Part shown: piece after piece, positions 1 to 64,000 of the stretch
How the letters are laid out: each line of letters begins with the position of its first letter
How positions within the stretch are numbered: the first letter of the stretch is position 1
NCBI RefSeq assembly: GCF_044324785.1
Contig: NZ_CP172127.1
Direction: 5' to 3' (one strand)
Length of the DNA stretch: 64,000 nucleotides
Source of the DNA: Escherichia coli
Lineage (GTDB): Bacteria; Pseudomonadota; Gammaproteobacteria; Enterobacterales; Enterobacteriaceae
The notes under the pieces: model-generated
What the model was told of the DNA's origin: nothing
Databases searched by the model: none
Seen by the model: the letters and a program-made list of their open reading frames with translations, nothing else
Made by a program: the position numbers and the translations under genes

Positions 1-1530
1 CTGTACCCAACCGTTTTGCGTAAAGACAAAACCGTCGAGATGCTCGCCAAAGTATTCCACCATGTCATTACGCTCGGCCTCGCCATGCACCAGCACATCC
101 AGACCTAAACGTTCCTGCTCAACAATGGCCTGCTTGATATGTTCCGCAATGCCCGTACGGTAGTTGTTGGCGTCGAGATTACCCTTTTTGAAATCCAGAC
201 GCAGGGTACGAATTTCCGTGGTTTGCGGGAAGGAACCAATCGTGGTGGTCGGCCACGCGGGCAGTTTAAAACGCGCACGCTGGGCTTCAGCACGCACTTC
301 ATAGACATTCGCACGCTGACTGTCCTGGGCGGTGATCGCCGCCAGACGCTTTTCTACCGCCGGATTATGGACACGGGTAGAGTGACGACGCGCCTGAATC
401 GGAGCGCTCCACTCTGCCAGAGCTGCCGTATCACCACTGTTCAGCGCATCGCGCAGTAGTGCCAGTTCGTGACATTTTTGTAGAGCGAAGGCAAACCAGC
501 TTTTCACTTCTGCATCAAGACGCGTTTCCACGCTCAGGTCGATGGGGCTGTGCAGCAGTGAGCAGGAAGATGCCACCCACAAATCACGTTTGCCGACAAA
601 GTCCTTAATTTGCGCATATTTCTCGGTAAGATCGGCGCGCCAGACGTTACGACCATTGATAAGACCCGCAGACAGTAGCCAGTCTGAAGGCAGACGCTTG
701 TGCAGTTCAGCAACGTCATCTTTACCATGTACAAGGTCCACATGCAGCCCCTGAACAGGCAGCGCAGTAATCGTGTCGAGATTTGGCGTTACGCCTTCAA
801 AATAGGTAGTCAGCAGCAGTTTCACCTGGCCCTGGAGCGCGTCGTAAGCGGGTTTGTATGCGTCCAGCCACGCCTGCGGCAGTTCCAGAACCAGCGCGGG
901 TTCGTCGATCTGTACCCACTCAATGCCGCGTTTTGCCAGTTCTGCCAGCACTTGCTGATAAACCGGCAGAATGTCGTTCAGCAGGCTAAGGCGATCAAAC
1001 TGTTCACCTTTCACTTTACCCAGCCACAGGTAGGTAATCGGCCCCAGCAGCACAGGTTTCACCTTGTGGCCCAGCGCCAGCGCCTCGTCCACTTCCTCCA
1101 GCAGCTGCGTCCAGGTCAGTTTGAACTGTTGGCCTTTAACGAACTCCGGCACCATGTAGTGATAGTTGGTGTTAAACCATTTGGTCATTTCCGCTGCCGC
1201 CGCAGGTTCGCCAGTCGGTGCACGTCCACGACCAATACGGAACAGGGTGTCGATATCTACCGAACCATCGTTGTTCTGATGACGTGGCGGAACATTACCC
1301 AGCAGCAGACTGGTGGTCAGTACATGATCGTACCAGGCAAAATCGCCCACCGGCAGCAGGTCGATACCCGCTTGCTTTTGTTGATCCCAGTGACGAGCAC
1401 GCAATTCACGCCCTACTGCCAGCAGTTCTTCACGCGTGGAGTTCCCCGCCCAATAACTCTCTTGCGCTTTTTTCAGCTCGCGACGCAGGCCAACGCGAGG
1501 GAAACCGAGGGTGTGATTAAGAATTGTCAT
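1..1530 (-). CDS. metE: Cobalamin-independent methionine synthase, N-terminal ~510 codons; the gene runs off the left edge of the window
   Basis: Reverse complement from 1530 translates to [35 protein letters not shown]..., which I recognise as the MetE N-terminus; start codon is 'cat' at 1528..1530 on the + strand. Absent from the ORF track only because it is truncated by the window edge. Confidence 0.92.
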
Positions 1531-1647
1531 TATATGCCCCTTATGGAATTTTTAGTATTTAGCCGTCCAGATGTTTACACATCCATAATTGGCGGTTACT
1601 GTATATTCCTCAAGCGCAAATTATTCATGCCGAAGTGAAGGACTTTC
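1531..1647. promoter_or_regulatory. metE-metR divergent control region (expected MetR activation site and MetJ boxes)
   Basis: 117-bp spacer between divergent metE and metR starts; contains near-palindromic 8-mers resembling the MetJ box AGACGTCT (e.g. 'ccgtccagatgtttacacatcc'). Exact operator positions not resolved. Confidence 0.5.
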
Positions 1648-2601
1648 ATGATCGAAGTAAAACATCTGAAAACGCTACAAGCGTTGCGGAACTGCGGCTC
1701 GCTCGCAGCCGCTGCGGCGACGTTGCATCAGACGCAATCCGCCCTGTCTCACCAGTTTAGCGATCTGGAACAACGCCTTGGCTTCCGGCTATTTGTGCGT
1801 AAAAGCCAGCCGCTTCGCTTTACACCGCAGGGAGAAATCCTGTTGCAACTGGCAAATCAGGTGCTGCCGCAAATCAGCCAGGCACTGCAAGCCTGCAATG
1901 AACCGCAGCAGACGCGTCTGCGCATCGCCATTGAGTGCCATAGCTGTATTCAGTGGCTGACGCCCGCGTTAGAAAATTTCCATAAGAACTGGCCGCAGGT
2001 CGAGATGGACTTTAAATCGGGCGTGACATTTGACCCGCAGCCCGCCTTGCAACAGGGAGAGCTGGATCTGGTAATGACGTCCGATATTCTGCCGCGCAGT
2101 GGCCTGCATTATTCGCCGATGTTCGACTATGAAGTACGCCTGGTGTTAGCACCTGACCATCCATTGGCGGCAAAAACGCGTATTACACCGGAAGATCTCG
2201 CCAGCGAGACGCTGTTGATTTATCCGGTGCAGCGTAGCCGACTGGATGTCTGGCGGCATTTTCTTCAGCCGGCAGGCGTCAGCCCGTCACTGAAAAGCGT
2301 CGATAACACCTTATTGTTGATTCAGATGGTTGCCGCGCGGATGGGTATTGCCGCCCTGCCGCATTGGGTAGTAGAGAGTTTTGAGCGCCAGGGTCTGGTG
2401 GTGACCAAAACCCTGGGCGAAGGCTTGTGGAGCCGACTGTACGCCGCCGTGCGCGATGGCGAGCAGCGTCAGCCGATTACTGAAGCGTTTATTCGCTCAG
2501 CGCGCAATCACGCCTGCGATCATCTGCCGTTTGTGAAGAGCGCGGAGCGACCCACTTACGATGCACCCACAGTGAGGCCAGGATCACCAGCGCGCCTGTA
2601 A
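1648..2601 (+). CDS. metR: LysR-family transcriptional activator of metE/metH
   Basis: 317-aa [48 protein letters not shown]... with an N-terminal LysR helix-turn-helix; divergent from metE. Confidence 0.93.
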
Positions 2602-3388
2602 TGAACGTTGGCCAGTGCGGCTGTTGGTGCCAGATAGCCAGGTTTACCAGCAGCCCTGCCGGAACGTGCATATTATTCATAATGCCCAGCGTTCCGGCGT
2701 CCACCTGCGTCGCGCCGTAGTTCCACATAAAGTAGCCAATCCCGGAAGCCACCACGCCAAGAAACACCAGAATGCCCCATTGCAGCGTGGTTTGCGGCAT
2801 TTTCTGCGCATTTCCCAGCAAGAACCATGCAATCACCGCCACCAGGAACGCGCCAAGATAGAACCACGCAAAGGCGTTATGCTGCGGCATCGGGCGAGTT
2901 TCCATCAGACGTTTGTAACCCACCATGCCGATGGCAAAAGTGATATTGGAGAGCTGCACCAGCAGCAGGCCAGTCCAGAAGTGGTCGGTGACCTGATCAT
3001 AGCGAATAATCCCGGCACCAATCACCGCCAACAAGGCGCTAAAAGCATAGCCCCAGCGCAGACGGCGCTGACTCATGATGTCATAAATCAACGTGATGTA
3101 GAGCGGCGTCAGTACGGTGAACAGCAACAATTCGGAGACCGTCAGGTAGAGATAGGCGCGAAAACTCAGCATATACATCACGCCGAGCTGCATCGCGCCC
3201 ACCAGCATATACAGGCCGACCGTTTTCAGGCTATTGCCACGGGTACGCAGAAACGGTAAAAAAACGAGTGCCGCCAGGCCAACGCGCACCAGCACCGCAA
3301 AATAGCTATCGACGTGCCCCGCAAGGTACTCGCCATAAAAGCTAAAGGAGAAGGCCCACAGAATCGTGGTGATGATAAGTAGCGCCAC
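2489..3388 (-). CDS. yigM: EamA/DMT-family inner membrane transporter
   Basis: 299-aa polytopic hydrophobic ORF in the conserved position between metR and yigL; its 3' end overlaps the metR 3' end convergently. Confidence 0.85.
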
Positions 3389-3463
3389 AATGGAAAACTC
3401 TTTGATTAACGAGTATCCATTGTAGCGAAGTATCAGGTTGACAACTGACCAAATAAAGAACGA

Positions 3464-4264
3464 TTACGATAAATAGAGCTTACGCAGATAATGCGGCACT
3501 GCGTCCTCGGCGTTAGTACCAATCACTTCCAGCTCCGGATGCAGATCTTTCAGACGCTGGTGCGCACTGCCCATAATGCAGCCTTTCCCCGCCATCGACA
3601 GCATTTCGGCGTCGTTCATGCCATCGCCAAAGGCAATGCAATCTTGCAGGCTGTAGCCCAGTTTCTTCGCCACCGCTTCCAGCGCATGACCTTTCGACAC
3701 GCCGCCCGCCATCACTTCCAGACAGGTTAAGGTAGAGAAACTAACGTTGACGCGATCGCCCCAGCGAGCGTTGATCGCCTGCTCCAGCGGCAGAAGTTGT
3801 TCATGGGAATCGCAGGTGAAGAACACTTTGCTGACGCCTTCCGGCTCCAGTAATCCCGGCTCATACAGCGCATATTTGAACACCGCTTCTTTAAAAAAGC
3901 GCATCTCTTCCGGGCGATGGCGATTCATAAACCATTCGTCGTCGCGATAAACATTAGTAATGATGTCCGGATTGTCGTTGACTACGCCAAACAGATCGCT
4001 GGCAATGTCGCGATCCAGGTTATGAGCAAAAATCAGATTGCCATCCAGATCGTGAACGCGCGCGCCATTGGAGGTAATCATGTAAGACTTAATCTCCAGA
4101 TTATCGCGAATTTGCCCCACATCAACGTGGTGACGACCGGTCGCAAACACAAAGTTGATGCCGCGCGCGGTGAGCAGCTTCAGAGTTTCTTTGGCGTAAG
4201 GGGATAACGTATGGTCGGGAGAAAGTAACGTGCCATCTAAATCAGACGCAACAACCTGGTACAT
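3464..4264 (-). CDS. yigL: HAD-superfamily (Cof-type) sugar-phosphate phosphatase
   Basis: The ORF extends to 4390, but the start is placed at the internal Met (MYQVVASDLDGTLLSPDHTLSPYAKETLKLL...) giving ~266 aa; HAD motif DxDGTL at the N-terminus; 'cat' at 4262..4264. Confidence 0.85.
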   Translation of the reverse strand: MYQVVASDLDGTLLSPDHTLSPYAKETLKLLTARGINFVFATGRHHVDVGQIRDNLEIKSYMITSNGARVHDLDGNLIFAHNLDRDIASDLFGVVNDNPDIITNVYRDDEWFMNRHRPEEMRFFKEAVFKYALYEPGLLEPEGVSKVFFTCDSHEQLLPLEQAINARWGDRVNVSFSTLTCLEVMAGGVSKGHALEAVAKKLGYSLQDCIAFGDGMNDAEMLSMAGKGCIMGSAHQRLKDLHPELEVIGTNAEDAVPHYLRKLYLS

Positions 4265-4271
4265 AAGAAAT

Positions 4272-5294
4272 TTAAACCTCTGTAGAGCGGTTTCCGCTGG
4301 GTGAGTTATGCCTGTTGAAAAAATCAACGATGGCGTGGAGCGCGACTGAGCGCATTGCGTCCTTTTCAAAAAGGATCTCATGGTACGCACCTTTAATTAC
4401 CAACGGCCGTCCTCCTTCGACAGGATGGCCCGCGGCGGTGCGGAGTTCACAAAAACGATCGTGCATGCGGTTATCCACCACGCGTTCCTCTTCAGCTTGT
4501 AAGAGAAGCGTTGGCGTGGCGTCATCACCCGCACCGGCTAACACCTGTTCGCCAGCCAGAATACTTTCGCGTACCCAATGGTAGGTTGGCCCACCGACGC
4601 GAATCGTTGGGTCATCAGCATAGAAGCGTAAGTTACGTCGATATCGCTGTCTGCTGTGGGTCAGTACGTTGATAGCAAACGGCAACGCGCGCCAGCGCCC
4701 GGTGCCTATTGCATAGCCATCACGGAAACGTGGATGCGCTTCGGCCCAGTTGAGGATTTGCCGTGCCATAAATGACGGCATACGAATCACGATCCCAAAC
4801 ATTGGCGCAGTTAGCGCAATGGCGTCACATACACCTGGATGGCGTTGCAGAAATAATGTGGAGATCGCACCGCCCATTGAATGTGCCAGTATATAGCGTT
4901 TACGCCACGGACCGGGCTGAACCTCCTGTTGCCAGAATGCCGCCAGATCATCAACATAATCATTAAAGCGATTAACATGCCCGAGATGCGGATCGGCTAA
5001 CAGGCGACCGGAACGTCCCTGCCCGCGATGGTCGATGATTAAGACATCAAACCCCAAATGGAACAGGTCATAGGCCAGTTCCGCATATTTTACGTAGCTC
5101 TCAATACGCCCCGGGCAGATGACTACCACCCGGTCATGGTGCTGTGCGCGAAAACGGACAAAGCGCACCGGAATGTCATCCACACCAGTAAATTCTGCTT
5201 CATCACGCTGACGCCAGAAATCAGTCAGCGGTCCCATGGTAAAAGCAGCAAACGCGTTTTCTCTTGTTTCCCAGTCTTTTTGCTGCTGAAACAT
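4272..5294 (-). CDS. pldB: Lysophospholipase L2 (alpha/beta hydrolase)
   Basis: 340-aa ORF MFQQQKDWETRENAFAAF... with GHSMGG nucleophile-elbow motif; immediately upstream of yigL on the same strand. Confidence 0.92.
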   Translation of the reverse strand: MFQQQKDWETRENAFAAFTMGPLTDFWRQRDEAEFTGVDDIPVRFVRFRAQHHDRVVVICPGRIESYVKYAELAYDLFHLGFDVLIIDHRGQGRSGRLLADPHLGHVNRFNDYVDDLAAFWQQEVQPGPWRKRYILAHSMGGAISTLFLQRHPGVCDAIALTAPMFGIVIRMPSFMARQILNWAEAHPRFRDGYAIGTGRWRALPFAINVLTHSRQRYRRNLRFYADDPTIRVGGPTYHWVRESILAGEQVLAGAGDDATPTLLLQAEEERVVDNRMHDRFCELRTAAGHPVEGGRPLVIKGAYHEILFEKDAMRSVALHAIVDFFNRHNSPSGNRSTEV

Positions 5295-5404
5295 CGGGTA
5301 ATCTGCCTCTTAAACCACGTAAAATCGTTTTTTTAAGCGTGCCTGACACAACGCTGCGACAGTAGCGTATTGTGGCACAAAAATAGACACACCGGGAGTT
5401 CATC

Positions 5405-6025
5405 ATGACCTTAGAATGGTGGTTTGCCTACCTGCTGACATCGATCATTTTAAGCCTGTCGCCAGGCTCTGGCGCAATCAACACCATGACCACCTCGCTC
5501 AACCACGGTTATCGCGGCGCGGTGGCGTCTATTGCTGGGCTTCAGACCGGACTGGCGATTCATATTGTGCTGGTTGGCGTGGGTTTGGGGACGCTATTTT
5601 CCCGCTCAGTGATTGCGTTTGAAGTGTTGAAGTGGGCGGGCGCAGCTTACTTGATTTGGCTGGGAATACAGCAGTGGCGCGCCGCTGGCGCAATTGATCT
5701 TAAATCGCTAGCCTCTACTCAATCGCGCCGACATTTGTTCCAGCGCGCAGTGTTTGTGAATCTTACCAATCCCAAAAGTATTGTGTTTCTGGCAGCGCTA
5801 TTTCCGCAATTCATCATGCCGCAGCAGCCACAACTGATGCAGTATATCGTGCTCGGCGTCACCACTATTGTGGTCGATATTATTGTGATGATCGGTTACG
5901 CCACCCTTGCTCAACGGATTGCTCTATGGATTAAAGGACCAAAGCAGATGAAGGCGCTGAATAAGATTTTCGGCTCGTTGTTTATGCTGGTGGGAGCACT
6001 GTTAGCATCGGCGAGGCATGCGTGA
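5405..6025 (+). CDS. rhtB: LysE/RhtB-family homoserine/homoserine-lactone efflux protein
   Basis: 206-aa membrane [34 protein letters not shown]...; conserved position divergent from pldB. Confidence 0.92.
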
Positions 6026-6033
6026 AAAATAAT

Positions 6034-6063
6034 GTCGGATGCGGCGTAAACGCCTTATCCGAC
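6034..6063. repeat. REP (repetitive extragenic palindromic) element
   Basis: 'gtcggatgcggcgtaaacgccttatccgac' is a canonical imperfect palindrome of the GCCGGATGCGGCGTGAACGCCTTATCCGGC type, between convergent rhtB and rhtC. Confidence 0.8.
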
Positions 6064-6086
6064 TTACTCTGATGACGCGTCTGGCA

Positions 6087-6707
6087 TCAACGCGAAATAA
6101 TCAAATGAATGCCAAATCCGGCAAATAACGCCCCGGCAAAACCATCAATCCACTTCGCCAGACGTTGATAACCACGGCGCATTTGCGGCAGGGCAAACAG
6201 GCTGGCAACGACGGTAAACCACGCCAGTGTTTCGATAATAATCAACGCGAAAATGCCCCAGCGCTCAGTGGTGCCGACGTTATCGCCGACAAACAGCGAG
6301 AATACCGAACCAAAGTAGATAATCGCTTTCGGATTAGCGAGATTGGTCAGTAAGCCTTTCAGGAAACTGCGTCCGCTTTTTGCCAGTTCTACCTGTGGCG
6401 CAGGCGCAGAAACGACCTCTTTTTTCAGTGCGCTACGCAGCATCTGATAACCCATCCAGCAGAGATACAGGCCACCGCCCACCATAATCAGCGTATGCAG
6501 CCAGGCCATTTTTTCGATAATCAAATGCAGGCCAAGCAACGCAATCCCAGCCCAAACCATTACGCCGCAGGTAATGCCCAGCACGCCCATCATCGCTTCT
6601 TTACGGGAACGACTGACAGCGGTCTGAGAGACAAAAAAGAAATCGGGACCGGGGCTCATAAGCGCCACAATGTGCACCATGGCGACGGTGAGGAATAACA
6701 TCAACAT
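6087..6707 (-). CDS. rhtC: LysE/RhtB-family threonine efflux protein
   Basis: 206-aa hydrophobic ORF MLMLFLTVAMVHIVALMSPGPDFFF..., a paralogue of rhtB in the conserved adjacent position. Confidence 0.9.
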   Translation of the reverse strand: MLMLFLTVAMVHIVALMSPGPDFFFVSQTAVSRSRKEAMMGVLGITCGVMVWAGIALLGLHLIIEKMAWLHTLIMVGGGLYLCWMGYQMLRSALKKEVVSAPAPQVELAKSGRSFLKGLLTNLANPKAIIYFGSVFSLFVGDNVGTTERWGIFALIIIETLAWFTVVASLFALPQMRRGYQRLAKWIDGFAGALFAGFGIHLIISR

Positions 6708-6770
6708 ACATTAGACTCGCGGGGGAAACGTTTACGGAGTCTTCATCCTGGCACTTTTTTATCCTGCTGA

Positions 6771-8606
6771 CTACTCTTCGTCATCGCCATCAACATGCGC
6801 ACGAATCAGCGCCATGAACGGTTTGCCAAAGCGTTCCAGCTTGCGCATCCCAACGCCGTTAACGCTGAGCATTTCGCTGGCAGTGATCGGCATCTGTTCC
6901 GCCATCTCAATCAAGGTTGCGTCGTTAAATACCACGTACGGCGGGACATTGCTTTCATCGGCAATCGATTTACGCAGTTTGCGTAATTTGGCGAACAGTT
7001 TGCGATCGTAGTTGCCGCCGAAGGATTTCTGCATCGCTTTCGGTTTGAGCGCCACGATACGCGGCACGGCAAGTTGCAAAGAGGATTCGCCGCGCAGCAC
7101 CGGGCGCGCGGCCTCTGTCAGTTGTAGGGCAGAATGCTGGGCAATATTTTGCGTCACCAGGCCGAGGTGAATCAGCTGGCGGATCACGCTAACCCAATGT
7201 TCATGGCTTTTATCACGGCCCATGCCATAGACTTTCAGTTTGTCATGACCATAGTCGCGGATACGCTGGTTATTAGCGCCACGAATCACTTCCACCACAT
7301 AACCCATCCCAAACCGCTGATTCACACGACCAATGGTGGAAAGGGCAATCTGAGCATCGGTTGAACCATCGTATTGTTTCGGCGGATCGAGGCAGATATC
7401 GCAGTTCCCGCACGGCTCCTGCCGCCCTTCGCCAAAGTAGTTCAGCAGCACCAGACGACGGCAAGTTTGCGCTTCGGCAAACGCGCCCATCGCATTGAGT
7501 TTATGGCGCTCGATATCCTGCAACTGCCCCTGCGGTTTCTCTTCCAGACAACGGCGCAGCCACGCCATATCCGCTGGATCGTAAAACAGCATCGCTTCCG
7601 CGGGCAGGCCATCACGCCCGGCGCGTCCGGTTTCCTGATAATAGGATTCGATATTGCGCGGAATATCAAAGTGGACCACGAAGCGGACGTTTGGTTTATT
7701 GATGCCCATGCCGAACGCCACCGTCGCCACCACAATTTGCAGGTCATCGCGCTGGAATTTCTCCTGCACGTCGGCGCGAATATTATTTTCCAGCCCGGCA
7801 TGATAGGCCGCCGCGCTAATTCCCTTGCTTTGCAGGCGCGCAGCGGTGTCTTCTACTTTCGCCCGGCTGTTGCAGTAAATAATCCCCGACTTACCGCGTT
7901 GTTCCTGCACGTAGCGCATCAGCTGATCGAGAGGTTTGAACTTCTCCATCAACATGTAGCGAATATTCGGACGGTCAAAACTGCTAATTTGAATCAGCGG
8001 ATCGTTCAGCCCCAGCAGGCGCACGATATCCTGCCGCGTGGTGTCGTCGGCGGTGGCAGTCAGCGCCATAAACGGCAGCGTCGGAAAACGCTGACGCAGC
8101 TGACCGAGGGCAGCGTATTCCGGGCGGAAATCGTGGCCCCATTGGGAGATACAGTGCGCTTCATCAACGGCTAATAACACCGGATTCCAGTGCGCCAGAT
8201 GCTCAAGAAAGTTATCCAGCATCAGGCGTTCCGGCGCGATATAAAGCAGGCGGATTTGCCCGGTGCGACAGCCTGTCATAACTTCAAGTTGCTGCTCGCG
8301 GGTTTGCGTCGAGTTAAGGCACGCCGCCGCCACGCCGTTGGCTTGCAGTTGATCCACCTGATCTTTCATCAACGAAATCAGCGGTGAAACAACCACGGTA
8401 AGGCCGTTTAGCAATAAGGCAGGAATTTGATAGCAAAGGGATTTTCCGCCACCAGTGGGCATAACAACCAGGCAATCGCGACCGGAAAGTACGGTGTCGA
8501 TAATCTCTTCCTGGCCGGGGCGAAACTGTTGGTAGCCAAAGGTTTCTTGTAAAACCTGTTTAGCCCCTGACTCCAGATTCAACACTTCCGCCTGCGCCAC
8601 ATTCAC
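6771..8606 (-). CDS. recQ: ATP-dependent DNA helicase RecQ
   Basis: 611-aa ORF with helicase motifs (PTGGGKS, DEAH) and a C-terminal HRDC-like region; the true start may lie 2 codons downstream of the ORF start. Confidence 0.93.
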
Positions 8607-8618
8607 CCCGATTGCCTG

Positions 8619-8649
8619 AAATAAAAACAGGCGCTATTTTCAGCGCCTG
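8619..8649 (-). terminator. Intrinsic terminator upstream of recQ (terminates the pldA/8670..9128 transcript)
   Basis: Inverted repeat 'caggcgct...agcgcctg'; on the minus strand the stem is followed by a T-run (plus-strand 'aaataaaaa' at 8619..8627). Confidence 0.6.
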
Positions 8650-8669
8650 CGCGAGAAACTGCAATGCTT

Positions 8670-9128
8670 TTAGCGTCTGGCTGGATAATGTTGGATGCTG
8701 GATTCCAGATTTGCCAGGATCAAAGCGACATCGGCATCCGCCAAACGAAATTCCGCCTGCCATATATTCTCTGACGTATGAAATGTAGGGCATAGCCCGC
8801 AAGCCAGTATCACTTTGATAATAATGACATCACCGGAATACCCTGTGTATTCGAACTCCAGGCATGGCTCGGTAAATTCCAGATTTTTCTCCGGGTAGCC
8901 ATCGGGAGAAGGGCGCTGCAACAATGTGGTAAACCACCTATGAAGCTTTGTTAAGTCATATGTCCCTATTGCCGGATCTATCTTTTCAAACCGCTGATTT
9001 CCCTGCGTCACGCCCACTTTGAGGAATAACCAGTTACCATCCCAGAAATTACTGGCATCAGGATACTGATACCCCATAACATCCAGCGTCAAAGTAACGG
9101 CCAGCTCACTATTGCTTAACGTAATCAT
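8670..9128 (-). CDS. Hypothetical 152-aa protein (candidate accessory gene between pldA and recQ)
   Basis: Intact ORF MITLSNSELAVTLTLDVMGYQYPDASNFWDGNWLFLKVG...; no signal peptide or transmembrane segment seen; does not match any protein I recognise; sits between two core genes. Confidence 0.55.
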   Translation of the reverse strand: MITLSNSELAVTLTLDVMGYQYPDASNFWDGNWLFLKVGVTQGNQRFEKIDPAIGTYDLTKLHRWFTTLLQRPSPDGYPEKNLEFTEPCLEFEYTGYSGDVIIIKVILACGLCPTFHTSENIWQAEFRLADADVALILANLESSIQHYPARR

Positions 9129-9176
9129 ATCATTTGATTTTTAAACAAAAATTAGGTGCTGGCACTCTACCATGCA

Positions 9177-10046
9177 TTAAAACAGGTCGTTTAGCATAAC
9201 CCCCACACCAACGCGGGTCTGGTTGAAGTTATAGTCGATGAGCGATTCGCCATAGCCGCTGTAAACCTGAGTATAAAGGCGCACATGTTTGGTGATCGGG
9301 TAACTTAAGCCTAACTCCGCACCGCCGTAGCCCGTGTTCCAGTTGTACTGCCCTTTCGCACTGAGCACCGCATCACCGAGGTGATAGCCGATTTTAAGCT
9401 GGTAGTAACCCATATATTTGGTGATATCCGGGTTATCGTCAGTATTACCCACCACATACCACGGCTTCACCTCTACCAGCCAGTTACCGTTTTCTGCCAT
9501 CAGGCGTGTATAAAGGCGGTTCCAGCTGCGGGAGGTCGGGTCTGAACGCCCGTTAGAGTCGTGGTTATACCCCATCTCCACATCGCGCAGCGTCCAACCT
9601 GCAAAACGGTAATCGGTGGCAAAACCGAGGAACAATTGCGGTTCGTAGTTGGTTTCACGAAACGGTGAAGACTCTTCGCTATTGGACAGTTGCCACCAGG
9701 ATTTTTGCGTGTAAGACGCACCCAATACCGAGTTCGGGCCTAAAATCCCACGCCACAGCGGAAATGCCAGGCTCAACTGAAACTTTACTTCATCCTTACG
9801 CGCATTTTCCGCCCAGTCGTAACTGGCAATCGCTTCTTTATTCAGATCGCTGGTTTGGGTGTAGATGAGGTAGTTAGTGTCATAAGGATAGAGTGTGAAC
9901 GGATTGTCATGCTCCTGCAGCATATTGGCGATAATACTGCCACGCACCGCAGGCGCGTCATGCACCTCTTTCACCGTTGCCTCTTGTGCATATACTGCCA
10001 TAGGCAACATAAACACCGGCAACAACCAGCCCTGCAGAGTCCGCAT
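9177..10046 (-). CDS. pldA: Outer membrane phospholipase A
   Basis: 289-aa ORF MRTLQGWLLPVFMLPMAVYAQEATVKEVHDAPAVRGSIIANMLQEHDNPF... with N-terminal signal peptide. Confidence 0.93.
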   Translation of the reverse strand: MRTLQGWLLPVFMLPMAVYAQEATVKEVHDAPAVRGSIIANMLQEHDNPFTLYPYDTNYLIYTQTSDLNKEAIASYDWAENARKDEVKFQLSLAFPLWRGILGPNSVLGASYTQKSWWQLSNSEESSPFRETNYEPQLFLGFATDYRFAGWTLRDVEMGYNHDSNGRSDPTSRSWNRLYTRLMAENGNWLVEVKPWYVVGNTDDNPDITKYMGYYQLKIGYHLGDAVLSAKGQYNWNTGYGGAELGLSYPITKHVRLYTQVYSGYGESLIDYNFNQTRVGVGVMLNDLF

Positions 10047-10210
10047 CGGTCGTGTTCTCCGTAACGAATTATTGATAAGGTGAATATTTTTCTGCGGGCT
10101 ATTTTACATACTTAACTCCATAGCCGTTAGTTATCCCTTCCTAAAGTAGAAACCAACAACAAAGAAGCATAAAATCAACATTTCATTAACTAATGAAGTG
10201 TAAGGATGAT

Positions 10211-10678
10211 ATGTCTGCCGTACTGACCGCTGAACAAGCCCTGAAATTAGTGGGTGAGATGTTTGTTTATCACATGCCATTTAACCGCGCATTGGGGATG
10301 GAACTGGAGCGTTACGAAAAAGAGTTCGCACAGCTGGCCTTTAAAAATCAGCCAATGATGGTGGGTAACTGGGCGCAAAGCATTTTGCACGGCGGGGTCA
10401 TTGCATCGGCGCTGGATGTCGCCGCCGGTCTGGTGTGCGTGGGAAGTACCTTAACCCGCCACGAAACCATCAGTGAAGATGAACTACGCCAGCGGCTATC
10501 GCGAATGGGGACCATTGATCTTCGCGTTGATTATCTGCGCCCTGGCAGAGGCGAGCGTTTTACTGCTACCAGTAGCCTGTTGCGGGCAGGCAATAAAGTC
10601 GCCGTCGCCCGCGTTGAATTACACAATGAAGAACAGCTTTATATTGCCAGCGCTACCGCCACCTATATGGTAGGTTGA
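10211..10678 (+). CDS. yigI: PaaI/hotdog-fold acyl-CoA thioesterase
   Basis: Start placed at the internal ATG ([29 protein letters not shown]...), 155 aa; divergent from pldA. Confidence 0.85.
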
Positions 10679-10729
10679 TAACGTAAAAGCAGGTAAACTG
10701 CTGTTACCAATTAAAAATGAGTATTCCCG

Positions 10730-11620
10730 ATGGATGCAAAACAAACGCGGCAGGGCGTATTACTCGCTCTTGCCGCTTATTTTATTTGGGGTATTGCGCC
10801 AGCGTACTTCAAGCTGATTTACTACGTGCCCGCCGATGAGATCCTGACGCATCGCGTGATCTGGTCGTTTTTCTTTATGGTGGTGCTGATGAGCATCTGC
10901 CGCCAGTGGTCCTATTTAAAAACGCTGATTCAGACGCCACAGAAAATTTTTATGCTGGCAGTCTCTGCCGTGCTGATTGGTGGCAACTGGCTACTGTTTA
11001 TCTGGGCGGTGAACAATCACCATATGCTGGAAGCGAGCCTTGGTTACTTTATTAACCCGCTGGTGAACATTGTGCTGGGGATGATTTTCCTCGGCGAGCG
11101 ATTCCGCCGGATGCAATGGCTGGCGGTGATTCTGGCGATATGTGGCGTGTTGGTTCAGTTGTGGACTTTTGGTTCACTGCCGATTATCGCGCTGGGGCTG
11201 GCGTTTAGTTTTGCCTTCTACGGCCTGGTACGCAAGAAGATTGCTGTTGAAGCGCAAACCGGCATGTTAATCGAAACTATGTGGTTGCTGCCCGTGGCGG
11301 CGATTTACCTGTTTGCTATTGCCGACAGCTCAACCAGCCATATGGGGCAAAACCCGATGTCACTGAATTTACTGCTGATCGCCGCCGGGATTGTCACTAC
11401 CGTACCGCTGTTGTGTTTTACTGCGGCTGCGACACGCCTGCGTCTCTCAACGTTAGGCTTTTTTCAGTACATTGGCCCGACGCTGATGTTCCTGCTGGCT
11501 GTGACGTTTTATGGTGAAAAACCGGGTGCCGATAAGATGGTGACCTTCGCCTTTATTTGGGTGGCGCTGGCAATTTTTGTGATGGATGCGATTTATACGC
11601 AGCGTAGAACGTCCAAATAA
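10730..11620 (+). CDS. rarD: EamA-family membrane protein RarD
   Basis: 296-aa polytopic ORF MDAKQTRQGVLLALAAYFIWGIAPAYFKLIYY... Confidence 0.9.
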   Translation: MDAKQTRQGVLLALAAYFIWGIAPAYFKLIYYVPADEILTHRVIWSFFFMVVLMSICRQWSYLKTLIQTPQKIFMLAVSAVLIGGNWLLFIWAVNNHHMLEASLGYFINPLVNIVLGMIFLGERFRRMQWLAVILAICGVLVQLWTFGSLPIIALGLAFSFAFYGLVRKKIAVEAQTGMLIETMWLLPVAAIYLFAIADSSTSHMGQNPMSLNLLLIAAGIVTTVPLLCFTAAATRLRLSTLGFFQYIGPTLMFLLAVTFYGEKPGADKMVTFAFIWVALAIFVMDAIYTQRRTSK

Positions 11621-11714
11621 AAAATAAATATATTCTGAAAAAATATGCCGACTCTTGCATGAGAGTGGGCATATTGCCATGCTGACAGGAGACTCACACA
11701 AGGATGTAAAATTT

Positions 11715-12095
11715 ATGTTACGTATGTTTATCCCAACATCTAATGGTAAGATTTCCAGACGCCGTTATATATTTTCATTTATTTTAATAAATTTCATTTT
11801 TGCCTTTCTTATTATCTTTTTTAACGATGGGGAAGCAGATTTTCTTGTTATAGTCTCTACCATCGTACTCCATTATCTCGTCATCAACTTGAATTGCCAA
11901 CGACTCCGTGATAGTGGTTTCGTCTATATAAAAACTTATGTTTTTGGTACATTAGCAGTATATATCATCTCTATCATCACAATGATAGCCGAAGATTTTG
12001 CCTGTTCAGGCAATGGTTCGATGATTTTTTTGATTTGTTATTTTTCCACTTTCAGTATGCTAATGCTTGCACCTACTGATTCATCAAAACAATAG
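11715..12095 (+). CDS. yigF: Small inner membrane protein (DUF805-like RRLxDxG motif)
   Basis: 126-aa product from [20 protein letters not shown]... with two hydrophobic segments and the motif NCQRLRDSG; AT-rich; Shine-Dalgarno 'aagga' upstream of ATG 11715. Confidence 0.75.
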
Positions 12096-12108
12096 TTATG
12101 GAGTATTT

Positions 12109-12489
12109 ATGAGTAAGGAATATATGAACGATGGTTCATTAAGTGAAAAATGGAAATACCGATTTAATTTTTATGATCAACATGGCTTTCCAGGATTCTG
12201 GGGGGCAACACCAGAATATAAAGCAGCATTTAAAACATTAAAAGTAAGACAACGATTAACTATTCAAATGAATTTCATTGCTTTCTTCTGTTCCTGGATC
12301 TATTTATTTGTTCTGGGATTATGGAAAAAAGCAATTATAGTTCTATTACTTGGCATTCTATCTCTATTTGTTGGTGCACTAATTGGCGTTAACATTCTGG
12401 GAATTGCCGTAGCAGCCTATGTTGCTGTTAACACGAACAAATGGTTTTATGAGAAAGAGGTAAAAGGGTTAAATACCTGGAGCCTTTGA
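12109..12489 (+). CDS. yigG: Small inner membrane protein
   Basis: 126-aa product from MSKEYMNDGSLSEKWKYRFNFYDQHGF... with two hydrophobic helices; AT-rich. Confidence 0.75.
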   Translation: MSKEYMNDGSLSEKWKYRFNFYDQHGFPGFWGATPEYKAAFKTLKVRQRLTIQMNFIAFFCSWIYLFVLGLWKKAIIVLLLGILSLFVGALIGVNILGIAVAAYVAVNTNKWFYEKEVKGLNTWSL

Positions 12490-12496
12490 ATAACAG

Positions 12497-12530
12497 GTGG
12501 CTTAGCCAGGCTAAGCCACCGCCTTCTTTT
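12497..12530 (+). terminator. Intrinsic terminator after yigG (bidirectional hairpin at the ancestral yigG/corA junction)
   Basis: Stem 'ggtggcttagcc / ggctaagccacc' followed by 'gccttctttt'. Confidence 0.65.
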
Positions 12531-12679
12531 TACAACCAGTTCTTCCGCTTAAAGTACAGATACGGTGCCAGGCCCGCGAGGATCATAAAGATAATCGCGC
12601 CAGGGTAGCCGAAACTCCACTTCAGTTCCGGCATAAACTCAAAGTTCATGCCATAGCTGGAGGCAATCCGCGTAGGAAA
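12530..12679 (-). pseudogene. corA: Displaced 3'-terminal fragment of corA (last ~48 codons, no start)
   Basis: ~150 bp that is a near copy of corA 14241..14390 (identical over the first 70 bp, a handful of mostly silent mismatches afterwards, then diverging); encodes ...[44 protein letters not shown], identical to the CorA C-terminus. The 67-aa ORF 12530..12733 is this fragment fused to unrelated upstream sequence. Confidence 0.85.
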
Positions 12680-12856
12680 AAGTTTCCTAATCGGTAAATT
12701 CAACATTTTGTTATTAACAATGAGCAAGACCAATCATTAACGACGTTCTCTTCAGAGATGTAATGAAAAAATGTGAAGTGTACTTCTTTTCTAAATATTT
12801 TTTTACCCTAGCATTTGTTCTCGAATTGATATTGAGCTTAAATATAACTAAGGCAA

Positions 12857-13711
12857 ATGCAAATGAATAACATATTACTTCCGCCAATTAATATTCCCTG
12901 TACACTTTTCGAAACTATTAGTTTATTCGATGATTTTTCTGCTGATGATATGCAATATGGTGATATGGTAGAACAAGACTTTCTCTCACTCGGCCTAAGC
13001 GATATCTCAGCAAAAGTTGATCCTTACCGACTTATTAAATACCATTTCCCTGGCCCAGGTTCTATTAATGTTGCTTTTAGTGCCTCAAGTTCCGGAACAA
13101 AAATATCACAACGTGAATGCACTGATATTTTATTTGCAGAAATGAAAGAACTAGCAAAAATGTTTTCCTTTTTTGGACAATATAAAACACTTATCGAAGA
13201 TCTGATTGAAAATTTTAGATATGGAAATGGCAGCAATTTTCATAGCCAACAATTAAATTTATCTTTTCATGAAAAAATAAATAAATATGGTTATAATAGT
13301 CCAATACGAATAATCAAAGAATGTATCGAAAATGGCATTAATTCAACTCCCTCGACAGGATACCAACCTCTTATCCTGCAAAGCATTAAAACCAAATTAC
13401 TTTCATCAAGACTAAATAAATTTAATGACTTCAAGGACAGTTTTAATGGCTTAGGAATCAGTGTTCATGATATTTCAGCTCAAAAAATATCTCTTTTAAG
13501 TTTTCAAAAATACGCTATAGGATGGAGTGCAACAATTCATTTTGTAGCACAGGACCACTTCGGTCTCGATGTAACTGATATCAAAAACAAGACTTATAGC
13601 AAATATAGATTTTTTCGCATATGGTTCTTTTTACAACGGCATAAAGACTTTGCTTTCAAACCTTTTTTCACCAATTTTAACACTATAGAAAGAATCGAAA
13701 ATTATCTATGA
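12857..13711 (+). CDS. Hypothetical 284-aa protein, no signal peptide (candidate toxin/effector or defence protein of an inserted cassette)
   Basis: Intact ORF in strongly AT-rich DNA; better Shine-Dalgarno spacing suggests the second ATG (12863, MNNILLPP...) may be the start; contains a Cys (QRECTD) and downstream His residues (SVHDIS, TIHFVAQDHFGLD); stop overlaps the start of the next ORF. Confidence 0.65.
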   Translation: MQMNNILLPPINIPCTLFETISLFDDFSADDMQYGDMVEQDFLSLGLSDISAKVDPYRLIKYHFPGPGSINVAFSASSSGTKISQRECTDILFAEMKELAKMFSFFGQYKTLIEDLIENFRYGNGSNFHSQQLNLSFHEKINKYGYNSPIRIIKECIENGINSTPSTGYQPLILQSIKTKLLSSRLNKFNDFKDSFNGLGISVHDISAQKISLLSFQKYAIGWSATIHFVAQDHFGLDVTDIKNKTYSKYRFFRIWFFLQRHKDFAFKPFFTNFNTIERIENYL

Positions 13712-14199
13712 AAAGCAAACTCCAGAAAATTATATTATGTTTATTTCTTCTATGCTGCATCTATAATTTATGGACATTGCGTCCTGTACAGATTTTGTAT
13801 ACATACTCTGATGCTGGCAATTCAGTCTTTCTGGTCGTTGATCATCTGCCATGGACTGACAGCGATAAAATAAATTGGTATCTGAAGCATCAGAATGAAA
13901 TTAAAAATCAACATCCCCTACCAGAAGGTAGTTGGCATACCTGGTATGTCATTGATATCGGTAATGGCTTCACTGACTATAAAAAATATATTGAAGGGCC
14001 GTATGAAGATCTCTACTGTTTCCCGACAATTAAGAGCAATGATAATTGCATCGTGAAAAATTACTTAATGGTTATTAATGAATACCCTTATCGTAACACT
14101 CATATTGGTATTAACGATTTTACTGAGTATCAATTAACACAAGAAAATAAAATAGAGCGAGTTTTCAATCCGCATGACTTTAAAAAAGACAATTTTTAG
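13708..14199 (+). CDS. Hypothetical 163-aa protein with N-terminal signal/anchor segment (candidate immunity or partner protein)
   Basis: MKSKLQKIILCLFLLCCIYNLWTL... hydrophobic N-terminus; start ATG overlaps the upstream stop (ATGA at 13708..13711), implying translational coupling; AT-rich. Confidence 0.65.
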   Translation: MKSKLQKIILCLFLLCCIYNLWTLRPVQILYTYSDAGNSVFLVVDHLPWTDSDKINWYLKHQNEIKNQHPLPEGSWHTWYVIDIGNGFTDYKKYIEGPYEDLYCFPTIKSNDNCIVKNYLMVINEYPYRNTHIGINDFTEYQLTQENKIERVFNPHDFKKDNF

Positions 14200-14205
14200 A
14201 AATAA

Positions 14206-14233
14206 GCCGGATAAAAAAATAGCTTTATCCGGC
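14206..14233. terminator. Hairpin between convergent cassette ORF and corA (putative bidirectional terminator)
   Basis: Inverted repeat 'gccggataaa ... tttatccggc' with an A-rich loop. Confidence 0.5.
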
Positions 14234-14240
14234 ACTCATA

Positions 14241-15191
14241 TTACAACCAGTTCTTCCGCTTAAAGTACAGATACGGTGCCAGGCCCGCGAGGATCATAAA
14301 GATAATCGCGCCTGGGTAGCCGAAACTCCACTTCAGTTCTGGCATAAACTCAAAGTTCATCCCGTAGCTGGAAGCAACCAGCGTCGGTGGCAGGAACACC
14401 ACGGATACCACCGAGAAGATTTTGATGATGCGGTTCTGCTCGATGTTGATAAAGCCCATAGCCGCCTGCATCAGGAAGTTCACCTTCTGGAACAGGGATT
14501 CGTTATGCGGCAGCAGGGATTCGATATCTCGCAGGATTTCACGCGCCTGCTCCAGTTGCCCACCCGGTAAGCGTGCTTTACGTACCAGGAAGTTGAGCGC
14601 GCGCTGGGTATCCATCAGACACAGGCGAACTTTCCAGCCGATATCTTCCAGTTCCGCCAGCGTGGAGAGCGCCTCGTCGTACTCATCGCCCTGATGCCCT
14701 TCCATAATTACCCGGCTCAACTGCTCCAGGTCGCTGTAGATATTTTCAATTTCATCTGCCAACTGTTCGATTTTGGTTTCGAACAGATCCAGCAGCAGCT
14801 CGTAGGCATTACCGTCTACCATCGACTGGCTACGGGCACGCATACGATACAGACGGAATGCAGGCAATTCACGCTCACGCAGAGTAAACAGACGACCATC
14901 ACGGATGGTAAATGCCACAGTGGAGTTACCGGCGTGATCTTCCGCATCTTCAAAGAAGAAGAAGGAGTGAATATGCAGGCCGTCATCGTCTTCAAAGAAA
15001 CGTGCCGATGCTTCGATGTCTTCCAGTTCCGGGCGGGTTGCCAGGCTCTGGCCAAGTTCAGATTGTACGCGCAGTCGCTCGTCGTCGTCCGGTTCGACAA
15101 GATCAATCCATACTGCATTTACAAGGGGTTGTGACTCTTCGACTTCCAGCCGGGTCAGTCGGTTATTTTCCAGTTGAAATGCGCTCAGCAT
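14241..15191 (-). CDS. corA: Mg2+/Co2+ transporter CorA
   Basis: Start placed at [31 protein letters not shown]... (316 aa); C-terminal GMN motif ([11 protein letters not shown]); 'cat' at 15189..15191. Confidence 0.93.
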
Positions 15192-15560
15192 GACCGGGAC
15201 TCCCAATGCTTAAAATATCGGACAGTTCGGTGGGCACACAGAAACAAATTGGGTTTCAGACCATTAAACAGCCTGACTCAGCGCGACGGGAAAAATTGAG
15301 GTCGCTGACAACCGCTAAGGCTATCAGCAAAAAGGGATAGCCTTAGGAGTTGATCCTGGATGACAGGATAGTGAGCCAGTATCTACTGGGTGTGTCCAAG
15401 GCGAATGTCCTCTTAGAGTGATCGTGCGCGCATGTTACGCCAGCAAAATTTTGCCGTCAACACGCAACAGAACACCACAGAACAATAGTTGAACTTCGCG
15501 CTTTTTGGTACTCGTCAAGGTCGCTAACAGGATAAAAAAATCCCACATCCAGGACCTATA

Positions 15561-16325
15561 ATGGCGCATCGGCTACTCATTGGTAAAGGAATGATCACCT
15601 TGAATCTCAAACGGATTTTTCTCGCCCTCACCTTACTTCCCTTGTTTGCTGTTGCCGCTGATGATTGCGCACTCTCAGATCCGACGCTGACCGTACAGGC
15701 GTATACCGTTAATCCTCAAACAGAGCGGGTGAAAATATACTGGCAAAAAGCCAATGGCGAAGCGTGGGGAACGTTACATGCTCTGCTGGCGGATATGAAT
15801 AGTCAGGGTCAGGTGCAGATGGCGATGAACGGCGGCATCTATGATGAAAGCTATGCGCCGCTCGGTTTGTACATCGAAAACGGTCAGCAGAAGGTGGCGT
15901 TAAATCTCGCTTCAGGTGAAGGGAATTTCTTTATTCGTCCTGGCGGCGTGTTTTATGTCGCGGGAGATAAAATCGGCATCGTTCGTCTGGATGCCTTTAA
16001 AACCAGTAAAGAGATTCAGTTTGCGGTGCAGTCAGGGCCAATGTTGATGGAAAACGGCGTAATTAATCCGCGTATTCATCCCAACGTCGCCTCACGTAAA
16101 ATTCGTAACGGTGTTGGGATTAATAAACAAGGGAACGCCGTGTTTTTGTTGAGCAAGCAGGCGACAAATTTTTATGATTTTGCCTGTTATGCCAAAGCGA
16201 AACTGAACGTTGAGCAGCTGCTTTATCTTGATGGCACGATTTCACATATGTATATGAAAGGCGGGGCAATCCCGTGGCAACGCTATCCTTTTGTCACCAT
16301 GATTTCCGTCGAGCGGAAAGGTTAA
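15561..16325 (+). CDS. yigE: DUF2233-family secreted protein
   Basis: 254-aa ORF with signal peptide (…LALTLLPLFAVAADD); conserved position divergent from corA. Confidence 0.8.
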   Translation: MAHRLLIGKGMITLNLKRIFLALTLLPLFAVAADDCALSDPTLTVQAYTVNPQTERVKIYWQKANGEAWGTLHALLADMNSQGQVQMAMNGGIYDESYAPLGLYIENGQQKVALNLASGEGNFFIRPGGVFYVAGDKIGIVRLDAFKTSKEIQFAVQSGPMLMENGVINPRIHPNVASRKIRNGVGINKQGNAVFLLSKQATNFYDFACYAKAKLNVEQLLYLDGTISHMYMKGGAIPWQRYPFVTMISVERKG

Positions 16326-16407
16326 GCATTGTACACTCGAGGAGGCCAGACAAACTGGGGCTGGCTACACAGCTGGAAAATCATCAGATAAATGAAGGGA
16401 AACAAAA

Positions 16408-17310
16408 ATGAAAAAAACGCTCGCAACGTTATTTTTATTAACGTGTCTGGGATCATCATCCGCTTATGCGGATAACGCTTTGATTTTACAAACTGATTTT
16501 AGCCTGAAAGATGGTGCCGTCTCGGCGATGAAAGGGGTCGCATTCGGTGTTGACCATAATCTTAAAATATTTGATTTAACACACGAAATTCCACCGTATA
16601 ACATCTGGGAAGGCGCTTACCGCCTGTATCAGACCGCCAGTTACTGGCCGCAAGGTTCGGTATTTGTCAGTGTGGTCGATCCTGGTGTTGGTACAGACCG
16701 TAAATCGGTAGTGCTGAAAACCAAAAACGGTCAATACTTCGTTTCACCAGATAACGGTACGCTCACTTTGGTGGCACAAACTCTGGGTATTGATAGCGTC
16801 CGGGAAATCGACGAAAAAGCTAACCGCCTGAAAGGTTCTGAAAAGTCATATACCTTCCACGGTCGTGACGTGTATGCCTACACCGGTGCGCGTCTGGCTT
16901 CCGGGGCGATTACGTTCGAACAGGTGGGGCCAGAGCTTCCTGCAAAAGTTGTCGAACTTTCTTATCAGAAAGCAAAAGCAACAAAAGGTGAAGTGAAGGG
17001 CAATATCCCGATTCTCGATATTCAGTACGGCAACGTCTGGAGCAATATCAGCGACGAGTTGCTGAATCAGGCAGGAATCAAACTCAACGACACGTTGTGT
17101 GTGACCATTTCCGAAGGTTCCCAGCAAAAATACGCAGGGAAAATGCCGTATGTCGCAAGCTTCGGCGATGTGCCGGAAGGCCAGCCGATGGTGTATCTGA
17201 ACAGCTTGTTGAATGTTTCCGTGGCGCTGAATATGGATAATTTTGCGCAGAAACATCAGGTTGCGTCTGGTGCTGACTGGAATATTGATGTGAAGAAGTG
17301 CGCTAAGTAA
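16408..17310 (+). CDS. SAM hydroxide adenosyltransferase (DUF62) family protein with N-terminal signal peptide
   Basis: 300-aa ORF; signal peptide MKKTLATLFLLTCLGSSSAYA; then LILQTDFSLKDGAVSAMKGVAFGVD...THEIPPYNI...VSVVDPGVGTDRKSVVLKTKNGQYFVSPDNGTL, which matches the DUF62 N-domain pattern as I remember it. Confidence 0.7.
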   Translation: MKKTLATLFLLTCLGSSSAYADNALILQTDFSLKDGAVSAMKGVAFGVDHNLKIFDLTHEIPPYNIWEGAYRLYQTASYWPQGSVFVSVVDPGVGTDRKSVVLKTKNGQYFVSPDNGTLTLVAQTLGIDSVREIDEKANRLKGSEKSYTFHGRDVYAYTGARLASGAITFEQVGPELPAKVVELSYQKAKATKGEVKGNIPILDIQYGNVWSNISDELLNQAGIKLNDTLCVTISEGSQQKYAGKMPYVASFGDVPEGQPMVYLNSLLNVSVALNMDNFAQKHQVASGADWNIDVKKCAK

Positions 17311-17319
17311 GGTGCTGAT

Positions 17320-17350
17320 GCGGAATGCGGTGTGGCGCACCGCATTCCGC
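17320..17350. terminator. Perfect 31-bp palindrome between convergent 16408..17310 gene and uvrD
   Basis: 'gcggaatgcggtg tggcg caccgcattccgc'; no clear U-run, so could be a terminator or a REP-like structural element. Confidence 0.4.
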
Positions 17351-17354
17351 AACG

Positions 17355-19517
17355 TCACACCGTCTCCAACCGGGCGTAAGCCGCCACCAGCCATTTAATA
17401 CCCTGGCCCTGGAACGCCACCTGCAAACGGCTATGCTCACCGCTGCCTTCCATATTGACGATGGTGCCTTCACCAAACTTAGCGTGGCGTACGCGCTGGC
17501 CGAGCTTGTAGCCGCTGTCGTTCTCGACCATCGGCGTACCCATCCGTTGATGGCTGACCGGGCGGCTTACCGTGGCGCGCAGGCGCACCTCTTCCACACA
17601 CTCTTCCGGCAACTCACCGATAAAGCGCGACGGGCGATGGTAAACCTCTTTGCCATACAGACGGCGGGTTTCCGCGTAGGTCAGCGTCAGTTTCTGCATC
17701 GCGCGGGTTACGCCAACGTAGGCCAGACGGCGTTCTTCTTCCAGACGTCCGCCTTCATCCAGCGACATCTGACTTGGGAACATACCCTCTTCCATACCGA
17801 CGATAAACACCTGCGGGAACTCCAGCCCTTTCGCCGAGTGTAGCGTCATCAACTGCACCGCGTCCTGCCAGGTATCCGCCTGCCCTTCACCTGCTTCCAG
17901 TGCCGCATGGGAGAGGAACGCCTGCAGCGGCATTAAATCTTCGTCTTCTTCGTTGTAGCTGAACTGGCGCGTCGCCGTCACCAGTTCCTCCAGGTTTTCG
18001 ATACGCGTCTGACCTTTTTCGCCCTTCTCCTGCTCGTACATGGTGCGCAAGCCGGAGTCTTTAATTACCCGGTCAGTCTGTACATGCAGCGGCATATCGG
18101 CAGTTTCCTGCGCTAAGGCGTCGATCAGTTCCATAAACCGTTGCAAGGCACTGGCAGCACGTCCGGCGAGGGCTTTTTCCTGCAACAGTTCACGACATGC
18201 CTGCCAGAGTGTTAACTGACGATCGCGCGATGTCTGACGTACCACGTCCAGCGTCCGGTCACCAATACCCCGCGTTGGCGTATTCACCACGCGCTCAAAC
18301 GCCGCGTCGTCGTTGCGGTTGGCAATCAGGCGCAGATACGAGAGCGCGTCTTTGATTTCCTGGCGTTCGAAGAAGCGCATCCCGCCGTAAATACGGTACG
18401 GCATACTCGCCTGCAACAGTGCTTCTTCCAGCACACGCGACTGGGCGTTACTGCGGTAGAGAATGGCGCACTCGGCGAGCGCCCCGCCGTTGTCCTGCCA
18501 GGTCTTGATACGGTTAACCACAAAACGCGCTTCGTCGAGTTCGTTAAAAGCGCAATAGAGGGAAATCGGCTCACCGTCCGCGCCATCGGTCCACAGTTTT
18601 TTACCCAGACGCCCGTTGTTGTTTTCAATCAGGGCGTTAGCGGCGCTCAGAATATTGCTGGTAGAGCGGTAGTTTTGCTCCAGACGAATAGTTTCGGCAC
18701 CGGGGAAATCATTAAGGAAACGCTGAATATTCTCCACCTGCGCCCCGCGCCAGCCGTAGATTGACTGGTCGTCATCGCCAACGATCATCACTTTGCCGGT
18801 GTCGCCCGCCAGCAGGCGGATCCACGCGTACTGAATGTTGTTGGTATCCTGGAATTCGTCCACCAGGATGTTAGTAAAACGTTCGCGGTAGTGTTGCAGG
18901 ATATGCGGCTTGTTAAGCCACAACTCGTGAGCACGTAGCAGCAGCTCGGCGAAGTCCACCAGGCCCGCGCGGTCACACGCTTCCTGATACGCCTGATACA
19001 CCTTCTGCCAGGTCTGCTCCACCGGATTACCGTAGCTTTGAATATGATGTGGACGCAGGCCTTCATCTTTCTGGCTGTTGATGTACCACATTGCCTGGCG
19101 CGGCGGCCACTGCTTCTCGTCGAGGTTCATCGCCTTGATTAGGCGTTTGAGCAGGCGTAGCTGGTCCTCGCTGTCGAGGATCTGAAAATCCTGCGGCAGA
19201 TTGGCGTCCATATGGTGCGCACGCAGCAGACGGTGCGCCAGCCCGTGGAAGGTGCCGACCCACATGCCGCCCTGGCTGGTGCCCATCAGCTGCCCGATAC
19301 GATGACGCATCTCCGCCGCCGCTTTGTTGGTAAACGTTACCGCCATAATCGAGTATGGCGAGCAGTTTTCCACGCTCATCAGCCAGGCGATACGATGCAC
19401 CAATACGCGCGTCTTACCACTGCCCGCGCCCGCCAGCACCAGAAGGTTGCTGCGTGGCGCGGCCACCGCTTCGCGCTGTTTGTCATTAAGGCTGTCGAGC
19501 AGGTAAGAAACGTCCAT
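17355..19517 (-). CDS. uvrD: DNA helicase II (UvrD)
   Basis: The ORF extends to 19703, but the start is placed at [38 protein letters not shown]... (720 aa); 'cat' at 19515..19517; SF1 helicase motifs. Confidence 0.93.
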   Translation of the reverse strand: MDVSYLLDSLNDKQREAVAAPRSNLLVLAGAGSGKTRVLVHRIAWLMSVENCSPYSIMAVTFTNKAAAEMRHRIGQLMGTSQGGMWVGTFHGLAHRLLRAHHMDANLPQDFQILDSEDQLRLLKRLIKAMNLDEKQWPPRQAMWYINSQKDEGLRPHHIQSYGNPVEQTWQKVYQAYQEACDRAGLVDFAELLLRAHELWLNKPHILQHYRERFTNILVDEFQDTNNIQYAWIRLLAGDTGKVMIVGDDDQSIYGWRGAQVENIQRFLNDFPGAETIRLEQNYRSTSNILSAANALIENNNGRLGKKLWTDGADGEPISLYCAFNELDEARFVVNRIKTWQDNGGALAECAILYRSNAQSRVLEEALLQASMPYRIYGGMRFFERQEIKDALSYLRLIANRNDDAAFERVVNTPTRGIGDRTLDVVRQTSRDRQLTLWQACRELLQEKALAGRAASALQRFMELIDALAQETADMPLHVQTDRVIKDSGLRTMYEQEKGEKGQTRIENLEELVTATRQFSYNEEDEDLMPLQAFLSHAALEAGEGQADTWQDAVQLMTLHSAKGLEFPQVFIVGMEEGMFPSQMSLDEGGRLEEERRLAYVGVTRAMQKLTLTYAETRRLYGKEVYHRPSRFIGELPEECVEEVRLRATVSRPVSHQRMGTPMVENDSGYKLGQRVRHAKFGEGTIVNMEGSGEHSRLQVAFQGQGIKWLVAAYARLETV

Positions 19518-19575
19518 TGGCACCGCCGCGTAAAAATAGGTTGGGCGGAGAAGCGCAACGCCCTCCGCCAAAAAG

Positions 19576-19591
19576 CTGGGTATATATACAG
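19576..19591 (-). promoter_or_regulatory. LexA operator (SOS box) of uvrD
   Basis: Minus-strand CTGTATATATACCCAG fits CTG-N10-CAG with a TA-rich core, ~60 bp upstream of the uvrD start. Confidence 0.8.
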
Positions 19592-19600
19592 ATTTGCTGA

Positions 19601-20317
19601 TTATATCAGCGAGGTCAGAGATGCCAACCGGGAAATTTCCAGATGCGGGAGTAAACGGCTGTCCCAGGTTTGCATCAGATCGCCATTTTCCGGTCTGATC
19701 CAACAGGCCTGCATTCCGCTGCGAATTGCCCCACCCACGTCAGTGGTGAGATCGTCCCCGACATGTAAGATCTCGCCGATCGGCACGTTGAGTTTTTCCG
19801 CCGCCAGGAAGTACATATCGCTGAACGGTTTTGAGCGCCCGTGCGGGCCAGCGCGCAACACAAACTCAAAATAATCCCCTAAACCAAACAGCTCCGGCTG
19901 GGCGTTACCGTTGGTGATCGCCACCAGCGGCCATTTCTTCGCCAGCTGTTTTAAGGTGTCGTGGGTTTGCTGCGGGACCTCGATCCGGCTGCGCCATTTG
20001 GCAAAGTTGATCATTGCTGCATGTGCGCCTGCACTGGCTTCTTCGGCACTCAACCCGGCGTCGAGCATCGCTTGTTCAATCGAACGAAAACGCCAGCGCG
20101 TCACGTCGTGATAAATCTCGGGTTCCGCTTCCCGTACCGCCTGGCGCAGGCGTTGCAGATCTTCATTCTGGAAGCTGCGCAGCGCCGGATGGTAATTTTG
20201 CACAAAGGTAAGCGCCTCTCGCTCGGTGCGCAAAATCACCGGACGGTTATCGTAAAGGGTATCATCCAGGTCAAAGGTGAGCGCCGAGATGCGCCCCAAA
20301 GGCCGGTAAAAACGCAT
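19601..20317 (-). CDS. yigB: HAD-family phosphatase (FMN/5-amino-6-ribitylamino-uracil phosphate phosphatase)
   Basis: 238-aa ORF with HAD motif ([10 protein letters not shown]); last gene of the lptM-dapF-yigA-xerC-yigB operon. Confidence 0.88.
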
Positions 20318-21213
20318 TATTTCCCCCGTTTGGCGCGTGGATGCGCCGCATCGTACACCGAGGCAAGGTGTTGAAAATCAAGATGAGTATAGATTTGCGT
20401 GGTGGAGAGGTTGGCATGACCCAGCAGCTCCTGCACACCACGAAGATCGCCGCTCGACTCCAGCATATGCGTGGCGAACGAGTGACGTAATTTATGCGGG
20501 TGAACGTGATTATTCAGCCCTTGTTTTATGCCCCATTCGGCAAAGCGTTTCTGCACATTACGCGCGGAGATACGCTTGCCCAGTTTCGACAGAAAAAGCG
20601 CGTCGTCTTCGCTACCAAACAGGTCGCGCAAATCAAGCCAGTGCTCAATCCACGCCACAGCGTTGCGACCAATCGGCAGGCGGCGCTCTTTGCTGCCTTT
20701 CCCCATCACCCACACTTCGCCGGACTCCAGGTCGAGGTGTTTGATATCGAGCCCCACCAGTTCGGAAAGACGTAGACCCGCGCCGTACATCACTTCCAGC
20801 ATTGCCCGATCGCGCACGGCGAGGGGATCGTTGATATCAATATCCAGCAGCCGATTCATATCATCGACGTCGATGTTTTTCGGCAGATGACGCGGCGCTT
20901 TCGGTGCCGAAACACCTTTCGCCGGGTTGGCTTTGAGTTCGTTCTGGCTGACCAGCCAGTCAAAAAAGCTACGTAGCGCAGAAAGCCGTAACGCCAGACT
21001 TGCAGCTCCCAGCCCTTTACGGCGACTGCGTACAGCGAAATTGCGCACCATCGTCACATCACATTGCTGCCAGCTTTGCAGGCCGTTTTCACTGGCAAAA
21101 TTGATGATCGCCTCAAGCTGACGCTGATAGTTAAGCAGGGTTATCGGGCTAAGCTGACGCTCCACGCTCAGATAACGTAGGTAGCGTTCTACATCGGTGT
21201 GTAAATCGGTCAT
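20317..21213 (-). CDS. xerC: Tyrosine site-specific recombinase XerC
   Basis: 298-aa [36 protein letters not shown]... with C-terminal R..H..R..Y catalytic signature ([12 protein letters not shown]...TQIYTH). Confidence 0.93.
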
Positions 21214-21917
21214 ACGCGTTCAATCCAACGCTCCAGAAGCTCCGGCAACATCAGCGCAATTTCATGAAGTAACTGCGTTCCCTGCCCTTGTTGATAGTGA
21301 CTGGCATCGCGACTGGTAAACAGCACGACACCCAAATCAGCATCGCTTCCCAGCATCGACATCGCCACCGATCCCACCGCTTTCGCTTCCGGTAGCACCA
21401 CCAGAAGCTCCGGTCCGTTAAGCGGCCCCAGATAGTGCTGTTCCTGCCCCAGACGCTGAATACGCAGCGGTTCGAAAGACTGACGGCTTAATGCCAGATG
21501 AGTGTGGTTCGACGGCGCACCTAAGCGCCAGCGATCTGGAAACAGCCGCAAACTCGCCCCTGCCAGGCCGAGATCGCGCGCCCAGCGGTGAAAGCGCATC
21601 AGCATATCATCGAGACTGCTGGCGGCGGTGAGACTACGCTGCAAGTAGAGTAAGCGATAAAACAGGCCTTCGTTGGCGATAGCCTGTTCCATCAACAGCG
21701 CCATGTTCTCTTCCAGAACATGAATATGATTACGTGCGCGGGCCATGTGCCATTCGACCAACGAAACGGTGCCGCGTACCGGATGCGGCACACGTATCGC
21801 TTCAACTGCGCGCGCATTGCGGATAAAAAACTCAGGATTTTTAATCAGATAATCGACAACCGCCCGGTCATCAAGCTCCGTGAGTGTTTCCTGCAGTTCT
21901 TCCCCTGGTTGCTTCAT
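21210..21917 (-). CDS. yigA: DUF484-family protein
   Basis: 235-aa ORF between dapF and xerC with start/stop codon overlaps on both sides. Confidence 0.85.
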
Positions 21918-22738
21918 AGATGAATAAATCCGTCGTAGACATGTACCGCCGGGCCAGTCATATATAACGGGTGACCCGGACCTTTCCAGGCGATATCAAG
22001 ACGACCGCCGGGGAGATCCACGCGTACTTCTTCGGCCAGCAAACCTTGCTGGATCCCTACCGCCACCGCCGCACATGCGCCGCTGCCGCAGGCCTGGGTT
22101 TCTCCTGCCCCACGCTCATAAACGCGTAAACGAATATGCTCGCGCTTAACCACTTGCATAAAACCGATATTGGCGCGCTCCGGAAAACGCTCGTGGCTTT
22201 CCAGAACAGGACCAAGCGTTTCTACCGCCGCGGTATCGACATCATCGACCTGAATCACGCAGTGCGGATTTCCCATCGACACCACGCCGCATAAGATTGT
22301 CTGCTCGGCGGCGCGCATAATATAGGTCTTTTCCGCTTTGTTAGCGCGAAACGGCACGGCAGAAGGTTCGAAGTTGGGTTCGCCCATATTTACGCGGACC
22401 AGATCATCATCGGTGACGGTAAGAACCATCCGCCCGTTGGCGGTGCTGACGCGGATATCGCGCTTATTAGTCAGCCCTTTCAGACGCACAAAACGGGCAA
22501 AGCAGCGTGCGCCGTTGCCGCACTGCGCCACTTCACTGCCATCAGCATTGAAAATGCGATAGTGAAAATCCAGTTCAGGATCATACGGCGGCTCAACCAC
22601 CAGCAGTTGGTCAAACCCTACCCCCAGGTGCCGATCAGCCAGGCGACGAATCAGCTCCGGTGAAAAAAAGACATTCTGCGTTACCGCGTCGACGACCATA
22701 AAATCGTTGCCAAGGCCATGCATTTTCGAGAACTGCAT
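21914..22738 (-). CDS. dapF: Diaminopimelate epimerase
   Basis: [33 protein letters not shown]...; 274 aa. Confidence 0.93.
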
Positions 22739-22774
22739 CATTTACTCCAATCACGCGGGTACAGAAACTGACTT

Positions 22775-22978
22775 TTAGTAATTCACCTGGGATGGACCAT
22801 CGCCAGTGGCGCGGTCGTTTTTATCCGGCAACGTGGATTGCGTTTGCGTCTCTACCGGTTTGGTCGGCGGCGGTGTGTTTTTATCTGCAGGCGGGAAATA
22901 GAGCGGACCTTTCAGACCGCAGCCCGTCAGGCTGAAGAGAGTAAGTAATACAGTGAGTGCCTTAAACACGTTTTTCAT
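22775..22978 (-). CDS. lptM: Small lipoprotein LptM (YifL)
   Basis: 67-aa ORF MKNVFKALTVLLTLFSLTGCGLKGPLYFPPADK... with lipobox LTGC. Confidence 0.88.
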   Translation of the reverse strand: MKNVFKALTVLLTLFSLTGCGLKGPLYFPPADKNTPPPTKPVETQTQSTLPDKNDRATGDGPSQVNY

Positions 22979-23136
22979 TATGGATTGCCTGTAAAGTTCA
23001 TCGCTTTCTGCTTTCTATCATCGCAGGAGAAGGCGTAAAAGCAAGCGTTTAGCGACTCTTTATGAAGTCTGAAAAGTGAGGAAATGCTGCGAGTATAACG
23101 CTTACTCGTGGGGATTTATGTTTTGCTGGTAGTTTC

Positions 23137-24645
23137 GTGATCGGCACCTCGCGCCAGGATGGCTTTATGCACTATCGCAATGTGGTTTGTTTGTTGTCTT
23201 GTTCGTTGTTTTTATCGTCGGCATGGGGATGTCGGCTTTCCGCGCCTGAACATAATATTTACCAGAAACAGGGAAAAGGCGTGGTATACCTGCGCCCTTA
23301 TAAAGAAACAAATCTTTCTCTTCCTGACGTGAATTACAAAAGTTTGCGTCGGTTACCCAATTTATTAATAGACCCGACAACACTAGACGAATGGGATAAA
23401 GAACCGCCTCTGACTGATTTGACAACCGACTACCTCTATGAAGGCGCACAGGCCTGGTATCCTCATTACTCCTGGCATAGCGATGGTCGCTATATCCTTT
23501 ACGCGGGTGAAGTTGTGCAAAACCCGCCAGACAAACCTCCCGTCGATGTCGCCTCGTTCAAGGCGTGGGGTGATTTTGCCGCAGATAAACACAGTCTCTA
23601 TTTCGAAGGCAAGCGCACCGATAACAATGGCGGGGGAAATAGCTTAGATATCAAAACACTGCATCAGGTGGAATTCCGGCCTCCCTGGAAACCTGACTTA
23701 CTGGGGCTGATATTACGTGACGCTAATTTCTTATATATCAATGGGCATCGCCTCGCTGACCCCGAGAGTTTCCGTGTGCTGGCGCAGAAGTCCTGGGATC
23801 AGCGAGGAAAGTTTTCTACCGCGTTTAATCCCTGTGTGGCTATGCCATTTGGCCCCTGGGATACCCTGGCTCGTACACGGACCAAAATCCTGATCAACGG
23901 CGAACAGCTTGATGCCGACCCGGACACCTTTTCCGTCGTGCGCTGGATGCCCGGCTCACTCTTGACCTGGCGTGATAAAAACGGGCTACAGCGTAAAGTC
24001 CTCGACAAGGAAAATCTGGCGTGGGATGAAGATTTAACAAAGCACTGTCTGGATTTTTCTCTGCTGGAAAAGAAAGTGTTCTGGCGTAAAGGGCCTGACT
24101 GTAAACAGGAAGAGTTACCGGGGCTCGATCCTGAACAGTTCCACCCCATCAGTGATGCTGTCGCCCAGTATCAGGATTCGCTTTATACCATCATCGAAAC
24201 AGAGTCTGGTGACCGCAAGCTGGAGATCGTGAAACTTGATGATCCCAATCTTATTATCAACAAACGTTTCAACGCCGGGAAACGCCACGGCTATTTACTT
24301 ACGCGTGCCGAAGGGTGGCCATACCATTCCGGTTTACACGTGTTTGAATCTGACGGACCGCTGATCTTACTGGATAACCGCTCTCCGGATGAACGCGAAG
24401 CCCATCTTAATGACCATCCCTTTTTGCGCAGATGGTATGCCCGCGATAACCGCTACATTTACAGCTTTGATGGCGCGCAGCTCTGGCGATACCGCATCGC
24501 TGATCCGAAACAAGTTCGCTTAATCTGGAAGGAACAACATTCGGGATATGGCTATGGCGTAAATTACAAAACGGGATATCTGGACGGAAAAATTACTGAT
24601 GACGGCGAATTTATTCCTGCCCCGCGCAATGAGGCGACAAAATGA
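23137..24645 (+). CDS. Secreted repeat protein (DKNYY-like repeats), first of a tandem paralogue pair
   Basis: 502-aa ORF (an alternative start at 23167, MHYRNVVCLLSCSLFLSSAWGC..., gives a signal-like N-terminus); recurring motifs DKHSLYFEGKR, DANFLYINGHRL, DNRYIYSFDG; collinear similarity to the downstream ORF. Confidence 0.65.
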   Translation: MIGTSRQDGFMHYRNVVCLLSCSLFLSSAWGCRLSAPEHNIYQKQGKGVVYLRPYKETNLSLPDVNYKSLRRLPNLLIDPTTLDEWDKEPPLTDLTTDYLYEGAQAWYPHYSWHSDGRYILYAGEVVQNPPDKPPVDVASFKAWGDFAADKHSLYFEGKRTDNNGGGNSLDIKTLHQVEFRPPWKPDLLGLILRDANFLYINGHRLADPESFRVLAQKSWDQRGKFSTAFNPCVAMPFGPWDTLARTRTKILINGEQLDADPDTFSVVRWMPGSLLTWRDKNGLQRKVLDKENLAWDEDLTKHCLDFSLLEKKVFWRKGPDCKQEELPGLDPEQFHPISDAVAQYQDSLYTIIETESGDRKLEIVKLDDPNLIINKRFNAGKRHGYLLTRAEGWPYHSGLHVFESDGPLILLDNRSPDEREAHLNDHPFLRRWYARDNRYIYSFDGAQLWRYRIADPKQVRLIWKEQHSGYGYGVNYKTGYLDGKITDDGEFIPAPRNEATK

Positions 24646-25952
24646 AGGGTCAAATAATCACAGTTGCACTCATCCTGTTGGGGCACACATTTCTGACACC
24701 TGCTGTACAGGCCATAGAGTTCGACTATTACAATGATCACGGTGTCATGTCTTACGGTAAAGGTTATTGGGGGGATAAGAAAATCATTGCCCAATTTCCG
24801 AAGATGAACAGGGCCGATTTGCGCCTTGTGAAAAATATATCCGGGGAGACGGATTATATACCTTCCGATGAAATGAGCATAAAAAATGAGGAATACCACT
24901 GGGTGACAGACGGCCACGTTATTCTCTGGCGTGGCAAAATCGTTAGCAATCCACCGGGAACACCCACTGTCGATATTGCCAGCTTTCAGGCTATGGGCCG
25001 CTTCGCGGTCGATAAATATAGCCTCTATTTTGACGGACAGCGCACCGAAAGTAATAGCGGCGCGTCACGTGTTGATCTGGCGACACTAAAAGCTATCGAA
25101 GGTAACTCTACCACGCTGGTGGATAGTAAAAATCTCTACTTGTCCGGTAGACGTCAGGGGAGCAGCAGTAATGTTACTGTATTAGAAAAAAGATGGTGGG
25201 GTATTAATCCACGTCTTATGAGTGTAAACAGAAATTTGTATTCCAATGATCTGCTTATCCGCAGTGGGCAGAATATTTATTTAAATGGCGTTCACCTTAC
25301 GGCGAATGCAGACTCATTTGAGATAATTCGCTGGATACCTCATTCACTGCTGGTTTTTCGCGATAATAAGGGTATGCATCGTTATCCCTTTGGGCAATTG
25401 TCTGGCAAAGCGATACCCGTAGATGATGACGTCTCTTTTGAAGTAGGAGAAAGTCGCGTTCGCTGGCGTAAACAGCTCACGCCCGACCGTCAGTGGAGCA
25501 AGTGGATAGACCTACCAGGTATTGAACCTGAACAATTCCATCTGATTACTGGCAATATTGCGCAATATAAAGATCGGTTGTATGTAACAAAATTATCGAC
25601 ATTTGGTGAAGACCAGCTTGAGATAATCCCGCTGGATACGCCAGACCTGGTCATTGATCGCTCATTTAATAGCGGCAAACAGCATGCTTATTTTATCCGC
25701 CAATTACGGTCAAAGAGCGTGCAAATTATTCCAGTTAACGGTCCGCTAACTAAAAACGATCGCTTCGCTTATGACGATCGCAATGTTTATACATGGACCG
25801 ATACAGAGGTAAGGATTACGCCCTCCCCCTGCCCGGCGAAAACACGCGTCAGAGAAGAGAATGTGCGTGAACTTCACAACAGAGACATTATTATTCCGTT
25901 GACGGATGAATCATGCCAGAACGCAGCAGACGAGCAAACTTTGAAGCCCTGA
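24642..25952 (+). CDS. Secreted repeat protein (DKNYY-like repeats), second of the tandem paralogue pair
   Basis: 436-aa ORF with signal peptide MKGQIITVALILLGHTFLTPAVQA; start overlaps the upstream stop (ATGA); motifs DKYSLYFDGQR, DSKNLYLSGRR, QNIYLNGVHL, DRNVYTW. Confidence 0.65.
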   Translation: MKGQIITVALILLGHTFLTPAVQAIEFDYYNDHGVMSYGKGYWGDKKIIAQFPKMNRADLRLVKNISGETDYIPSDEMSIKNEEYHWVTDGHVILWRGKIVSNPPGTPTVDIASFQAMGRFAVDKYSLYFDGQRTESNSGASRVDLATLKAIEGNSTTLVDSKNLYLSGRRQGSSSNVTVLEKRWWGINPRLMSVNRNLYSNDLLIRSGQNIYLNGVHLTANADSFEIIRWIPHSLLVFRDNKGMHRYPFGQLSGKAIPVDDDVSFEVGESRVRWRKQLTPDRQWSKWIDLPGIEPEQFHLITGNIAQYKDRLYVTKLSTFGEDQLEIIPLDTPDLVIDRSFNSGKQHAYFIRQLRSKSVQIIPVNGPLTKNDRFAYDDRNVYTWTDTEVRITPSPCPAKTRVREENVRELHNRDIIIPLTDESCQNAADEQTLKP

Positions 25953-25999
25953 CCCCATGCCGCTATACTGCCGCCATCACTTAAAAACAGGATACAACA

Positions 26000-26320
26000 A
26001 TGAACGACAGTGAATTTCATCGCCTGGCTGATCAACTCTGGCTGACCATTGAAGAGCATCTGGACGACTGGGATGGCGATAGCGATATCGACTGCGAAAT
26101 CAACGGCGGCGTACTGACCATTACCTTTGAGAACGGTAGCAAAATCATTATCAACCGTCAGGAACCGCTGCACCAGGTGTGGCTGGCAACCAGGCAGGGC
26201 GGCTACCATTTCGACCTGAAAGGCGATGAGTGGATTTGCGATCGCAGCGGCGAAACCTTCTGGGATTTGCTGGAACAGGCGGCGACGCAGCAGGCGGGTG
26301 AAACAGTCAGTTTCCGCTAA
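26000..26320 (+). CDS. cyaY: Frataxin homologue CyaY
   Basis: 106-aa [59 protein letters not shown]... Confidence 0.93.
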
Positions 26321-26359
26321 TATTGCATGCCGGATAAGCTTCGCTTTCCGGCACGCTCA

Positions 26360-28906
26360 TCACGAAAAATACTGCTGTAATAGCGGCGTGTCGTGATCCT
26401 GATTGGCAGGCGGCATGTTGCCGATAGATTTGGTGCGGAACGGAATCACCTGTTCACGACCATCAACCTTCACAATCTGATAGAACTGCGGCAGGTTGAA
26501 GTTGATGAAGCTTGAGCCGTAGGTAAAACGGTCGTGCGATGACGAGTAGAAGCGACTGACGTCACGCACCAGCTCCTCTTTGCTGCCTTCGCAGTGGTGA
26601 TACACCTCAACCCGGTTGCTTTCGTCGAGAATGTAGATATTAAAGCCATTCTCGTCTTGCGTTTCTTCGAAGAAGAACTGGATGATCCCTTCGCTGGCAA
26701 AGCCGTCCACCACCGCCGGTAATTTGACGTGATTGGTTTCAACCTGCACTGACAGGCCGTGCAGTTTGTTATGCGAAATAGCGCCATAAAACTCGATGGC
26801 GTTTTCCAGTTTCTGTACCGATACATTCAGGCGTTCGAAGAACAAGCCCCAGGTTTGACCAGAAACGCGCAGCGCCTTGAAACGTCCGGTTTCCTGGCGG
26901 GTGCTGGAAAGACGCAATTCAATACACTCAGAAACCAGTTGCTGCACGCGAGTACGGATTAAGCCGCGCAGATGCTGGCTGTAGCAGAAGACTTCCACGC
27001 TATCTGGCGGTGCGGCGTCCTGATGCATTTTGCCGAGAATAGTTTTCAGGGCTTCGATCATCGATTGCTCGCCGTTGAAGTGCAGCGTACGCACTTCGTT
27101 CCACGAGTTGCGGTACAGCAGGTCCACGCTACCCACCAGGCAATTTTGGTTTTCGCCAAAGCTGAAGACATCCAGCTTACGGAAATCAAAATGCACCACC
27201 TGATTGCGGAACGCAGCTGTCGGGTCATATTCCAGGTTAACGATAATCGCCAGATGGCGAATTTCACACGGGCTGTAGAGCGCTTTTGGCGTCGGTGCAG
27301 GCAGGCGCAGCGGGAAATGGTGTGACACATCGGCGACCATCTCCTGCAACTTAGGCAAATCGACAATGCCGTTACCTTTAATATACAAACGGGTACGCGA
27401 GGTCAGCAGGCCGTTAAACCATGCCCACGCCACCAGTTTATTCAGGTAACGGTTATATTCCAGCGGCTGATGGCTGATGATCGACTCAATATTTGGCGCG
27501 CGGTTATACAGATACCAACCTGAACGGTTAGCCCGGCCCGGCGGCACATAAATAAAGGTCAGATTCGGTTCCGAGAGATCGGGTGAAATCTGCGGGTTTA
27601 CCAGCGTCACTTTACCCGGCAATGCTTCAAACGCGGCATACAGCTTACGCGTCAGCACGCCGATATCCTGCGGACTGGCGGAGACGCTCAGGTTATTGCG
27701 ACGCGCAAAGCGGATCAGATTGCGGTAGCTCTGCATCATCGCGTCGAGCAACTCGTTGTGCGCCTCACGCACCTGATCAATCTTCCAGTTAGCGCGGTTA
27801 TCGAGCATTGCCAGACGCGCATCGTCCCATTCCCACTCTTTCACTAACTGGGTTAGCACTTCACGACGCCAGCCTACACAGGCGCGTTCACGGCTGAGTT
27901 TTTCGCACACTTTTAAATAGAAGCAGCGACGTACTAAATCCAGACGGGTGAAATCTTCAATCGCCGTCAGGTATTCAGTAACACGCTCCAGCATCATGCA
28001 GTACGGATCGAGGCCAAACGATACAATCTCGCCGTCGTGCAAACGCTGTTTGATATCTTTCGCCAGCAGTCGTGGGTTCGGGTATTCCCAGGAATAGGCT
28101 TCCAGCAGCAGTGTTTTCAGCACCGCTTTGTATGGGGAATCGATACTCTTATAGAGCTGCCAAAGGCTGGCACCAAAGTACTCTTCAGCAGAAAGTGAGC
28201 TTAAGCCACCGAGATCCAGCCATTCATTTGGCGTCAGCACGCCCTGCGCGTAAAGCGTCATCACATAGTCATCGTAATGCTCTTCTTCGTCGCACGGCAC
28301 CATATTCCACAGAATACGCTTACCGGCGAGACGCACGGCGGTACGATAAAATTCGTCAAGCAGCAGTATATGCTGGGTGGAGCCACAATCTTCGCCCCCC
28401 AGGCTGCCGCTTTCATTATGACGGAAGCGGTTTTCATCAATCAGGAAGAAGCTAACTTCCACGCCCAGCGAGGCGGCCCAGCTTTCCAGCAGGCTGCATT
28501 TACGTTGTAGTAACTGGCGCTCTTCGCTATCAAGCCAGGATTGATGACAGACCCAGATATCAAGGTCAGAGGAACAACTTTGCCCTACGGACGAGGTGCT
28601 GCCCATGGTGTATACACCAGTAATTGGAAGCTCACCTTTCGGCGGGTCCTGTACTGACATTCCACGATACAGTTCAAGCTCGTTCAGATAGTGGCGTTGA
28701 GTTTCATCAGGCGTGTAAAGGCAAATGCCTTTGGGAACGTTACCATCAAGGTAACCCGGCATTAGCGGATGGTGATAGTGCAACAATGTCGGCAGTAGAC
28801 TGTAGACCTGTTGGAATGCAGGCCCCATAGCAGCAAGCGCGCGATCCACACGCAATTGATTTATGGCATCCAGTCTCTGTTTCAGAGTCTCAATATAGAG
28901 GTACAA
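26360..28906 (-). CDS. cyaA: Class I adenylate cyclase
   Basis: 848-aa [38 protein letters not shown]...; initiation codon is TTG (plus-strand 'caa' at 28904..28906). Confidence 0.93.
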
Positions 28907-29292
28907 GACGTATCGCCTGATTTGCTACCCGTCATGACTGTGATTCCGCCAACATCAACGGTAACACGCGGCATTCGGGATATTTCGTATGTCAAAGGTA
29001 ACCGTTACCACTTTTCGCGCCTGGTTTTTTTAGTTTCACGACGAAAAAATGGTCTAAAACGTGATCAATTTAACACCTTGCTGATTGACCGTAAAGAAAG
29101 ATGCGCTACATACAAGTGTAGCACCGTTTATTCTCTGTAAATTCCTTATTACGACGGCGTGAAACGCCTGTCAGGATCCACTGCCAGACCTCATTTTACG
29201 GTTTGCGCAGGCGTCTACGTTTCACCACAACACTGACATCGCTCTGGCAAGGATGTTAGGATGGACCACGGATGATAATGACGGTAACAAGC

Positions 29293-30234
29293 ATGTTAGA
29301 CAATGTTTTAAGAATTGCCACACGCCAAAGCCCACTTGCACTCTGGCAGGCACACTATGTCAAAGACAAGTTGATGGCGAGCCATCCGGGCCTGGTCGTT
29401 GAACTGGTACCGATGGTGACGCGCGGCGATGTGATTCTTGATACGCCGCTGGCGAAAGTAGGCGGAAAAGGCTTATTTGTAAAAGAGCTGGAAGTCGCGC
29501 TCCTCGAAAATCGCGCAGATATCGCCGTACATTCAATGAAAGATGTGCCGGTTGAATTCCCGCAAGGTCTGGGGCTGGTCACCATTTGCGAGCGTGAAGA
29601 TCCTCGCGATGCCTTTGTGTCCAATAACTATGACAGTCTGGATGCGTTACCGGCAGGCAGTATCGTCGGGACGTCCAGTTTACGTCGCCAGTGCCAACTG
29701 GCTGAACGCCGCCCGGATCTGATTATCCGCTCCCTGCGCGGCAACGTCGGCACTCGCCTGAGTAAACTGGATAACGGCGAATACGATGCCATCATTCTTG
29801 CCGTAGCCGGACTAAAACGTTTAGGTCTGGAGTCACGCATTCGCGCCGCGTTGCCACCCGAGATTTCTCTTCCGGCGGTAGGACAAGGTGCGGTGGGCAT
29901 TGAATGCCGCCTTGATGATACACGCACTCGCGAGCTGCTTGCCGCGCTGAATCACCACGAAACTGCACTGCGCGTTACCGCAGAACGCGCCATGAATACC
30001 CGTCTCGAAGGCGGATGTCAGGTGCCAATTGGTAGCTACGCCGAGCTTATTGATGGCGAAATCTGGCTGCGTGCGCTGGTCGGCGCGCCGGACGGTTCGC
30101 AGATTATTCGCGGTGAACGCCGCGGTGCGCCGCAAGATGCCGAACAAATGGGGATTTCGCTGGCAGAAGAGCTACTGAATAACGGCGCGCGCGAGATCCT
30201 CGCTGAAGTCTATAACGGAGACGCCCCGGCATGA
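29293..30234 (+). CDS. hemC: Porphobilinogen deaminase (hydroxymethylbilane synthase)
   Basis: Start placed at [27 protein letters not shown]... (313 aa); the ORF has 7 additional upstream in-frame codons. Confidence 0.92.
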
Positions 30235-30971
30235 GTATCCTGGTCACCCGCCCGTCTCCCGCTGGAGAAGAGTTAGTGAGCCGTCTGCGCACACTGGGGC
30301 AGGTGGCCTGGCATTTTCCGCTGATTGAGTTTTCTCCGGGTCAACAATTACCGCAACTTGCTGATCAACTGGCAGCGCTGGGGGAGAGCGATCTGTTGTT
30401 TGCCCTCTCGCAACACGCGGTTGCTTTTGCCCAATCACAGCTACATCAGCAAGATCGTAAATGGCCCCGACTACCTGATTATTTCGCCATTGGACGCACC
30501 ACCGCACTGGCACTACATACCGTAAGCGGACAGAAGATTCTCTACCCGCAGGATCGGGAAATCAGCGAAGTCTTGCTACAATTACCTGAATTACAAAATA
30601 TTGCGGGCAAACGTGCGCTGATATTACGTGGCAATGGCGGTCGTGAGCTAATTGGGGATACCCTGACGGCGCGCGGTGCTGAGGTCACTTTTTGTGAATG
30701 TTATCAACGATGCGCAATCCATTACGATGGTGCAGAAGAAGCGATGCGCTGGCAATCCCGCGAGGTGACGACGGTCGTTGTTACCAGCGGTGAAATGTTG
30801 CAGCAACTCTGGTCGCTGATCCCACAATGGTATCGTGAGCACTGGTTACTACGCTGTCGACTATTGGTCGTCAGTGAGCGTTTGGCGAAACTCGCCCGGG
30901 AACTGGGCTGGCAAGACATTAAGGTCGCCGATAACGCTGACAACGATGCGCTTTTACGGGCATTACAATAA
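30231..30971 (+). CDS. hemD: Uroporphyrinogen-III synthase
   Basis: 246-aa ORF; start overlaps the hemC stop (ATGA). Confidence 0.9.
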
Positions 30972-30992
30972 CTCTCATAACAGGAAGCCATA

Positions 30993-32240
30993 ATGACGGA
31001 ACAAGAAAAAACCTCCGCCGTGGTTGAAGAGACCAGGGAGGCCGTGGACACCACGTCACAACCTGTCGCAACAGAAAAAAAGAGTAAGAACAATACCGCA
31101 TTGATTCTCAGCGCGGTGGCTATCGCTATTGCTCTGGCGGCGGGCGTCGGTTTGTATGGCTGGGGTAAACAACAGGCCGTCAATCAGACTGCCACCAGCG
31201 ATGCCCTGGCTAATCAACTTACGGCACTGCAAAAAGCCCAGGAGAGCCAAAAAGCCGAGCTGGAAGGCATTATCAAGCAACAGGCTACGCAGCTTGAACA
31301 GGCGAATCGTCAGCAAGAAACGCTGGCAAAACAGTTGGATGAAGTCCAACAAAAGGTCGCCACCATTTCCGGCAGCGATGCTAAAACCTGGCTGCTGGCT
31401 CAGGCTGATTTCCTGGTGAAACTCGCCGGACGGAAGCTGTGGAGCGATCAGGACGTCACGACCGCTGCAGCGTTGCTGAAAAGTGCAGACGCCAGCCTGG
31501 CGGATATGAATGACCCGAGTCTGATTACCGTTCGTCGGGCAATTACCGATGATATTGCCAGCCTTTCTGCGGTATCGCAGGTGGATTATGACGGCATTAT
31601 CCTTAAGCTGAATCAGCTTTCAAATCAGGTAGATAACCTGCGTCTGGCTGATAATGACAGCGATGGTTCGCCGATGGATTCCGACGGTGAAGAGCTTTCC
31701 AGTTCCCTCAGCGAATGGCGTATCAATCTGCAAAAAAGCTGGCAGAACTTTATGGACAACTTCATTACGATTCGCCGTCGTGATGACACCGCCGTACCGC
31801 TGTTAGCGCCGAATCAGGATATCTATCTGCGCGAAAATATTCGCTCTCGCCTGCTGGTCGCTGCACAAGCTGTACCGCGTCATCAGGAAGAGACTTATCG
31901 CCAGGCGCTGGAGAATGTCTCCACCTGGGTACGTGCTTACTACGATACTGATGATGCCACCACCAAAGCGTTCCTCGACGAGGTGGACCAGTTAAGCCAG
32001 CAAAATATCTCGATGGATCTCCCGGAAACCCTGCAAAGCCAGGCGATGCTGGAAAAACTGATGCAGACTCGCGTGCGTAACCTGCTGGCACAACCGGCAG
32101 CGGGGACAACGGAAGCTAAACCTGCACCTGCACCTGCACCTGCACCTGCACCTGCACCTGCACCTGCACCTGCACCTGCACCTGCACCTGCACCTGCACC
32201 GCAAGCTGATACTCCGGCAGCCGCGCCGCAAGGAGAATAA
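30993..32240 (+). CDS. hemX: HemX (membrane-anchored coiled-coil protein with C-terminal Pro-Ala repeat)
   Basis: 415-aa [55 protein letters not shown]...; ends ...AK(PA)13[13 protein letters not shown]. Confidence 0.9.
32121..32198 (+). repeat. Perfect hexanucleotide tandem repeat (CCTGCA)13 within hemX, encoding (Pro-Ala)13
   Basis: Thirteen uninterrupted CCTGCA units counted directly from 32121 to 32198; in frame. Confidence 0.95.
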
Positions 32241-32242
32241 CC

Positions 32243-33439
32243 ATGCTAAAAGTGTTATTGCTCTTTGTTTTGCTGATTGCGGGGATAGTGGTTGGCCCGA
32301 TGATTGCCGGTCATCAGGGTTACGTGCTGATCCAGACCGACAACTACAATATTGAAACCAGCGTCACTGGCCTGGCGATTATTTTGATTCTGGCGATGGT
32401 AGTGCTGTTTGCCATTGAGTGGCTACTGCGGCGGATCTTCCGCACTGGCGCGCACACCCGTGGGTGGTTTGTCGGACGTAAGCGTCGCCGTGCCCGTAAG
32501 CAGACCGAACAGGCGCTGCTGAAACTGGCGGAAGGCGATTATCAGCAAGTTGAAAAGCTGATGGCGAAAAATGCCGATCACGCTGAACAACCGGTGGTGA
32601 ACTATCTACTGGCTGCCGAAGCCGCGCAACAACGTGGTGATGAAGCACGCGCCAACCAACATCTGGAACGCGCAGCGGAGCTGGCCGGCAACGACACAAT
32701 TCCGGTAGAAATCACCCGTGTACGTCTGCAACTGGCCCGTAATGAAAACCATGCAGCACGTCACGGCGTTGATAAGCTGCTGGAAGTTACGCCACGCCAT
32801 CCGGAAGTATTACGTCTGGCGGAACAGGCGTATATCCGCACAGGTGCATGGAGTTCGCTGCTGGATATCATCCCATCAATGGCGAAAGCCCACGTTGGCG
32901 ATGAAGAACATCGTGCAATGCTGGAACAACAGGCATGGATTGGCCTGATGGATCAGGCGCGCGCCGATGACGGTAGCGAAGGTTTGCGAAACTGGTGGAA
33001 AAACCAAAGCCGGAAAACGCGTCATCAGGTGGCGTTACAGGTGGCAATGGCGGAACATCTTATTGAATGTGACGATCATGATACTGCTCAGCAAATTATC
33101 ATCGACGGCCTGAAACGCCAGTATGATGATCGTCTGCTGCTGCCGATCCCGCGTCTGAAAACCAATAACCCGGAACAGCTTGAAAAAGTGCTGCGCCAGC
33201 AAATCAAAAACGTCGGCGATCGCCCGCTGTTGTGGAGCACACTGGGTCAGTCGCTGATGAAGCACGGAGAATGGCAGGAAGCATCGCTCGCCTTCCGCGC
33301 AGCGCTGAAACAACGTCCGGACGCCTACGATTACGCATGGCTTGCCGACGCGCTGGACAGACTGCACAAGCCGGAAGAAGCCGCAGCGATGCGTCGCGAT
33401 GGCTTGATGTTAACGTTGCAGAACAACCCGCCACAGTAG
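32243..33439 (+). CDS. hemY: HemY (TPR-containing inner membrane protein)
   Basis: 398-aa ORF MLKVLLLFVLLIAGIVVGPMIAGHQGYVLIQTDNYNIETSVTGLAIILIL... Confidence 0.9.
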   Translation: MLKVLLLFVLLIAGIVVGPMIAGHQGYVLIQTDNYNIETSVTGLAIILILAMVVLFAIEWLLRRIFRTGAHTRGWFVGRKRRRARKQTEQALLKLAEGDYQQVEKLMAKNADHAEQPVVNYLLAAEAAQQRGDEARANQHLERAAELAGNDTIPVEITRVRLQLARNENHAARHGVDKLLEVTPRHPEVLRLAEQAYIRTGAWSSLLDIIPSMAKAHVGDEEHRAMLEQQAWIGLMDQARADDGSEGLRNWWKNQSRKTRHQVALQVAMAEHLIECDDHDTAQQIIIDGLKRQYDDRLLLPIPRLKTNNPEQLEKVLRQQIKNVGDRPLLWSTLGQSLMKHGEWQEASLAFRAALKQRPDAYDYAWLADALDRLHKPEEAAAMRRDGLMLTLQNNPPQ

Positions 33440-33486
33440 TTCTTTCTCACCCGGAGGCAAGCACCTCCGGGACCTTTCTGATACAT

Positions 33487-33693
33487 AAAAAAACGCCTGC
33501 TCTTATTACGGAGCAGGCGTTAAAACAGGTCTGTATGACAACAAGTGGGTGCTTCACTCAACGTTGTGTCCATGGTGTCTGATGAGGCATAAGCGACATC
33601 TGTCAGTGGACGATAAGCACCGTAAACGGCTCTGCGTCATTCCGGAGTTTATGAGGCACTAAGGCGAACATAAGAGATGGAATGAGCATCTAC
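33487..33693 (-). ncRNA. glmZ: Small regulatory RNA GlmZ
   Basis: Minus-strand sequence GTAGATGCTCATTCCATCTCTTATGTTCGCCTTAGTGCCTCATAAACTCCGGAATGACG...AACGCCTGCTCCGTAATAAGAGCAGGCGTTTTTTT matches the GlmZ sequence as I recall it, including its terminator hairpin and U-tail; located in the hemY-aslA spacer. Confidence 0.9.
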
Positions 33694-34117
33694 TCGTTTA
33701 TTATGCCACAGAGAACCGGGAAATAACATCCCTTAACACTTGTTATGAGATAATTCTGTAATCCTCTTTGCTTCCTGAGTAATAACTTCCTGAGTGAATA
33801 TTTCTCCTGCGCACGATTCTACACATATATATAATGAATAATAAAAGTCATTCAATTAATAACATATATATTAATTGCCGTTAAAACTAAAAACAGCATC
33901 AATAATCAACGCGATATAACATCACCGCCTTACATATCACCTGCGCCAGAGGTAGGATTGAAAACGCTCTCCTGATTTTCCAATTCATTTTCTGGATAAA
34001 TAAATAATTTATTTTTATCACTATTATTTATGCAATCATCCTGTCAGGGAGAGGGATCTCAATTATCAATGCTTAATTACGTCAACATTTTGACGACATG
34101 AAACCGGAGCATTTTGC

Positions 34118-35773
34118 ATGGAATTTTCGTTTTCACCCAAACTTCTTGTTGTGGCTGTCGCCGCCGCTCTTCCACTCATGGCCAACGCAGCAGATACCCC
34201 GTCAACCGCCACCGCACGCAAAGGCTTTGCCGGATACGATCACCCAAACCAGTATCTGGTTAAACCGGCGACCACTATTGCCGACAACATGATGCCGGTG
34301 ATGCAGCATCCTGCACAAGACAAAGAAACCCAGCAGAAGCTGGCAGAACTTGAGAAAAAAACCGGTAAGAAACCGAACGTGGTTGTTTTCTTGCTGGATG
34401 ATGTGGGCTGGATGGATGTTGGCTTTAACGGCGGCGGCGTGGCGGTGGGTAACCCTACACCAGATATCGACGCCGTTGCCAGCCAGGGGCTGATTTTAAC
34501 TTCGGCGTATTCTCAACCGAGTTCTTCCCCAACCCGCGCCACGATTCTTACCGGACAATACTCCATCCACCACGGCATTCTGATGCCGCCAATGTACGGG
34601 CAACCGGGCGGTCTGCAAGGGTTAACCACTCTGCCGCAGTTGCTGCACGATCAGGGCTACGTCACTCAGGCCATCGGGAAATGGCATATGGGGGAAAACA
34701 AAGAGTCGCAGCCGCAGAACGTTGGCTTTGATGATTTCCGCGGCTTTAACTCGGTATCCGATATGTATACCGAATGGCGTGATGTTCACGTCAACCCGGA
34801 AGTCGCCCTGAGCCCGGATCGTTCTGAATACATCCAAAAACTGCCGTTCAGCAAAGATGACGTTCATGCCGTGCGCGGCGGTGAACAGGAAGCCATTGCC
34901 GACATTACGCCGAAATATATGGAAGACCTGGATCAACGCTGGATGGAATATGGCGTTAAGTTCCTCGACAAGATGGCGAAGAGCGATAAGCCTTTCTTCC
35001 TCTACTACGGCACTCGCGGCTGTCACTTCGATAACTACCCAAATGCGAAATATGCGGGTAGCTCTCCGGCGCGCACCTCTTACGGCGACTGCATGGTGGA
35101 GATGAACGATATCTTCGCCAATCTGTATAAAGCACTGGAGAAAAACTGTCAGCTTGATAACACGCTGATTGTGTTCACCTCTGATAACGGTCCGGAAGCC
35201 GAAGTTCCGCCGCACGGTCGCACACCGTTCCGCGGTGCGAAAGGTTCTACATGGGAAGGCGGCGTTCGTGTGCCAACCTTCGTTTACTGGAAAGGCATGA
35301 TCCAACCGCGTAAATCTGACGGCATTGTCGATCTGGCGGATCTCTTCCCTACGGCGCTGGATCTGGCGGGGCATCCTGGGGCGAAAGTAGCGAATTTAGT
35401 ACCGAAAACCACCTTTATCGATGGTGTGGACCAGACATCTTTCTTCCTGGGAACAAATGGTCAGTCTAACCGTAAGGCCGAGCACTACTTCCTCAACGGT
35501 AAACTTTCTGCTGTGCGTATGGATGAGTTCAAGTATCACGTCCTGATCCAGCAACCGTACGCGTATACCCAGAGCGGGTATCAGGGTGGATTCACCGGCA
35601 CAGTAATGCAAACGGCGGGATCGTCGGTGTTTAACCTGTACACCGATCCGCAGGAAAGCGACTCCATCGGCGTGCGCCATATCCCAATGGGTGTACCGCT
35701 ACAGACCGAAATGCACGCGTATATGGAGATCCTGAAAAAATATCCACCACGCGCGCAGATTAAATCTGATTAA
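34118..35773 (+). CDS. aslA: Arylsulfatase (sulfatase family, periplasmic)
   Basis: 551-aa ORF with signal peptide and sulfatase active-site region (…[17 protein letters not shown]…). Confidence 0.9.
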
Positions 35774-35809
35774 GCCGGCGCTATCGCTACATCGGGCCAC
35801 ACTGACCTT

Positions 35810-35839
35810 GCCGGATGCGGCGTGAACGCCTTATCCGGC
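35810..35839. repeat. REP element
   Basis: 'gccggatgcggcgtgaacgccttatccggc' is the canonical REP palindrome, between convergent aslA and aslB. Confidence 0.85.
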
Positions 35840-35851
35840 AATCAACCGCAG

Positions 35852-35876
35852 GCGGCCACAAAATGGCCGCTTTTTT
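35852..35876 (+). terminator. Intrinsic terminator downstream of aslA
   Basis: Stem 'gcggcca caaaa tggccgc' followed by 'tttttt'; overlaps the aslB stop codon. Confidence 0.6.
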
Positions 35877-37110
35877 ACTTATTCACCACCATCAAATGCG
35901 CCTGCATAATGTCGCTGGCCGGACGACCGTGCGCCAGCAAATCAGCCATTGCTTTAAGATATGGCGGTAGATGGCGGAAATAACGCTGATACCCGGCACA
36001 CAAATAATTCAGCCCGGGTTTGCCGCTGGCATCGAGCATAAAGCGGTGTTTCGGACAGCCTCCCCAGCACGCTTTTAACACGTTGCAACTGCGACACTGC
36101 GCCGGTAACTGCTTAAATTTATCTTCACCAAACACCTGCTGTTGCGGGGAATCGATCATTTCTGCAATTGTTTGCTGGTGCATATTCCCCAGCCGATATT
36201 GCGGATAAACATAGTGATCGCAGGCGTAAACGTCGCCGTTGTGCTCAACAATCACCGAGCGCCCACAGGTTGGCTGATGATGGCAAACCGCACCTGGCGC
36301 ACCGACAAAATTGGCAAACGTCCATTCGATATTCATCACGAAAATCTTGCCGACGTCGCGTTTAATCCAGTGGTCGAATATCGCCACCAGAAATTCACCA
36401 AATTCATCGGGGCGCACCGACCATTCCGTCAGTTCGCCCTGAATATCGCCAGGCGCATGCAATTTCAGTCCATCGCGGGCAGCTGTTTCATCAGCCAGAC
36501 GCTCGACCACCGGAATAAACTGGATGAATTCCACTCCCGCATCGCACAAAAAATCATAAACCTGCAACGGTTGCTGCGCGCTGGTGCGGTTGACGCAGAC
36601 CAGCACGTTATAGTCGACATGATGTTTTTGCAGGAGCGTCAGGGCACGCATCACCAGCTTATGCGTTGGTCTGCCGCCTTTGGTCACGCGATATTGATTG
36701 TGGATCTCAGCCGGACCATCCAGCGATAACCCAACAAGAAAATGATTTTCTGCCAGAAATGCACACCATTCGTCATCAAGCAGAACGCCGTTAGTCTGGA
36801 AGCTGTTACTTATCTTCCTGCCAGCACCATATTTCGCCTGTAGCACCACGGCACGGCGGTAAAAATCCAGCCCGAGTAACGTTGGTTCGCCACCCTGCCA
36901 GGTAAAAGCCACTTCGTTTTGGGTTTCGCTGGCAGCGATATAGTGACGGACATACGCTTCCAGCGTGTCATCGTCCATATGAGTGACTGGCTTTTCGCGG
37001 TAAAGGGATTGTTTTTCGAGATAAAAACAGTAGTCACAGTTCAGATTACAATCGGAACCGCTCGGTTTCGCCATCACATGAAAAGCACGCGTTGGAACCT
37101 GTTGCAGCAT
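35875..37110 (-). CDS. aslB: Anaerobic sulfatase-maturating enzyme homologue (radical SAM)
   Basis: Start placed at MLQQVPTRAFHVMAKPSGSDCNLNCDYCFYLEKQ... (411 aa); CxxxCxxC radical-SAM motif; 'cat' at 37108..37110. Confidence 0.88.
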   Translation of the reverse strand: MLQQVPTRAFHVMAKPSGSDCNLNCDYCFYLEKQSLYREKPVTHMDDDTLEAYVRHYIAASETQNEVAFTWQGGEPTLLGLDFYRRAVVLQAKYGAGRKISNSFQTNGVLLDDEWCAFLAENHFLVGLSLDGPAEIHNQYRVTKGGRPTHKLVMRALTLLQKHHVDYNVLVCVNRTSAQQPLQVYDFLCDAGVEFIQFIPVVERLADETAARDGLKLHAPGDIQGELTEWSVRPDEFGEFLVAIFDHWIKRDVGKIFVMNIEWTFANFVGAPGAVCHHQPTCGRSVIVEHNGDVYACDHYVYPQYRLGNMHQQTIAEMIDSPQQQVFGEDKFKQLPAQCRSCNVLKACWGGCPKHRFMLDASGKPGLNYLCAGYQRYFRHLPPYLKAMADLLAHGRPASDIMQAHLMVVNK

Positions 37111-37223
37111 GGTCGCTCCTTGCCTGAAGTCATCCTTCAATAAGTTAAGGGCGAAATCATACCGTGGCGCAATGAGTTATTACGGGCGTTTATTGCGAAG
37201 GGAAAGTGACGAAATGCACAGAA

Positions 37224-37250
37224 AACAAAAAACCCCGCCGAAGCGGGGTT
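37224..37250 (-). terminator. Intrinsic terminator of the argX-hisR-leuT-proM tRNA operon
   Basis: Minus-strand 'ccccgcttcggcgggg' stem followed by 'ttttttgtttt' immediately 3' of proM. Confidence 0.8.
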
Positions 37251-37256
37251 CAAAAT

Positions 37257-37333
37257 TGGTCGGCGAGAGAGGATTCGAACCTCCGACCCACTGGTCCCAA
37301 ACCAGTTGCGCTACCAAGCTGCGCTACTCGCCG
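37257..37333 (-). tRNA. proM: tRNA-Pro
   Basis: Minus strand reads CGGCGAGTAGCGCAGCTTGGTAGCGCAACTGGTTTGGGACCAGTGGGTCGGAGGTTCGAATCCTCTCTCGCCGACCA, with encoded CCA. Confidence 0.95.
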
Positions 37334-37375
37334 AAATACTGCTTTTTGAATTTTTAGTTCAATTCTTTAAAGTCG

Positions 37376-37462
37376 TGGTGCGAGGGGGGGGACTTGAACC
37401 CCCACGTCCGTAAGGACACTAACACCTGAAGCTAGCGCGTCTACCAATTCCGCCACCTTCGC
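37376..37462 (-). tRNA. leuT: tRNA-Leu (anticodon CAG)
   Basis: Minus strand reads GCGAAGGTGGCGGAATTGGTAGACGCGCTAGCTTCAGGTGTTAGTGTCCTTACGGACGTGGGGGTTCAAGTCCCCCCCCTCGCACCA (long variable arm). Confidence 0.95.
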
Positions 37463-37482
37463 ATTGTCACAACTTCTAATAA

Positions 37483-37559
37483 TGGGGTGGCTAATGGGAT
37501 TCGAACCCACGACAACTGGAATCACAATCCAGGGCTCTACCAACTGAGCTATAGCCACC
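37483..37559 (-). tRNA. hisR: tRNA-His
   Basis: Minus strand reads GGTGGCTATAGCTCAGTTGGTAGAGCCCTGGATTGTGATTCCAGTTGTCGTGGGTTCGAATCCCATTAGCCACCCCA (with extra 5' G). Confidence 0.95.
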
Positions 37560-37616
37560 ACTACAAATCTTGTTACGCGGTATTACTACCACCGCAGCTC
37601 AAGCGCCGGGACTAAA

Positions 37617-37693
<77 letters not shown>

Positions 37694-37795
37694 TTAGCGC
37701 CGTTGCGGGGGTGGATAATACGGACTTCCCACCCCTCTGTCTAGTCCCTTTTTAAATAAATTGCGCGTTTGGTTACGGTTTGTGCGTTTTGCTGC

Positions 37796-39181
37796 TTATT
37801 CCTCCAGTTTATGCGCTTTACCGTGGCGATTAAGCCCAAAAACTTTATAAATCGCCGTCACCGCCAGCATAAAGATGATGCCGACAAACAGCGACATACG
37901 CGTATCTTCATTAAAGTACATGCCGATCAAAACGCAAATCAGGAATGCCATTGTTACGTAGTTGGCCCACGGGAACAGGATTGAGCGGAACGGATGGCTG
38001 GCAATCGCCGCTTTATGCGCACGACGAAAACGCAGCTGGCTTATCAATATCACAAACCATGGCACCATCCCCGGAAGCACGCTGGCACTGTAGACGTAGA
38101 CAAACACACGCTGCGGATTGGGAATGACGTAGTTCAGGCATGAGCCAATTAACAGGATAGCAATAGATACTGCCACACCCGCAACCGGTACGCCGTGACG
38201 GGAAACTTTCGCCATCGCCGCCGGTAACTGACGGTTTTTCGCCAGTGCGTAGAGCATACGTCCGCAACTGTACATGCCGCTGTTACAGCCAGAGAGCGCA
38301 GCCGTCAGCACCACAAAGTTGATAATGCCCGCCGCTGCGGTAATACCGATTTTGGCGAAAGTCAGTACGAACGGGCTGCCGTTACTGCCTATTTCATTCC
38401 ACGGGAAGATGGTGACGATAACGAAAATCGCGCCTACGTAGAAAATCAGGATACGCCACAACACTTTGCCTACGGCACTGCGCAGCGTCACCTGCGGATT
38501 CTTCGCTTCACCGGCAGTAATGCCAATCAGCTCCACGCCCTGGTAGGACGCCACCACAATACACAATGCGGTCAGGAACCCTTTCCAGCCACCCGCAAAG
38601 AAACCGCCATGCTCTGTGAGATTGCTAAAACCAATCGACTGCCCGCCATTGCCAAAACCAAAGAAAATCACGCCCAGGCCAATGACAATCATCACGATAA
38701 TCGTGGTGACTTTGATCATCGCGAACCAGAACTCGATTTCGCCGTACAACCGCACCGCCGCCAGATTCGCCAGCGCCACCAGCGCCACCGCGATCAATGC
38801 GGGTATCCACTGCGCCATCTCCGGGAACCAGAACTGGACATAAACGCCAATGGCGGTGATTTCTGAGATCCCCACCGCCATCCACATAAACCAGTAAGAC
38901 CAGGCGGTGAGATAACCAAAGAACGGGCTCATATAACGATGCGCGTAAACGGCGAACGAACCGGTAACCGGTTCGAGGAACAACATTTCGCCCATTGAAC
39001 GCATGATGAAAAAGACGAACAGCCCGGCGATGATATAGGCCAACAATACGGATGGCCCGGCCCATTTCAGGGTACTGGCGGCCCCCATAAACAGGCCGAC
39101 GCCAATGGTGCCCCCCAGGGCGATGAGTTCGATATGTCGAGCTTCCAGCCCACGCTGTAGCTCTGGTTTGTTATCTGCCAT
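37796..39181 (-). CDS. yifK: APC-family amino acid permease
   Basis: 461-aa 12-TM-like [40 protein letters not shown]... Confidence 0.9.
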
Positions 39182-39371
39182 AAATCCTCGTGTTGTGTTT
39201 GCATGCTTTCCGGTGTTACCGGTTATCGTTATGGGTACATCGAGTGTTGCGAATGTTTTCGTAATTCAGGAGAAATGGCAAATAAAGCATTAAAAATTTG
39301 AATGCTTTGTGTAATAAAAAAGCAGACAGGCGACGAAGTGACCACTCCGTCGCTTTACAAAGAGAGGAAAA

Positions 39372-40112
39372 TCAGAGGTTGCCGGTGTAATGCCAGCGTA
39401 AATAACGCAGCAAACGAAGCTGACGCTTAATGCGGCTCGGCTGCGAAAGTAGGCGGTAGAGCCACTCCAGCCCCAGCGTTTGCCAGATTTTCGGTGCGCG
39501 TTTCACGTGACCGGTGAAAACATCGTAAGTCCCGCCAACGCCCATATACAGCGCATCCGGATGCACCAGACGGCAGTCGCGCATGAAGATCTCCTGCTTT
39601 GGCGATCCCATCGCAACGGTGACGATTTGCGCTCCACTGGCATGAATGCGTTCAAACAGCGCCTGACGCTGCTCGGGTTTAAAATAACCATCCTGACTGC
39701 CAACGATATTCACATTCCACTGATTGCGCAGTTTAGCTTCAGTTTGCGCCAGCACTTCATGTTTACCGCCTACAAGAAATACCGGCGTCCCTTCTTTGCC
39801 TGCGCGCGCCATCAGCTCTTCCCAGAGATCGGCCCCGGCAACGCGGGAAACCTGCGCCTGCGGGTACTTTTTACGTACTGAACGTACAACGCTGATGCCA
39901 TCCGCATATTTAAATTCGGCAGCGTTAATTAACTCCCGGACCTCGGCGTTATCTTCAATGGTCAGCATTTTTTCGGCATTAATGGCAACCAGCGTTCCCT
40001 GCTTAAGCTGCCCGTCAGCGAACAGATAATCGAGGGCGTGCTGCATATCACGCCAACCAATCAACTGTAAGCCACGCAGCGTATAGGTCGGTGCCGTGGT
40101 ATTGTTATTCAT
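39372..40112 (-). CDS. wecG: UDP-N-acetyl-D-mannosaminuronic acid transferase (ECA biosynthesis)
   Basis: 246-aa ORF, last gene of the wec/rff cluster by position. Confidence 0.88.
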
Positions 40113-40114
40113 TG

Positions 40115-41467
40115 TTATCCTTCAACCTGCGTCCGGAGCGATGATTTTGTTCGTTTATGAATGAGTCCGGCGCTTTCAAAAAGCCAGTACAACAGTTTTG
40201 CGATCATCAGACATGCGCCGAAGACCACGATAAAAAAGACCACGCGTGAGACAAACGAATCCAGCCCTTCACGCGCCAGCACGATCATATTGAAGATCGC
40301 CCCAAAGCAGAAACTGTGCAATATCGCAGCCTTATAGCGATTAGTCTCTCGGTTGCCCAGCTCATACAGCCAGTCGAACCATTTGATGATCAGTCCAACC
40401 ACGATCGCCCCGAGCGGGATGAACAACGCGCCGCCCATAACAACCAGTGAGCCTATAAGCGTAGGCGAGATCGCCAGCCCGGAGTGGTTATTCAGCACTT
40501 CCCAGGTAAAGTAGTTGGCGGAGTTCAGTACCATACTCGGGCGACCCGGCCACAGCCAGGAAGGGATAAAGACATAGAAATCGCGGACAATGGGAGCCAG
40601 ACCCTGGAAGTCGATGTTGTCGTAGTTCTGCAACAGCAATGCCAGATTCTCCCACGGCGAAAAGGTATCGCGGGTGAGATAGAGAAACGTATAGAACGCT
40701 TCATCACCGCTCACATTCATTCCATAGCGTTTTAGCGCCAGCCAGAACATGCCAACAATCCCCAGCACGCCCGCTGCCGCCAGCATCCACAACGAAATCC
40801 AGCCGCGAATAATGCCAATAAACAGGAAGATAGCGAATGCGATGATGATATTGGCGCGAGTGCCGCCGACAATCATATAAGTCAGCAAGCCAAAAGCGAC
40901 CGTGCTGACGAGGAAAAACAGCCACGCTTTGCTGTCCTGGCGCAGAAAGTAGACCACCAGCATCGCCGGGATGAAAAAGTAAAAGAAGCGTTTTAACGCC
41001 ACGCCGGAGACTTCACTGGAGAAGATCTGACTGTAGGAGTTAAGCCGGAACAGCAAAAAGCCGTTGTGCATGAAGAAGATGCCGACGCTTACCAGCGCGA
41101 TGCCCATCAGGATCACCCACGTAAGATTGGTCTCCACGCGGTTCATGGTAAACAGCGGACGGCGCGGTACATCAGCAACGCGTTTGCGTAGGCGGGTTTT
41201 GTAGGTGACGTAGTAAACCGCGTAGAAGCAGCCCGCAGAAAGCAACGCCTGCAACAAGATTTCTGGCGGCGCGACACCAACATCAAAGCGAAATACCAGC
41301 ACGCTGGTCAGCGGGAAGCCGAAGAAAAAGGTGAGCAAAAACAGCAATGAAAAGAAGACATTGAAGTTAAAGCGCACACGGCGAAACTCAAACCAGGTCA
41401 GCGTGGCAATAAACAACGTACAGAGCAGCCAGACAACAAACAGGCCACTGAATTGCAGCAGACTCAT
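40115..41467 (-). CDS. wzyE: ECA polymerase
   Basis: 450-aa polytopic membrane ORF; start overlaps the wecF stop. Confidence 0.88.
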
Positions 41468-42543
41468 GCGACCTCCCCGGCGGCAATAGCCAACGCCCGC
41501 TGCCAGCCTTGCAGATAGTTCGGGCTAAAGAAGGCAATGGTGTTTTTATCCACCGACGCCAACTGGCGCTGCGCTTCACGCACAATATCCTCGTTGAGAT
41601 CATCGGTAGTAAACAGTACTGGCAAATGCTGTTCCGTCATATCCTGCCAGAACGGATTTTCCCGGTTAAGCACACAAGGAATGCCCGCCTGAATCAGTAA
41701 GCAAAGCGTACCAATGCCCTGCTGGCGGGCAAAAATAAAGTAACCGAGATCGCACTGGCGAAGTAGCGTCAGATAGGCGTCAAATTCCAGTTTTTCGCTC
41801 AGAACTTGTAGATTTTCTTCGCTGAATAACTCCAGTCCCGCCTGACGAACTTCCTCGATGTACGCTTCGTTATTAGGCGGATATCCCATCGGCACCACCA
41901 CTTTTACCGTATCGCCAAATTGCTGATGAACGGCGCGCAAGGCAGCAATATGCTCATTGCTGCGGTCACCGGAGTTCCCCACCAGAATGGTCATTTTTCC
42001 TTCACGTTGCCGATCGTTCGCCATCGTATTAAGAGAAGGGTCCATCCGCGTCGGGAAGTACAGCAGTTCTCCCCGCACCTTTGGATGCGTTTTGGCAAAA
42101 AAGCTCAAATCACCGCGGGTGGCAAATACACAGCCGACTCTCTTTTGCGCCAAGCGACGTAGCGGGTAAAAAAGCTTATATCTCAAGCCACTGGAAAGCT
42201 CGTACAGGTCTGCCCCCCAGATATGCCAGTAAAACTGGCTGGGCTTAATGCCACCACTCAGCAGAGCCAGCCACAGTGTGGGATTGAACTGACCGTGGAA
42301 GAAAAAACGCTGCTGACGGTTAGCTTTTGCTTTCGCGATGACCGCTTCCGCCAGCGATTTTTTCCCAGGGAAAAATTGCACAGAAAGCGTCGGACAGCTA
42401 TCACTTAAGCCGTCGTCCTTGCCAACAACCATAAACTCGCGCGCGTGCTCGCTCGTCGCGGCCAGCGCGTCATTGAAAAACCGCAAAACGGTTCGGTTAT
42501 GGTGAGGGATATCCGATCCCAGTACGTGAATCAGTACAGTCAT
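41464..42543 (-). CDS. wecF: TDP-Fuc4NAc:lipid II Fuc4NAc transferase
   Basis: 359-aa [28 protein letters not shown]... Confidence 0.88.
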
Positions 42544-43790
42544 GCCCGCCTACGCCAGAGTAAAAACACGCCACAACAAAGAGAAAAATAGACGATATAA
42601 GTTGCCATATATGCCTGCGCCGCGCCCAGTGCACCATGCGCAGGGATTAGCCAGTGGGCAAATACCATCAATAAAGTGAACTGGCTGACTTCCGCCAGAA
42701 TATAAAACCGCAATGACGCTTTGGCGATCACCAGATAACCAAAGACATAAGCGCCCACTTTTAACACATCACCCACCAACTGCCAGGCAAAGAGATCGCG
42801 CATAGCGGTAAATTTATTCGACAACAGCAGCCAGATAGCAAAATCACGCAGCAACCAGACGGTAAAACTCGCCGCCGCCACTGCCGGTAAGACGAATTTC
42901 AGCGATTTAACCACTTCCCGGGTGATATCGCGCTTTTCCGTTAGCCGCGACAACGTGGGCAGCAAATATACGCTGAACGATGCCGTAATAAATTGCAGGT
43001 AGGCATCGGAAATACTACTCACCCCTTGCCAGATCCCCACTTCATCCCAGCTATACTGCGCCGCCAGCAGTTTACGCATCATGATGTAAGCAACGGGCAA
43101 GGTCACCGACGTAATCAACGCCATGAGCGTAAATTTGCTCAACTGCCCTGCCAGGCCGTTATCCCAGCTGGGTTTCAGATAGCTTAACGGGATTGCACCA
43201 CGCTTAATTAGCATGATGACGGCAGGAATCACCACCAGCGCGGGAATCAACGCCAGCCCCAGCAACGCCCCTTCATAACCGCCCAAACGGTAACTGACGT
43301 AGTACGCGAGAACGCCAATCAGGCTGCCGACAATCAGGGATAACGCATTACCTGCGGCATCGCGAAAGCCTTTCATCAACGCCAGTAACAGGTTGCCCCA
43401 GGCGATCCCCATTTGCACCAACGCCACTAAACGCACCAGCCCCTGATAGTCGGTATTACCAAACAATCCCTGGCTAATTGGGGCTGCCGCTAGCACAAAA
43501 ACCAGCGCCATCAGCGTAGAGAAGCCAAGTACCATCGCTGATGAAGTGCCTACCACGCGGCGCAGCTGCTGCGGATTATCATGGTACTGAGCAACGTATT
43601 TGGTTACGCCATTAAAGATGCCCGCCCCGGCAAGCACGCCGAGCACGGTAATCAACTGGCGGAAATTTGCCGCCAGCCCAAGCCCCGCAGGACCAAATGA
43701 CACCGCCAGCAACTTACCTACCAGTAACCCGGCACCAATCTTGACCAGTGTACTGGCCGCCGTCCACAAGGACGCTTTTGCCAACGACAT
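42540..43790 (-). CDS. wzxE: ECA lipid III flippase
   Basis: 416-aa polytopic membrane ORF; overlapping stop/start with neighbours. Confidence 0.88.
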
Positions 43791-43791
43791 A

Positions 43792-44922
43792 TCAGGAGAA
43801 GTAGTTCAACAAGGTCGCAATTACCGTGCGCTGATTGACGGGCGACAGGTTGTAGAACAACGGCAGGCGCAGCAGGCGCTCGCTCTCTTTGGTGGTGTAG
43901 CGATCTTCACCGTGGAACTCACCAAAGCGTTCCCCCGCAGGGCAACCGTGCAGCGGAATGTAATGGAACACCGCCATGATTTCCGCTTCTTTCAGAAAGT
44001 TAATCAACGCGCTCCGGTCATCAATATCCCGCAGTTTAATGTAGAACATATGCGCGTTCTGCACGCAGCCATCGGGAATCGACGGCAGCTCGATACGCCC
44101 GGCTTTCGCCAGAGGTGCTAACGCATCGTAGTAGTTTTGCCACAGCGCCAGACGTTGCTGATTGATACGATCCGCTGCTTCCAGTTGCGCCCACAGGTAC
44201 GCAGCTTGCAGATCGGACATCAAATAGCTGGAGCCGATATCGCGCCAGGTATATTTATCGACCTGACCACGGAAGAACTGGCTGCGGTTAGTGCCTTTTT
44301 CACGGATGATCTCGGCGCGTTCGATCAACGCTTTATCGTTAATCAGCGTCGCACCGCCTTCACCGCCCGCCGTGTAGTTTTTGGTTTCATGGAAGCTAAA
44401 GCAGCCAATATGACCAATGGTTCCCAGTGCACGCCCTTTGTAAGTGGACATCACGCCCTGAGCGGCATCTTCCACCACAAACAGATTATGCTTTTTCGCC
44501 AACGCCATAATGGTGTCCATTTCGCAGGCCACACCCGCGTAATGGACCGGTACGATAACGCGCGTTTTGTCGGTGATCGCTGCTTCAATCAACGTTTCGT
44601 CGATGTTCATGGTGTCCGGGCGAACATCCACAAAAACGATTTTCGCGCCACGCAGCACAAAGGCATTGGCGGTGGAGACAAAGGTGTAGCTCGGCATGAT
44701 CACTTCATCGCCAGGCTGGATATCGAGCAGCAGCGCCGCCATCTCCAGCGAAGCGGTGCAGGATGGCGTCAGTAACACTTTGGCGCTGCCAAAACGTTGC
44801 TCCAGCCACTGCTGGCAGCGACGGGTAAAACCGCCATCGCCGCACAGTTTGCCGCTACCCATTGCCGACTGCATATAGTCGAGTTCGGTTCCCACCACCG
44901 GCGGTGCGTTAAATGGAATCAT
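43792..44922 (-). CDS. wecE: dTDP-4-amino-4,6-dideoxygalactose transaminase (DegT/AHBA family, PLP-dependent)
   Basis: 376-aa ORF MIPFNAPPVVGTELDYMQSAMGSGKLCGDGGFTRRCQQWLEQRFG... Confidence 0.9.
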   Translation of the reverse strand: MIPFNAPPVVGTELDYMQSAMGSGKLCGDGGFTRRCQQWLEQRFGSAKVLLTPSCTASLEMAALLLDIQPGDEVIMPSYTFVSTANAFVLRGAKIVFVDVRPDTMNIDETLIEAAITDKTRVIVPVHYAGVACEMDTIMALAKKHNLFVVEDAAQGVMSTYKGRALGTIGHIGCFSFHETKNYTAGGEGGATLINDKALIERAEIIREKGTNRSQFFRGQVDKYTWRDIGSSYLMSDLQAAYLWAQLEAADRINQQRLALWQNYYDALAPLAKAGRIELPSIPDGCVQNAHMFYIKLRDIDDRSALINFLKEAEIMAVFHYIPLHGCPAGERFGEFHGEDRYTTKESERLLRLPLFYNLSPVNQRTVIATLLNYFS

Positions 44923-44926
44923 GTGA

Positions 44927-45601
44927 TCACCTGTATAACCAGTACGCGGTGCTTTCTACATTCGCACCACTTTGTATGTATCGTTTTAGCGCGGCGGTGT
45001 TGCCCATTTGGGTCGCCACCCGCAAAGTTGTTTTACCGCGAGCATACGCCCAGTTTAGCGCCGTTTGCATCAGCTCAGCACCTGCACCTCGTCCAGCCAG
45101 CAGGCCAATTCGCGCATCTGTCGCATTGAGTTCCCGTAAAGAGACATAGCCGCGAATATCGCCGGACGCCGCACGTAAAATCAGACATTGATGATCAAAG
45201 GTGCCGCGCACGGCATTTTCAATCCACTGTGCATAAAAGCGTCCGCTGGCGTCAGGCGCATACCACGGCGCACGAAAACGGCTTTGCGCAAATGCGGCGC
45301 TGGCTAACTGACGTAATGCGGGAATATCGGTCTCTTGTGCCACTACAGCACCACTATCACTGACATTGTTCACGGGTAGCGCCAAATCAACTTCACCTTC
45401 TACCAGGGAGAATCCCAGCTGTTGCAGGGCATCCAGTTCACCCGTATTTGATGCCGCAATTTTGGCCTGTACCCGTGACCACGGCGCTAAGGTGTCTGAC
45501 GTCAGGAGCGGTGCTTCAGGCGTGATGCGCACGATGGCGCTGTTAACACCAAAGAAGGCGTTTTCCCAGGTTAGTGGCTCAATACTGGCGCGGACGGGCA
45601 C
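44927..45601 (-). CDS. wecD: dTDP-fucosamine acetyltransferase (GNAT)
   Basis: 224-aa ORF; overlaps the 3' end of rffH by 23 nt; the start codon is uncertain and shorter forms are possible. Confidence 0.8.
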
Positions 45602-46460
45602 GAAGTAACTCCAGCAGATATTGGCCGTAGCCGGTTTTCGCCAGCGAGCTGGCGGCGCGCTTCACGCCTTCGTCATCAAGCCAGCCGTTACGCCAGGCGA
45701 TCTCTTCCAGGCAGGCAATCTTAAAGCCCTGGCGTTTTTCTACCGTCTGTACAAAGGTACTGGCTTCAATCAGGCTGTCGTGAGTACCGGTGTCCAGCCA
45801 GGCAAATCCGCGCCCGAGCAGTTCAACGGTCAGGTTACCCGCCTCGAGGTACATCTGGTTGATGGAGGTAATCTCCAGTTCACCACGCTCCGACGGCTTC
45901 ACCTGCTTTGCGTACTCCACGACTTTACTGTCGTAGAAATAAAGTCCGGTCACCGCCCAGTTTGACTTCGGCTGTTTTGGCTTTTCTTCCAGCGAGATAG
46001 CGCGGAAATTGTCGTCAAACTCCACGACGCCAAAGCGTTCCGGATCCATCACCTGATAGCCAAATACCGTCGCGCCTTGCGTGCGCGCCGCAACATGACG
46101 CAACTTCGGACTGAAGCCCTGTCCGAAGAAGATGTTATCGCCCAGCACCAGACAAGAAGGTTCACCGTTGAGGAAGGTTTCACCGATGATAAAGGCCTGC
46201 GCCAGACCGTCCGGACTGGGCTGTTCGGCATATTCCAGCTGGATACCGAACTCACTACCATCGCCCAGCAGGCGCTGGAAATAACCTTTATCTTCCGGCG
46301 TAGTGATGATGAGAATTTTGCGGATACCGGCCAGCATCAGCACCGACAGCGGATAGTAAATCATTGGCTTATCGTAAATCGGCAACAGTTGCTTCGATAC
46401 GCCGCGCGTAATCGGATGCAATCGGGTACCGGAACCGCCTGCCAGGATAATACCTTTCAT
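45579..46460 (-). CDS. rffH: Glucose-1-phosphate thymidylyltransferase
   Basis: 293-aa [49 protein letters not shown]... Confidence 0.92.
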
Positions 46461-46478
46461 GTTTGCCTCCGCTGAAAA

Positions 46479-47546
46479 TTAGCCTTTCAGACCTAAACGC
46501 TCGCCCTGATAGCTACCGTCCTGCACCTGCTTCCACCAGCTTTCATTAGCCAGATACCACTGCACCGTTTTACGCATTCCACTTTCAAAGGTTTCCTGCG
46601 GCAGCCAGCCAAGTTCACGGGCAATTTTCGAAGCATCAATGGCATAACGCAGATCATGCCCCGGACGGTCAGCGACAAAGGTGATCAGGTCACGATAGTG
46701 CGCCACGCCGTGCGGCTTGTTCGGGGCCAGTTCTTCCAGCAACTCGCAAATGGTTTCCACAACATCGAGATTCTTACGCTCGTTGTGACCACCAATATTA
46801 TAGGTTTCACCGACTTTCCCGGTGGTCGCCACGCAATACAGCGCGCGGGCGTGATCTTCCACATACAGCCAGTCACGGATTTGCTGCCCGTTGCCATATA
46901 CCGGCAGCGGTTTACCCGCCAGCGCGTTGAGGATCATCAGCGGGATCAGTTTTTCCGGAAAGTGGTAAGGACCGTAGTTATTCGAGCAGTTGGTGATAAG
47001 CGTCGGCAGACCATAGGTCCGCAGCCAGGCGCGTACCAGATGGTCGCTGCTGGCTTTTGAAGCGGAATAAGGGCTGCTCGGCGCATACGGCGTGGTTTCG
47101 GTGAAGAAATCATCCGTCGAGTGCAGGTCACCATATACTTCGTCGGTGGAAATATGATGAAAACGGAACGCTGATTTTTTATCTTCCGTCAGCGCATTCC
47201 AGTAAGTCCGCGCCGCTTCAAGCAATGTATAAGTCCCGACAATGTTGGTTTCAATAAACGCTGCCGGGCCGTCAATAGAACGGTCAACATGGCTTTCGGC
47301 TGCCAGATGCATGACACAGTCTGGCTGATGCTCAGTGAATACGCGCGCCAGTTCTGCCCGATCGCAGATATCAACTTTCTCAAAGGCAAAGCGCTCGCTT
47401 TGCGCGACCGGTGCCAGCGACATCAGATTTCCGGCGTAGGTCAGCTTATCGACCACTATCACCGCGTCGCTCGTTTCGTTGATGATATAACGCACCAGCG
47501 CTGAGCCAATAAACCCGGCACCACCTGTTATCAGAATCTTTCTCAT
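46479..47546 (-). CDS. rffG: dTDP-glucose 4,6-dehydratase
   Basis: 355-aa [25 protein letters not shown]... with Rossmann motif and YxxxK. Confidence 0.92.
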
Positions 47547-48808
47547 CAGCGCCAGACTCCTTTGGCATCGACGACATACTGCTGATGGACATTGTCGCCA
47601 TTGATAACTTTGAACTGACTATGATCGACCAGCATCACCAGCACGTCTGCCGTTGCCAGCGCCTCGTCAAGCTGCGCCAGAGTACAAAGCCCAGTCAGTT
47701 TCTTCGGCAACTGGTGGATGTTAGGCTCAACAACCAGCGTTTCGCCGCTGTGCCACTGGGCGATCAGTTCAGCGATTTCCATCGCCGGGCTTTCGCGCAG
47801 GTCATCAATATTCGGTTTAAACGCCAGACCAAAGCAGGCGATTTTCAGTTCGCTGGCGCGTTTATCGGTAGCCGCCAGGCAGTCGGCAACCGCCGCTTTC
47901 ACCTGATCGATAACCCAGAACGGTTTGTGATCGTTCACTTCGCGCGCGGTACGGATAAGCCGCGCCTGCTGGGGGTTCTGTGCCACGATAAACCACGGAT
48001 CAACAGCGATGCAGTGGCCGCCCACGCCAGGGCCAGGCTGAAGAATATTGACGCGAGGGTGACGATTCGCCAGGCGAATCAGTTCCCAGACGTTAATTCC
48101 CTGATCGGCACAAATCAGCGACAATTCATTAGCAAAAGCGATATTCACATCGCGGAAGCTGTTTTCGGTGAGCTTACACATTTCCGCCGTCCGCGAGTTA
48201 GTGACGACACACTCACCTTCGAGGAAAATTTTGTACAGTTCGCTGGCGCGGGCCGAACAAACCGGCGTCATACCACCAATCACGCGATCGTTTTTAATCA
48301 GCTCGACCATAACCTGGCCCGGTAACACGCGTTCCGGGCAGTAAGCAATGTTGACGTCCGCCTGCTCGCCCACCTGCTGTGGGAAAGTGAGATCCGGACG
48401 CATCTCTGCTAACCATTCTGCCATCTTCTCGGTTGACCCCACCGGCGAGGTGGATTCAAGGATCACCAGCGCGCCTTTTTTCAGCACTGGCGCAATGGAG
48501 CGAGCAGCCGATTCAACGTAGGTCATATCTGGCTCATGATCGCCTTTAAACGGCGTGGGTACAGCAATCAGCCAGGCATCCGCTTCAACTGGCGTCGTGC
48601 TCGCTCGTAAAAAACCGCCTTCTACGGCAGTTTTTACTACGCTCGCCAAATCAGGTTCGACGATATGGATTTCGCCACGATTGATGGTATCAACCGCATG
48701 TTGGTTGATATCGACACCAATCACCTGTTTTTGCCGTGAGGCAAACGCTGCTGCTGTAGGCAGCCCGATGTAACCCAGTCCGATAACAGAAATGGTCGCA
48801 AAACTCAT
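47546..48808 (-). CDS. wecC: UDP-N-acetyl-D-mannosamine dehydrogenase
   Basis: 420-aa [36 protein letters not shown]... Confidence 0.92.
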
Positions 48809-49935
48809 AGTGATATCCGATTATTTTTTAACGCTTCCAGAATGCGAGAGCATGCCTGACCATCACCATACGGGTTATGGGCGCGGCTCATAGTTTGATA
48901 TTCGTTTTCGTCTTTTAAAAGACGCGTCACTTCCTCGACAATTCGCTGCTTATCCGTGCCTACCAGACGCACCGTACCCGCCGTCACCGCTTCCGGACGC
49001 TCAGTGGTATCGCGCATCACCAGCACCGGTTTCCCCAGCGAAGGCGCTTCTTCCTGAATGCCGCCTGAGTCGGTCAAAATCAGCCAGGCGTGGTTCATCA
49101 GCCAGACAAACGGTAAATACTCCTGGGGATCGATCAGAATGACATTTTTCACATGCCCCAGAATGCGATTGACCGGCTCTCTGACGTTCGGGTTGAGATG
49201 CACCGGATAGACAATCTGGATGTCCTGGTGCGTGGTGGCGATGTCTGCCAGCGCATGGCAGATTTCTTCAAAGCCACGACCGAAGCTCTCACGCCTGTGA
49301 CCGGTCACCAGAATCATTTTTTTATTGGGGTCGATAAACGGGTAATTTGCCGCCAGTTCTGAACGCAGCGTATCGCTGCTCATCACCTGGTCACGCACCC
49401 ATAACAGTGCATCAATAACTGTATTACCGGTAATGAAGATTCGGCTGTCAGCAACATTTTCACGCAGCAAGTTTTGCCGGGAAGTTTCGGTTGGAGAGAA
49501 GTGATACATCGCCAGATGCCCGGTCAATGTACGGTTAGCCTCTTCCGGCCACGGCGAATAGAGATCGCCCGTGCGCAGACCAGCCTCAACGTGACCAACA
49601 GGAATACGCTGATAAAACGCCGCCAGGCTGGTTGCCAGCGTTGTAGTAGTATCGCCGTGAACCAGCACGACGTCTGGTTTGAACTCGGCAAGAATTGGTT
49701 TTAGCCCTTCCAGAATCCGACAGGTTATCTCTGTCAGGCCCTGTCCTGGCTGCATTATGTTGAGATCGTAGTCAGGTACAATGGAAAAGAGTTTCAGCAC
49801 CTGATCGAGCATCTCCCGATGCTGCGCAGTGACGCAAACTTTAGCCTCAAAAAAAGGATCTTTTGCCAACGCATGCACCAACGGAGCCATCTTGATGGCT
49901 TCCGGGCGCGTACCAAATACAGTCAGTACTTTCAC
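48805..49935 (-). CDS. wecB: UDP-N-acetylglucosamine 2-epimerase
   Basis: Start placed at a GTG codon (plus-strand 'cac' 49933..49935) giving [26 protein letters not shown]... (376 aa); the ORF has 14 additional upstream in-frame codons. Confidence 0.9.
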
Positions 49936-49990
49936 ATCGATTCTCTTCGAATAAGCGGCGAGCGCCTTTGCGCTCACCGCAGCAGTGTTG

Positions 49991-51040
49991 CTATTTCGAG
50001 CAACGGCGGGTTAATGCGACACCAGCCCCGGTCAGCCCCCCGACAATGCCCCACATAATCATCAGGAAGGCACGACGTGGGCTATCGCGTTTTACCGGTT
50101 CTTCCGGCGTACGCAAATAGCGATAGGTCTGAAAACGCGGATCCAGGGTTGGACCAACATTCAGGGTGTTTAACATGGCCCGATTCTGATCATAGTCGAG
50201 ATCAAAGGCCGGACCGACGGCCTGTAAATTTTCCAGTCGAGCCTGGAGCATTGGACGCCCAAGCAGGAACATTTCTGAATCAGGCAATTCCTCGGCAGGC
50301 ACATCTGTCGCACTGCGCGAAATATTATGCTGCTCTGCAATTTTCAGCGCCTGTTCAATACTGTTCATCCGGCGGTCGTAGATGGCTTTCGCCACCTCTT
50401 CCTGACGCTTCACCTGTGCTTTCATCTGGATGGTGCGCGCCGCCCATGCACCTTTCAGCTCATCATTCAGATGGCTGGCTGCACGCTGGCTGGCAAAAGC
50501 AACATACTGACGTAACAGGTTATTAGCGTCAGGCGCGGTTTCGGCAATCAGCTTCACGCTGTCATTGACCGCGCGGGTAAAGTCTCCGGGGATAAACTGG
50601 ATGTTATTAATCATTTCATCCAGCAACGCCGCATCGGCTTTGCTGTTGCCCACCATCCGCTGCTTGTAATAGTCGGTTTGCAGCCAGAACTCTCTGCGGG
50701 TATCCCACGAGGCCAGTTGCATAACAAACTCTTTATAGGCTTCGTCCATGACCGATGGTTGGTCGGCAGAAGCCATGTTTGAACGGACATCCAGGTTACG
50801 CAAAAATTGCTGCTGTGAGTAATATCCCCCCAGCATATTCACCGTTGGACGATCGGTAATCGCCGTCGAGCTCCACTCCTGACGAGCAAAAAAAGTATAC
50901 GCCAGCGCGATTAACGCAAACGCCAGTCCCATGCCAATAATCCACAGCTTCCCAGCCCACAAGGTACGAAACAACCCACGAATATCCAGTTCATTTTCAG
51001 CGTCTTCGGCCGGTTTCCCAGGCATTGGTTGTGTCATCAC
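49991..51040 (-). CDS. wzzE: ECA polysaccharide chain-length modulation protein
   Basis: 349-aa ORF with N- and C-terminal transmembrane segments flanking a periplasmic coiled-coil domain. Confidence 0.9.
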
Positions 51041-51048
51041 ATCCTCAT

Positions 51049-52152
51049 TTATTTGGTTAAATTGGGGCTGCCACCACGATTTCTACGCAGTCTGCGTTTT
51101 ATGCGCTTAATAAAGCGAGCAACTTTCCAGGCACGCTTAATGCAATATCCATAGAGGAAGAATGCTAGCAAAAAGAGCACCAGCATGACCCACTCCGGGA
51201 CAAAATGAGAGTATTCTGCCAGCACGCCAATAGAGGCAAGCAGTGCTGCGGCAAGGGTAATCAGCACAAATGCCTGGCGGGAAGTAAACCCGGCACGCAT
51301 GATCAAATGGTGAATATGCTGACGGTCAGGAGAGAACGGGCTCATGCCTTTACGCAGGCGACGGTACATAATCGCCACCATATCCATTAGCGGAATGGCG
51401 ATAATCCATAATGCGGTAACCGGGCTTATTGGGTGCGTTTTTCCCTGAGTCGTTTCCAGCAGGATCCAGATAACGGTAAAACCAATCAGCGTACTACCCG
51501 CATCACCCATGAAGACTTTGTAGCGGCGCCCGAGGATACCAAGGTTGAGCATGATATAGGGCAGGATGGCGGCGATCATCGCAAAGCACCAGATTGCGAG
51601 GCTGGTTTGCCCGTCGAACCACAAAATCATACCGATTGCTGCAAACGAGACGCAGGACAGCCCACCCAGCAAGCCATCAATGCCATCGACCATGTTGAAT
51701 GCATTAATGGCCGCCCAGACGGCAAATAGCGTCAGGAAGTAGCCAAACGGTCCGAGCACCATCTCCCAGGAGCCAAAGATATAACCCAGGCTACTGAGAT
51801 ACAGTTTGCCGAACACCATCATAACAATGCCAACAGCGGCCTGTATGGTGGCACGGATTTTTACGCTGATATCAAAACGGTCATCCAGCGCGCCAATGAA
51901 AACAAGCACACCGGCACAAGCGAGATAGAGAGATGCATGCGGAATATAGTAATCGACGATTCCGAACGTGAAGCAAATCCCTGCGTAAACCGAAATCCCC
52001 CCAACGAGAGGTATCAATCCCTGGTGACGTTTGCGGAAGTTTGGTTTATCCACTAAACCGACTTTTTTTGCCACCTTACGGGCAAAAAACAGAAACAGTG
52101 TCGTGAATAAAAAAATACTGATGAGATCAGTACTCACTGTCAGTAAATTCAC
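51049..52152 (-). CDS. wecA: UDP-GlcNAc:undecaprenyl-phosphate GlcNAc-1-phosphate transferase
   Basis: 367-aa polytopic membrane ORF MNLLTVSTDLISIFLFTTLFLFFARKVAKKVGLVDKPNFRKRH... Confidence 0.92.
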   Translation of the reverse strand: MNLLTVSTDLISIFLFTTLFLFFARKVAKKVGLVDKPNFRKRHQGLIPLVGGISVYAGICFTFGIVDYYIPHASLYLACAGVLVFIGALDDRFDISVKIRATIQAAVGIVMMVFGKLYLSSLGYIFGSWEMVLGPFGYFLTLFAVWAAINAFNMVDGIDGLLGGLSCVSFAAIGMILWFDGQTSLAIWCFAMIAAILPYIMLNLGILGRRYKVFMGDAGSTLIGFTVIWILLETTQGKTHPISPVTALWIIAIPLMDMVAIMYRRLRKGMSPFSPDRQHIHHLIMRAGFTSRQAFVLITLAAALLASIGVLAEYSHFVPEWVMLVLFLLAFFLYGYCIKRAWKVARFIKRIKRRLRRNRGGSPNLTK

Positions 52153-52330
52153 AATGCATGCTCTCAGAGAAAAATATTAGCAGAAGTATAACCACGAAGG
52201 CCTTTATTCAGAAGGGAAACTCTGCTCTGAACCCACCAACCTTGTGCAAAAAACAACCACGTGATTCGTGTTATGCGCAATAAACAAACATAACTCGTAT
52301 TTGTTATAACGCCGTTAAGATTACAGATAT

Positions 52331-52365
52331 AAAAACAAAACGCCACGTAAATACGTGGCGTTTTT
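52331..52365 (-). terminator. Intrinsic terminator downstream of rho
   Basis: Hairpin 'cgccacgta aata cgtggcg' flanked by A/T runs on both sides (bidirectional). Confidence 0.7.
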
Positions 52366-52379
52366 GGCATAAAACAAAT

Positions 52380-53639
52380 TTATGAGCGTTTCATCATCTC
52401 GAAGAAATCGTCATTGGTCTTGGTCATTGCCAGTTTATTAATGAGGAATTCCATTGCATCGATTTCGCCCATCGGGTGAATGATTTTGCGCAGGATCCAC
52501 ATTTTCTGCAGTTCTTCCTGAGTAGTGAGCAGCTCTTCTTTACGGGTACCGGAACGGTTGTAGTCGATTGCCGGGAAGACGCGTTTTTCAGCGATCTTAC
52601 GAGAGAGGTGCAGTTCCATGTTGCCTGTACCTTTAAACTCTTCGTAGATAACTTCGTCCATCTTGGAACCGGTATCGATAAGCGCGGTAGCGATGATGGT
52701 CAGGCTGCCGCCCTCTTCCACGTTACGCGCCGCACCGAAGAAGCGTTTCGGACGATGCAGGGCGTTGGCATCCACACCACCGGTCAGCACTTTACCTGAC
52801 GCCGGAACAACGGTGTTGTAAGCGCGCGCCAGACGAGTGATGGAGTCGAGCAGAATGATAACGTCTTTCTTGTGCTCAACCAGGCGTTTCGCCTTCTCGA
52901 TCACCATTTCCGCAACCTGAACGTGGCGAGATGCGGGTTCGTCAAAGGTAGAAGCAACAACTTCACCTTTTACCAGTCGCTGCATCTCGGTTACTTCTTC
53001 TGGACGTTCGTCGATCAGCAGAACCATCAGCACACAATCCGGGTGGTTGTAAGCAATGCTCTGAGCAATGTTCTGCAGCAGCATGGTTTTACCGGCTTTC
53101 GGCGGTGCCACAATCAGACCACGCTGACCACGACCGATAGGTGATGCCAGATCCAGTACGCGAGCGGTTAAATCTTCAGTAGAACCGTTACCACGTTCCA
53201 TACGCAGACGAGAGTTTGCGTGCAGCGGGGTTAAGTTCTCAAAGAGGATTTTGTTGCGGGCGTTTTCAGGTTTGTCGAAGTTAACTTCGTTAACTTTCAG
53301 CAGCGCAAAATAGCGTTCACCTTCTTTCGGCGGGCGAATCTTACCAGAGATGGTATCACCAGTGCGGAGGTTGAAACGGCGGATTTGGCTAGGGGAAACG
53401 TAGATGTCATCAGGACCGGCGAGGTAGGAGCTGTCTGCGGAACGGAGGAAACCAAATCCATCCTGCAATATCTCCAGTACGCCATCACCAAAGATATCTT
53501 CGCCACTCTTTGCGTGCTGCTTCAGGATGGCAAAAATAATGTCCTGCTTACGCATACGAGCCAGGTTTTCCAGCCCCATATTTTCGCCGAGAGTGATCAG
53601 CTCAGAAACCGGCGTATTCTTTAATTCGGTAAGATTCAT
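52380..53639 (-). CDS. rho: Transcription termination factor Rho
   Basis: The ORF extends to 53711, but the start is placed at [57 protein letters not shown]... (419 aa). Confidence 0.95.
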
Positions 53640-53723
53640 AGTGGTGTGAGTTCTTAAACTTGGGGTAAATCTCGAACTTAATGTTGTGAATGGTATGGCA
53701 GGATCATCCATGCCTGTTTACGG

Positions 53724-53825
53724 TCATCGACTCATGTCTTTTCGCTGTCTGGTCACAGGAGAGTACGCAGAACTGAAACGACAAGACGGATTGAGTGACG
53801 AGCCAGAAATCTGTTCACTTCGCAT
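53724..53825 (-). CDS. rhoL: rho operon leader peptide
   Basis: Minus strand encodes MRSEQISGSSLNPSCRFSSAYSPVTRQRKDMSR (33 aa) in the rho 5' leader. Confidence 0.8.
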   Translation of the reverse strand: MRSEQISGSSLNPSCRFSSAYSPVTRQRKDMSR

Positions 53826-53965
53826 TTAAGATAAAACGGGAAGCGTTGGAAATTACAAGATTCAAACTTAATAAGGTATGTTTAATACGAAGTCAACACT
53901 AAGTTAGCATGACTCACGCCGGGCGTCCAGTTTTTAGCGACGGGGCACCCGAACATGAAATTCCC

Positions 53966-54295
53966 TTACGCCAGGTTAGCGTCGAGGAACTCTTTCAACT
54001 GACCTTTAGACAGTGCGCCCACTTTGGTTGCCGCCACTTCACCGTTTTTGAACAGCAGCAGAGTCGGGATACCACGGATACCATATTTCGGCGCAGTGCC
54101 AGGGTTTTGATCGATGTTCAGTTTTGCAACGGTCAGTTTGCCCTGATATTCGTCAGCGATTTCATCCAGAATCGGGGCGATCATTTTGCACGGACCGCAC
54201 CACTCTGCCCAGAAATCGACGAGGATCGCCCCGTCCGCTTTGAGTACATCCGTGTCAAAACTGTCGTCAGTCAGGTGAATAATTTTATCGCTCAT
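53966..54295 (-). CDS. trxA: Thioredoxin 1
   Basis: Start placed at [50 protein letters not shown]... (109 aa, WCGPC active site); the ORF extends upstream to 54400. Confidence 0.95.
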
Positions 54296-54425
54296 ATATA
54301 ACTCCACAGGAATAAGCCTGGCGTGTTGGTTTCGTTGTTGGTGTAACATTAACCAACTTAAGGTTGACTTTATTTCACCGGATACGCTTTCGTAAAGCAA
54401 TAGTAAGCTGATATTCTACCACACT

Positions 54426-55691
54426 ATGAGCAAAACACATTTAACAGAACAGAAGTTTTCCGACTTCGCCCTGCATCCGAAGGTTGTAGAAGCCCTTGAA
54501 AAAAAAGGGTTTCATAACTGTACGCCCATTCAGGCACTGGCCCTTCCGCTGACGCTGGCGGGTCGTGACGTAGCCGGGCAGGCGCAAACCGGTACCGGGA
54601 AAACGATGGCGTTTCTTACGTCAACGTTTCATTATCTTCTCTCTCATCCCGCGATTGCCGATCGCAAGGTGAATCAACCGCGTGCCTTAATTATGGCACC
54701 GACGCGTGAACTTGCCGTGCAGATCCACGCCGACGCAGAGCCACTTGCGCAAGCTACCGGCCTGAAGCTGGGTCTGGCTTACGGTGGTGATGGCTACGAC
54801 AAACAGCTGAAAGTGCTGGAAAGCGGCGTTGACATTCTGATTGGCACCACGGGGCGTTTAATTGACTACGCCAAGCAGAACCACATTAACCTCGGTGCCA
54901 TTCAGGTAGTGGTACTGGACGAAGCCGATCGCATGTACGATCTGGGCTTTATTAAAGATATCCGCTGGCTGTTCCGCCGTATGCCGCCTGCAAACCAGCG
55001 CCTCAACATGCTGTTCTCCGCCACGCTTTCGTACCGGGTACGTGAACTGGCGTTCGAGCAGATGAACAATGCCGAATATATTGAAGTGGAACCGGAACAG
55101 AAAACGGGCCACCGTATTAAAGAAGAGCTTTTCTACCCTTCTAACGAAGAAAAAATGCGTTTGCTGCAAACGCTGATCGAAGAAGAGTGGCCAGACAGAG
55201 CGATTATTTTCGCCAACACCAAACACCGTTGTGAAGAGATCTGGGGCCACCTGGCGGCAGATGGTCATCGTGTCGGTTTGTTGACAGGCGATGTCGCGCA
55301 GAAAAAACGTCTGCGTATTCTTGATGAATTTACCCGTGGGGATCTGGATATTCTGGTTGCCACCGACGTTGCCGCGCGTGGCCTGCATATCCCGGCTGTG
55401 ACGCACGTCTTTAACTACGATTTACCCGATGACTGTGAAGATTACGTTCACCGTATTGGTCGTACAGGTCGTGCAGGCGCAAGTGGTCATTCCATCAGCC
55501 TGGCATGTGAAGAGTATGCATTGAATTTGCCTGCTATTGAGACCTATATTGGTCACTCAATTCCGGTAAGCAAATACAATCCGGACGCATTGATGACCGA
55601 TCTGCCAAAACCGCTGCGCCTCACGCGCCCGCGCACAGGCAATGGTCCGCGTCGTACTGGCGCTCCGCGTAATCGTCGTCGTTCAGGTTAA
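54426..55691 (+). CDS. rhlB: DEAD-box ATP-dependent RNA helicase RhlB
   Basis: 421-aa ORF with Q-motif, GTGKT, DEAD and SAT motifs. Confidence 0.93.
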
Positions 55692-55825
55692 ATAAAAATG
55701 TCATACTCAAAATCATTCAAACTGTATCAAGATGGCAAGAGAATGAATCCCGATGCGCATGCTGTAGTAAGTGATTTGGGTGAAAGAACGCAGCCAACGC
55801 AGAGACAGATTGAAGGATGAAGAGT

Positions 55826-57310
55826 ATGGGTTCCACCTCGTCGCTGTATGCAGCCATTGATCTCGGTTCGAATAGTTTTCATATGCTGGTTGTGCGCGAG
55901 GTGGCTGGAAGCATCCAGACGCTGACGCGAATTAAACGCAAAGTGCGTCTGGCTGCTGGCCTGAACAGCGAAAATGCCCTGTCTAATGAAGCAATGGAGC
56001 GCGGTTGGCAATGTCTGCGCCTGTTTGCTGAACGTCTGCAAGATATCCCTCCCTCGCAAATTCGCGTTGTCGCTACGGCGACATTACGACTTGCCGTCAA
56101 TGCGGGTGATTTTATTGCCAAAGCGCAGGAAATCCTCGGTTGTCCGGTACAGGTGATCAGCGGTGAAGAGGAAGCGCGTCTGATTTATCAGGGCGTTGCT
56201 CACACCACTGGCGGTGCCGATCAGCGCCTGGTGGTGGATATAGGTGGTGCCAGTACTGAACTGGTAACCGGCACGGGTGCACAAACCACCTCTTTGTTCA
56301 GCCTGTCGATGGGCTGCGTCACCTGGCTGGAACGCTATTTTGCCGATCGTAATCTGGGGCAGGAAAATTTTGATGCTGCAGAAAAAGCGGCACGCGAAGT
56401 GTTACGTCCGGTTGCCGATGAATTACGGTATCACGGCTGGAAAGTGTGCGTTGGCGCTTCCGGCACTGTGCAGGCGTTACAGGAAATCATGATGGCACAG
56501 GGGATGGATGAACGCATTACCCTGGAAAAGTTGCAGCAACTGAAACAGCGCGCCATTCATTGCGGTCGGCTGGAGGAACTGGAGATTGACGGGCTGACGC
56601 TGGAACGTGCGTTAGTGTTCCCGAGTGGTCTGGCAATCCTGATAGCCATTTTTACCGAACTGAATATTCAGTGTATGACCCTGGCGGGCGGTGCGCTGCG
56701 TGAAGGCCTGGTCTACGGCATGTTGCATCTGGCCGTCGAGCAGGATATTCGCAGCCGTACGCTGCGTAATATTCAACGCCGCTTTATGATCGATATTGAT
56801 CAGGCACAGCGCGTAGCCAAAGTTGCGGCTAACTTCTTCGATCAGGTGGAAAACGAATGGCATCTTGAAGCAATAAGCCGCGATTTGCTCATCAGCGCCT
56901 GCCAGCTTCATGAAATCGGCCTGAGCGTTGACTTCAAACAAGCGCCGCAACATGCTGCTTATCTGGTACGTAATCTGGATCTTCCCGGTTTTACCCCCGC
57001 ACAGAAAAAATTGCTGGCGACGCTACTGCTCAACCAGACGAACCCGGTCGATCTCTCATCGCTGCATCAGCAAAATGCCGTACCGCCGCGCGTCGCAGAA
57101 CAACTCTGTCGTTTACTCCGCCTGGCCATCATTTTTGCCAGCCGTCGTCGTGACGATCTCGTGCCAGAGATGACATTACAGGCTAACCATGAACTGTTGA
57201 CCTTGACGCTTCCGCAAGGTTGGCTAACCCAACATCCGCTGGGTAAAGAGATTATTGATCAGGAAAGCCAGTGGCAGAGCTATGTCCACTGGCCGCTGGA
57301 AGTGCATTAA
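55826..57310 (+). CDS. gppA: Guanosine pentaphosphate phosphohydrolase / exopolyphosphatase
   Basis: Start placed at [33 protein letters not shown]... (494 aa). Confidence 0.93.
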
Positions 57311-57356
57311 TGAGTAAGTGCCGGATGCGATGCTGACGCATTTTTTCCGGCCTTGA

Positions 57357-59378
57357 TTATTTCCCTCGTTTTGCCGCCATCATCGCTTTCAGATTCGCCA
57401 GATGGCTTTGCCCTTTCTGCATCCGTTCTTCGGCGCTCACCACTTTGCGCTCCTGTTCCCAAATCAGATCATCCTGCGGCAGCTCCAGCAAAAAGCGGCT
57501 CGGCTCCGGGCGCACCAGTTCGCCGTACTGACGGCGTTCTTTACACAGCGTAAAGGTCAATTCCTTCTGGGCGCGGGTAATGCCGACATAGGCCAGCCGC
57601 CGCTCCTCATCGATATTATCTTCATCGATGCTGCTCTGGTGCGGCAAAAAACCTTCTTCCATACCGACCATGTAGACATAAGGAAACTCCAGCCCTTTCG
57701 ACGCGTGCAGAGTCATCAGTTGTACCTGATCCAGCTCTTCCTCACTCTCGCCGCGCTCCATCATGTCGCGCAGAGTAAAGCGCGTCACCACCTGGGTGAG
57801 CGTCATCGGCTCATCCAGTTCGCTGCCTTCCAGCATCTCCGTCATCCAGCTAAACAGTTGGTTGACGTTCTTCATGCGCATTTCGGCAGCTTTCGGGCTG
57901 GGCGATGTTTCGTACAGCCAGGATTCATAATCCATGCCGTGGATCAGATCACGCACCGCGGCAATCGGCTCCCGCTCCGCCAGGCGCTGGATTTCTGCCA
58001 ACCAGTGAGTGAAGCGGGTCAATGCTTCATAACCACGTCCGCTAAGCGTCTGACTCAGGCCCATATCAAAGCTGGCGGTAAACATGCTTTTATTGCGCGT
58101 CATCGCCCACTCACCCAGCTTTTTCAGCGTAGCCGGGCCAATCTCTCGCTTCGGCGTGTTAACGATACGCAGAAATGCGCTGTCATCGTCCGGGTTAGTC
58201 AGCACGCGCAGATAAGCCAGCAAATCCTTGATTTCAGGACGAGAGAAAAACGACGTACCACCAGAAATTTTGTACGGGATGCGGTTTTGCATCAGGAATT
58301 TTTCAAACACCCGCGACTGATGGTTACCGCGATAAAGAATGGCGTAATCTTTGTACTGCGTTTTATTGACGAAGTGATGGGCGATCAGCTCGCCAGTAAC
58401 GCGCTCGGCTTCATGTTCTTCGTTATTCGCGCTTAAAACTTTTAGCTCCGCGCCATAGCCCAGTTCGGAGAACAGACGCTTTTCAAAGACGTGCGGGTTA
58501 TTGGCAATGAGGATGTTCGCCGCTTTCAGAATACGTCCGGAAGAGCGGTAGTTCTGCTCAAGCTTAATCACCTTCAGTGCCGGGAAATCCTGACTCAGCA
58601 GCACCAGGTTTTGCGGACGTGCGCCGCGCCAGGAGTAGATCGACTGGTCATCATCACCCACCACGGTAAAGCGCGCGCGGCTGCCCACCAGCAGTTTCAC
58701 CAGCTCATACTGGCTGGTGTTGGTGTCCTGATATTCGTCCACCAGCAGGTAGCGAATTTTGTTCTGCCAGCGTTCACGAACTTCTTCATTGCGTTGCAAC
58801 AGTAACGTCGGCAATAAAATCAGGTCATCGAAGTCGAGAACGTTACAGGCTTTCAGGTGTGCATCATACAGCCCATAACAATGGGCAAAAATACGATCCC
58901 GCTCGCCCTTTGCCTCTGCCGCCGCCTGCGCCGGAGTTTTGAGATCGTTCTTCCAGTTGGAGATGGTCGAAATCAGCTGTTGCAGGAGAACTTTGTCATC
59001 TTCAATCAGCCCCTCGGTCAGCTCTTTAAGCAAAGCAAGCTGATCGGTATCGTCAAACAACGAGAAGTTTGCTTTCATCCCAAGCGCCGCATACTCTCGT
59101 TTGATGATATCCAGCCCCAGTGTGTGGAAGGTGGAGATCATTAGCCCACGCGCCTCTTTGCGACCCAGCGTCTGCCCGACACGCTCTTTCATCTCGCGCG
59201 CCGCCTTATTGGTAAAGGTCACCGCCGCGATATGTCGCGCCTGATAACCGCAACCGCGGATCAGATGGGCGATTTTATTGGTGATAACACGAGTTTTACC
59301 GGAACCCGCGCCCGCCAGCACCAGGCAGGGGCCGGTAACGAATTCGACAGCTTGTTGTTGGCCGGGGTTTAGACGCAT
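57357..59378 (-). CDS. rep: ATP-dependent DNA helicase Rep
   Basis: Start placed at [40 protein letters not shown]... (673 aa); 'cat' at 59376..59378. Confidence 0.93.
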
Positions 59379-59416
59379 AGGAAAATCGCTCAATGAAAGT
59401 CGGGAGGGGAAAATAA

Positions 59417-59746
<330 letters not shown>

Positions 59747-59750
59747 CAGC

Positions 59751-59775
59751 AAGGCCTTCTCCGGGAGAAGGCCTT
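59751..59775. terminator. Bidirectional hairpin between convergent ppiC and ilvC
   Basis: Inverted repeat 'aaggccttctcc ggg agaaggcctt'. Confidence 0.6.
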
Positions 59776-59791
59776 GAACTCTGAATCGCAC

Positions 59792-61267
59792 TTAACCTGC
59801 AACAGCAATACGTTTCATATCCGTCATATAGCCGCGCAGTTTCTTACCTACCTGCTCAATCGCATGGCTGCGAATCGCTTCGTTCACATCACGCAACTGC
59901 GCGTTATCTACCGCACCTTCCGGAATAGCTTTACCCAGGTCGCCCGGTTGCAGCTCTGCCATAAACGGTTTCAGCAGCGGCACACAAGCGTAAGAGAACA
60001 GATAGTTACCGTATTCAGCGGTATCAGAAATAACCACGTTCATTTCATACAGACGCTTACGGGCGATGGTGTTGGCAATCAGCGGCAGTTCGTGCAGTGA
60101 TTCATAGTAAGCAGACTCTTCGATGATGCCGGAATCAACCATGGTTTCAAACGCCAGCTCAACGCCCGCTTTTACCATCGCGATCATCAGTACGCCTTTA
60201 TCGAAGTACTCCTGCTCGCCGATTTTGCCTTCATACTGCGGCGCGGTTTCGAACGCGGTTTTGCCGGTCTCTTCACGCCAGGTCAGCAGTTTCTTATCGT
60301 CGTTGGCCCAGTCAGCCATCATACCGGAGGAGAATTCGCCGGAGATGATATCGTCCATATGTTTCTGGAACAGCGGTGCCATGATCTCTTTCAATTGCTC
60401 AGAGAGCGCGTAAGCGCGCAGTTTCGCCGGGTTAGAGAGACGGTCCATCATCAGCGTGATGCCGCCCTGTTTCAGTGCTTCGGTGATGGTTTCCCAACCG
60501 AACTGAATTAGTTTTTCTGCGTATGCCGGATCGGTGCCTTCTTCCACCAGCTTGTCGAAGCACAGCAAAGAGCCAGCCTGCAACATGCCGCACAGGATGG
60601 TTTGCTCGCCCATCAGGTCAGATTTCACTTCCGCAACGAAGGACGATTCCAGCACGCCCGCACGGTGACCACCGGTTGCTGCCGCCCATGCTTTAGCGAT
60701 CGCCATGCCTTCGCCTTTCGGATCGTTTTCCGGGTGAACGGCAATCAGCGTCGGTACGCCGAATCCACGTTTGTACTCTTCACGCACTTCGGTGCCCGGG
60801 CATTTCGGCGCAACCATTACTACGGTGATGTCTTTACGGATCTGCTCTCCTACTTCCACGATGTTGAAACCGTGCGAGTAACCCAGCGCCGCGCCATCTT
60901 TCATCAACGGCTGTACGGAACGCACAACGTCGGAATGCTGCTTATCCGGCGTCAGGTTAACCACCAGATCCGCCTGCGGGATCAGTTCTTCGTAAGTACC
61001 AACTTTAAAGCCGTTTTCGGTCGCTTTACGCCAGGACGCGCGCTTCTCGGCAATCGCTTCCTTACGCAGAGCGTAGGAGATATCGAGACCAGAATCACGC
61101 ATGTTCAGGCCCTGGTTCAGACCCTGTGCGCCACAGCCGACGATGACCACTTTTTTACCCTGAAGGTAGCTCGCGCCATCGGCGAATTCATCGCGCCCCA
61201 TAAAGCGACATTTGCCCAGCTGTGCCAGCTGCTGGCGCAGATTCAGTGTATTGAAGTAGTTAGCCAT
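59792..61267 (-). CDS. ilvC: Ketol-acid reductoisomerase
   Basis: The ORF extends to 61489, but the start is placed at [49 protein letters not shown]... (491 aa); 'cat' at 61265..61267. Confidence 0.95.
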
Positions 61268-61416
61268 GGTGATTCCTCGTGATGTTGTGCTTCTTATTGT
61301 TCGGTTCGCGTTTGCGAGATTGAATTCACTATATGACAGGAAATTTATTGCGGAAATTGATATATTCACAACGTCACATTGCAATTTCTGCAACGTCAAC
61401 ATCGAGGGCTGCGCCT
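61268..61416. promoter_or_regulatory. ilvC-ilvY divergent promoter/operator region (IlvY binding sites expected)
   Basis: 149-bp spacer between divergent ilvC and ilvY starts; A/T-rich with partial dyads. Operator positions not resolved. Confidence 0.5.
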
Positions 61417-62307
61417 GTGGATTTACGCGATCTGAAAACCTTCCTGCATCTGGCGGAAAGCCGCCATTTTGGCCGTAGCGCGCGGGCAATGCACGTTAGC
61501 CCGTCTACGCTTTCGCGACAAATACAGCGCCTGGAAGAAGATCTCGGTCAGCCGCTGTTTGTGCGTGATAACCGCACGGTAACGCTGACGGAAGCGGGCG
61601 AAGAACTGCGCGTTTTCGCCCAGCAAACACTGTTGCAATATCAGCAATTGCGCCACACCATCGACCAGCAAGGGCCGTCGCTCTCTGGTGAATTACATAT
61701 CTTCTGCTCGGTGACCGCTGCCTACAGCCATCTTCCACCGATTCTCGACCGCTTCCGCGCGGAACATCCGTCAGTGGAGATCAAACTCACTACCGGTGAT
61801 GCGGCCGATGCGATGGAAAAGGTGGTCACTGGCGAAGCGGATCTGGCGATTGCGGGTAAACCGGAAACCTTGCCGGGCGCAGTGGCGTTTTCGATGCTGG
61901 AGAATCTGGCGGTGGTGCTGATTGCTCCCGCGCTGCCCTGCCCGGTGCGTAATCAGGTATCTGTCGAAAAGCCCGACTGGTCTACAGTGCCGTTTATCAT
62001 GGCCGATCAGGGACCGGTACGCCGCCGCATTGAACTGTGGTTTCGGCGTAACAAAATCAGCAACCCAATGATTTACGCCACGGTTGGCGGGCATGAAGCG
62101 ATGGTATCGATGGTGGCGCTCGGCTGTGGCGTGGCGCTGTTGCCGGAAGTGGTGCTGGATAACAGCCCGGAACCGGTGCGTAACCGCGTGATGATTTTAG
62201 AGCGCAGTGATGAAAAAACGCCGTTTGAGCTGGGCGTGTGCGTACAAAAAAAGCGGCTTCATGAGCCGCTGATTGAGGCGTTCTGGAAGATTTTGCCGAA
62301 CCACTAA
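61417..62307 (+). CDS. ilvY: LysR-family regulator IlvY
   Basis: GTG start at 61417 giving (M)[47 protein letters not shown]...; the ORF extends upstream to 61333. Confidence 0.9.
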
Positions 62308-63848
62308 CCCGCCAAAAAGAACCTGAACGCCGGGTTATTGGTTTCGTCGTGGCAATCGTAGCCCAGTTCATTCAGCCGGGTTTCAAAATCCGGTTCATGA
62401 TCGCCAAGCTCGAACGCCGCCAGTACGCGCCCGTAGTCGGTACCGTGGCTGCGATAATGGAACAGCGAGATGTTCCAGTGCGTACCCAGCGTGTTGAGGA
62501 AGCGCAGCAGCGCGCCCGGTGATTCCGGGAATTCGAAGCTGTATAGGCGTTCCTGCAACGGATGCGATGGACGCCCGCCAACCATATAGCGCACGTGTAG
62601 CTTCGCCATTTCGTCGTCGGAGAGATCAACCACGCTGTAGCCGCCGTCGTTGAGCATCTGCAAAATTTCTTTGCGCTCTTCGAGACCGCGGCTCAGGCGC
62701 ACGCCGACAAAAATGCAGGCGTTTTTGGCATCAGCAAAGCGGTAGTTGAACTCGGTGACCGAGCGCCCACCAAGTAACTGGCAGAATTTGAGGAAGCTGC
62801 CCTTTTCTTCCGGAATGGTCACCGCCAACAACGCTTCACGCTGTTCGCCCAGTTCGCAGCGTTCCGAGACGTAGCGCAGACCGTGAAAGTTCACGTTGGC
62901 ACCGGAAAGAATATGCGCCAGCCGTTCACCGCGAATGTTGTGCTGGGCGATGTATTTTTTCATCCCTGCCAGCGCCAGCGCGCCAGAGGGTTCAGCCACC
63001 GCGCGTACATCTTCGAACAGGTCTTTCATCGCCGCACAGATGGCATCGCTATCGACGGTGATGATGTCGTCAAGATACTCCTGGCACAAACGGAAGGTTT
63101 CATCGCCGATGCGTTTTACCGCGACGCCTTCAGCAAACAGCCCCACGCGGGGCAGATCAACGGGATGACCCGCATCCAGCGCTGCTTTCAGGCAGGCGGA
63201 ATCTTCCGCTTCCACGGCGATCACTTTGATTTGCGGCATCAGTTGTTTGATCAGTACCGCGACGCCCGCCGCCAGACCGCCGCCGCCGACCGGTACAAAT
63301 ACGCGGTCGAGATGGGCGTCCTGCTGGAGCAGTTCCAGCGCCAGCGTGCCTTGCCCGGCGATCACCATCGGATGGTCGAACGGCGGTACCCAGGTGAAAC
63401 CCTGCTGCTGTGACAGTTCGATCGCTTTCGCTTTCGCTTCATCGAAATTTGCGCCGTGAAGCAGCACTTCGCCGCCAAAGCCGCGCACCGCATCAACTTT
63501 GATATCGGCGGTGGCGGTTGGCATGACGATCAGCGCCTTCACGCCTAACCGTGCGGAAGAAAACGCGACGCCCTGCGCGTGGTTACCCGCAGAAGCGGTG
63601 ATCACGCCGTGCGCTTTTTGTTCTTCCGTCAGGCCCGCCATCATGGCGTATGCGCCGCGCAGCTTAAAGCTGTGTACTGGCTGGCGATCTTCGCGCTTCA
63701 CCAGAATCACGTTATCAAGACGCGACGACAGTTTTTCCATTTTCTGTAGCGGCGTGACCTGCGCCGCTTCGTAGACCGGCGCGCGCAGCACCGCTCTTAA
63801 ATATTCGGCACCTTCCGGGGTACCGGACAGGGGTTGCGAGTCAGCCAT
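62304..63848 (-). CDS. ilvA: Biosynthetic threonine dehydratase
   Basis: 514-aa ORF MADSQPLSGTPEGAEYLRAVLRAPVYEAAQVTPLQKMEKLSSRLDNVILVKREDRQPVHSFKLRGAY... (PLP-lysine motif); 3' end overlaps the ilvY stop by 4 nt. Confidence 0.93.
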   Translation of the reverse strand: MADSQPLSGTPEGAEYLRAVLRAPVYEAAQVTPLQKMEKLSSRLDNVILVKREDRQPVHSFKLRGAYAMMAGLTEEQKAHGVITASAGNHAQGVAFSSARLGVKALIVMPTATADIKVDAVRGFGGEVLLHGANFDEAKAKAIELSQQQGFTWVPPFDHPMVIAGQGTLALELLQQDAHLDRVFVPVGGGGLAAGVAVLIKQLMPQIKVIAVEAEDSACLKAALDAGHPVDLPRVGLFAEGVAVKRIGDETFRLCQEYLDDIITVDSDAICAAMKDLFEDVRAVAEPSGALALAGMKKYIAQHNIRGERLAHILSGANVNFHGLRYVSERCELGEQREALLAVTIPEEKGSFLKFCQLLGGRSVTEFNYRFADAKNACIFVGVRLSRGLEERKEILQMLNDGGYSVVDLSDDEMAKLHVRYMVGGRPSHPLQERLYSFEFPESPGALLRFLNTLGTHWNISLFHYRSHGTDYGRVLAAFELGDHEPDFETRLNELGYDCHDETNNPAFRFFLAG

Positions 63849-63850
63849 TA

Positions 63851-64000
63851 TTAACTCCCCAGTTTCGATTTATCGCGCACCGCACCTTTGTCGGCGCTGG
63901 TTGCCAGGCTGGCGTAGGCGCGCAACGCAAAGGAGACCTGACGTTCGCGATTTTTCGGCGTCCAGGCTTTGTCGCCACGAGCTTCCTGCGCTTCACGACG
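63851..64000 (-). CDS. ilvD: Dihydroxy-acid dehydratase, C-terminal end only (gene continues beyond the right edge)
   Basis: Open minus-strand frame ending ...[23 protein letters not shown] with stop at 63851..63853, immediately upstream of ilvA on the same strand, consistent with the ilvD-ilvA operon order. Confidence 0.75.

What the first reader, a model, noticed from the sequence alone, without database searches (positions are those of the whole stretch)
12530..14394. Two-gene AT-rich cassette inserted at the 3' end of corA, bounded by an imperfect ~150-bp direct repeat of the corA terminus
The last ~150 bp of corA occur twice in direct orientation: 12530..~12679, next to the yigG terminator, and 14241..~14390, the 3' end of the intact gene. 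The two copies are identical over the first 70 bp, then carry scattered, mostly silent mismatches before diverging, and both encode the same CorA C-terminal peptide. That pattern looks like two diverged corA alleles rather than a recent duplication. Between them lie ~1.5 kb of visibly AT-rich DNA (roughly one-third G+C by eye, against about half in flanking core genes) with two translationally coupled ORFs and their own promoter-like and terminator-like sequences. This is the footprint of an element that integrated into the 3' end of corA and restored the gene with its own copy of the terminus, as att-site integrative elements do. No integrase, transposase or inverted repeats are present, so it is either a decayed element or a cassette acquired by homologous recombination. 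My recollection is that the K-12 yigG-corA junction lacks this block.
Basis: partly seen in the sequence, partly recalled or inferred. Interest (0 to 1): 0.85.

Follow-up and report, generated by a model that had tools for sequence, protein, structure and literature searches.

The report
Orphan T6SS toxin-immunity pair beside corA
The AT-rich block is a known kind of bacterial weapon cassette (a DUF3289 type VI secretion toxin plus its DUF943 immunity gene), and the duplicated corA end is most likely the scar where two alternative versions of the same chromosomal interval were joined by recombination, not the footprint of a mobile element.

Summary
The last 147 nt of corA occur twice in direct orientation (12530-12676 and 14241-14387), 139/147 identical, with the first 72 nt identical. 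They flank 1.56 kb of 32% G+C DNA carrying two overlapping ORFs. K-12 lacks the block.

The ORFs are a full-length DUF3289/YPO3983 protein and a DUF943 protein. Published work describes these as a periplasm-acting T6SS effector and its membrane-anchored immunity protein.

The integrative-element reading is only partly right:
- There is no integrase, transposase or inverted repeat.
- The same cassette sits between rarD and corA with no corA duplication in Salmonella, in an Enterobacter-like contig and in 930 E. coli genomes.
- An Enterobacter genome has an independent compound locus: yigF-corA'(267 nt)|rarD'(207 nt)-cassette-corA.

The rarD-corA interval therefore has alternative fillers: yigG-yigF, a variant module "X", or the cassette. 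Here two fillers lie in tandem, and corA' marks the join, probably made by one illegitimate join plus homologous recombination.

Among 5426 complete E. coli genomes, about 50% lack the cassette and 49% carry it. Only 298 have exactly this arrangement.

The block is a new member of a known kind, of moderate interest.

The parts
11715..12489 (+). yigG (11715-12095) and yigF (12109-12489). This is the alternative 'filler' of the rarD-corA interval. Both are small AT-rich membrane-protein genes.
   Evidence: ORFs. NCBIfam PRK11371 for YigG. N3 annotation names yigG and yigF/DUF2628. G+C is 0.345. YigF relatives are confined to Escherichia, Superficieibacter and an Enterobacter sp..
12496..12520 (.). 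Bidirectional hairpin terminator between yigF and the corA' fragment. It is the native corA/yigF terminator of the K-12-type allele.
   Evidence: Terminator scan scores it on both strands. It is colinear with the K-12 yigF-corA junction.
12530..12676 (-). corA' : truncated copy of the last 147 nt of corA (repeat copy A), the join scar.
   Evidence: PGAP annotates it as a pseudogene in strain N3. All ten sampled fragments share the same inner end (G133, T138, A145), which points to a single origin.
12677..12693 (+). 17-nt stretch between corA' and the cassette flank. It is probably the last bases of a yigG 5' remnant inherited from a cassette-type allele.
   Evidence: It matches yigG 11786-11802 at 11/17 in the register fixed by the flanking homology. 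Only 0.2% of positions in the AT-rich region match as well. The match is compatible with the 78-86% identity of the adjacent flank between allele classes.
12694..12862 (+). Cassette upstream non-coding region. A promoter is presumed here but not demonstrated.
   Evidence: It is homologous to the region upstream of DUF3289 in State-2 E. coli, and partly to the Salmonella equivalent by eye (sequence). No consensus sigma-70 site was found.
12863..13711 (+). DUF3289 / YPO3983-family protein, 282 aa, intact: predicted periplasm-acting T6SS effector.
13708..14199 (+). DUF943 protein, 163 aa, with an N-terminal hydrophobic anchor: predicted cognate immunity protein. Its start overlaps the effector stop (ATGA).
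   Evidence: Pfam PF06092, E 1.8e-26. The N-terminus is MKSKLQKIILCLFLLCCIYNLW. The ATGA overlap is shown. PMC11148199 demonstrates DUF943 immunity and the same membrane topology.
14206..14233 (-). REP-like hairpin that serves as the terminator of the intact corA in cassette-type alleles.
   Evidence: Terminator scan, minus strand. A similar GCCGGAT...ATCCGGC hairpin lies at the same place in Salmonella arizonae, by eye in the sequence.
14241..15191 (-). Intact corA. Its last 147 nt (14241-14387) are repeat copy B.
   Evidence: ORF. The protein is identical to WP_000947159.1. Repeat shown.

Best explanation
**What it is.** Window 12694-14240 is an orphan type VI secretion effector-immunity cassette.
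- ORF1 is a stand-alone DUF3289 toxin. Its family acts in the periplasm and has been proposed to be colicin-M-like and to attack the cell wall.
- ORF2 is its DUF943 immunity protein, anchored in the inner membrane and facing the periplasm. The two are co-translated through an ATGA overlap.
- Cells carrying the pair would inject the toxin into neighbours through a T6SS encoded elsewhere, and would be protected from sister cells by the immunity protein. This step is inferred.

**How the architecture arose.** The rarD-corA interval is a hypervariable slot with alternative occupants in Enterobacteriaceae. The occupants are yigG-yigF, a diverged yigG-like module 'X', or the DUF3289-DUF943 cassette. 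In this genome two occupants lie in tandem.
- A cassette-type allele (yigG 5' remnant, cassette, corA) was joined to a yigG-yigF-type allele. One illegitimate join fell 147 nt inside corA and 16-17 nt inside the yigG remnant.
- One homologous exchange then occurred in or beyond corA. This is either homology-facilitated illegitimate recombination or single-crossover integration of a circularised fragment of the homologous locus.
- The truncated corA' is the join scar. No site-specific recombinase is involved.

**Consequences.** The 147-nt repeat is a substrate for RecA-dependent loss of the cassette, which would regenerate a K-12-like site. corA' also acts as an anchor for swapping the left-hand module (yigG-yigF <-> X).

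**Shown:** family membership, anatomy, population states, and the independent Enterobacter replicate.

**Inferred:** the order of events, T6SS delivery in this strain, and the biochemical target.
For: **Function**
- Pfam and NCBIfam give full-length matches.
- DUF3289 was toxic in the E. coli periplasm and was neutralised by DUF943 (PMC11148199).
- An orphan DUF3289 effector was shown to be T6SS-secreted and T6SS-delivered in Aeromonas jandaei (PMC12135965).

**Architecture: states among 5426 complete E. coli genomes**
- Cassette present: 2632.
- corA'-cassette junction: 1707.
- yigG'-cassette junction without corA': 930.
- Empty K-12-type junction: 2717.
- Exactly this arrangement: 298.
- X module: 1431.

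**Architecture: other taxa**
- Salmonella has rarD-DUF3289-DUF943-corA with no corA' in 9 of 10 contexts. The DNA is homologous to E. coli.
- An Enterobacter-like contig has the same arrangement.
- Enterobacter sp. E76 has rarD-yigG-like-yigF-corA'(267 nt)|rarD'(207 nt)-cassette-corA. Its right half is colinear with the cassette-only locus of a relative. This is an independent join of the same two allele types at different breakpoints.
- E. albertii and Superficieibacter carry yigG-yigF only.

**Architecture: junction detail**
- Homology of State-2 genomes to the window resumes exactly where corA' ends. It runs through a 17-mer that matches the yigG remnant 11/17, with an empirical chance of 0.2%.
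- Each repeat copy carries the SNP typical of its allele class at position 73.
- State-4 fragments differ from corA almost only at synonymous sites, so they came from functional corA genes.
- The window holds no integrase, IS or inverted repeats.
Against: - **Order of events is not resolved.** The yigG'-cassette form (State 2) could instead be a deletion derivative of the compound form. In that case the 11/17 match would be the microhomology used for the deletion, not inherited homology.
- **Comparative sampling is small.** About 25 sequenced loci were compared, and they are phylogenetically non-independent. The RefSeq genome set is clinically biased.
- **No T6SS genes lie in the 64-kb window**. 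I did not establish that this strain has a T6SS.
- **No promoter was detected upstream of the effector**.
- **A test for repeat-mediated cassette loss was inconclusive.** It looked for a chimeric corA end in an X-remnant genome lacking the cassette.
Confidence: 0.6

Rival explanations
1. This is the primary-insertion model, a version of the reader's second option. The ancestral Escherichia locus was rarD-yigG-yigF-corA. The cassette, carrying a corA 3' end from a donor, entered by a single crossover in corA and created the compound form first. The cassette-only E. coli form (State 2) arose later by deletion of yigG(3')-yigF-corA'. The K-12 form is either ancestral or a revertant through the repeat.
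For: - State-2 genomes retain a 51-bp yigG 5' remnant, so they descend from a yigG-bearing locus.
- E. albertii and Superficieibacter have yigG-yigF only.
- The innermost 15 nt of corA' carry 4 changes found in no intact corA, as expected if that end came from a diverged donor copy.
Against: - It needs the 11/17 match at the State-2 junction to be coincidental microhomology. The longest exact run is only 4 nt.
- It does not explain why cassette-only loci are the rule in Salmonella and occur in an Enterobacter-like lineage.
- The E76 locus shows that the right-hand unit can start with rarD', that is, with a whole alternative allele.
Confidence: 0.2
2. This is a decayed site-specific integrative element that used the corA 3' end as attB and carried a replacement terminus, as e14 and phage 21 do at icd. 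Its integrase has since been lost.
For: A direct repeat of a gene's 3' end flanks AT-rich foreign-looking DNA. The empty site in K-12 is precise. The gene is restored by the copy adjoining the insert.
Against: - The window holds no integrase or excisionase remnant; the only recombinase is the core gene xerC.
- The insert is only 1.56 kb and consists entirely of the two genes and their flanks.
- The same cassette sits at the same locus without any repeat in Salmonella, in an Enterobacter-like contig and in 930 E. coli genomes.
- The independent Enterobacter compound has a different repeat length (267 nt) plus a rarD' fragment, which no att mechanism predicts.
- No true plasmid carries the whole cassette.
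Confidence: 0.05
3. An in-situ tandem duplication of the whole rarD-corA interval formed first, with its join point inside corA. One copy's content was later replaced by the cassette through ordinary homologous recombination with a cassette-type donor.
For: The E76 junction corA'|rarD' looks exactly like a tandem-duplication join point, and both fragments are 97% identical to the resident genes.
Against: It needs more steps. In E. coli the right unit starts at most 17 nt before the cassette flank, not in rarD. Tandem duplications are unstable without selection.
Confidence: 0.08
4. This is a functional rival. The pair is not used as a T6SS weapon in this lineage. It is kept mainly for the immunity gene, as defence against DUF3289-armed competitors, or it behaves as a T6SS-independent toxin-immunity or addiction module.
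For: - In Salmonella the effector is often truncated or missing while DUF943 is kept.
- An E. coli State-2 genome has a frameshifted effector and an intact immunity gene.
- No T6SS genes are near the cassette.
- State-2 and State-3/4 alleles share near-identical immunity genes, although the first roughly 240 codons of the effector differ by about 15%.
Against: The effector here is full length, with all family-invariant residues alignable. Orphan DUF3289 effectors encoded far from T6SS clusters are secreted by the T6SS in Aeromonas (PMC12135965).
Confidence: 0.2

Closest known systems
DUF3289-DUF943 T6SS effector-immunity pairs. Examples are T6EC1/T6IC1 of Yersinia pseudotuberculosis (PMC11148199), the orphan DUF3289 effector of Aeromonas jandaei (PMC12135965), and BtpeA-BtpiA of Bacteroides fragilis (PDB 9jdi).
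   Same: The Pfam and NCBIfam families are the same. The gene order is effector then immunity. The immunity protein has an N-terminal membrane anchor. The predicted fold matches the solved DUF3289 effector. Like the Aeromonas case, it is encoded away from any T6SS cluster.
   Different: The protein here is a stand-alone 282-aa DUF3289. It has no PAAR, PIX or WHIX delivery domain. Secretion, toxicity and target have not been tested for this E. coli allele. Sequence identity to the solved structure is only 23%.
e14 and phage 21 integration into the icd gene of E. coli. These elements insert in the 3' end of icd, supply an alternative 3' terminus and leave a displaced icd' fragment. This example is from my own knowledge and was not looked up here.
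   Same: The layout is intact core gene, foreign DNA, then a displaced truncated 3' end as a direct repeat of about 150 nt with mostly silent differences.
   Different: e14 and phage 21 encode an integrase and are 10-40 kb prophage elements. Here there is no recombinase. The 'insert' is the alternative allele of the same locus, and the cassette exists at the locus without any repeat in other lineages.
Tandem-duplication join points, Campbell-type merodiploids and homology-facilitated illegitimate recombination. This is general bacterial genetics, from my own knowledge.
   Same: Two versions of one interval lie head to tail, separated by a novel junction between the 3' part of one flanking gene and the other edge of the interval. 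In E76 the junction is corA'|rarD'. In E. coli it is corA'|yigG'.
   Different: The two units carry different gene content and have been stably inherited in about 31% of sequenced E. coli. They are not a transient duplication.
Orphan toxin-tip and immunity arrays of Rhs, CdiA and other polymorphic toxin loci.
   Same: Recombination at conserved sequence displaces older modules and leaves truncated fragments. Arrays of DUF3289 C-terminal fragments with extra DUF943 genes do exist in Trabulsiella and Huaxiibacter.
   Different: In the window the displaced fragment belongs to the neighbouring housekeeping gene corA, not to the toxin gene.
Colicin M and colicin-M-like bacteriocins (PaeM, pectocin M1), which are lipid II-degrading phosphodiesterases.
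   Different: The similarity in my test is weak. There is no receptor-binding or translocation domain. I could not align the colicin M catalytic motif. The biochemical activity is unproven.

Membership tests
DUF3289 / YPO3983 T6SS effector family | Full-length match to the family profile above the curated threshold | tested here: met
   PF11692, E 3.8e-83, model positions 2-270 of 272. TIGR03034, 435.8 bits against a cut-off of 156.45.
DUF3289 / YPO3983 T6SS effector family | Fold of a solved family member | tested here: met
DUF3289 / YPO3983 T6SS effector family | Cognate immunity gene immediately downstream: DUF943 with an N-terminal membrane anchor | tested here: met
   PF06092, E 1.8e-26. 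ATGA overlap. The hydrophobic N-terminus spans residues 7-24 by eye, the same topology as T6IC1 in PMC11148199.
DUF3289 / YPO3983 T6SS effector family | T6SS-dependent secretion and T6SS-dependent killing of prey that lack immunity | not testable with these tools
   This needs wet-lab assays. No T6SS genes lie in the window, and the rest of the genome was not available.
Colicin M-like lipid II phosphodiesterases | Shared catalytic fold and motif | tested here: inconclusive
Integrase-mediated (att-site) integrative element or genomic island | Tyrosine or serine recombinase gene, or a remnant, inside or beside the element | tested here: not met
   The ORF list and the N3 annotation of the whole window show only the core gene xerC, at about 20.3-21.2 kb.
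Integrase-mediated (att-site) integrative element or genomic island | Direct repeats of the target at both ends, and a precise empty site in related genomes | tested here: met
   147-nt repeat. K-12 has a precise empty site.
Integrase-mediated (att-site) integrative element or genomic island | The cargo is found at the locus only together with the att repeats | tested here: not met
   The cassette is present without any corA duplication in 930 E. coli genomes, in Salmonella and in an Enterobacter-like contig.
IS element or transposon | Terminal inverted repeats, transposase, short target-site duplication | tested here: not met
   No terminal inverted repeats at the cassette ends. No transposase ORF.
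Anti-phage defence system (PADLOC families) | Match to a defence-system protein profile | tested here: not met
   No PADLOC hit for either ORF or for the corA' ORF.

The most novel reading that the evidence does not exclude
The rarD-corA interval may be a long-lived balanced polymorphism spanning several genera, in which alternative small-membrane-protein and toxin-immunity modules are maintained. In that reading, truncated ends of the flanking core genes (corA', and rarD' in Enterobacter) are retained because they act as built-in recombination handles. These handles would let lineages flip between armed and unarmed states and swap modules. A bolder variant is that the conserved 67-codon corA' reading frame (GMN motif plus TM2) is expressed and modulates CorA, or that yigG, yigF and X are themselves orphan immunity-like proteins.
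Probability: 0.12. Interest if true: 0.55.

Novelty: new member of a known kind. Interest (0 to 1): 0.35.

Why it matters
- **Function for about half of sequenced E. coli.** It assigns a concrete, testable function, a periplasm-acting T6SS toxin with its immunity protein, to a two-gene block carried by about half of sequenced E. coli, including O157:H7, O104:H4 and O111. K-12 lacks the block.
- **A caution for annotation.** A duplicated gene end flanking AT-rich DNA need not mean a mobile element. Here it marks a join between two alleles of a hypervariable core-genome slot.
- **Distribution.** The slot has at least four structural states in E. coli, with counterparts in Salmonella and Enterobacter. 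In Salmonella and some E. coli the effector has decayed while the immunity gene is retained.
- **Use as a model.** The locus is a tractable natural system for studying how interbacterial weapons and immunity genes are gained, lost and exchanged by homologous recombination. The 147-nt repeat predicts a measurable RecA-dependent loss rate.

Tried and rejected
- **Transposon or IS origin.** No terminal inverted repeats and no transposase.
- **Integrase-bearing island.** None in the 64 kb.
- **tRNA-linked island.** The nearest tRNAs are about 23 kb away.
- **Plasmid origin.** In PLSDB, only two mislabelled chromosome-size records carry the cassette. A further 51 plasmids (IncHI1-type such as pHCM1 and R27) carry only a 93-bp tail next to an IS1-captured corA.
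- **Partial cassette hits in E. coli chromosomes (H29, H30).** These are IS1 rearrangements, not a further state.
- **Non-coding RNA.** No Rfam family in 10.5-16.5 kb.
- **Anti-phage defence.** No PADLOC hits.
- **Own promoter.** No consensus sigma-70 site in 12677-12862.
- **My recollection that Salmonella has yigF/yigG at this locus.** None of 10 Salmonella contexts has them.
- **Test for repeat-mediated cassette loss.** I looked for a chimeric corA end in an E. coli contig with an X remnant next to intact corA. It was inconclusive.
- **Colicin M homology.** Only weak support in my fold searches.
- **Species representatives.** The genome-contig scan found the cassette at corA only in Salmonella arizonae and diarizonae among species representatives. 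The other hits (Enterobacter asburiae, Trabulsiella, Huaxiibacter, Serratia) are at other loci.
- **Not done.** Viral and metagenome collections were not scanned.
Full report
**1. The observation**

The reported repeat is real. The repeat finder gives one 152-nt direct-repeat family, 12525-12676 and 14236-14387, at 93%. The part derived from corA is 12530-12676 versus 14241-14387. It is 139/147 identical, with mismatches at nt 73, 100, 121, 124, 133, 138, 140 and 145 counted from the stop codon. The first 72 nt are identical. BLAST E is 4e-63, and the window holds no third copy.

Copy B is the end of an intact 316-codon corA on the minus strand (14241-15191). Copy A is a truncated corA'.

The 1.56 kb between them is 32% G+C, against 51-53% for rarD and corA. 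It holds two ORFs, 12863-13711 and 13708-14199, that overlap by ATGA.

K-12 MG1655 has corA, 42 bp with a hairpin, then yigF, and nothing else. The K-12 sequence maps to window 12059-12666 and to 14241 onward, with 137 nt mapping twice.

- The gene beside copy A is yigF (12109-12489), not yigG (11715-12095).
- yigG-yigF are as AT-rich as the cassette (0.345), so the whole rarD-corA interval is low in G+C.
- The consensus scan finds no sigma-70-like site upstream of ORF1. The hairpin at 14206-14233 scores as a terminator only for corA.

**2. What the two genes are**

ORF1 is a full-length member of Pfam DUF3289 (E 3.8e-83) and of NCBIfam TIGR03034, 'YPO3983 family' (436 bits against a cut-off of 156). 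ORF2 is DUF943 (E 1.8e-26) and has a hydrophobic N-terminus.

The literature on these families:
- DUF3289 from Yersinia pseudotuberculosis is toxic when sent to the E. coli periplasm. It rounds the cells and is neutralised by the adjacent DUF943 protein, which has a 7-26 transmembrane anchor and a periplasmic body. The authors proposed a colicin-M-like fold (PMC11148199).
- An orphan DUF3289 protein of Aeromonas jandaei was found in the T6SS-dependent secretome. It behaved as a genuine effector-immunity pair in competition assays (PMC12135965).
- Klebsiella T6SS loci link the same two families (PMC12469244).

No T6SS genes lie in the window.

**3. The locus in E. coli has at least four states**

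I searched 5426 complete E. coli genomes with junction-specific queries.

| State | Arrangement | Genomes |
|---|---|---|
| Cassette present (any state) | at least 80% of the cassette | 2632 |
| State 1 | rarD-yigG-yigF-corA, K-12-type empty junction | 2717 |
| State 2 | rarD, 51-bp yigG 5' remnant, cassette, corA; no yigF, no corA' | 930 |
| States 3 + 4 | corA'-cassette junction | 1707 |
| State 3 | exactly the window's arrangement, yigF-terminator-corA'-cassette | 298 |
| State 4 | about 980-bp module 'X' replaces yigG-yigF left of corA' | about 1409 |

- State 1 includes about 560 genomes with a roughly 88% diverged yigG-yigF allele.
- X holds a distant YigG relative plus a 104-codon ORF, and occurs in 1431 genomes overall. 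State 4 includes O157:H7.
- A few genomes have corA next to rarD, with only an X remnant between them (L032).
- PGAP already annotates corA' as a partial CorA pseudogene.

**4. Other genera**

- **Salmonella.** In S. enterica arizonae and diarizonae the order is yigI-rarD-DUF3289-DUF943-corA. The DNA is homologous to the window from inside ORF1 through corA, 78% over 2.6 kb. A look-up of contigs encoding the Salmonella CorA protein gave the same order in 9 of 10 distinct contexts. The effector was often truncated or missing while DUF943 was kept. One context had corA directly next to rarD. None had yigF, yigG or corA'. This contradicted my own recollection of the Salmonella map.
- **yigF-bearing relatives.** YigF relatives are essentially confined to Escherichia, Superficieibacter and one Enterobacter sp.; the next relatives are at 40-45% in Pseudomonas. 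E. albertii and Superficieibacter have rarD-yigG-yigF-corA.
- **Enterobacter-like contig.** It has rarD-cassette-corA.
- **Enterobacter sp. E76.** It has rarD, yigG-like, yigF, corA' (last 267 nt, 97% to its own corA), rarD' (last 207 nt, 97% to its own rarD), DUF3289, DUF943, corA. The segment from rarD' rightward is colinear with the cassette-only locus of the related contig.

The E76 locus is the key result. It is an independent head-to-tail join of a yigGF-type allele, cut inside corA, to a cassette-type allele, cut inside rarD.

**5. Reading the E. coli junction**

- All ten corA' fragments examined share the same inner end (G133, T138, A145, then the same non-corA sequence). The join therefore happened once.
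- The outer part of the fragment varies with what lies to its left. It is E. coli-like next to yigF. In most sampled State-4 genomes, next to X, it is up to 9% diverged, almost entirely at synonymous sites. So it was copied from functional corA genes, and corA' has since served as a homology anchor for swapping the left-hand module.
- Position 73 is T in all 15 intact corA ends that adjoin a cassette. It is A in 9 of 10 fragments and in 4 of 6 cassette-free genomes. Each repeat copy thus carries the signature of its own allele class. These samples are not independent.
- Homology of State-2 genomes to the window resumes exactly where corA' stops (12677). The first 17 nt match the end of the yigG remnant at 11/17, in a register fixed by the flanking alignment. 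Only 0.2% of positions in the AT-rich region match as well. This level is compatible with the 78-86% identity of the adjoining flank between allele classes.

The simplest reading is that the right-hand unit of the compound locus is a cassette-type allele truncated 16-17 nt inside its yigG remnant. The left-hand unit is a yigGF-type allele truncated 147 nt inside corA.

One illegitimate join plus one homologous exchange in or beyond corA gives this product. The route could be homology-facilitated illegitimate recombination or a single crossover with a circularised fragment.

I cannot exclude the reverse order, compound form first and State 2 by later deletion. In that case the 11/17 match would be the microhomology used for the deletion.

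**6. Mosaicism**

State-2 and State-3/4 cassettes are 78-91% identical from 12677 to about 13577. That span covers the flank and the first 240 or so codons of the effector. From there through the immunity gene and corA they are 95-100% identical. One State-2 genome encodes an immunity protein identical to the window's. Recombination therefore also shuffles within the cassette.

**7. Mechanism, with status**

- Shown by family membership and by published experiments on relatives: ORF1 is a periplasm-acting antibacterial toxin domain, and ORF2 is its membrane-anchored immunity protein.
- Inferred: in this strain ORF1 is loaded as a cargo effector onto a T6SS encoded elsewhere. It has no PAAR, PIX or WHIX domain.
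- Inferred from a weak structural relationship: the target is a cell-wall precursor.
- Inferred: the 147-nt repeat allows RecA-dependent loss of the cassette to give a K-12-like site. The one natural test I could make was inconclusive.

**8. Comparison, novelty and score**

The cassette is a member of a known effector-immunity family. The layout resembles e14 and phage 21 at icd (my own knowledge), but it fails the defining tests for an integrative element. There is no recombinase, and the cargo is present at the locus without repeats in other lineages. It also resembles tandem-duplication join points.

I found no paper in the held library that describes this locus. The gene functions are known and the corA' pseudogene is already annotated. 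What is new is modest: the multi-state, multi-genus polymorphism of the rarD-corA slot, and the recurrent heteroallelic joins.

I rate it a new member of a known kind, with interest about 0.35.

Noticed in passing
window 8670-9128 (-): A 152-codon ORF lies between recQ and pldA. PGAP calls it 'WapI family immunity protein' in the near-identical strain N3. K-12 has only a 132-bp gap here. It may be another orphan immunity gene in a core intergenic slot. My NCBIfam and PADLOC scans gave no hit.
   Followed up: partly
window 16408-17310 (+): A 300-codon ORF lies between yigE and uvrD and is absent from K-12. It gives below-threshold matches to (R)-SAM hydrolase and fluorinase families. It is present, split or absent among E. 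coli contexts.
   Followed up: partly
window 23137-25952 (+): Two ORFs (about 500 and 436 codons) lie between lptM and cyaY. They are annotated in strain N3 as 'DKNYY family protein' and 'hypothetical', with no NCBIfam hit. To my recollection K-12 has no genes here; I did not check this.
   Followed up: no
window 14143-14235; L046 (pHCM1) 2596-2688; L003, L004: 51 plasmids carry an IS1-adjacent copy of E. coli corA-ysgD that still has the last 93 bp of the DUF943 gene and its terminator. They are mostly conjugative, and include Salmonella Typhi pHCM1 and R27. The captured chromosomal segment therefore came from a cassette-bearing E. coli. The same IS1-corA unit occurs in some E. coli chromosomes.
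   Followed up: partly
L008 1385-2345 (O157:H7) and 1431 E. coli genomes: Module 'X' replaces yigG-yigF, and even the last 11 bp of rarD, in about a quarter of E. coli. It encodes a 128-aa distant YigG relative (not annotated by PGAP) and a 104-aa membrane-like ORF on the other strand.
   Followed up: partly
L019 (E. coli strain 4/4), L041 (E. albertii): yigG-yigF themselves have deeply diverged alleles within E. coli. YigF is about 69-70% identical in protein, the same allele type as in E. albertii. About 560 genomes fall in the 80-90% DNA identity band. The whole interval is far more diverse than its flanks.
   Followed up: partly
L021-L030 (Salmonella), L007 (E. coli MS10858): The effector gene is frequently degraded (63-, 154- and 225-codon pieces, a frameshift, or absence) while the DUF943 immunity gene stays intact. 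This suggests immunity-only retention.
   Followed up: partly
L015 (Trabulsiella guamensis), L013 (Huaxiibacter chinensis), L048: At other loci there are arrays of DUF3289-DUF943 pairs interspersed with DUF3289 C-terminal fragments and extra DUF943 genes. They are reminiscent of the orphan toxin-tip and immunity arrays of Rhs and CDI systems.
   Followed up: no
window 12530-12733 (-): The corA' fragment sits in a 67-codon open frame (TTG start) that keeps the GMN motif and TM2 of CorA. The frame is also open in O157:H7. I did not assess whether it is ever expressed.
   Followed up: no
window 13577 (inside ORF1): There is a recombination breakpoint between allele classes. Upstream, State-2 and State-3/4 effectors differ by about 15%. 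Downstream, the effector C-terminus, the immunity gene and corA are 95-100% identical.
   Followed up: partly

Follow-up and report, generated by a model that had tools for sequence, protein, structure and literature searches.

A DUF62-family gene with a predicted signal peptide between yigE and uvrD of Escherichia coli, and its close relative in Helicobacter pylori

The closest described systems belong to the DUF62 family, whose characterised members are cytoplasmic. Among them, PH0463 of Pyrococcus horikoshii (PhDUF62; PDB 1WU8, 2WR8) is a SAM hydroxide adenosyltransferase whose chain begins at the catalytic domain, and the (R)-SAM hydrolases include StDUF62 of Salinispora, MJ1651 (PDB 22UY) and the SAMH enzymes of Sulfolobus and Haloferax. 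Members of the superfamily are homotrimers, with the active sites where subunits meet. The DUF62 enzymes characterised so far are slow and act preferentially on the (R,S)-epimer; what they do physiologically is disputed (PMC12120602). For the (R)-SAM hydrolases, a function in the intracellular clearance of epimerised SAM has been proposed (bioRxiv 10.1101/2025.08.29.672840), which needs a cytoplasmic location. SalL, ClA1/ClA2 and the fluorinase FlA are SAM-dependent halogenases. It has been described that a His-Arg-Asp triad, which activates the nucleophilic water, occurs in the DUF62 hydrolases only, and that the SAM-dependent halogenases are devoid of it (PMC10491745).

Here we describe a gene of this family lying in a stretch of 64,000 nucleotides of Escherichia coli DNA (the window). 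Its product shares with PH0463 the two-domain fold (TM 0.86, about 31% identity) and, residue for residue in the alignment, the triad, Asp68-Arg75-His127 of PH0463 coinciding with D91, R98 and H151. Unlike PH0463, it carries a signal-peptide-like N-terminal extension of 21-23 residues and the cysteines C231 and C298, and its activity is a predicted one. With the (R)-SAM hydrolases it has the family and the predicted chemistry in common, but it bears a conserved predicted signal peptide, at variance with the intracellular role proposed for them. The halogenases are alike in fold (TM 0.88-0.91 for SalL and ClA1), with 23-30% identity in the Foldseek alignments, and are set apart from it by the triad.

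HP0709 of Helicobacter pylori (jhp0648; UniProt O25413) is, like the E. coli protein, 300 amino acids long and shares with it both the signal-peptide architecture and the cysteine pair. Its context, mraW-HP0708-HP0709-homA/B, beside a prophage-integration hotspot, is unlike the yigE-uvrD site, and it is widespread across H. pylori, whereas the E. coli gene is found in only part of its species. As for function, E. coli possesses several Sec-exported hydrolases, the 5'-nucleotidase UshA, CpdB and AphA, which make charged, non-importable compounds into importable products; their likeness to the protein described here would concern the proposed scavenging logic only, folds and chemistry being unrelated.

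That the gene is a member of the family is already known from its RefSeq annotation. What is newly recognised is the branch of DUF62 proteins predicted to be exported, the ancestral condition of the gene at the yigE-uvrD site with its loss in K-12-like strains, and its near-identity to HP0709. The literature searched yielded neither a published description of exported DUF62 proteins, nor a report of a transfer between E. coli and H. pylori, nor an assay or any other experiment on the protein or on HP0709. The mention of "DUF62" in bioRxiv 2024.10.15.618418 was dismissed, as it really refers to DUF6273.

Family membership and catalytic residues

The reading frame (Table 1) begins at the earliest possible start codon past an in-frame stop. 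In Pfam searches SAM_HAT_N (PF01887) spans residues 26-174 (E = 4.9e-53), the whole length of the model being covered, and SAM_HAT_C (PF20257) spans residues 198-291 (E = 3.9e-18). The sequence matches in the PDB are solved DUF62, chlorinase and fluorinase chains (E = 1e-43 to 1e-20), among them the DUF62 protein of T. maritima, 2zbu (1.3e-43). Single-sequence AlphaFold2 reached a pLDDT of 40, and an alignment-based monomer model, with a mean pLDDT of 94.5, was used instead. With this model, Foldseek retrieved 2zbu, SalL, ClA1, FlA and PH0463 (E 1e-32 to 1e-25, target-normalised TM 0.79-0.91), the values for 2zbu, SalL and ClA1 lying at 0.89-0.91. The domains, the PDB matches and the superposition of the model put DUF62 membership beyond doubt, and the frame is a genuine gene of the DUF62/SAM_HAT superfamily. 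An earlier note on this DNA, made from the letters alone, had assigned it to that family on the strength of several motifs; all of them are present, and the profile search recovers both domains.

Table 1. Features of the gene and its surroundings (positions in the window)
Feature	Coordinates	Strand	Basis
yigE, phosphodiester glycosidase family protein with signal peptide; upstream neighbour, in all strains	15561..16325	+	annotation of matching genomes
Leader with Shine-Dalgarno-like GAAGGGA	16382..16407	+	DNA homology to the H. pylori HP0709 locus opens here (blastn)
Open reading frame, 300 aa	16408..17310	+	
Predicted Sec (SPase I) signal peptide MKKTLATLFLLTCLGSSSAYA, codons 1-21	16408..16470	+	rule-based n/h/c anatomy
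Mature DUF62 enzyme, residues 22-300	16471..17307	+	Pfam, PDB matches, AF2/Foldseek
Codon D91, triad Asp	16678..16680	+	aligned to PH0463 Asp68 and SalL Tyr70; kept in 73/80 family members
Codon R98, triad Arg	16699..16701	+	aligned to PH0463 Arg75
Codon H151, triad His, in TFHGRD motif	16858..16860	+	aligned to PH0463 His127
Codon C231, half of Cys pair, candidate periplasmic disulfide	17098..17100	+	co-occurrence among orthologues
Codon C298, second half of Cys pair	17299..17301	+	co-occurrence among orthologues
Perfect 13-bp-stem hairpin GCGGAATGCGGTG-TGGCG-CACCGCATTCCGC between the frame and uvrD	17320..17350		sequence; K-12 homology resumes here
uvrD, convergent downstream neighbour	17355..19517	-	ORF list, annotation of matching genome

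As regards the enzyme subclass, the alignment places an Asp where SalL has Tyr70 and a His-Gly where SalL has Tyr-Gly, and the residues of the halide pocket (Tyr70 and Gly131 in SalL, Thr80 and Ser158 in FlA) are absent. The fluorinase model TIGR04507 gives 83.9 bits, far from its cut-off of 400. Of the (R)-SAM hydrolase equivalog models of NCBIfam, NF058624 gives 131.5 bits (cut-off 350) and NF053629 gives 116.9 bits (cut-off 470). With its triad intact and its scores below the equivalog cut-offs, the protein is therefore a DUF62 member of the hydrolase type, outside the narrowly defined characterised subfamilies.

Furthermore, D30, N116, D91, R98, H151 and the FHGRD motif are all retained under strong purifying selection. 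Across 80 family members, the triad, the ligand-contact residues and other near-invariant residues are equally conserved in exported and cytoplasmic proteins, and a specificity-position scan of the alignment revealed no position separating the two groups. No sign of an altered substrate appears in the sequence, by which such a change is neither supported nor excluded.

Predicted export and the signal-bearing DUF62 proteins

The N-terminus, MKKTLATLFLLTCLGSSSAYA followed by DN, has the anatomy of a Sec/SPase I substrate according to a rule-based reading, with a charged n-region, an h-region and small residues at -3 and -1. Indeed, the n-region is basic (MKK, two Lys), the hydrophobic core extends over residues 5-14 with a Kyte-Doolittle 9-mer maximum of 2.32, and A-Y-A stands at -3 to -1, followed by D, so that cleavage is predicted after A21. 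The sequence LLTC departs from the lipobox [LVI][ASTVI][GAS]C by placing Thr at -1, its Cys is absent from some H. pylori alleles and from Aeromonas, and there is no twin-arginine motif. Since the solved cytoplasmic homologues begin at query residues 24-28, residues 1-23 would be an extension without a structural role; the alignment-based model has a pLDDT of about 57 for residues 1-21 and above 90 from residue 24 on.

This extension is kept in evolution. N-termini resembling signal peptides, divergent in sequence, are found in all close orthologues (Helicobacter, Aeromonas, Neisseriales, Pasteurellaceae, Thorsellia, Edwardsiella and Chitinophaga). Compared with its H. pylori counterpart, the E. 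coli sequence shows 62% identity over the signal peptide and 92.8% over the mature protein, the frame being intact at a dS of about 0.94. The signal peptide that the earlier note had read here thus stands, on its n/h/c and AXA anatomy, on its being an extension relative to the solved homologues, and on its conservation in all close orthologues.

The cysteines offer a separate view of the question. Exported bacterial proteins are usually poor in Cys, and the signal-bearing members of the family have on average 1.4 Cys per domain as against 4.0 in the signal-less ones (Mann-Whitney p = 5.5e-6, with phylogeny ignored). The mature protein holds exactly two, C231 and C298. The gene's own clade, which consists of all the Proteobacteria, one Desulfobacterales MAG and Helicobacter, has the pair in 20 of 20 orthologues, and the eight more distant relatives aligned have neither cysteine. 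This co-occurrence suggests a disulfide, and the pattern probably represents one evolutionary event. In turn, HP0709 has been found in outer-membrane-vesicle proteomes of H. pylori (PMC8756444), a weak support for its localisation, given that ribosomal proteins appear on the same lists. Altogether, the protein is very probably exported, as judged from its sequence and that of its relatives.

How common such proteins are in the family was estimated from the 150 nearest 50%-identity cluster representatives, which a simple classifier divided into about 60 with a Sec-type signal, 6 of lipoprotein type, 48 without signal and 38 that are fragments or unclassifiable. When 80 full-length representatives were placed in a rough neighbour-joining tree, those with a signal prevailed around the query and the signal-less ones formed a few separate clades. 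The earlier note had considered an exported member unexpected; this is so against the characterised cytoplasmic enzymes, but not among the nearest clusters, about 66 of 150 of which carry a signal. It had also raised the question of whether the signal-bearing members form a clade. They dominate the tree near the query; strict monophyly is not claimed from these 80 sequences, because the query itself is of the exported kind and the sample is skewed towards its relatives, and because only a distance tree was built. With some 66 signal-bearing clusters and a signal in every close orthologue, the exported DUF62 proteins would therefore be a large part of the family and not an oddity of E. coli.

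The locus in Escherichia and the relationship to HP0709

In a genome matching the window at 99.6% identity, the annotated gene order is corA-ysgD-yigE-[SAM hydrolase/SAM-dependent halogenase family protein]-uvrD, which agrees with the placement that had been read from the letters. The variability among strains suspected at this position is borne out as well: the whole interval is present in 2293 of 5426 complete E. coli genomes (42%), the others matching the flanks alone, and the frame is missing from the K-12 type. In a K-12 derivative, homology ends just past the yigE stop codon and restarts at the hairpin on the uvrD side, the gap being filled by a REP-like palindrome with no gene remnant. 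Two other species-level Escherichia lineages carry the gene at the same site, with a DNA identity of 93-94%, to be compared with 93.5-94.5% for uvrD and 95-96% for corA in the same lineages. The gene being as divergent as its flanks, it is a long-standing occupant of the yigE-uvrD site in Escherichia, and its absence is a loss, undergone by many E. coli lineages, K-12 among them.

Carriage on plasmids was rejected, as the two "plasmid" matches are records of 4.9 Mb, the size of a chromosome. When positions 15150-17450 were scanned for promoters and terminators, the results stayed at chance level, no obvious regulator-binding site upstream of yigE was found by eye, and neither the frame nor yigE matched the PADLOC defence models.

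Beyond Escherichia and Shigella, the nearest proteins are those of H. pylori and H. acinonychis, which are 300 residues long and about 90% identical over their full length; a single 90%-identity cluster comprises 2579 sequences. Because in complete genomes the H. pylori gene is located between mraW/HP0708 and the homA/B outer-membrane-protein locus, it can be identified as HP0709/jhp0648. Aligned without gaps, it is 90.7% identical to the window's gene in protein and 84% in DNA, with a dN of 0.051 and a dS of 0.94; the resulting dN/dS of 0.055 indicates a functional protein in either species.

The next relatives, among the best 80 loci in the GTDB species representatives, span 65-76% identity. 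They are found in Aeromonas spp. (69-76%), Edwardsiella (73%), Haemophilus paracuniculus (73%), Neisseriales and Burkholderiales MAGs (71-75%), Thorsellia (69%) and Bibersteinia (65%), and proteins of Bacteroidota, Verrucomicrobiota, Synergistota and others follow at 55-66%. None of these 80 loci belongs to other Helicobacter species, Salmonella, Klebsiella or Citrobacter, in a scan that needs exact peptide patterns. Matches in phages were dismissed: the one from H. pylori is a prophage record with a block of bacterial genes, and those from Listeria and Staphylococcus phages are only 45-47% identical.

Neighbour-joining with 500 replicates joins Escherichia and Helicobacter with a bootstrap of 100, and both of them with Edwardsiella with 88. 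Each of the two genera is monophyletic (97 for Escherichia, 95 for Helicobacter). Moreover, the Edwardsiella copy adjoins recQ-pldA-rarD, the chromosomal neighbourhood of the E. coli locus. The GC content of the H. pylori gene is 42.9% as against 37.5% in its flanks, that of the E. coli gene is 47.2%, near the 47.7% of its neighbour yigE, and the distances to outgroups are consistently longer for the H. pylori protein than for that of E. coli. The DNA homology is limited to 16382..17316, i.e., the gene with the 26 nt before its start and the 6 nt after its stop, which leaves the flanks mute on the direction of transfer. A nesting of H. pylori within the E. coli alleles was rejected, all of the latter being 87-90% identical to H. 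pylori and both groups monophyletic. Taken together, the tree, the GC content and the outgroup distances point to a transfer between distant phyla, in which the H. pylori lineage received the gene from an Enterobacterales donor near to, yet not among, the Escherichia sampled. The transferred gene would have been a close relative of the Escherichia gene and would today be HP0709.

A SNP in HP0709 is a hit in a gastric-cancer GWAS (PMC6090961), and a gene named "salL", a candidate HP0709 orthologue, stands at 2.87 in a transcriptome table of H. pylori biofilm versus planktonic cells, alongside metI (PMC6212823); neither result identifies a function. Automatic annotations of H. pylori give the HP0709-type gene the name "adenosyl-chloride synthase/salL".

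Proposed activity and its alternatives

On balance, we favour the reading that the gene encodes a Sec-exported periplasmic DUF62 enzyme hydrolysing external SAM to adenosine and methionine for scavenging. The signal peptide of 21 residues would be removed after export through Sec, leaving a periplasmic mature enzyme in which the Asp91-Arg98-His151 triad would activate a water molecule for the attack on C5' of an adenosyl-sulfonium compound. Exogenous S-adenosylmethionine would be the likeliest substrate, and the products, adenosine and L-methionine, may be taken up by the ordinary nucleoside and methionine transporters. We infer the chemistry from the intact triad and the export from the sequence; which substrate is used, and how the cell would profit, are hypotheses. 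The clearance of epimerised SAM inside the cell cannot be the role of an enzyme that is, as predicted here, exported.

The genomic context gives no clue to function: clustering of the three reading frames on each side of the gene in 80 loci gave no partner family common to different taxa, and no conserved neighbouring transporter or salvage gene was seen in these loci. The lone neighbourhood hint comes from three related Neisseriales/Burkholderiales MAGs, in which deoB-/deoC-like genes adjoin the copy.

Would the exported protein perform another reaction? It could act on a different 5'-substituted or sulfonium adenosine, for which decarboxylated SAM, epimerised or degraded SAM or a SAM-like toxin would be candidates, or with another nucleophile, e.g., chloride. 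We hold this to be rather doubtful, even if SAM is an intracellular metabolite and would have to be met outside the cell. The C-terminal motif YLNSRG of SalL reads YLNSLL in the query, a Leu thus replacing the Arg after the conserved Ser, by which SalL and the fluorinase bind the carboxylate of methionine; nevertheless, cytoplasmic hydrolases such as 2zbu are likewise without that Arg. The physiological function has been doubted even for the cytoplasmic DUF62 enzymes (PMC12120602), and the NCBIfam equivalog cut-offs are missed. Yet the hydrolase triad is intact, the halogenase-type residues are missing, the fluorinase model stays at 84 bits against 400, and exported and cytoplasmic members are indistinguishable at any alignment position.

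It is very unlikely, in our view, that the protein is not exported at all and is an ordinary cytoplasmic (R)-SAM hydrolase, by virtue of a downstream start or of an uncleaved anchor. The TTG at codon 25 would begin the protein where the cytoplasmic homologues begin, and the signal-peptide call is rule-based; however, a Shine-Dalgarno-like sequence precedes the ATG at 16408, within a leader conserved with H. pylori, and the 23 N-terminal codons have stayed in frame and signal-peptide-like over a dS of about 0.94 and throughout the orthologues. A hydrophobic stretch of some 10-12 residues is, moreover, too short to anchor in the membrane, and both the Cys depletion of the exported class and the Cys pair of the orthologue clade speak for export. 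An exported protein that binds adenosine or nucleosides and has lost its enzymatic role would fit with the fact that neighbourhood and literature evidence for catalysis was not found, but the triad and the ligand-binding residues (D30, N116, D91, R98, H151, FHGRD) are kept under strong purifying selection, which makes this reading highly improbable.

The preferred reading, a periplasmic enzyme hydrolysing external SAM, may have a wider bearing. H. pylori relies on external methionine and on purine salvage. It is possible, and we advance it tentatively, that the exported DUF62 proteins constitute a widespread extracytoplasmic pathway harvesting adenosine and methionine from environmental SAM or related adenosyl-sulfonium compounds, and that a relative of the gene was captured by the ancestor of H. 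pylori and spread there because it provides these two nutrients in the stomach. If true, such a pathway would be the first clear physiological role for the DUF62 family, and it would account for the HP0709 alleles in the gastric-cancer GWAS (PMC6090961).

The protein identity of about 90% between E. coli and H. pylori would offer a clean case of cross-phylum transfer into the genome of a pathogen. Furthermore, the question is easily testable, since E. coli strains that carry the gene and strains that lack it both occur naturally, and an assay of the mature enzyme should pose little difficulty. Since the leading role proposed for DUF62 enzymes is inapplicable to an exported one, a large exported branch, which takes in a widespread gene of H. 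pylori and a gene of 42% of the complete E. coli genomes, would be a direct clue to another role of the family.

The yigE-uvrD interval and its surroundings

In genomes that do not carry the exported DUF62 ORF, its place between yigE and uvrD is taken by a REP-like palindrome, GCCGGATGCGGCGTAAACGCCCTATCCGGCCTAC, and no remnant of the ORF was found in this K-12-type spacer (L002, a K-12-type locus, 3927-4072). The locus was also seen in a disrupted form: in E. coli CE-O153H30 (NZ_CP172336.1) the yigE/ORF region carries an IS4 element insertion, so that in some genomes it is also interrupted by insertion sequences.

Between the ORF and the convergent uvrD lies a perfect hairpin which would probably act as a terminator common to both genes. 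The terminator scan made no call on it, because the hairpin is not followed by a T run.

A second strain-variable islet, the rarD-corA interval, is located about 2 kb away from the ORF. It contains yigG and yigF in K-12, whereas in the window it is occupied by the genes of a YPO3983-family protein and a DUF943 protein, with a GC content of only 0.30-0.34.

Features of the window near the exported DUF62 ORF
Feature	Window coordinates	Location	Support
YPO3983-family protein gene and DUF943 protein gene	12857-14199	rarD-corA interval	TIGR03034, 435 bits (YPO3983-family protein)
Perfect hairpin, 13-bp stem	17320-17350	between the convergent ORF and uvrD	

Orthologous and related loci in other genomes

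The Edwardsiella piscicida orthologue is flanked by an RhtB/LysE-like gene and by recQ-pldA-rarD (L061, 4183-9736), that is, it shares the chromosomal neighbourhood of the E. coli ORF but lies on the opposite side of recQ. In Helicobacter pylori, the orthologue HP0709 lies next to homA/B and to a hotspot for prophage integration (L003-L006, 6001-6903; L087), and one deposited “phage” genome (PQ159899.1) includes the bacterial block uvrA-hopE-mraW-HP0708-HP0709-homA.

Signal-less DUF62 proteins with 45-47% identity to the query are encoded in unannotated Staphylococcus and Listeria “phage” records. Some of these records are of a size atypical for phages, either unusually large or unusually small, and may contain host DNA.

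Gene neighbours in Neisseriales and Burkholderiales

In three related metagenome-assembled genomes from Neisseriales and Burkholderiales (L014, L017, L038), a phosphopentomutase-like (deoB-like) gene comes after the exported DUF62 gene, and the next gene resembles a deoC-type aldolase in its C-terminal part; both identities were judged by eye. These neighbours, found in one lineage only, are the sole hint that exported DUF62 proteins may be connected with nucleoside catabolism.

Follow-up and report, generated by a model that had tools for sequence, protein, structure and literature searches.

On the minus strand of the 64-kb window, the whole stretch of DNA analysed here, yigB (19601..20317, 238 aa) lies upstream of the co-oriented uvrD (17355..19517, 720 aa plus stop), which encodes DNA helicase II and is the regulated gene of this study. 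Both coding sequences come from the open reading frame list and from RefSeq, where matching records label the stretch as yigB and 'uvrD: DNA helicase II'; a match is present in 5425 of 5426 complete E. coli genomes. The order xerC, yigB, uvrD is the same in K-12, to which the window is ~97% identical in the opposite orientation. With this annotation, yigB upstream and 97% identity to K-12 over the region, the downstream gene named in the first-pass annotation is indeed uvrD.

The spacer between the two genes measures 83 bp and contains the uvrD LexA box. Read directly, the minus strand at 19591..19576 is CTGTATATATACCCAG, a 16-mer core of the form CTG-N10-CAG with an A/T-rich spacer. The full 20-mer operator (SOS box), ATCTGTATATATACCCAGCT, occupies 19593..19574 on the minus strand and is assigned from its sequence, its score on a held-out position weight matrix (PWM), its identity to the published uvrD box and its conservation among orthologues. 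The uvrD start codon lies at 19517..19515, leaving 58 nt between the 16-mer and the ATG, and the 20-mer begins at -76. The first-pass annotation had placed the box sequence on the minus strand at 19576-19591, about 60 bp upstream of the uvrD start; its coordinates and strand are exact, and its distance is correct.

A 25-mer, AAATCTGTATATATACCCAGCTTTT, is tabulated as the LexA motif upstream of UV-induced uvrD in E. coli (PMC3009722). The K-12 uvrD SOS box is identical to the one studied here over this 25-mer, with the same placement relative to yigB and uvrD. Over 161 aligned nucleotides, the window and K-12 differ at a single base, inside yigB and outside the box. The element itself thus carries no difference, and the surrounding chromosome, ~97% identical, differs by three small insertions elsewhere in the window.

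The insertion nearest to uvrD, ~0.9 kb at 16325..17332, lies between the uvrD stop codon and yigE. It carries a plus-strand open reading frame (16408..17310, 300 aa) of the SAM hydroxide adenosyltransferase family (PF01887 and PF20257), whose scores fall short of the (R)-SAM hydrolase equivalog cut-offs in NCBIfam. Downstream of corA, an insertion of ~1.5 kb (12666..14241) holds a two-gene cassette whose reading frames overlap by 4 nt (12857..13711 and 13708..14199, both plus), encoding a DUF3289 / YPO3983-family protein (TIGR03034, 436 bits) and a DUF943 membrane protein; in its layout the cassette resembles a toxin/immunity pair. The third, ~0.45 kb at 8716..9163 between pldA and recQ, is associated with a minus-strand reading frame at 8670..9128 for a 152-aa WapI-like immunity-family protein (PF24716). 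No toxin gene adjoins it, and it may be an orphan immunity gene.

Promoter geometry at the box

A consensus scan of 19300..19900 returns a single sigma-70-like promoter, on the minus strand, with a TTGGCA -35 element, a 16-nt spacer and an extended -10 element of the form TG-n-TATAAT, matching 11 of 12 hexamer positions. The predicted -35 element (19622..19627) lies within yigB, at the 3' end of its coding sequence, and the last codons of this gene hold the uvrD promoter. The predicted extended -10 element, TGaTATAAT (19600..19608), overlaps the yigB stop codon TAA (19603..19601). In Enterobacteriaceae the TTGGCA hexamer is invariant, although the coding constraint on yigB acts there too.

The LexA 20-mer starts 7 nt past the -10 hexamer, and the predicted transcription start, at about 19595-19592, coincides with the first bases of the 20-mer. 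Since the box begins where the start is expected, bound LexA would cover approximately +1 to +20; both the start position and this footprint are inferred from the promoter geometry. Like other gammaproteobacterial LexA operators, such as those of recA, lexA, dinI, sulA and umuDC (consensus TACTGTATATATATACAGTA), the uvrD box is a CTG-N10-CAG palindrome with an A/T spacer that lies within or adjoins the core promoter. Its CCAG right half is shared with the recN, dinI, ruvA, cho, uvrB and dinB boxes. Unlike other LexA operators, however, it sits downstream of the -10 element and over the predicted start, and the basal expression of its gene is high and partly LexA-independent.

Statistical strength of the site

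Table 4 of PMC3009722 supplied 18 E. coli LexA boxes, of which that of uvrD was set aside to avoid circularity. The other 17 gave a symmetrised log-odds PWM, with which the site was scored, and a Lewis-type heterology index (HI). On this held-out matrix, the uvrD 20-mer scores 16.3 bits and is the top match in the window, with the runner-up at 12.3 bits. Among 6.4 million positions in 100 first-order Markov replicas, 6 reached at least 16.3 bits, corresponding to ~0.06 expected per 64 kb. The PWM scan that had been proposed as a check therefore returns a high score, the best in the window.

The runner-up lies at 1597..1616 on the plus strand (TACTGTATATTCCTCAAGCG), in the metR-metE divergent promoter region. 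Only its left half-site is good, the right half reading CAAG; it was rejected as a LexA box and is probably a chance match.

Relative to known operators, the uvrD box falls within the training ranges for both measures (16.3 bits against 13.0-29.0; HI 7.8 against 0.1-8.9) and towards their weak end. Sixteen of the 17 training sites score 17-29 bits and just one scores below the uvrD box, which makes it weaker than most E. coli LexA boxes. Its HI of 7.8 on our own matrix ranks 14th of 18 boxes; the published value is 8.5 (PMC11228462). The box matches 14 of 16 core positions of CTGTATATATATACAG and 14 of 20 positions of the longer consensus. With these matches, the first-pass description of the operator as near-consensus is slightly generous. 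The uvrD box is a real operator, but one of only moderate to weak strength.

Bare consensus patterns do not discriminate on their own and were therefore replaced by the held-out PWM, which does. The window contains 26 matches to CTGT-N8-ACAG with at most one mismatch, against 18.3 expected, and 23 matches to CTG-N10-CAG, against 13.6 expected, a count reached by none of 100 shuffles. This abundance is the one point in favour of regarding the box as a chance AT-rich palindrome with no LexA role. Against it, the uvrD site is the sole CTG-N10-CAG match in the window whose spacer is A/T throughout, and its PWM score, expected only ~0.06 times per window, lies in the validated range.

The excess of CTG-N10-CAG matches across the window may itself reflect codon usage for CTG and CAG.

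Conservation among relatives and within E. coli

Conservation was surveyed at 80 uvrD loci from Enterobacterales, Vibrionales and Alteromonadales, one genome per species, with the uvrD start set at locus position 1501. Within the 300 nt upstream of uvrD, the held-out PWM finds a match of at least 10 bits in 73 loci and of at least 12 bits in 67. The coding controls, for which each locus contributed its best matches in at most seven coding windows of 300 nt, reach these thresholds in 1/80 and 0/80 loci, respectively. Three further loci (L011, L012, L026) score below 10 bits yet carry a CTG-N10-CAG box at the expected place, at 6.5-9.3 bits. In all, 76 of 80 species, drawn from three gammaproteobacterial orders, have a LexA-type box in the same orientation upstream of uvrD.

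No LexA box was found upstream of uvrD in the remaining four loci, three from Shewanella (L060, L078, L080) and one from Xenorhabdus ehlersii (L038). The Xenorhabdus locus retains a TATAAT and, where the box is expected, a decayed relic, AAATCTATATAAAAATATTA. This pattern suggests lineage-specific loss of uvrD SOS control in these four loci.

Within E. coli, 5365 of 5425 genomes show at least 99% identity over the 86-nt stretch that spans promoter, box and leader hairpin, so that the box is essentially invariant in the species as well as widespread among relatives, the second check that had been proposed for it. Across Enterobacteriaceae, the box forms an island of identity within a leader that is otherwise divergent and unalignable.

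The survey yields 69 distinct sites, all in a single orientation, and a box-anchored profile that is partly circular because its sites were chosen with the PWM. In this profile, positions 4-5 (TG) and 16-18 (CAG) do not vary, and the left triplet reads CTG in 42 sites, ATG in 16, TTG in 9 and GTG in 2. A recognisable -10 hexamer accompanies 55 of the 69, mostly ending 6 or 9-10 nt before the box.

In nearly all Vibrionaceae loci surveyed (L046-L079), the uvrD ATG follows the box by 26-41 nt. The promoter-proximal half of the boxes in this family is mostly ATG or TTG rather than CTG (for example CATTGTATAAATAACCAGTA), but their distal CAG does not vary. The V. cholerae uvrD box occupies the orthologous position, just after a TATAAT -10 element and in the same orientation, and has been examined experimentally through box mutation and a lexA(ind-) allele (PMC4439123). 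According to that study the site is functional, despite the departure of the family from the supposedly invariant CTG.

Together, the null statistics of the PWM and the recurrence of the box at one place and in one orientation (76 of 80 species, with 1 of 80 among the controls) effectively refute a chance palindrome. The experimental validation of the V. cholerae orthologue also speaks against it, and we regard that explanation as almost certainly wrong.

A possible tandem promoter within the box

Two uvrD promoters have been described in E. coli, of which one is constitutive and the other LexA-governed and inducible 3-6-fold, and two are also reported in V. cholerae, where the LexA site overlaps the -10 element of one (PMC4439123). 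These reports favour a reading in which the TGTATA(A/T)AT half of the box is kept mainly as the -10 element of a second, tandem uvrD promoter, which LexA would repress by covering it and not by occupying +1 to +20 of the upstream promoter. Positions 6-12 of the orthologous boxes (TATAAAT) point the same way, being conserved more strongly than the LexA PWM alone requires in the partly circular, box-anchored profile.

Other observations fit this reading less well. By inspection, the E. coli box contains no hexamer that combines an A in second place with a T in sixth. In the scan of 19300..19900, the upstream promoter is the sole site above threshold, and the second, constitutive promoter was not located. 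A -10 role would not explain the distal CAG, 10 nt away, which is invariant in 69/69 distinct sites. Furthermore, the dinI box of E. coli likewise has CTGTATAAATAACCAG at its core, so the central bases fit LexA preference. We thus consider it rather unlikely that the half-box is kept mainly as a -10 element, although the box could serve both as a tandem -10 element and as an operator.

The leader hairpin

Between the box and the start codon, the minus strand encodes a GC-rich stem-loop, GGCGGAG-GGCGTTGCGCTT-CTCCGCC with a loop of 12 nt, at 19544..19569, extendable to 19572..19541, identified from RNA folding and as an inverted repeat. The centroid structure of the 96-nt leader has a predicted energy of -15.8 kcal/mol, although the E. 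coli leader as a whole is not more stable than its shuffles (z = +0.55). A run of five T residues (19532..19536, minus) forms a weak terminator-like tail 7 nt past the core stem and 4 nt past the extended stem. This hairpin is missed by the terminator scan, which requires a T run within 0-2 nt of the stem. The sole site reported by the scan lies on the opposite strand inside the uvrD coding sequence and was disregarded. An Rfam scan of 19300..19800, with E values up to 1, finds no known RNA family in the leader.

Among 36 distinct Enterobacterales leaders, 30 contain a hairpin of -8 kcal/mol or below, with a mean z of -1.0 against dinucleotide shuffles and 86% of values below zero. At least five T residues within 12 nt after the hairpin occur in just 6 of the 36. 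The Vibrionaceae leaders are much shorter than that of E. coli, mostly 11-26 nt after the box, which is too short for a hairpin, and they lack one.

The hairpin also bears some likeness to REP elements. Its tail, CTTCTCCGCCCAAC, differs by 3 mismatches from the REP stem/tail signature (…CTTATCCGGCCTAC); such matches number 7 in the window against 3.8 expected, which is weakly supportive. In three Enterobacter-type leaders (L004, L015, L019; about locus positions 1395..1470), a REP-like palindrome, GGCGGATGGCG..TTATCCGCC-CTAC, can be aligned with the E. coli hairpin sequence GGCGGAGGGCGTTGCGCTTCTCCGCC-CAAC. The copies in these leaders are closer to REP than the E. coli hairpin is (…TTATCCGCCCTAC then GTAGGCCCGGTAAGCGAAGCGCC…), and a second, clear REP, GTAGGCCCGGTAAGCGAAGCGCCACCGGGC, follows the palindrome there.

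The title of Easton and Kushner 1983 names attenuation at uvrD and implies LexA binding; going by that title, the leader hairpin is probably the attenuator meant. An attenuator role and a REP origin for the E. coli hairpin are both plausible but unproven. A joint account would treat the hairpin as a decayed REP-type palindrome, with Enterobacterales keeping some hairpin through sequence turnover, in some lineages as full REP pairs, and Vibrionaceae having none. The leader would then form a lineage-specific second layer on an ancient LexA promoter, whose box may double as a tandem -10 element. We offer this combined account tentatively, as one that is less likely than not.

Induction and basal expression of uvrD

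The membership of uvrD in the LexA regulon, with which the first pass had judged the site consistent, agrees with published tables that give the exact box sequence (PMC3009722) and with a review listing that includes uvrD among SOS genes (PMC6590174). For E. coli, LexA control of uvrD is credited to Arthur and Eastlake 1983 and Finch and Emmerson 1983, as these are cited in PMC4439123. A further review (PMC12448304) yielded nothing relevant on ChIP evidence for LexA at uvrD.

Reported responses vary in size. In E. coli, induction is small, at 2.1x and 1.7x (PMC11228462), and uvrD behaves as an 'early' SOS promoter that peaks at 35-38 min at all UV doses (PMC5999292), a timing that fits a weak operator. 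In Salmonella, where the box lies 105 nt from the ATG with an HI of 11.5, nalidixic acid induces uvrD 13.9x, and the basal ON cells are LexA-independent (PMC8072944). In V. cholerae, a non-cleavable lexA(ind-) allele cuts uvrD expression 3-fold, and disruption of the box raises expression (PMC4439123).

These figures bear on a further explanation, in which uvrD expression is set mainly by read-through from dapF-yigA-xerC-yigB together with attenuation at the leader hairpin, and the LexA box is a minor modulator. The upstream genes share the strand of uvrD and are separated by short gaps or overlap, and the induction of only ~2x in E. coli, the LexA-independent basal expression in Salmonella, the attenuation invoked in the 1983 title and the frequency of stable hairpins in Enterobacterales leaders are all in keeping with it. 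However, a dedicated near-consensus promoter lies directly upstream of the box. The ~3-fold shifts in V. cholerae and the induction of up to 13.9x in Salmonella also count against this explanation, as do the E. coli hairpin, which is unexceptional against shuffles, and the T-rich tail, which is present in only 6 of the 36 leaders. We consider this explanation improbable.

Discussion

We assign the 20-mer at 19593..19574 on the minus strand as the LexA operator of the E. coli uvrD promoter, with a probability of about 0.95. The box statistics, the predicted promoter geometry and the conservation are results of the present analysis, whereas LexA dependence and inducibility are taken from the literature.

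On this assignment, the mechanism with the best support is classical SOS repression. A LexA dimer would bind the two CTG/CAG half-sites and, positioned on approximately +1 to +20, would block RNA polymerase at open complex formation or at exit, a mode of occlusion that we infer from the geometry. LexA may also cover the -10-like TATATA within the box, possibly that of a second, tandem promoter. Upon DNA damage, RecA on single-stranded DNA would promote LexA self-cleavage and relieve repression. As a moderate to weak site (HI about 8), the uvrD operator would be emptied early, and transcription would then climb a few-fold over a substantial basal level. Within the 76-nt leader, partial termination (attenuation) at the GC-rich hairpin probably provides a further level of control.

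The high basal level of uvrD can be accounted for by the weakness of the operator together with LexA-independent transcription. UvrD has housekeeping roles in mismatch repair and excision repair. High basal expression fits these roles.

The uvrD box is already known: the gene has been counted in the LexA regulon since 1983, and the exact box appears in published tables. The value of the site here is that of a positive control, a true regulatory site having been recognised from raw sequence with the right coordinates and strand.

From Escherichia to Vibrio and Alteromonas, uvrD has kept a promoter layout in which the LexA box comes after the -10 hexamer, and the leader downstream of the box is evolutionarily fluid.

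What the first reader, a model, noticed from the sequence alone, without database searches (positions are those of the whole stretch)
28904..28906. cyaA initiates at a TTG codon
The conserved N-terminus [10 protein letters not shown]... is reached only if translation starts at TTG (plus-strand 'caa' at 28904..28906). The weak start codon is a known means of keeping adenylate cyclase expression low.
Basis: partly seen in the sequence, partly recalled or inferred. Interest (0 to 1): 0.25.

Follow-up and report, generated by a model that had tools for sequence, protein, structure and literature searches.

The report
cyaA starts at a TTG codon
The E. coli adenylate cyclase gene in this window does begin at the rare, weak start codon TTG, a textbook case described in the 1980s, so the finding is correct but ordinary.

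Summary
On the minus strand, TTG at 28906..28904 opens the 848-codon cyaA ORF (26360..28906). An in-frame TAG lies 7 codons upstream, with no ATG, GTG or TTG between. RefSeq starts cyaA at this base in three E. coli genomes. The 31-nt core around the codon is identical in 5421 of 5425 complete E. coli genomes, and none carries ATG or GTG in that context.

In 87 species of Enterobacterales, Vibrionaceae, Aeromonadaceae, Moritella and Pasteurellaceae, the homologous codon is TTG in 85. Other conserved Leu columns use TTG in only 7-24% of sequences. Three-base periodicity starts at the TTG, and codons 2-27 show 444 synonymous against 47 nonsynonymous differences. An AGG lies 9 nt upstream but pairs weakly with the anti-Shine-Dalgarno sequence (-2.9 kcal/mol).

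The interpretation, a weak start codon limiting expression, matches the literature. UUG:GUG:AUG give 1:2:6 expression (Reddy et al. 1985, as cited in PMC5499595). The same paper notes that UUG is conserved in cyaA. cya is also listed in the polyamine modulon through its inefficient start codon (PMC7177335).

Verdict: real, correctly interpreted, already known. Interest is low.

The parts
28904..28906 (-). TTG (UUG) translation initiation codon of cyaA
   Evidence: Sequence read. First start of the ORF. RefSeq CDS start maps to this base. TTG in 85 of 87 species of the Enterobacterales-Vibrionaceae-Aeromonadaceae-Moritella-Pasteurellaceae group, and in 84 of 84 aligned sequences, against 7-24% TTG in the other conserved Leu columns.
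26360..28906 (-). cyaA coding sequence, class I adenylate cyclase, 848 codons plus stop
   Evidence: ORF listing. NCBIfam NF006977 scores 2049 bits against a cutoff of 1761 and matches full length. Pfam PF12633 covers residues 5-200 and PF01295 covers residues 228-825. RefSeq annotation agrees.
28907..28921 (-). Conserved translation initiation region, -15..-1 (ATCAGGCGATACGTC). It contains the Shine-Dalgarno-like AGG at 28918..28916, 9 nt before the TTG.
   Evidence: In 50 Enterobacterales species the consensus base is present in at least 80% at 13 of these 15 positions. Conservation falls to 30-70% upstream of -15. Vibrionaceae and Aeromonadaceae also keep an AGG at about -12..-10. Predicted anti-SD pairing is only -2.9 kcal/mol, within the background of cyaA coding windows (mean -2.2, sd 2.2).
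28925..28927 (-). In-frame TAG stop 7 codons upstream of the TTG. It closes the frame to any upstream start.
   Evidence: Sequence read. Stop position at -7 codons (rows L001, L003, L097).

Best explanation
The TTG at window 28906..28904 (minus strand) is the true initiation codon of the E. coli cyaA gene, which encodes class I adenylate cyclase. Initiator fMet-tRNA decodes UUG with one mismatch at the first position. Together with a weak Shine-Dalgarno element (AGG, 9-nt spacer), this makes initiation inefficient and keeps adenylate cyclase synthesis several-fold below what an AUG would give. Shown here: the codon is the only possible canonical start for the conserved N-terminus, it is fixed at the nucleotide level across distant gammaproteobacterial orders, and coding constraint starts exactly at it. 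Taken from the literature: the quantitative effect (UUG:GUG:AUG = 1:2:6) and polyamine stimulation of UUG-dependent initiation. Inferred: selection maintains UUG in order to cap or tune cAMP synthesis.
For:: TTG is followed by [10 protein letters not shown], with an in-frame TAG 7 codons upstream and no other canonical start between; the RefSeq cyaA CDS starts at this base in three E. coli genomes; the 66 nt around the start are identical in 5417 of 5425 complete E. coli genomes; the 31-nt core is exact in 5421 of 5425; no genome has ATG or GTG in that context; the homologous codon is TTG in 51/52 Enterobacterales, 23/23 Vibrionaceae, 9/9 Aeromonadaceae including Tolumonas, 1/1 Moritella and 1/2 Pasteurellaceae. 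It is the first canonical start after an in-frame stop in 54 of 85, and a stop lies within 10 codons in 20; codon 1 is TTG in 84/84, while five other Leu columns conserved at 90% or more use 5-6 different codons, the commonest at 30-59%; TTG is 12% of Leu codons overall; variability by codon position in codons 2-27 is 0.058/0.012/0.312, against a flat 0.40/0.39/0.43 upstream; there are 444 synonymous and 47 nonsynonymous differences from E. coli; family models cover the protein from residue 1 (NCBIfam) or residue 5 (Pfam). (PMC5499595): expression ratio 1:2:6 for UUG:GUG:AUG, and UUG conserved in cyaA of many Enterobacterales and other gammaproteobacteria. (PMC7177335): cya belongs to the polyamine modulon through its inefficient initiation codon.
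Against: No direct protein-level or ribosome-profiling evidence could be examined here, and the primary papers (Reddy 1985, Roy 1983, Thorner 1990) are not in the held library. One Enterobacteriaceae MAG (L121) has TTT at this position, which could be an error or a real variant. Homologues in Pseudomonas-like and Cellvibrionales-like genomes and in Succinivibrionaceae do not use this TTG; most have an in-frame ATG, often about 15 codons upstream. The TTG start is therefore a trait of one clade and not a requirement of the enzyme.
Confidence: 0.94

Rival explanations
1. Translation really starts downstream, at ATG codon 27 (28828..28826), GTG codon 20 or TTG codon 18, and the first 17-26 codons are untranslated leader.
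For: ATG at codon 27 is itself conserved in almost all TTG-type species. Its predicted anti-SD pairing (-3.1 kcal/mol) is no worse than that of the TTG (-2.9).
Against: Codons 2-27 evolve as coding sequence. There are 444 synonymous against 47 nonsynonymous differences, and third-position variability is 0.31 against 0.01-0.06 at positions 1 and 2. Pfam Adenyl_cycl_N aligns from residue 5, and NCBIfam NF006977 aligns from residue 1. The cited mutagenesis of the UUG changes expression.
Confidence: 0.02
2. The TTG is an internal leucine codon of a longer protein that starts further upstream.
For: In some species the frame stays open far upstream, with the stop 20-66 codons away and occasional upstream ATG, GTG or TTG codons. 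In E. albertii (L011) a 1-nt insertion puts an ATG in frame 10 codons upstream.
Against: In this window a TAG closes the frame 7 codons upstream. In 20 of 85 species a stop lies within 10 codons, at -2 and -4 in several Vibrio. Sequence conservation and periodicity vanish upstream of -15 nt. A Leu codon would show synonymous variation, and none is seen in 84/84.
Confidence: 0.01
3. TTG is the start, but it persists by phylogenetic inertia or neutral drift and not by selection for low or tunable expression.
For: All TTG-type species belong to one related set of gammaproteobacterial orders, so the 85 cases are not independent events. Within E. coli the flanking sequence is equally invariant, so the within-species data have little power.
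Against: The same sequences differ by up to about 50% at the protein level and have randomised synonymous codons at other conserved Leu positions. Yet no switch to ATG or GTG is seen in 85 of 87 species. PMC5499595 reads this conservation as non-random. The experimental 6-fold gain with AUG means such a mutation would not be neutral in expression.
Confidence: 0.05
4. UUG is kept for a specific regulatory property as well as for low output. Candidates are polyamine-stimulated initiation, or initiation that is relatively resistant to ppGpp, cold or nutritional stress. This would tie CyaA synthesis to physiological state. It can be true together with the best explanation.
For: [quoted passage not shown] PMC5499595 reports that UUG was the non-AUG codon least sensitive to cold, nutritional state and ppGpp, and links this to its conservation in cyaA and spoT. 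The codon is specifically TTG and never GTG in 85 species. A demand for weak initiation alone would not explain that.
Against: Nothing computed here separates UUG-specific regulation from simple attenuation. The local mRNA fold is unremarkable (z = -0.69), and no Rfam element lies in the leader.
Confidence: 0.3

Closest known systems
E. coli K-12 cyaA UUG start codon (Roy et al. 1983; Reddy, Peterkofsky and McKenney 1985, as cited in PMC5499595)
   Same: It is the same gene and the same codon. The 66 nt around the start are identical to K-12 GM4792, and the RefSeq CDS starts at the same base.
   Different: Nothing at the start site differs. The window comes from a non-K-12 strain, about 98.9% identical to strain N3 over 30 kb, and carries accessory genes next to cyaY.
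Other E. coli genes that start with inefficient codons and sit in the polyamine modulon (cra, spoT, frr, gshA, uvrY; PMC7177335)
   Same: They use a UUG or GUG start with a normally positioned SD, and their translation is reported to be stimulated by polyamines.
   Different: These are different genes. Only cyaA and spoT are singled out for phylogenetic conservation of UUG.
infC (IF3) AUU start-codon autoregulation
   Same: A non-AUG start codon is used as a conserved expression-control device (mentioned in PMC5499595).
   Different: infC uses AUU or AUC and is autoregulated by IF3 discrimination. No such feedback is known or shown for cyaA, and it was not tested here.
Class I adenylate cyclases of Pseudomonas-like and Cellvibrionales-like genomes (NCBIfam PRK09450.2 models)
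   Same: They are homologous enzymes with the same DLDIWVC catalytic motif.
   Different: They carry an N-terminal extension of about 15 residues: E. coli residues 5-7 align to profile positions 20-22. An in-frame ATG is present upstream in 17 of 19 loci, and none has TTG at the homologous position.

Membership tests
Class I adenylate cyclase (CyaA) | Full-length match above the curated cutoff to the NCBIfam equivalog model | tested here: met
   NF006977 scores 2049.3 bits against a cutoff of 1761, with residues 1-848 aligned to profile 1-848.
Class I adenylate cyclase (CyaA) | Pfam domains Adenyl_cycl_N (PF12633) and Adenylate_cycl (PF01295) | tested here: met
   PF12633 covers residues 5-200 (E = 1.2e-82) and PF01295 covers residues 228-825 (E = 8.7e-259).
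Class I adenylate cyclase (CyaA) | Catalytic-region motif S-D-L-D-I-W-V-C | tested here: met
   The back-translated pattern matches once, at 28547..28570 (-), with 0 expected by chance. The same pattern retrieved CyaA homologues in 118 of 120 loci.
Class I adenylate cyclase (CyaA) | Enterobacterial synteny hemC <-> cyaA -> <- cyaY | tested here: met
   hemC lies at 29293..30234 (+) and cyaY at 26000..26320 (+), flanking cyaA (-).
Genes initiated at UUG, with expression limited by the start codon | UUG is the only canonical start that can give the conserved N-terminus | tested here: met
   An in-frame TAG lies 7 codons upstream with no ATG, GTG or TTG between.
Genes initiated at UUG, with expression limited by the start codon | The codon is conserved at the nucleotide level beyond what a Leu codon would show | tested here: met
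   TTG in 84/84, against 7-24% TTG in five other conserved Leu columns. TTG in 85/87 species.
Genes initiated at UUG, with expression limited by the start codon | Coding constraint begins at the codon | tested here: met
   Periodicity of 0.058/0.012/0.312 downstream against a flat profile upstream, and 444 synonymous against 47 nonsynonymous differences.
Genes initiated at UUG, with expression limited by the start codon | Changing UUG to GUG or AUG raises expression | not testable with these tools
   Reported as 1:2:6 by Reddy et al. 1985, as cited in PMC5499595. The primary paper is not held.
Genes initiated at UUG, with expression limited by the start codon | Ribosome initiation peak at the UUG, or N-terminal Met-Tyr-Leu on the protein | not testable with these tools
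Polyamine modulon, class 2 (inefficient initiation codon) | Polyamines stimulate translation through UUG-dependent fMet-tRNA binding | not testable with these tools
   Stated for cya in PMC7177335, citing Yoshida et al. 2001.

The most novel reading that the evidence does not exclude
UUG itself, and not merely a weak start, is under selection in cyaA across Enterobacterales, Vibrionaceae and Aeromonadaceae. The codon and the conserved 15-nt initiation region upstream would form a sensor that couples CyaA synthesis to polyamine, ppGpp or initiation-factor status. In E. coli an overlapping out-of-frame ATG uORF (28935..28882) might add a further layer. The idea of UUG-specific regulation is already in the literature. 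Only the breadth of the conservation measured here and the uORF observation add to it.
Probability: 0.25. Interest if true: 0.35.

Novelty: already known. Interest (0 to 1): 0.08.

Why it matters
cAMP made by CyaA drives catabolite control through CRP, so capping CyaA synthesis at the translational level is part of how enteric bacteria set cAMP levels. The cyaA UUG has been a classic example of start-codon-limited expression since the mid-1980s. Confirming it here checks the annotation of this window but does not change what is known. The one small addition is a cross-species count. TTG is fixed in 85 of 87 sampled species from five families or orders, while other conserved Leu codons are randomised. 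ATG-starting versions appear only in more distant lineages. This quantifies a conservation that PMC5499595 had noted.

Tried and rejected
- **Primary papers.** I tried to read Reddy 1985 (PMC390610), Roy 1983 (PMC555187) and Thorner 1990 (PMC1204097). None is held, so the experimental claims rest on secondary citations.
- **RNA structure at the start.** The -60..+60 fold is not better than shuffles (z = -0.69). Rfam gathering-threshold hits in the window lie elsewhere and none is in the cyaA leader. I dropped the idea of a structured element.
- **Shine-Dalgarno strength as a discriminator.** Pairing energies are at background for all in-frame candidates. SD strength therefore does not pick out the TTG; conservation does.
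- **Natural ATG or GTG alleles in E. coli.** No genome matches either variant. Four of 5425 genomes differ somewhere within about -11..+13 of the TTG, but I could not identify them or their changes with the tool's output format.
- **Promoter scan.** The consensus scan of the hemC-cyaA intergenic region gave two weak matches against 0.8 expected. I did not interpret them.
- **Downstream or upstream starts.** I considered both and rejected them (see the rival explanations).

Full report
**1. The observation.** The minus strand around the coordinates reads ...ggg TAG caa atc AGG cga tac gtc TTG tac ctc tat att gag act ctg aaa cag.... The ORF listing gives ORF 26360..28906 (-), 848 aa, start codon TTG, beginning [17 protein letters not shown]. 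An in-frame TAG lies at 28927..28925, seven codons upstream. None of the six codons between is ATG, GTG or TTG. In this frame the TTG is therefore the 5'-most canonical start, and no upstream ATG can preserve the N-terminus. The next in-frame candidates are TTG at codon 18, GTG at codon 20 and ATG at codon 27.

**2. What the gene is.** The product matches the NCBIfam equivalog NF006977, 'class I adenylate cyclase'. The score is 2049 bits against a cutoff of 1761, and residues 1-848 align to profile positions 1-848. It also carries Pfam Adenyl_cycl_N (residues 5-200) and Adenylate_cycl (residues 228-825). The window is Escherichia coli. A 701-nt stretch spanning the start is found in 5425 of 5426 complete E. 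coli genomes, at 99% identity or more in 5413. The neighbours are hemC (divergent) and cyaY (convergent), as in K-12. RefSeq annotates the cyaA CDS as starting at exactly this TTG in strain N3, in K-12 GM4792 and in the most divergent genome found.

**3. Within-species conservation.** The 66 nt centred on the start are identical in 5417 of 5425 genomes. A 31-nt query that can only match if the central 25 nt are exact finds 5421 genomes. The same query with ATG or GTG in place of TTG finds none. Because the flanks are equally invariant, this shows stability but says little about selection.

**4. Cross-species test: sampling.** I scanned one genome per species (GTDB representatives) with a DNA pattern back-translated from the catalytic motif S-D-L-D-I-W-V-C. 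That motif is 112 codons from the start, so it does not bias the start codon.

**5. Cross-species test: start codon by lineage.** I projected the alignment back to codon 1.

| Lineage | TTG at homologous codon |
|---|---|
| Enterobacterales | 51 of 52 (the exception is one MAG with TTT) |
| Vibrionaceae | 23 of 23 |
| Aeromonadaceae including Tolumonas | 9 of 9 |
| Moritella | 1 of 1 |
| Pasteurellaceae | 1 of 2 |

- In 54 of these 85 loci the TTG is the first canonical start after an in-frame stop.
- In 20 of them the stop lies within 10 codons, at -2 or -4 in several Vibrio.
- The 19 Pseudomonas-like, Cellvibrionales-like and other gammaproteobacterial homologues have no TTG at that position.
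- Of those 19, 17 have an upstream in-frame ATG, and 7 have it exactly 15 codons upstream. This agrees with the 15-residue offset seen against the PRK09450.2 models.
- The six Succinivibrionaceae loci have ATG.

**6. Controls.**
- If codon 1 were an ordinary Leu codon it should vary synonymously. In 84 aligned sequences it is TTG in 84. Five other Leu columns conserved at 90% or more each use 5-6 codons, with TTG at 7-24% and the commonest codon at 30-59%. TTG makes up 12% of Leu codons overall.
- Among 50 Enterobacterales, variability by codon position in codons 2-27 is 0.058/0.012/0.312, the signature of coding sequence. Upstream it is flat at 0.40/0.39/0.43.
- Differences from E. coli in codons 2-27 are 444 synonymous against 47 nonsynonymous. 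This excludes a downstream start such as Met27, whose ATG is conserved because the residue is.

**7. The initiation region.** Positions -15..-1 (ATCAGGCGATACGTC, window 28921..28907) are at least 80% conserved at 13 of 15 positions among Enterobacterales, and conservation collapses further upstream. The block contains an AGG at -12..-10. Vibrionaceae (cAAGGAA) and Aeromonadaceae (AGGcAGGG) also keep an AGG at that distance. Predicted pairing with the 16S 3' end is only -2.9 kcal/mol, inside the background for cyaA coding windows (mean -2.2, sd 2.2). The gene thus combines a weak Shine-Dalgarno element with a weak start codon. The local mRNA fold is unremarkable (z = -0.69), and no Rfam family matches the leader.

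**8. Mechanism and literature.**
- PMC5499595 states that mutagenesis of the cyaA UUG showed that UUG, GUG and AUG direct adenylate cyclase synthesis at 1:2:6 (1:2:3 in a lacZ fusion), citing Reddy, Peterkofsky and McKenney 1985.
[quoted passage not shown] It adds that UUG was the non-AUG codon least sensitive to cold, nutritional state and ppGpp.
- I could not open the primary papers.

The mechanism I commit to is inefficient decoding of UUG by initiator tRNA, on top of a poor SD, which caps CyaA synthesis. The identity and conservation of the codon are shown here. The size of the effect is taken from the literature. The selective reason is inferred.

**9. Verdict.** Both have been known since the 1980s, and the conservation across species has also been noted in print. 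The cross-species counts here only quantify it. Novelty: already known. Interest: low.

Noticed in passing
window 28882..28935 (-): An out-of-frame ATG at 28935..28933, 29 nt upstream of the cyaA TTG, opens a 17-codon uORF ([17 protein letters not shown], stop TGA at 28884..28882) that overlaps the cyaA start. Its predicted anti-SD pairing (-4.8 kcal/mol) is stronger than that of the TTG (-2.9). Among 50 Enterobacterales species it occurs only in E. coli and Citrobacter sp. FP75. In E. albertii (L011) a 1-nt insertion puts this ATG in frame with cyaA, which would allow a 10-residue N-terminal extension.
   Followed up: partly
loci L010, L012, L027, L036, L039, L055, L067, L100, L118, L122 (position -5 relative to the cyaA TTG): In about ten Enterobacter-, Kluyvera- and Kosakonia-like species, position -4 is T instead of C. 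This creates an out-of-frame ATG 5 nt before the TTG (gatATGtcTTG) that opens a 9-codon ORF (21 codons in L118) overlapping the start. It could compete with the TTG for initiation.
   Followed up: no
locus L121 (Enterobacteriaceae MAG bran_bin.7), homologous start position: This locus has TTT instead of TTG at the cyaA start, with an in-frame stop 10 codons upstream. The next canonical starts are at codons 20 and 27. It may be an assembly error or a real start-codon loss.
   Followed up: no
E. coli genome collection, cyaA start region: Four of 5425 complete E. coli genomes carry a substitution within about -11..+13 of the TTG. They are not ATG or GTG alleles in an otherwise unchanged context. 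I could not identify the genomes or the bases changed.
   Followed up: partly
window 29272..29293 (+): The hemC ORF extends to an ATG at 29272 ([12 protein letters not shown]..., 320 aa), but RefSeq starts hemC at the third in-frame ATG, 29293 (313 aa). The cyaA-hemC divergent intergenic region is therefore 365-386 nt, depending on which start is used.
   Followed up: no
window 23152..25952 (+): Two accessory genes lie between lptM and cyaY: a DKNYY-family protein (23152..24630) and a 436-441 aa hypothetical protein with a signal-like N-terminus (24627/24642..25952). K-12 keeps only a 179-nt pseudogene remnant of the DKNYY gene at this site.
   Followed up: partly
window 12530..12673 and 14241..14384: A 144-nt fragment of the 3' end of corA is duplicated at 95% identity. 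The two copies bracket a YPO3983-family gene and a DUF943 gene, which looks like a small insertion next to corA.
   Followed up: no
window 33487..33693 (-), 37260..37693 (-), 54266..54365 (-): Rfam gathering-level hits are the GlmZ sRNA (218 bits), a cluster of four tRNA genes (annotated Arg-His-Leu-Pro in strain N3) and the trxA 5' UTR thermometer (78.7 bits).
   Followed up: no
window 29103..29124 (both strands): A perfect-looking 7-8 bp hairpin (GTGCTACA CTTGTA TGTAGCGC) followed by a T-rich run lies in the hemC-cyaA intergenic region, about 200 nt upstream of the cyaA TTG. It scores as terminator-like on both strands. Its role is unknown.
   Followed up: no

Follow-up and report, generated by a model that had tools for sequence, protein, structure and literature searches.

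Hexanucleotide VNTRs that lie in frame within enterobacterial genes change their length by slippage steps that keep the reading frame, and their mutability rises with array length. STTR5 in yohM of Salmonella Typhimurium and several 6-bp loci of O157 are perfect in-gene arrays of this kind and serve as clocks in outbreak typing. For the VNTRs of O157:H7, Vogler et al. reportedly showed in 2006 that the mutation rate depends on copy number. The generic E. coli MLVA scheme of Lindstedt et al. from 2007 is said to comprise seven loci, one of which is CVN014, and the same locus is reportedly included in GECM-10, the ten-locus scheme published by Lobersli et al. in 2012. STTR5 has been treated in PMC5183578, and CVN014 has been rated the top locus of its scheme for variability, across serotypes as well as inside one serotype or sequence type (PMC3877011, PMC3407997, PMC3519732, PMC3424435). 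For instance, it was the "most polymorphic locus" in non-O157 STEC, with 4-15 units and a Nei index of 0.83 (PMC3519732), and its alleles ranged from 2 to 11 within ST131 isolates alone (PMC3407997). The unit number of CVN014 is obtained from the fragment length as (PCR size - 111)/6 (PMC8143711).

Results

The hemX repeat is the typing locus CVN014

The window analysed here is the whole stretch of 64,000 nucleotides (64 kb) taken from E. coli contig NZ_CP172127.1 (assembly GCF_044324785.1). At the 3′ end of its hemX gene lies a 78-base repeat which is the known locus CVN014, and hence an already known feature. The locus is made up of the following elements (window coordinates, strand in brackets):

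30993-32240 (+), hemX coding sequence, 415 aa (NCBIfam PRK10920, Pfam PF04375)
31992-32231 (-), antisense ORF encoding (Arg-Cys)13, 79 aa, start codon TTG
32082-32120 (+), stretch of the C-terminal tail that precedes the repeat (13 residues), directly after the Pfam HemX domain
32097-32116 (+), CVN014 R primer (PMC8143711, Table 1), GCAGCRGGGACAACGGAAGC, binding with 0 mismatches
32121-32198 (+), (CCTGCA)13 array, core of VNTR locus CVN014, from sequence reading and Tandem Repeats Finder
32199-32240 (+), tail after the repeat, 13 residues and the stop codon
32243-33439 (+), hemY coding sequence, 398 aa, beginning 2 bases past the hemX stop codon and 45 bases past the repeat
32262-32285 (-), CVN014 F primer (PMC8143711, Table 1), TCCCCGCAATCAGCAAMACAAAGA, binding with 0 mismatches

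Direct reading of the window gave a perfect (CCTGCA)13 of 78 bases, exactly where the original prediction had placed it and in the frame that it had assigned, and Tandem Repeats Finder delimited the array at 32120-32200 with a period of 6, 13.5 copies, 100% matches and 0% indels. Within the 64-kb window it is the sole tandem repeat with a score of at least 60, and no other perfect repeat built from units of 2-9 bases reaches 24 bp; by chance, a perfect 78-base hexamer array would be expected about 6e-39 times per 64 kb. In the ORF at 30993-32240, a codon begins at position 32121, so that CCT GCA is read as (Pro-Ala)13, occupying residues 377-402 of the 415-aa HemX. The opposite-strand (Arg-Cys)n ORF that had likewise been predicted is present as well. 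It carried no RefSeq annotation in the five genomes inspected, where only hemX and hemY were annotated at this place, and we take it to be a side effect of the repeat rather than a gene.

Both CVN014 primers found one match each in the window, without mismatch and with the array in between, and the predicted amplicon is 189 bp, i.e. 111 + 6 x 13, corresponding to allele 13. Since both primers match and bracket the array, and since the amplicon has this length, the array is CVN014; the link between hemX and CVN014 was thus made via primer sequences matched to the window, in which no further CVN primer pair found a match. For K-12, the predicted CVN014 amplicon is 123 bp (2 units), and amplicons of 207-261 bp are predicted in other genomes (16-25 units), the genome alleles found here (2-25) overlapping the published CVN014 ranges (1-16). 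The original prediction did not recognise the array as CVN014, and the comparison of strains which it suggested amounts to what has been common practice since 2007. Our literature search, which did not cover the original description of 2007, returned no paper tying hemX to a VNTR, and the MLVA papers examined, again excluding that description, neither name hemX nor mention the Pro-Ala coding consequence.

As to the surrounding genes, hemC and hemD lie upstream of hemX, and hemY and then aslA follow downstream. Beyond aslA, four tRNA genes (Pro-TGG, Leu-CAG, His-GTG and Arg-CCG) are located at 37257-37693 on the minus strand, as in K-12, where they are proM, leuT, hisR and argX.

HemX carries the Pro-Ala tract in its C-terminal tail

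HemX matched NCBIfam PRK10920 over residues 1-415 with 721.6 bits (cut-off 313) and Pfam PF04375 (HemX) over residues 130-363 with E = 3.8e-108. A Lys-rich segment at the N-terminus is followed by one predicted membrane helix at about residues 36-57, by a long helical coiled-coil segment, and then by the Pfam HemX domain. What remains, residues 364-415, consists of 13 residues, (PA)13 and another 13 residues, with Ala and Pro together accounting for 73%. In an AlphaFold2 model of low confidence (mean pLDDT 43, from an alignment of 11 sequences), no secondary structure was seen in residues 365-415. By the positive-inside rule, as applied to the sequence, this C-terminal tail is probably periplasmic.

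The original prediction had described a Pro-Ala linker. The (Pro-Ala)13 stands, but the word linker is inexact: the Pfam scan detected no domain beyond residue 363, and because the Pfam domain stops there and only 13 residues come after the repeat, the tract is a Pro/Ala-rich C-terminal tail and not a connection between domains. The same scan of HemX found no methyltransferase domain of the CysG/CobA type, its only hits being PF04375 and weak coiled-coil and membrane noise, and the RefSeq product name of HemX, uroporphyrinogen-III C-methyltransferase, appears to be a historical carry-over. A match to pneumococcal PspA (NCBIfam, E = 1.5e-5, far below the cut-off) was rejected as compositional, reflecting coiled coil and Pro-rich sequence. 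The protein is poorly characterised (PMC2704936); it has been described as a distant Mic60 homologue without a mitofilin domain (bioRxiv 10.1101/2022.06.14.496148), and the Keio hemX deletion is viable and reduces the gentamicin sensitivity of K-12 (PMC12282077).

Array length varies widely among E. coli genomes

With a 578-base query, the locus was found in 5,425 of 5,426 complete E. coli genomes, nearly always as a single chromosomal copy. The number of units was derived for each genome from the span of the query match in the record, in two systematic samples of 60 genomes drawn in even steps down two differently ranked lists, which together comprise 119 distinct genomes. Both samples gave near-identical distributions, which when pooled read as follows (units: genomes):

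2: 20; 3: 4; 4: 10; 5: 18; 6: 25; 7: 9; 8: 7
9: 8; 10: 6; 11: 5; 12: 2; 13: 2; 17: 1; 18: 1

The median is 6 units and the Simpson diversity about 0.89, with about 14 alleles in 119 genomes, among which laboratory K-12 strains are over-represented; moreover, the unit numbers are those of assemblies, some of which could be mis-assembled. At least 13 units were present in about 3% of the sampled genomes, which places the 13-unit allele of the window in the upper tail. A synthetic query of 25 units recovered further alleles of 12-25 units, including 14, 15, 16, 17, 18, 19, 20 and 25, in a ranking that is not monotonic with array length, as flank alignments overlap inside the repeat. The longest of these, in strain SD134209, was read as a perfect 25-unit array in a HemX of 439 aa. 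Every long allele that was read (13, 13, 16, 17, 17, 18 and 25 units) proved to be uninterrupted. Overall, the range extends from 0 units, represented by a deletion allele, and then from 2 up to 25, so that the hypervariability between strains expected by the original prediction is borne out by precisely the comparison of hemX repeat numbers that had been suggested as its check. K-12 MG1655 and its derivatives carry 2 units and a HemX of 393 aa, 22 residues shorter than that of the window, in good agreement with the difference of about 20 residues given in the original prediction. The expectation that slippage would keep the frame also held, the differences among the alleles examined being multiples of 6 with the exception of one allele that is 93 bp shorter and still in frame.

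This exception is strain NCTC11023 (NZ_LS483297.1), whose HemX has 384 aa and whose hemX, 93 bp shorter than that of the window, lacks any CCTGCA unit and also the PQADT codons. It ends with GCT AAA CCG GCA GCC GCG CCG CAA GGA GAA TAA (about positions 520-577 of the locus), and the dinucleotide CC is common to both end points of the deletion.

Variation was also found among related records. Those labelled O157:H7 had 4, 6, 7, 12 and 17 units, and genomes of equal identity to a 12-kb query had 6, 7 or 13. The Seoul clinical isolates ECO_1_S and ECO_2_R, with 17 and 16 units, respectively, showed 0 differences in two flanks of 3,150 bp each, which may reflect the recent gain or loss of a single unit inside one clone. 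The M12 "capsule spontaneous mutant" series was uniformly n=12 and the sampled K-12 derivatives uniformly n=2, and this constancy implies that the array is stable over a few laboratory passages. Over window positions 26000-38000 (12 kb), strain N3 was the best-matching complete genome with 99.0% identity, and 4 records reached 99%.

A separate observation concerns an ENA metagenome scaffold (L010), which is possibly an assembly artefact. Its hemX, encoding a protein of 485 aa (P0001), contains a tandemly duplicated internal segment of 246 nt, the copies of which begin at gene nucleotides 888 and 1134, and an interrupted repeat of the form CCTGCA x3 - CCTACA - CCTGCA x3.

Related genera and the hemX-hemY junction

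The HemX tails of Escherichia, Citrobacter and Salmonella are all Pro/Ala-rich and all end in ...AP(A/T)APQGE. The hexamer unit of E. coli occurs as pure (GCACCT)5 at the hemX 3′ end of Citrobacter gillenii and as pure (GCACCT)4 in C. rodentium, and these pure arrays indicate that a short starting array predates E. coli. In C. freundii, HemX contains APAPAP encoded by mixed codons, and Citrobacter species overall have 0-5 units; Salmonella HemX contains no Pro-Ala run. Two single records, either of which could be a sequencing error, deviate in other ways: in a 413-aa HemX of Salmonella Berta (P0044), 24 residues are duplicated where the membrane helix ends, and a 435-aa HemX from a JGI contig (P0115) has a frameshift in the Pro/Ala tail and runs into the hemY region.

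The last codons of hemX, CAA GGA GAA TAA, include the hemY Shine-Dalgarno sequence GGAG at 32232-32235, and the hemY ATG is at 32243. In the loci of Citrobacter and Salmonella, this DNA at the hemX end is conserved with only synonymous third-base changes. Overlap with the hemY Shine-Dalgarno sequence is a sufficient explanation for the invariant ...QGE end and probably accounts for the invariant ...PQGE end of HemX.

Discussion

We consider it highly probable that the array as a whole is to be understood as CVN014, a slippage-driven and frame-preserving repeat whose changes in length are tolerated in the HemX tail. Most likely, replication slippage (slipped-strand mispairing) adds or removes whole CCTGCA units, and since the unit equals two codons each length change keeps the frame. 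A slippage event would thereby gain or lose Pro-Ala pairs in a tail that seems to tolerate from 0 to at least 25 of them. The step of one unit by which ECO_1_S and ECO_2_R differ in otherwise identical sequences is the behaviour expected of a slippage microsatellite. Furthermore, all 13 Pro codons of the repeat are CCT, as against 10 CCG and 1 CCT in the rest of hemX, and together with the uninterrupted state of long arrays this argues for amplification of one DNA unit and not for selection of codons. The repeat also folds as single-stranded DNA, with -14.9 kcal/mol for the plus strand (z = -5.5) and -18.1 kcal/mol for the minus strand (z = -2.5), forming a quasi-hairpin in which 4-bp TGCA/TGCA blocks alternate with C.C or G.G mismatches; such quasi-hairpins may help slippage by stabilising slipped intermediates.

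Judged from the spread of alleles, changes in tract length appear to be neutral or nearly so. Their tolerance is supported by the tract-less allele of NCTC11023, by K-12 with its 2 units, Citrobacter species with 0-5 and Salmonella without a run, and likewise by the position of the repeat outside the Pfam HemX domain and the dispensability of hemX in K-12. That copy number drifts quickly is what makes CVN014 work as an epidemiological marker. A counterpoint to near-neutrality is the end of the tail, ...APQGE, which is invariant across genera and could be a sign of tail function.

Such a function would be most explicit if the tract acted as a "tuning knob", i.e. as a stiff (Pro-Ala)n spacer setting the reach of the HemX C-terminal peptide into the periplasm, with the variation made by slippage being under selection. 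The shared Pro/Ala-rich tail of Escherichia, Citrobacter and Salmonella and its conserved ...AP(A/T)APQGE end are in line with this idea, as is the distant homology to Mic60, whose alphaproteobacterial form has been proposed to contact the outer membrane via BamA (bioRxiv 10.1101/2022.06.14.496148). The lowered gentamicin sensitivity of the K-12 hemX deletion (PMC12282077) furthermore offers a phenotype that is in principle open to modulation. However, the alleles form a continuous range from 0 to 25 units without sign of a favoured length in any lineage, NCTC11023 and Salmonella do without the tract, and the conservation of the last codons is explained by their second role as the hemY Shine-Dalgarno sequence, with no recourse to protein function. 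We thus regard selection on spacer length as improbable, and we give a slightly smaller chance to the more far-reaching proposal that the number of Pro-Ala pairs, by setting tail reach, creates heritable and reversible differences between lineages in an envelope or respiration trait such as aminoglycoside susceptibility. If true, CVN014 would be a graded "tuning" locus.

The length of the array might instead act at the level of DNA or RNA by altering the translational coupling of hemX and hemY, and with it HemY output, through mRNA structure or ribosome transit. The geometry is suggestive, as 2 bases separate the hemX stop from the hemY ATG, the ribosome-binding site of hemY lies inside hemX, and the array, which can self-pair via its TGCA blocks, is situated 45 bases upstream of the hemY start. 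Ribosomes translating hemX should nevertheless unwind this region, and the wide allele spread together with the deletion allele speaks against a strong constraint. Consecutive prolines are a context known for ribosome stalling, but (Pro-Ala)n contains none, and on balance we hold an effect on hemY to be very unlikely. We attach practically no weight to the remaining two accounts. A long, perfect and fast-mutating simple-sequence repeat in a coding region does resemble a classical phase-variable contingency locus, in which slippage serves as an on/off switch; yet a 6-base unit, being a multiple of three, cannot shift the frame, which rules out this kind of switching, and furthermore all alleles examined are in frame, hemX is annotated as intact in all records inspected, and HemX is an inner-membrane protein and no surface antigen. 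Similarly, short-read assemblies can give a wrong length for repeat arrays, but an artefact of assembly or sequencing is ruled out for the locus as a whole, as the array occupies the same place with differing unit numbers in 5,425 complete genomes and PCR fragment sizing in many laboratories gives a matching range of alleles.

Under the preferred reading of slippage with tolerated length, the practical value of the array lies in the typing of outbreaks and clones, for which CVN014 discriminates best among the loci of the generic E. coli MLVA scheme, and this value is already exploited. The present analysis makes small additions: the marker is tied to the hemX 3′ end and to a (Pro-Ala)n C-terminal tail, its alleles are surveyed in complete genomes (0 and 2-25 units, median 6, with the 13 units of the window in the top ~3%), and a natural tract-less allele is documented, as is a CCTGCA-type unit at 4-5 copies in some Citrobacter species. 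A wider importance would arise only if tract length changed HemX function.

Pro-Ala or Pro-rich spacers are familiar from the bacterial envelope and beyond, for instance in the OmpA hinge, the (Glu-Pro)n(Lys-Pro)n segment of TonB, the Ala/Pro linkers of the E2p lipoyl domains and the proline-rich region of PspA. The HemX tract is similar to these in composition and is expected to share their extended, non-globular conformation. However, whereas they link one folded domain to another or bridge the periplasm towards a partner, the HemX tract is followed by 13 residues and by no known partner or downstream domain; moreover, and unlike the HemX tract, they are not encoded by pure DNA repeats. With the contingency loci of Haemophilus and Neisseria, the hemX array has in common that it is a slippage-prone simple repeat within a gene, but the units of these loci are not multiples of 3, their effect is on/off, and they reside mostly in surface or restriction-modification genes, in contrast to a 6-bp unit in the gene of an inner-membrane protein. 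The VNTRs of the STTR5 type are likewise perfect in-frame 6-bp arrays and differ in their genes and units. With CVN014 as used in E. coli/Shigella MLVA, finally, the array of the window is one and the same locus, having the 6-bp unit and the amplicon of 111 + 6n bp, with no difference at the sequence level and with an allele numbering that varies by laboratory.

Follow-up and report, generated by a model that had tools for sequence, protein, structure and literature searches.

An intact and ordinary chromosomal copy of the small RNA gene glmZ between hemY and aslA in Escherichia coli

The interval 33487..33693 on the minus strand of the stretch of DNA analyzed here (64,000 nt, hereafter the window) is almost certainly the chromosomal E. 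coli gene for the small RNA GlmZ, acting by the mechanism established for GlmZ of strain K-12, a mechanism that we infer for this copy. The gene is already known, ordinary, and intact, and it is confirmed as such both by what can be observed in the DNA and by how these observations are to be read.

When the whole window was scanned against Rfam 15, the single strong small-RNA match was to the GlmZ_SraJ family (RF00083), which on the minus strand spans exactly 33487..33693 and takes in the complete model (positions 1-214 of 214), scoring 218.4 bits where 60 is the gathering score (E value, 3.4e-56). Chance is excluded by this score and E value. The reverse complement of the interval starts with GUAGAUGCUCAUUCC at its 5' end and closes with an 11-bp G+C-rich hairpin followed by a U run that ends at 33487, and all 207 nt are 100% identical to glmZ of K-12 MG1655 (b4456). 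In a three-way alignment, the 207 nt are the same in the window, in K-12, and in strain ST2747, with the K-12 5' end falling at window position 33693. The initial annotation, which had named this interval as glmZ, is thereby upheld on several counts: the coordinates of the covariance-model match are equal to those that it gave; its reading of the RNA from the 5' start through the terminator hairpin and U-tail is borne out by our own reading of the sequence, a terminator scan, and the identity to K-12; the identity of the gene follows from the full-length Rfam match, the perfect agreement with b4456, and the presence of a glmS-pairing sequence that the paralogue GlmY lacks; and the placement on the minus strand of the hemY-aslA spacer agrees with the list of open reading frames, the NCBIfam assignment of HemY, and RefSeq annotation. 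The features on which the following account draws are collected in Table 1.

Table 1. Features of the glmZ locus and its flanks (coordinates of the window; nt, position in the GlmZ transcript)
Feature	Position	Strand	Description and basis
hemY	32243..33439	+	Convergent with glmZ across a 47-nt gap; NCBIfam equivalog NF008017, 829.8 bits against a cut-off of 608
glmZ primary transcript, 207 nt	33487..33693	-	nt 1 = 33693, nt 207 = 33487; RF00083 and K-12 identity
SL3, intrinsic terminator	33487..33521	-	11-bp stem and 8-nt loop (33492..33521), U-tail 33487..33491; terminator scan
Single-stranded region, nt 147-172	33522..33547	-	Unpaired but for a 3-bp mini-hairpin; Rfam and RNAalifold
Pairing block 2, GACCUGU, nt 163-169	33525..33531	-	Pairs with ACAGGUU, about -40 of the K-12 glmS leader
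Pairing block 1, UUGUUGUC, nt 150-157	33537..33544	-	Pairs with GACAACGA of the K-12 glmS leader
SL2, nt 73-146	33548..33621	-	RNAalifold; helices 4-7 100% paired
SL1, nt 6-61	33633..33688	-	RNAalifold; helix 1 100% paired, 2 compensatory pairs
Extended -10, TGgCATAAT	33700..33708	-	CATAAT at -12..-7 (33700..33705), TG at -15/-14; read from sequence; same in K-12
Probable -35, ATGTTA	33724..33729	-	3/6 matches to TTGACA, 18-nt spacer; hexamer inferred from sequence
aslA (putative arylsulfatase)	34118..35773	+	Divergent from glmZ, 424-nt spacer; sulfatase family; name from RefSeq E. coli records

The ends of the gene deserve comment with respect to existing annotation. The published primary transcript of GlmZ is 207 nt long, and its processed form of about 151 nt is devoid of the pairing nucleotides (PMC4152352). 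The glmZ feature of the K-12 RefSeq record (NC_000913.3 3986432..3986603) has 172 nt and ends at the equivalent of window position 33522, just before the terminator stem; it is 35 nt short of the published transcript and leaves out the terminator (PMC4152352). The ends proposed in the initial annotation are those of the published primary transcript and improve on those of the 172-nt feature. Its further expectation, that annotation based on open reading frames would pass over the gene, is matched by the PGAP-annotated E. coli records listed (e.g., NZ_CP007394.1), in which no feature is present at glmZ.

The copy is real, complete, and under strong purifying selection. Of 5426 complete E. coli genomes, 5424 carry the 207 nt with an identity of at least 99%, and the 1.1-kb glmZ region is matched in 5425, which marks the window as a piece of the E. 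coli chromosome. In comparison with K-12, there are no substitutions among the 207 positions of glmZ as against 26 among the 471 positions of the two adjacent spacers (23 in the 424 nt towards aslA and 3 in the 47 nt towards hemY; Fisher p = 1e-4); hence, the RNA is much more strongly constrained than the DNA surrounding it. The substitutions relative to K-12 in the glmZ-aslA spacer include clusters at 33920..33926 (five) and 33804..33829 (nine) that are common to ST2747 and have the appearance of allelic blocks, not of point changes scattered over the spacer. Of the roughly 5427 places in the E. coli genome collection that match glmZ, a single one belongs to a record with plasmid status, and the same holds for the glmS leader; such records may represent chromosomal DNA that a plasmid has taken up or that was wrongly assigned to one.

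The fold of the RNA was analyzed comparatively, using homologues gathered by one 16-base pattern scan of species-representative genomes. The scan also matched a few non-enterobacterial MAG contigs, which are most likely chance matches. The 18 loci recovered from 17-18 other enterobacterial genera (ranging from Escherichia to Proteus, Morganella, and Providencia) are all full-length GlmZ matches in Rfam, with scores of 140-219 bits. RNAalifold was applied to the alignment of these 18 loci with the window copy (19 sequences) without recourse to the Rfam model, and the consensus recovers SL1, SL2, and the terminator SL3, as well as a 3-bp mini-hairpin within the single-stranded region. In this structure 99.3% of the cells are standard pairs, as opposed to 34-43% after displacement of the 3' partners by 1-3 columns. 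Compensatory changes are seen in 11 of 46 pairs, seven of them in the terminator, and the observed covariation score was reached by none of 500 shuffles. For the single sequence, the minimum free energy is -60.8 kcal/mol (z = -3.3 relative to shuffles).

Each of these modules has a counterpart in the published work on GlmZ. SL1 is bound by one dimer of the RapZ C-terminal domain in a cryoEM structure (PMC9841335), and SL2 is the central stem-loop that decides cleavage by RapZ and RNase E, with A125 and A127 touched by RapZ (PMC4737144, PMC9841335). In the window copy, nt 125 (33569) and nt 127 (33567) are both A, and within SL2 the pair 96/174 changes from U-A to C-G in 9 of the 19 sequences. 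The single-stranded region serves as the glmS pairing site, the Hfq contact, and the target of RNase E (PMC4737144, PMC4152352), and the 3' oligo(U) tail is an Hfq-binding module (PMC4737144). The SL3 stem preceding this tail has seven G-C pairs among its 11, with compensatory changes at seven of nine stem pairs across genera.

The pairing site itself could be examined with the K-12 glmS leader as a proxy for that of the source strain; of 5426 complete E. coli genomes, 5424 have the glmS leader. Neither glmS with its target site nor glmY, rapZ, hfq, or rne lies within the 64-kb window. For nt 147-172, the best duplex with the leader falls at -41..-21 with -19.2 kcal/mol and is made up of two blocks totalling 15 nt, the length published for the GlmZ-glmS pairing (PMC4152352). 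A duplex as good was obtained in 27 of 2000 shuffles (p of about 0.014), so that the result is only moderate on energy alone, yet it is found at the published place. The main RNase E processing site at about nt 151 (near 33543) is located inside the first of the two blocks (PMC4152352). The hexamer GACCUG (nt 163-168) is invariant in all 19 sequences, with G163-C165 engaged in the weak mini-hairpin and C166-G168 unpaired; such invariance despite little pairing is what a conserved seed should look like. Both UUGUUGUC and GACCUGU are absent from K-12 GlmY. Two broader duplex predictions were discarded, namely, an RNAduplex run with full-length GlmZ against the glmS leader, in which 469 of 500 shuffled sequences scored better, and one with the last 60 nt of GlmZ or GlmY, in which GlmY scored equal to GlmZ. 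These runs are meaningless because they ignore intramolecular structure and allow the arms of stems to pair between molecules.

The function given in the initial annotation, activation of glmS under control of RapZ and RNase E, is the published mechanism for the identical sequence, and the sequence modules that it needs are intact here (PMC4152352, PMC4737144, PMC9841335). The identity of the RNA, its ends, fold, covariation, complementarity to glmS, promoter type, and synteny are observations on this copy. Its transcription, binding of Hfq and RapZ, and cleavage in the source strain are predicted by analogy, with RapZ-dependent cleavage by RNase E and Hfq binding expected because the RNA is identical to the one studied in published biochemistry and cryoEM (PMC4737144, PMC9841335). 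The mechanism, as established for the identical K-12 RNA (PMC4152352, PMC4737144, PMC9841335), would run as follows. A constitutive sigma-70 promoter would give rise to the 207-nt GlmZ ending at the intrinsic terminator. Hfq, placed on the U-tail and the single-stranded region, would help the 15 nt of the two pairing blocks to anneal to about -41..-21 of the glmS 5' leader, and this pairing would open an inhibitory hairpin, thereby activating translation and stabilizing the glucosamine-6-phosphate synthase mRNA. At high levels of glucosamine-6-phosphate, the adaptor RapZ would bind SL1 and SL2 and present the RNA to RNase E, which would cut the single-stranded region at about nt 151, with loss of the pairing site. 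When glucosamine-6-phosphate is scarce, the homologous decoy GlmY would sequester RapZ, allowing full-length GlmZ to accumulate.

The promoter region points to expression by sigma-70. Within -40..+1, the sole difference from K-12 is a G for A at -23 (33716), in the promoter spacer, which leaves the -10 and -35 motifs unchanged; the allele of the window over -60..+20, with G at -23, is common to 1478 of 5418 complete E. coli genomes. In the published promoter analysis, the K-12 region -40..+32 is sufficient for activity and sequence upstream of -40 is dispensable (PMC3045617). The same work gives three consensus bases for the K-12 -35, a drastic cut in expression on its mutation, removal of the motif by deletion to -20, abolished expression on mutation of the -10, and no binding of GlrR (PMC3045617). 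A simple sigma-70 scanner called no glmZ promoter because it demands at least four of six matches per hexamer and the weak -35 has three. A sigma-54 -24/-12 element is not present in the window (5 of 11 matches). Likewise, no GlrR site was found within 300 nt upstream and none in the glmZ-aslA spacer even with one mismatch, and the whole window holds 16 sites with at most one mismatch as against 21.5 expected by chance. With none of these sites in the spacer, there is no evidence of GlrR control. To judge from its sequence, the copy has the sigma-70-only architecture published for Escherichia, and glmZ would form an independent transcription unit with its own promoter.

Farther upstream, a 10-nt direct repeat, ACTCAGGAAG, is seen at 33786..33795 and 33771..33780 on the minus strand, with a period of 15 nt; counted from the start of glmZ, the two copies occupy -102..-93 and -87..-78. 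In spite of variation in the neighbouring spacer, the repeat does not differ between the window, K-12, and ST2747. As the region beyond -40 is dispensable for the glmZ promoter, this repeat may instead belong to the regulation of aslA.

The reading of the locus as a functional glmZ has to be weighed against three others. An intact-looking copy that is silent or decaying in the source strain, for instance, by way of the G at -23, could be entertained from that one K-12 difference between -40 and +1. It is nonetheless very unlikely: not one substitution has entered the 207 nt while the flanks vary, both promoter hexamers are unchanged, position -23 belongs to the spacer between them, and an allele carried by well over a thousand genomes is common rather than a private lesion. 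The locus might, alternatively, encode a small protein, possibly with the RNA acting in a dual-function capacity, from the AUG at nt 5, where an ATG-initiated frame of 28 codons (MLIPSLMFALVPHKLRNDAEPFTVLIVH) extends over nt 5-91. The probability of this is negligible. Across the 19 sequences, the length of the frame varies between 9 and 67 codons, and beyond the first nine codons or so the frame is lost; these initial codons belong to SL1 and are conserved as such in their nucleotides; the leader of 4 nt leaves no room for a Shine-Dalgarno sequence, the AUG is within the SL1 stem, and the substitution pattern over glmZ is one of compensatory pairing rather than codon-wise change. We accordingly rejected this frame as a coding sequence, given that it is not kept across genera.

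The other alternative, that the locus is a paralogous decoy, either GlmY or a GlmY-like copy sequestering RapZ without pairing to glmS, starts from a genuine relationship. GlmY (b4441 in K-12, clan CL00011) and GlmZ are homologous RNAs with common, similarly built SL1 and SL2; 134 of the 207 positions are the same as in K-12 GlmY, the published identity between the two RNAs being 66% (PMC4737144), and a lower-scoring Rfam match of the same clan overlapped the GlmZ_SraJ match. However, GlmZ_SraJ is the best model in the clan competition, and the sequence is that of K-12 glmZ in full, not glmY. GlmY differs in being without the glmS-pairing blocks, which are present here, in its short single-stranded region and lack of an accessible U-tail, and in remaining uncleaved by RapZ and RNase E (PMC4737144, PMC4152352). 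It is also controlled by sigma-54 and GlrR and sits between glrK and purL, whereas the window copy adjoins hemY. Membership in GlmY_tke1 of clan CL00011 was rejected on what the locus displays, namely, the hemY-aslA position, no sigma-54 or GlrR elements, and a pairing site. We regard a decoy as extremely improbable and retain the reading as a functional glmZ, against which no observation speaks.

Compared with known systems, the closest is GlmZ of K-12 MG1655 (also SraJ or RyiA, b4456), which has the same 207 nt, 5' end, terminator, hemY and aslA neighbours, and sigma-70 motifs and differs in the A at -23, where the window has G at 33716, and in scattered substitutions farther upstream. The glmS ribozyme of Gram-positive bacteria is unrelated: it acts in cis, cleaving the glmS mRNA of which it is a part, and is not a trans-acting small RNA. 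It has the same purpose, which is feedback control of GlmS synthesis by glucosamine-6-phosphate (PMC4152352).

The genomic context combines a conserved side and a variable side. On the conserved side, hemY is convergent with and immediately downstream of glmZ in all 17 loci with enough flanking DNA; the conserved, convergent position beside the hemCDXY cluster is also described in PMC3045617. In the gap that separates the 3' end of glmZ from the stop codon of hemY (33437..33439), a G+C-rich hairpin of 8 bp, CCCGGAGG-N6-CCTCCGGG, spans 33450..33471 and is probably the terminator of hemCDXY on the plus strand, with a T-tract too weak to be called by the terminator scanner. A mechanical GTG open reading frame of 116 codons at 33232..33582 on the plus strand overlaps the hemY 3' end in another frame and runs antisense into glmZ; for this frame there is no evidence of its being a gene. 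Elsewhere in the window, at 54266..54365 on the minus strand, the TrxA 5' UTR thermometer (RF02773) is matched from end to end of the model; the score is 78.7 bits (gathering score, 58), and one loop has an insertion of 16 nt.

On the variable side, aslA is upstream of glmZ only in Escherichia among the sampled genera. In the non-Escherichia genera sampled, the argX-hisR-leuT-proM tRNAs are directly upstream of glmZ on the same strand, with the nearest tRNA at about 150-650 nt. The window has a tRNA cluster, Arg(CCG)-His(GTG)-Leu(CAG)-Pro(TGG), at 37257..37693 on the minus strand, and in both the window and E. albertii aslA-aslB (window 34118..37140) lie between glmZ and the tRNAs. An RtT RNA (RF00391) is found between the tRNA cluster and glmZ in Cedecea neteri (locus L041, 6445..6558) and Buttiauxella (locus L083, 3891..4003), and none is present in the window. 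GlmZ of Salmonella, Yersinia, and most other Enterobacterales is like the window copy in its family (140-219 bits), fold, invariant GACCUG, and convergent hemY. These loci differ on the upstream side. For the sigma-54 -24/-12 element, located at -27, 13 of the 17 non-Escherichia genera show at least 9 of 11 matches; most also have TGTC-N10-GACA GlrR sites upstream, and the tRNA cluster is the direct upstream neighbour. E. albertii resembles the window, with a sigma-54 score of 6 of 11 (5 of 11 in the window), no GlrR sites, and aslA-aslB interposed.

The window and E. albertii thus combine an interposed aslA-aslB with a lack of sigma-54 and GlrR elements. That Escherichia glmZ has lost sigma-54/GlrR control is published (PMC3045617) but unexplained. 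One possibility, which we put forward tentatively and consider rather unlikely as it stands, is that in Escherichia an insertion of aslA-aslB between the argX-hisR-leuT-proM operon and glmZ replaced the ancestral upstream region with its GlrR sites and sigma-54 -24 element, and that the remnant at -12/-10 (TGTGCAATAAT to TGTGGCATAAT) became a constitutive, extended -10 sigma-70 promoter.

GlmZ is among the best-characterized enterobacterial small RNAs, and a copy identical to the reference molecule holds no biological surprise. That the scan recovers it with the right 207-nt boundaries indicates that the scan is working properly, and the practical value lies in annotation, with glmZ unmarked in the PGAP records listed and 35 nt too short in the curated K-12 record. 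The sole new thread, and a mildly new one, is that a proposed insertion of aslAB may be linked to the lost sigma-54/GlrR control; if true, it would give a concrete structural cause for the escape of Escherichia glmZ from sigma-54/GlrR control.
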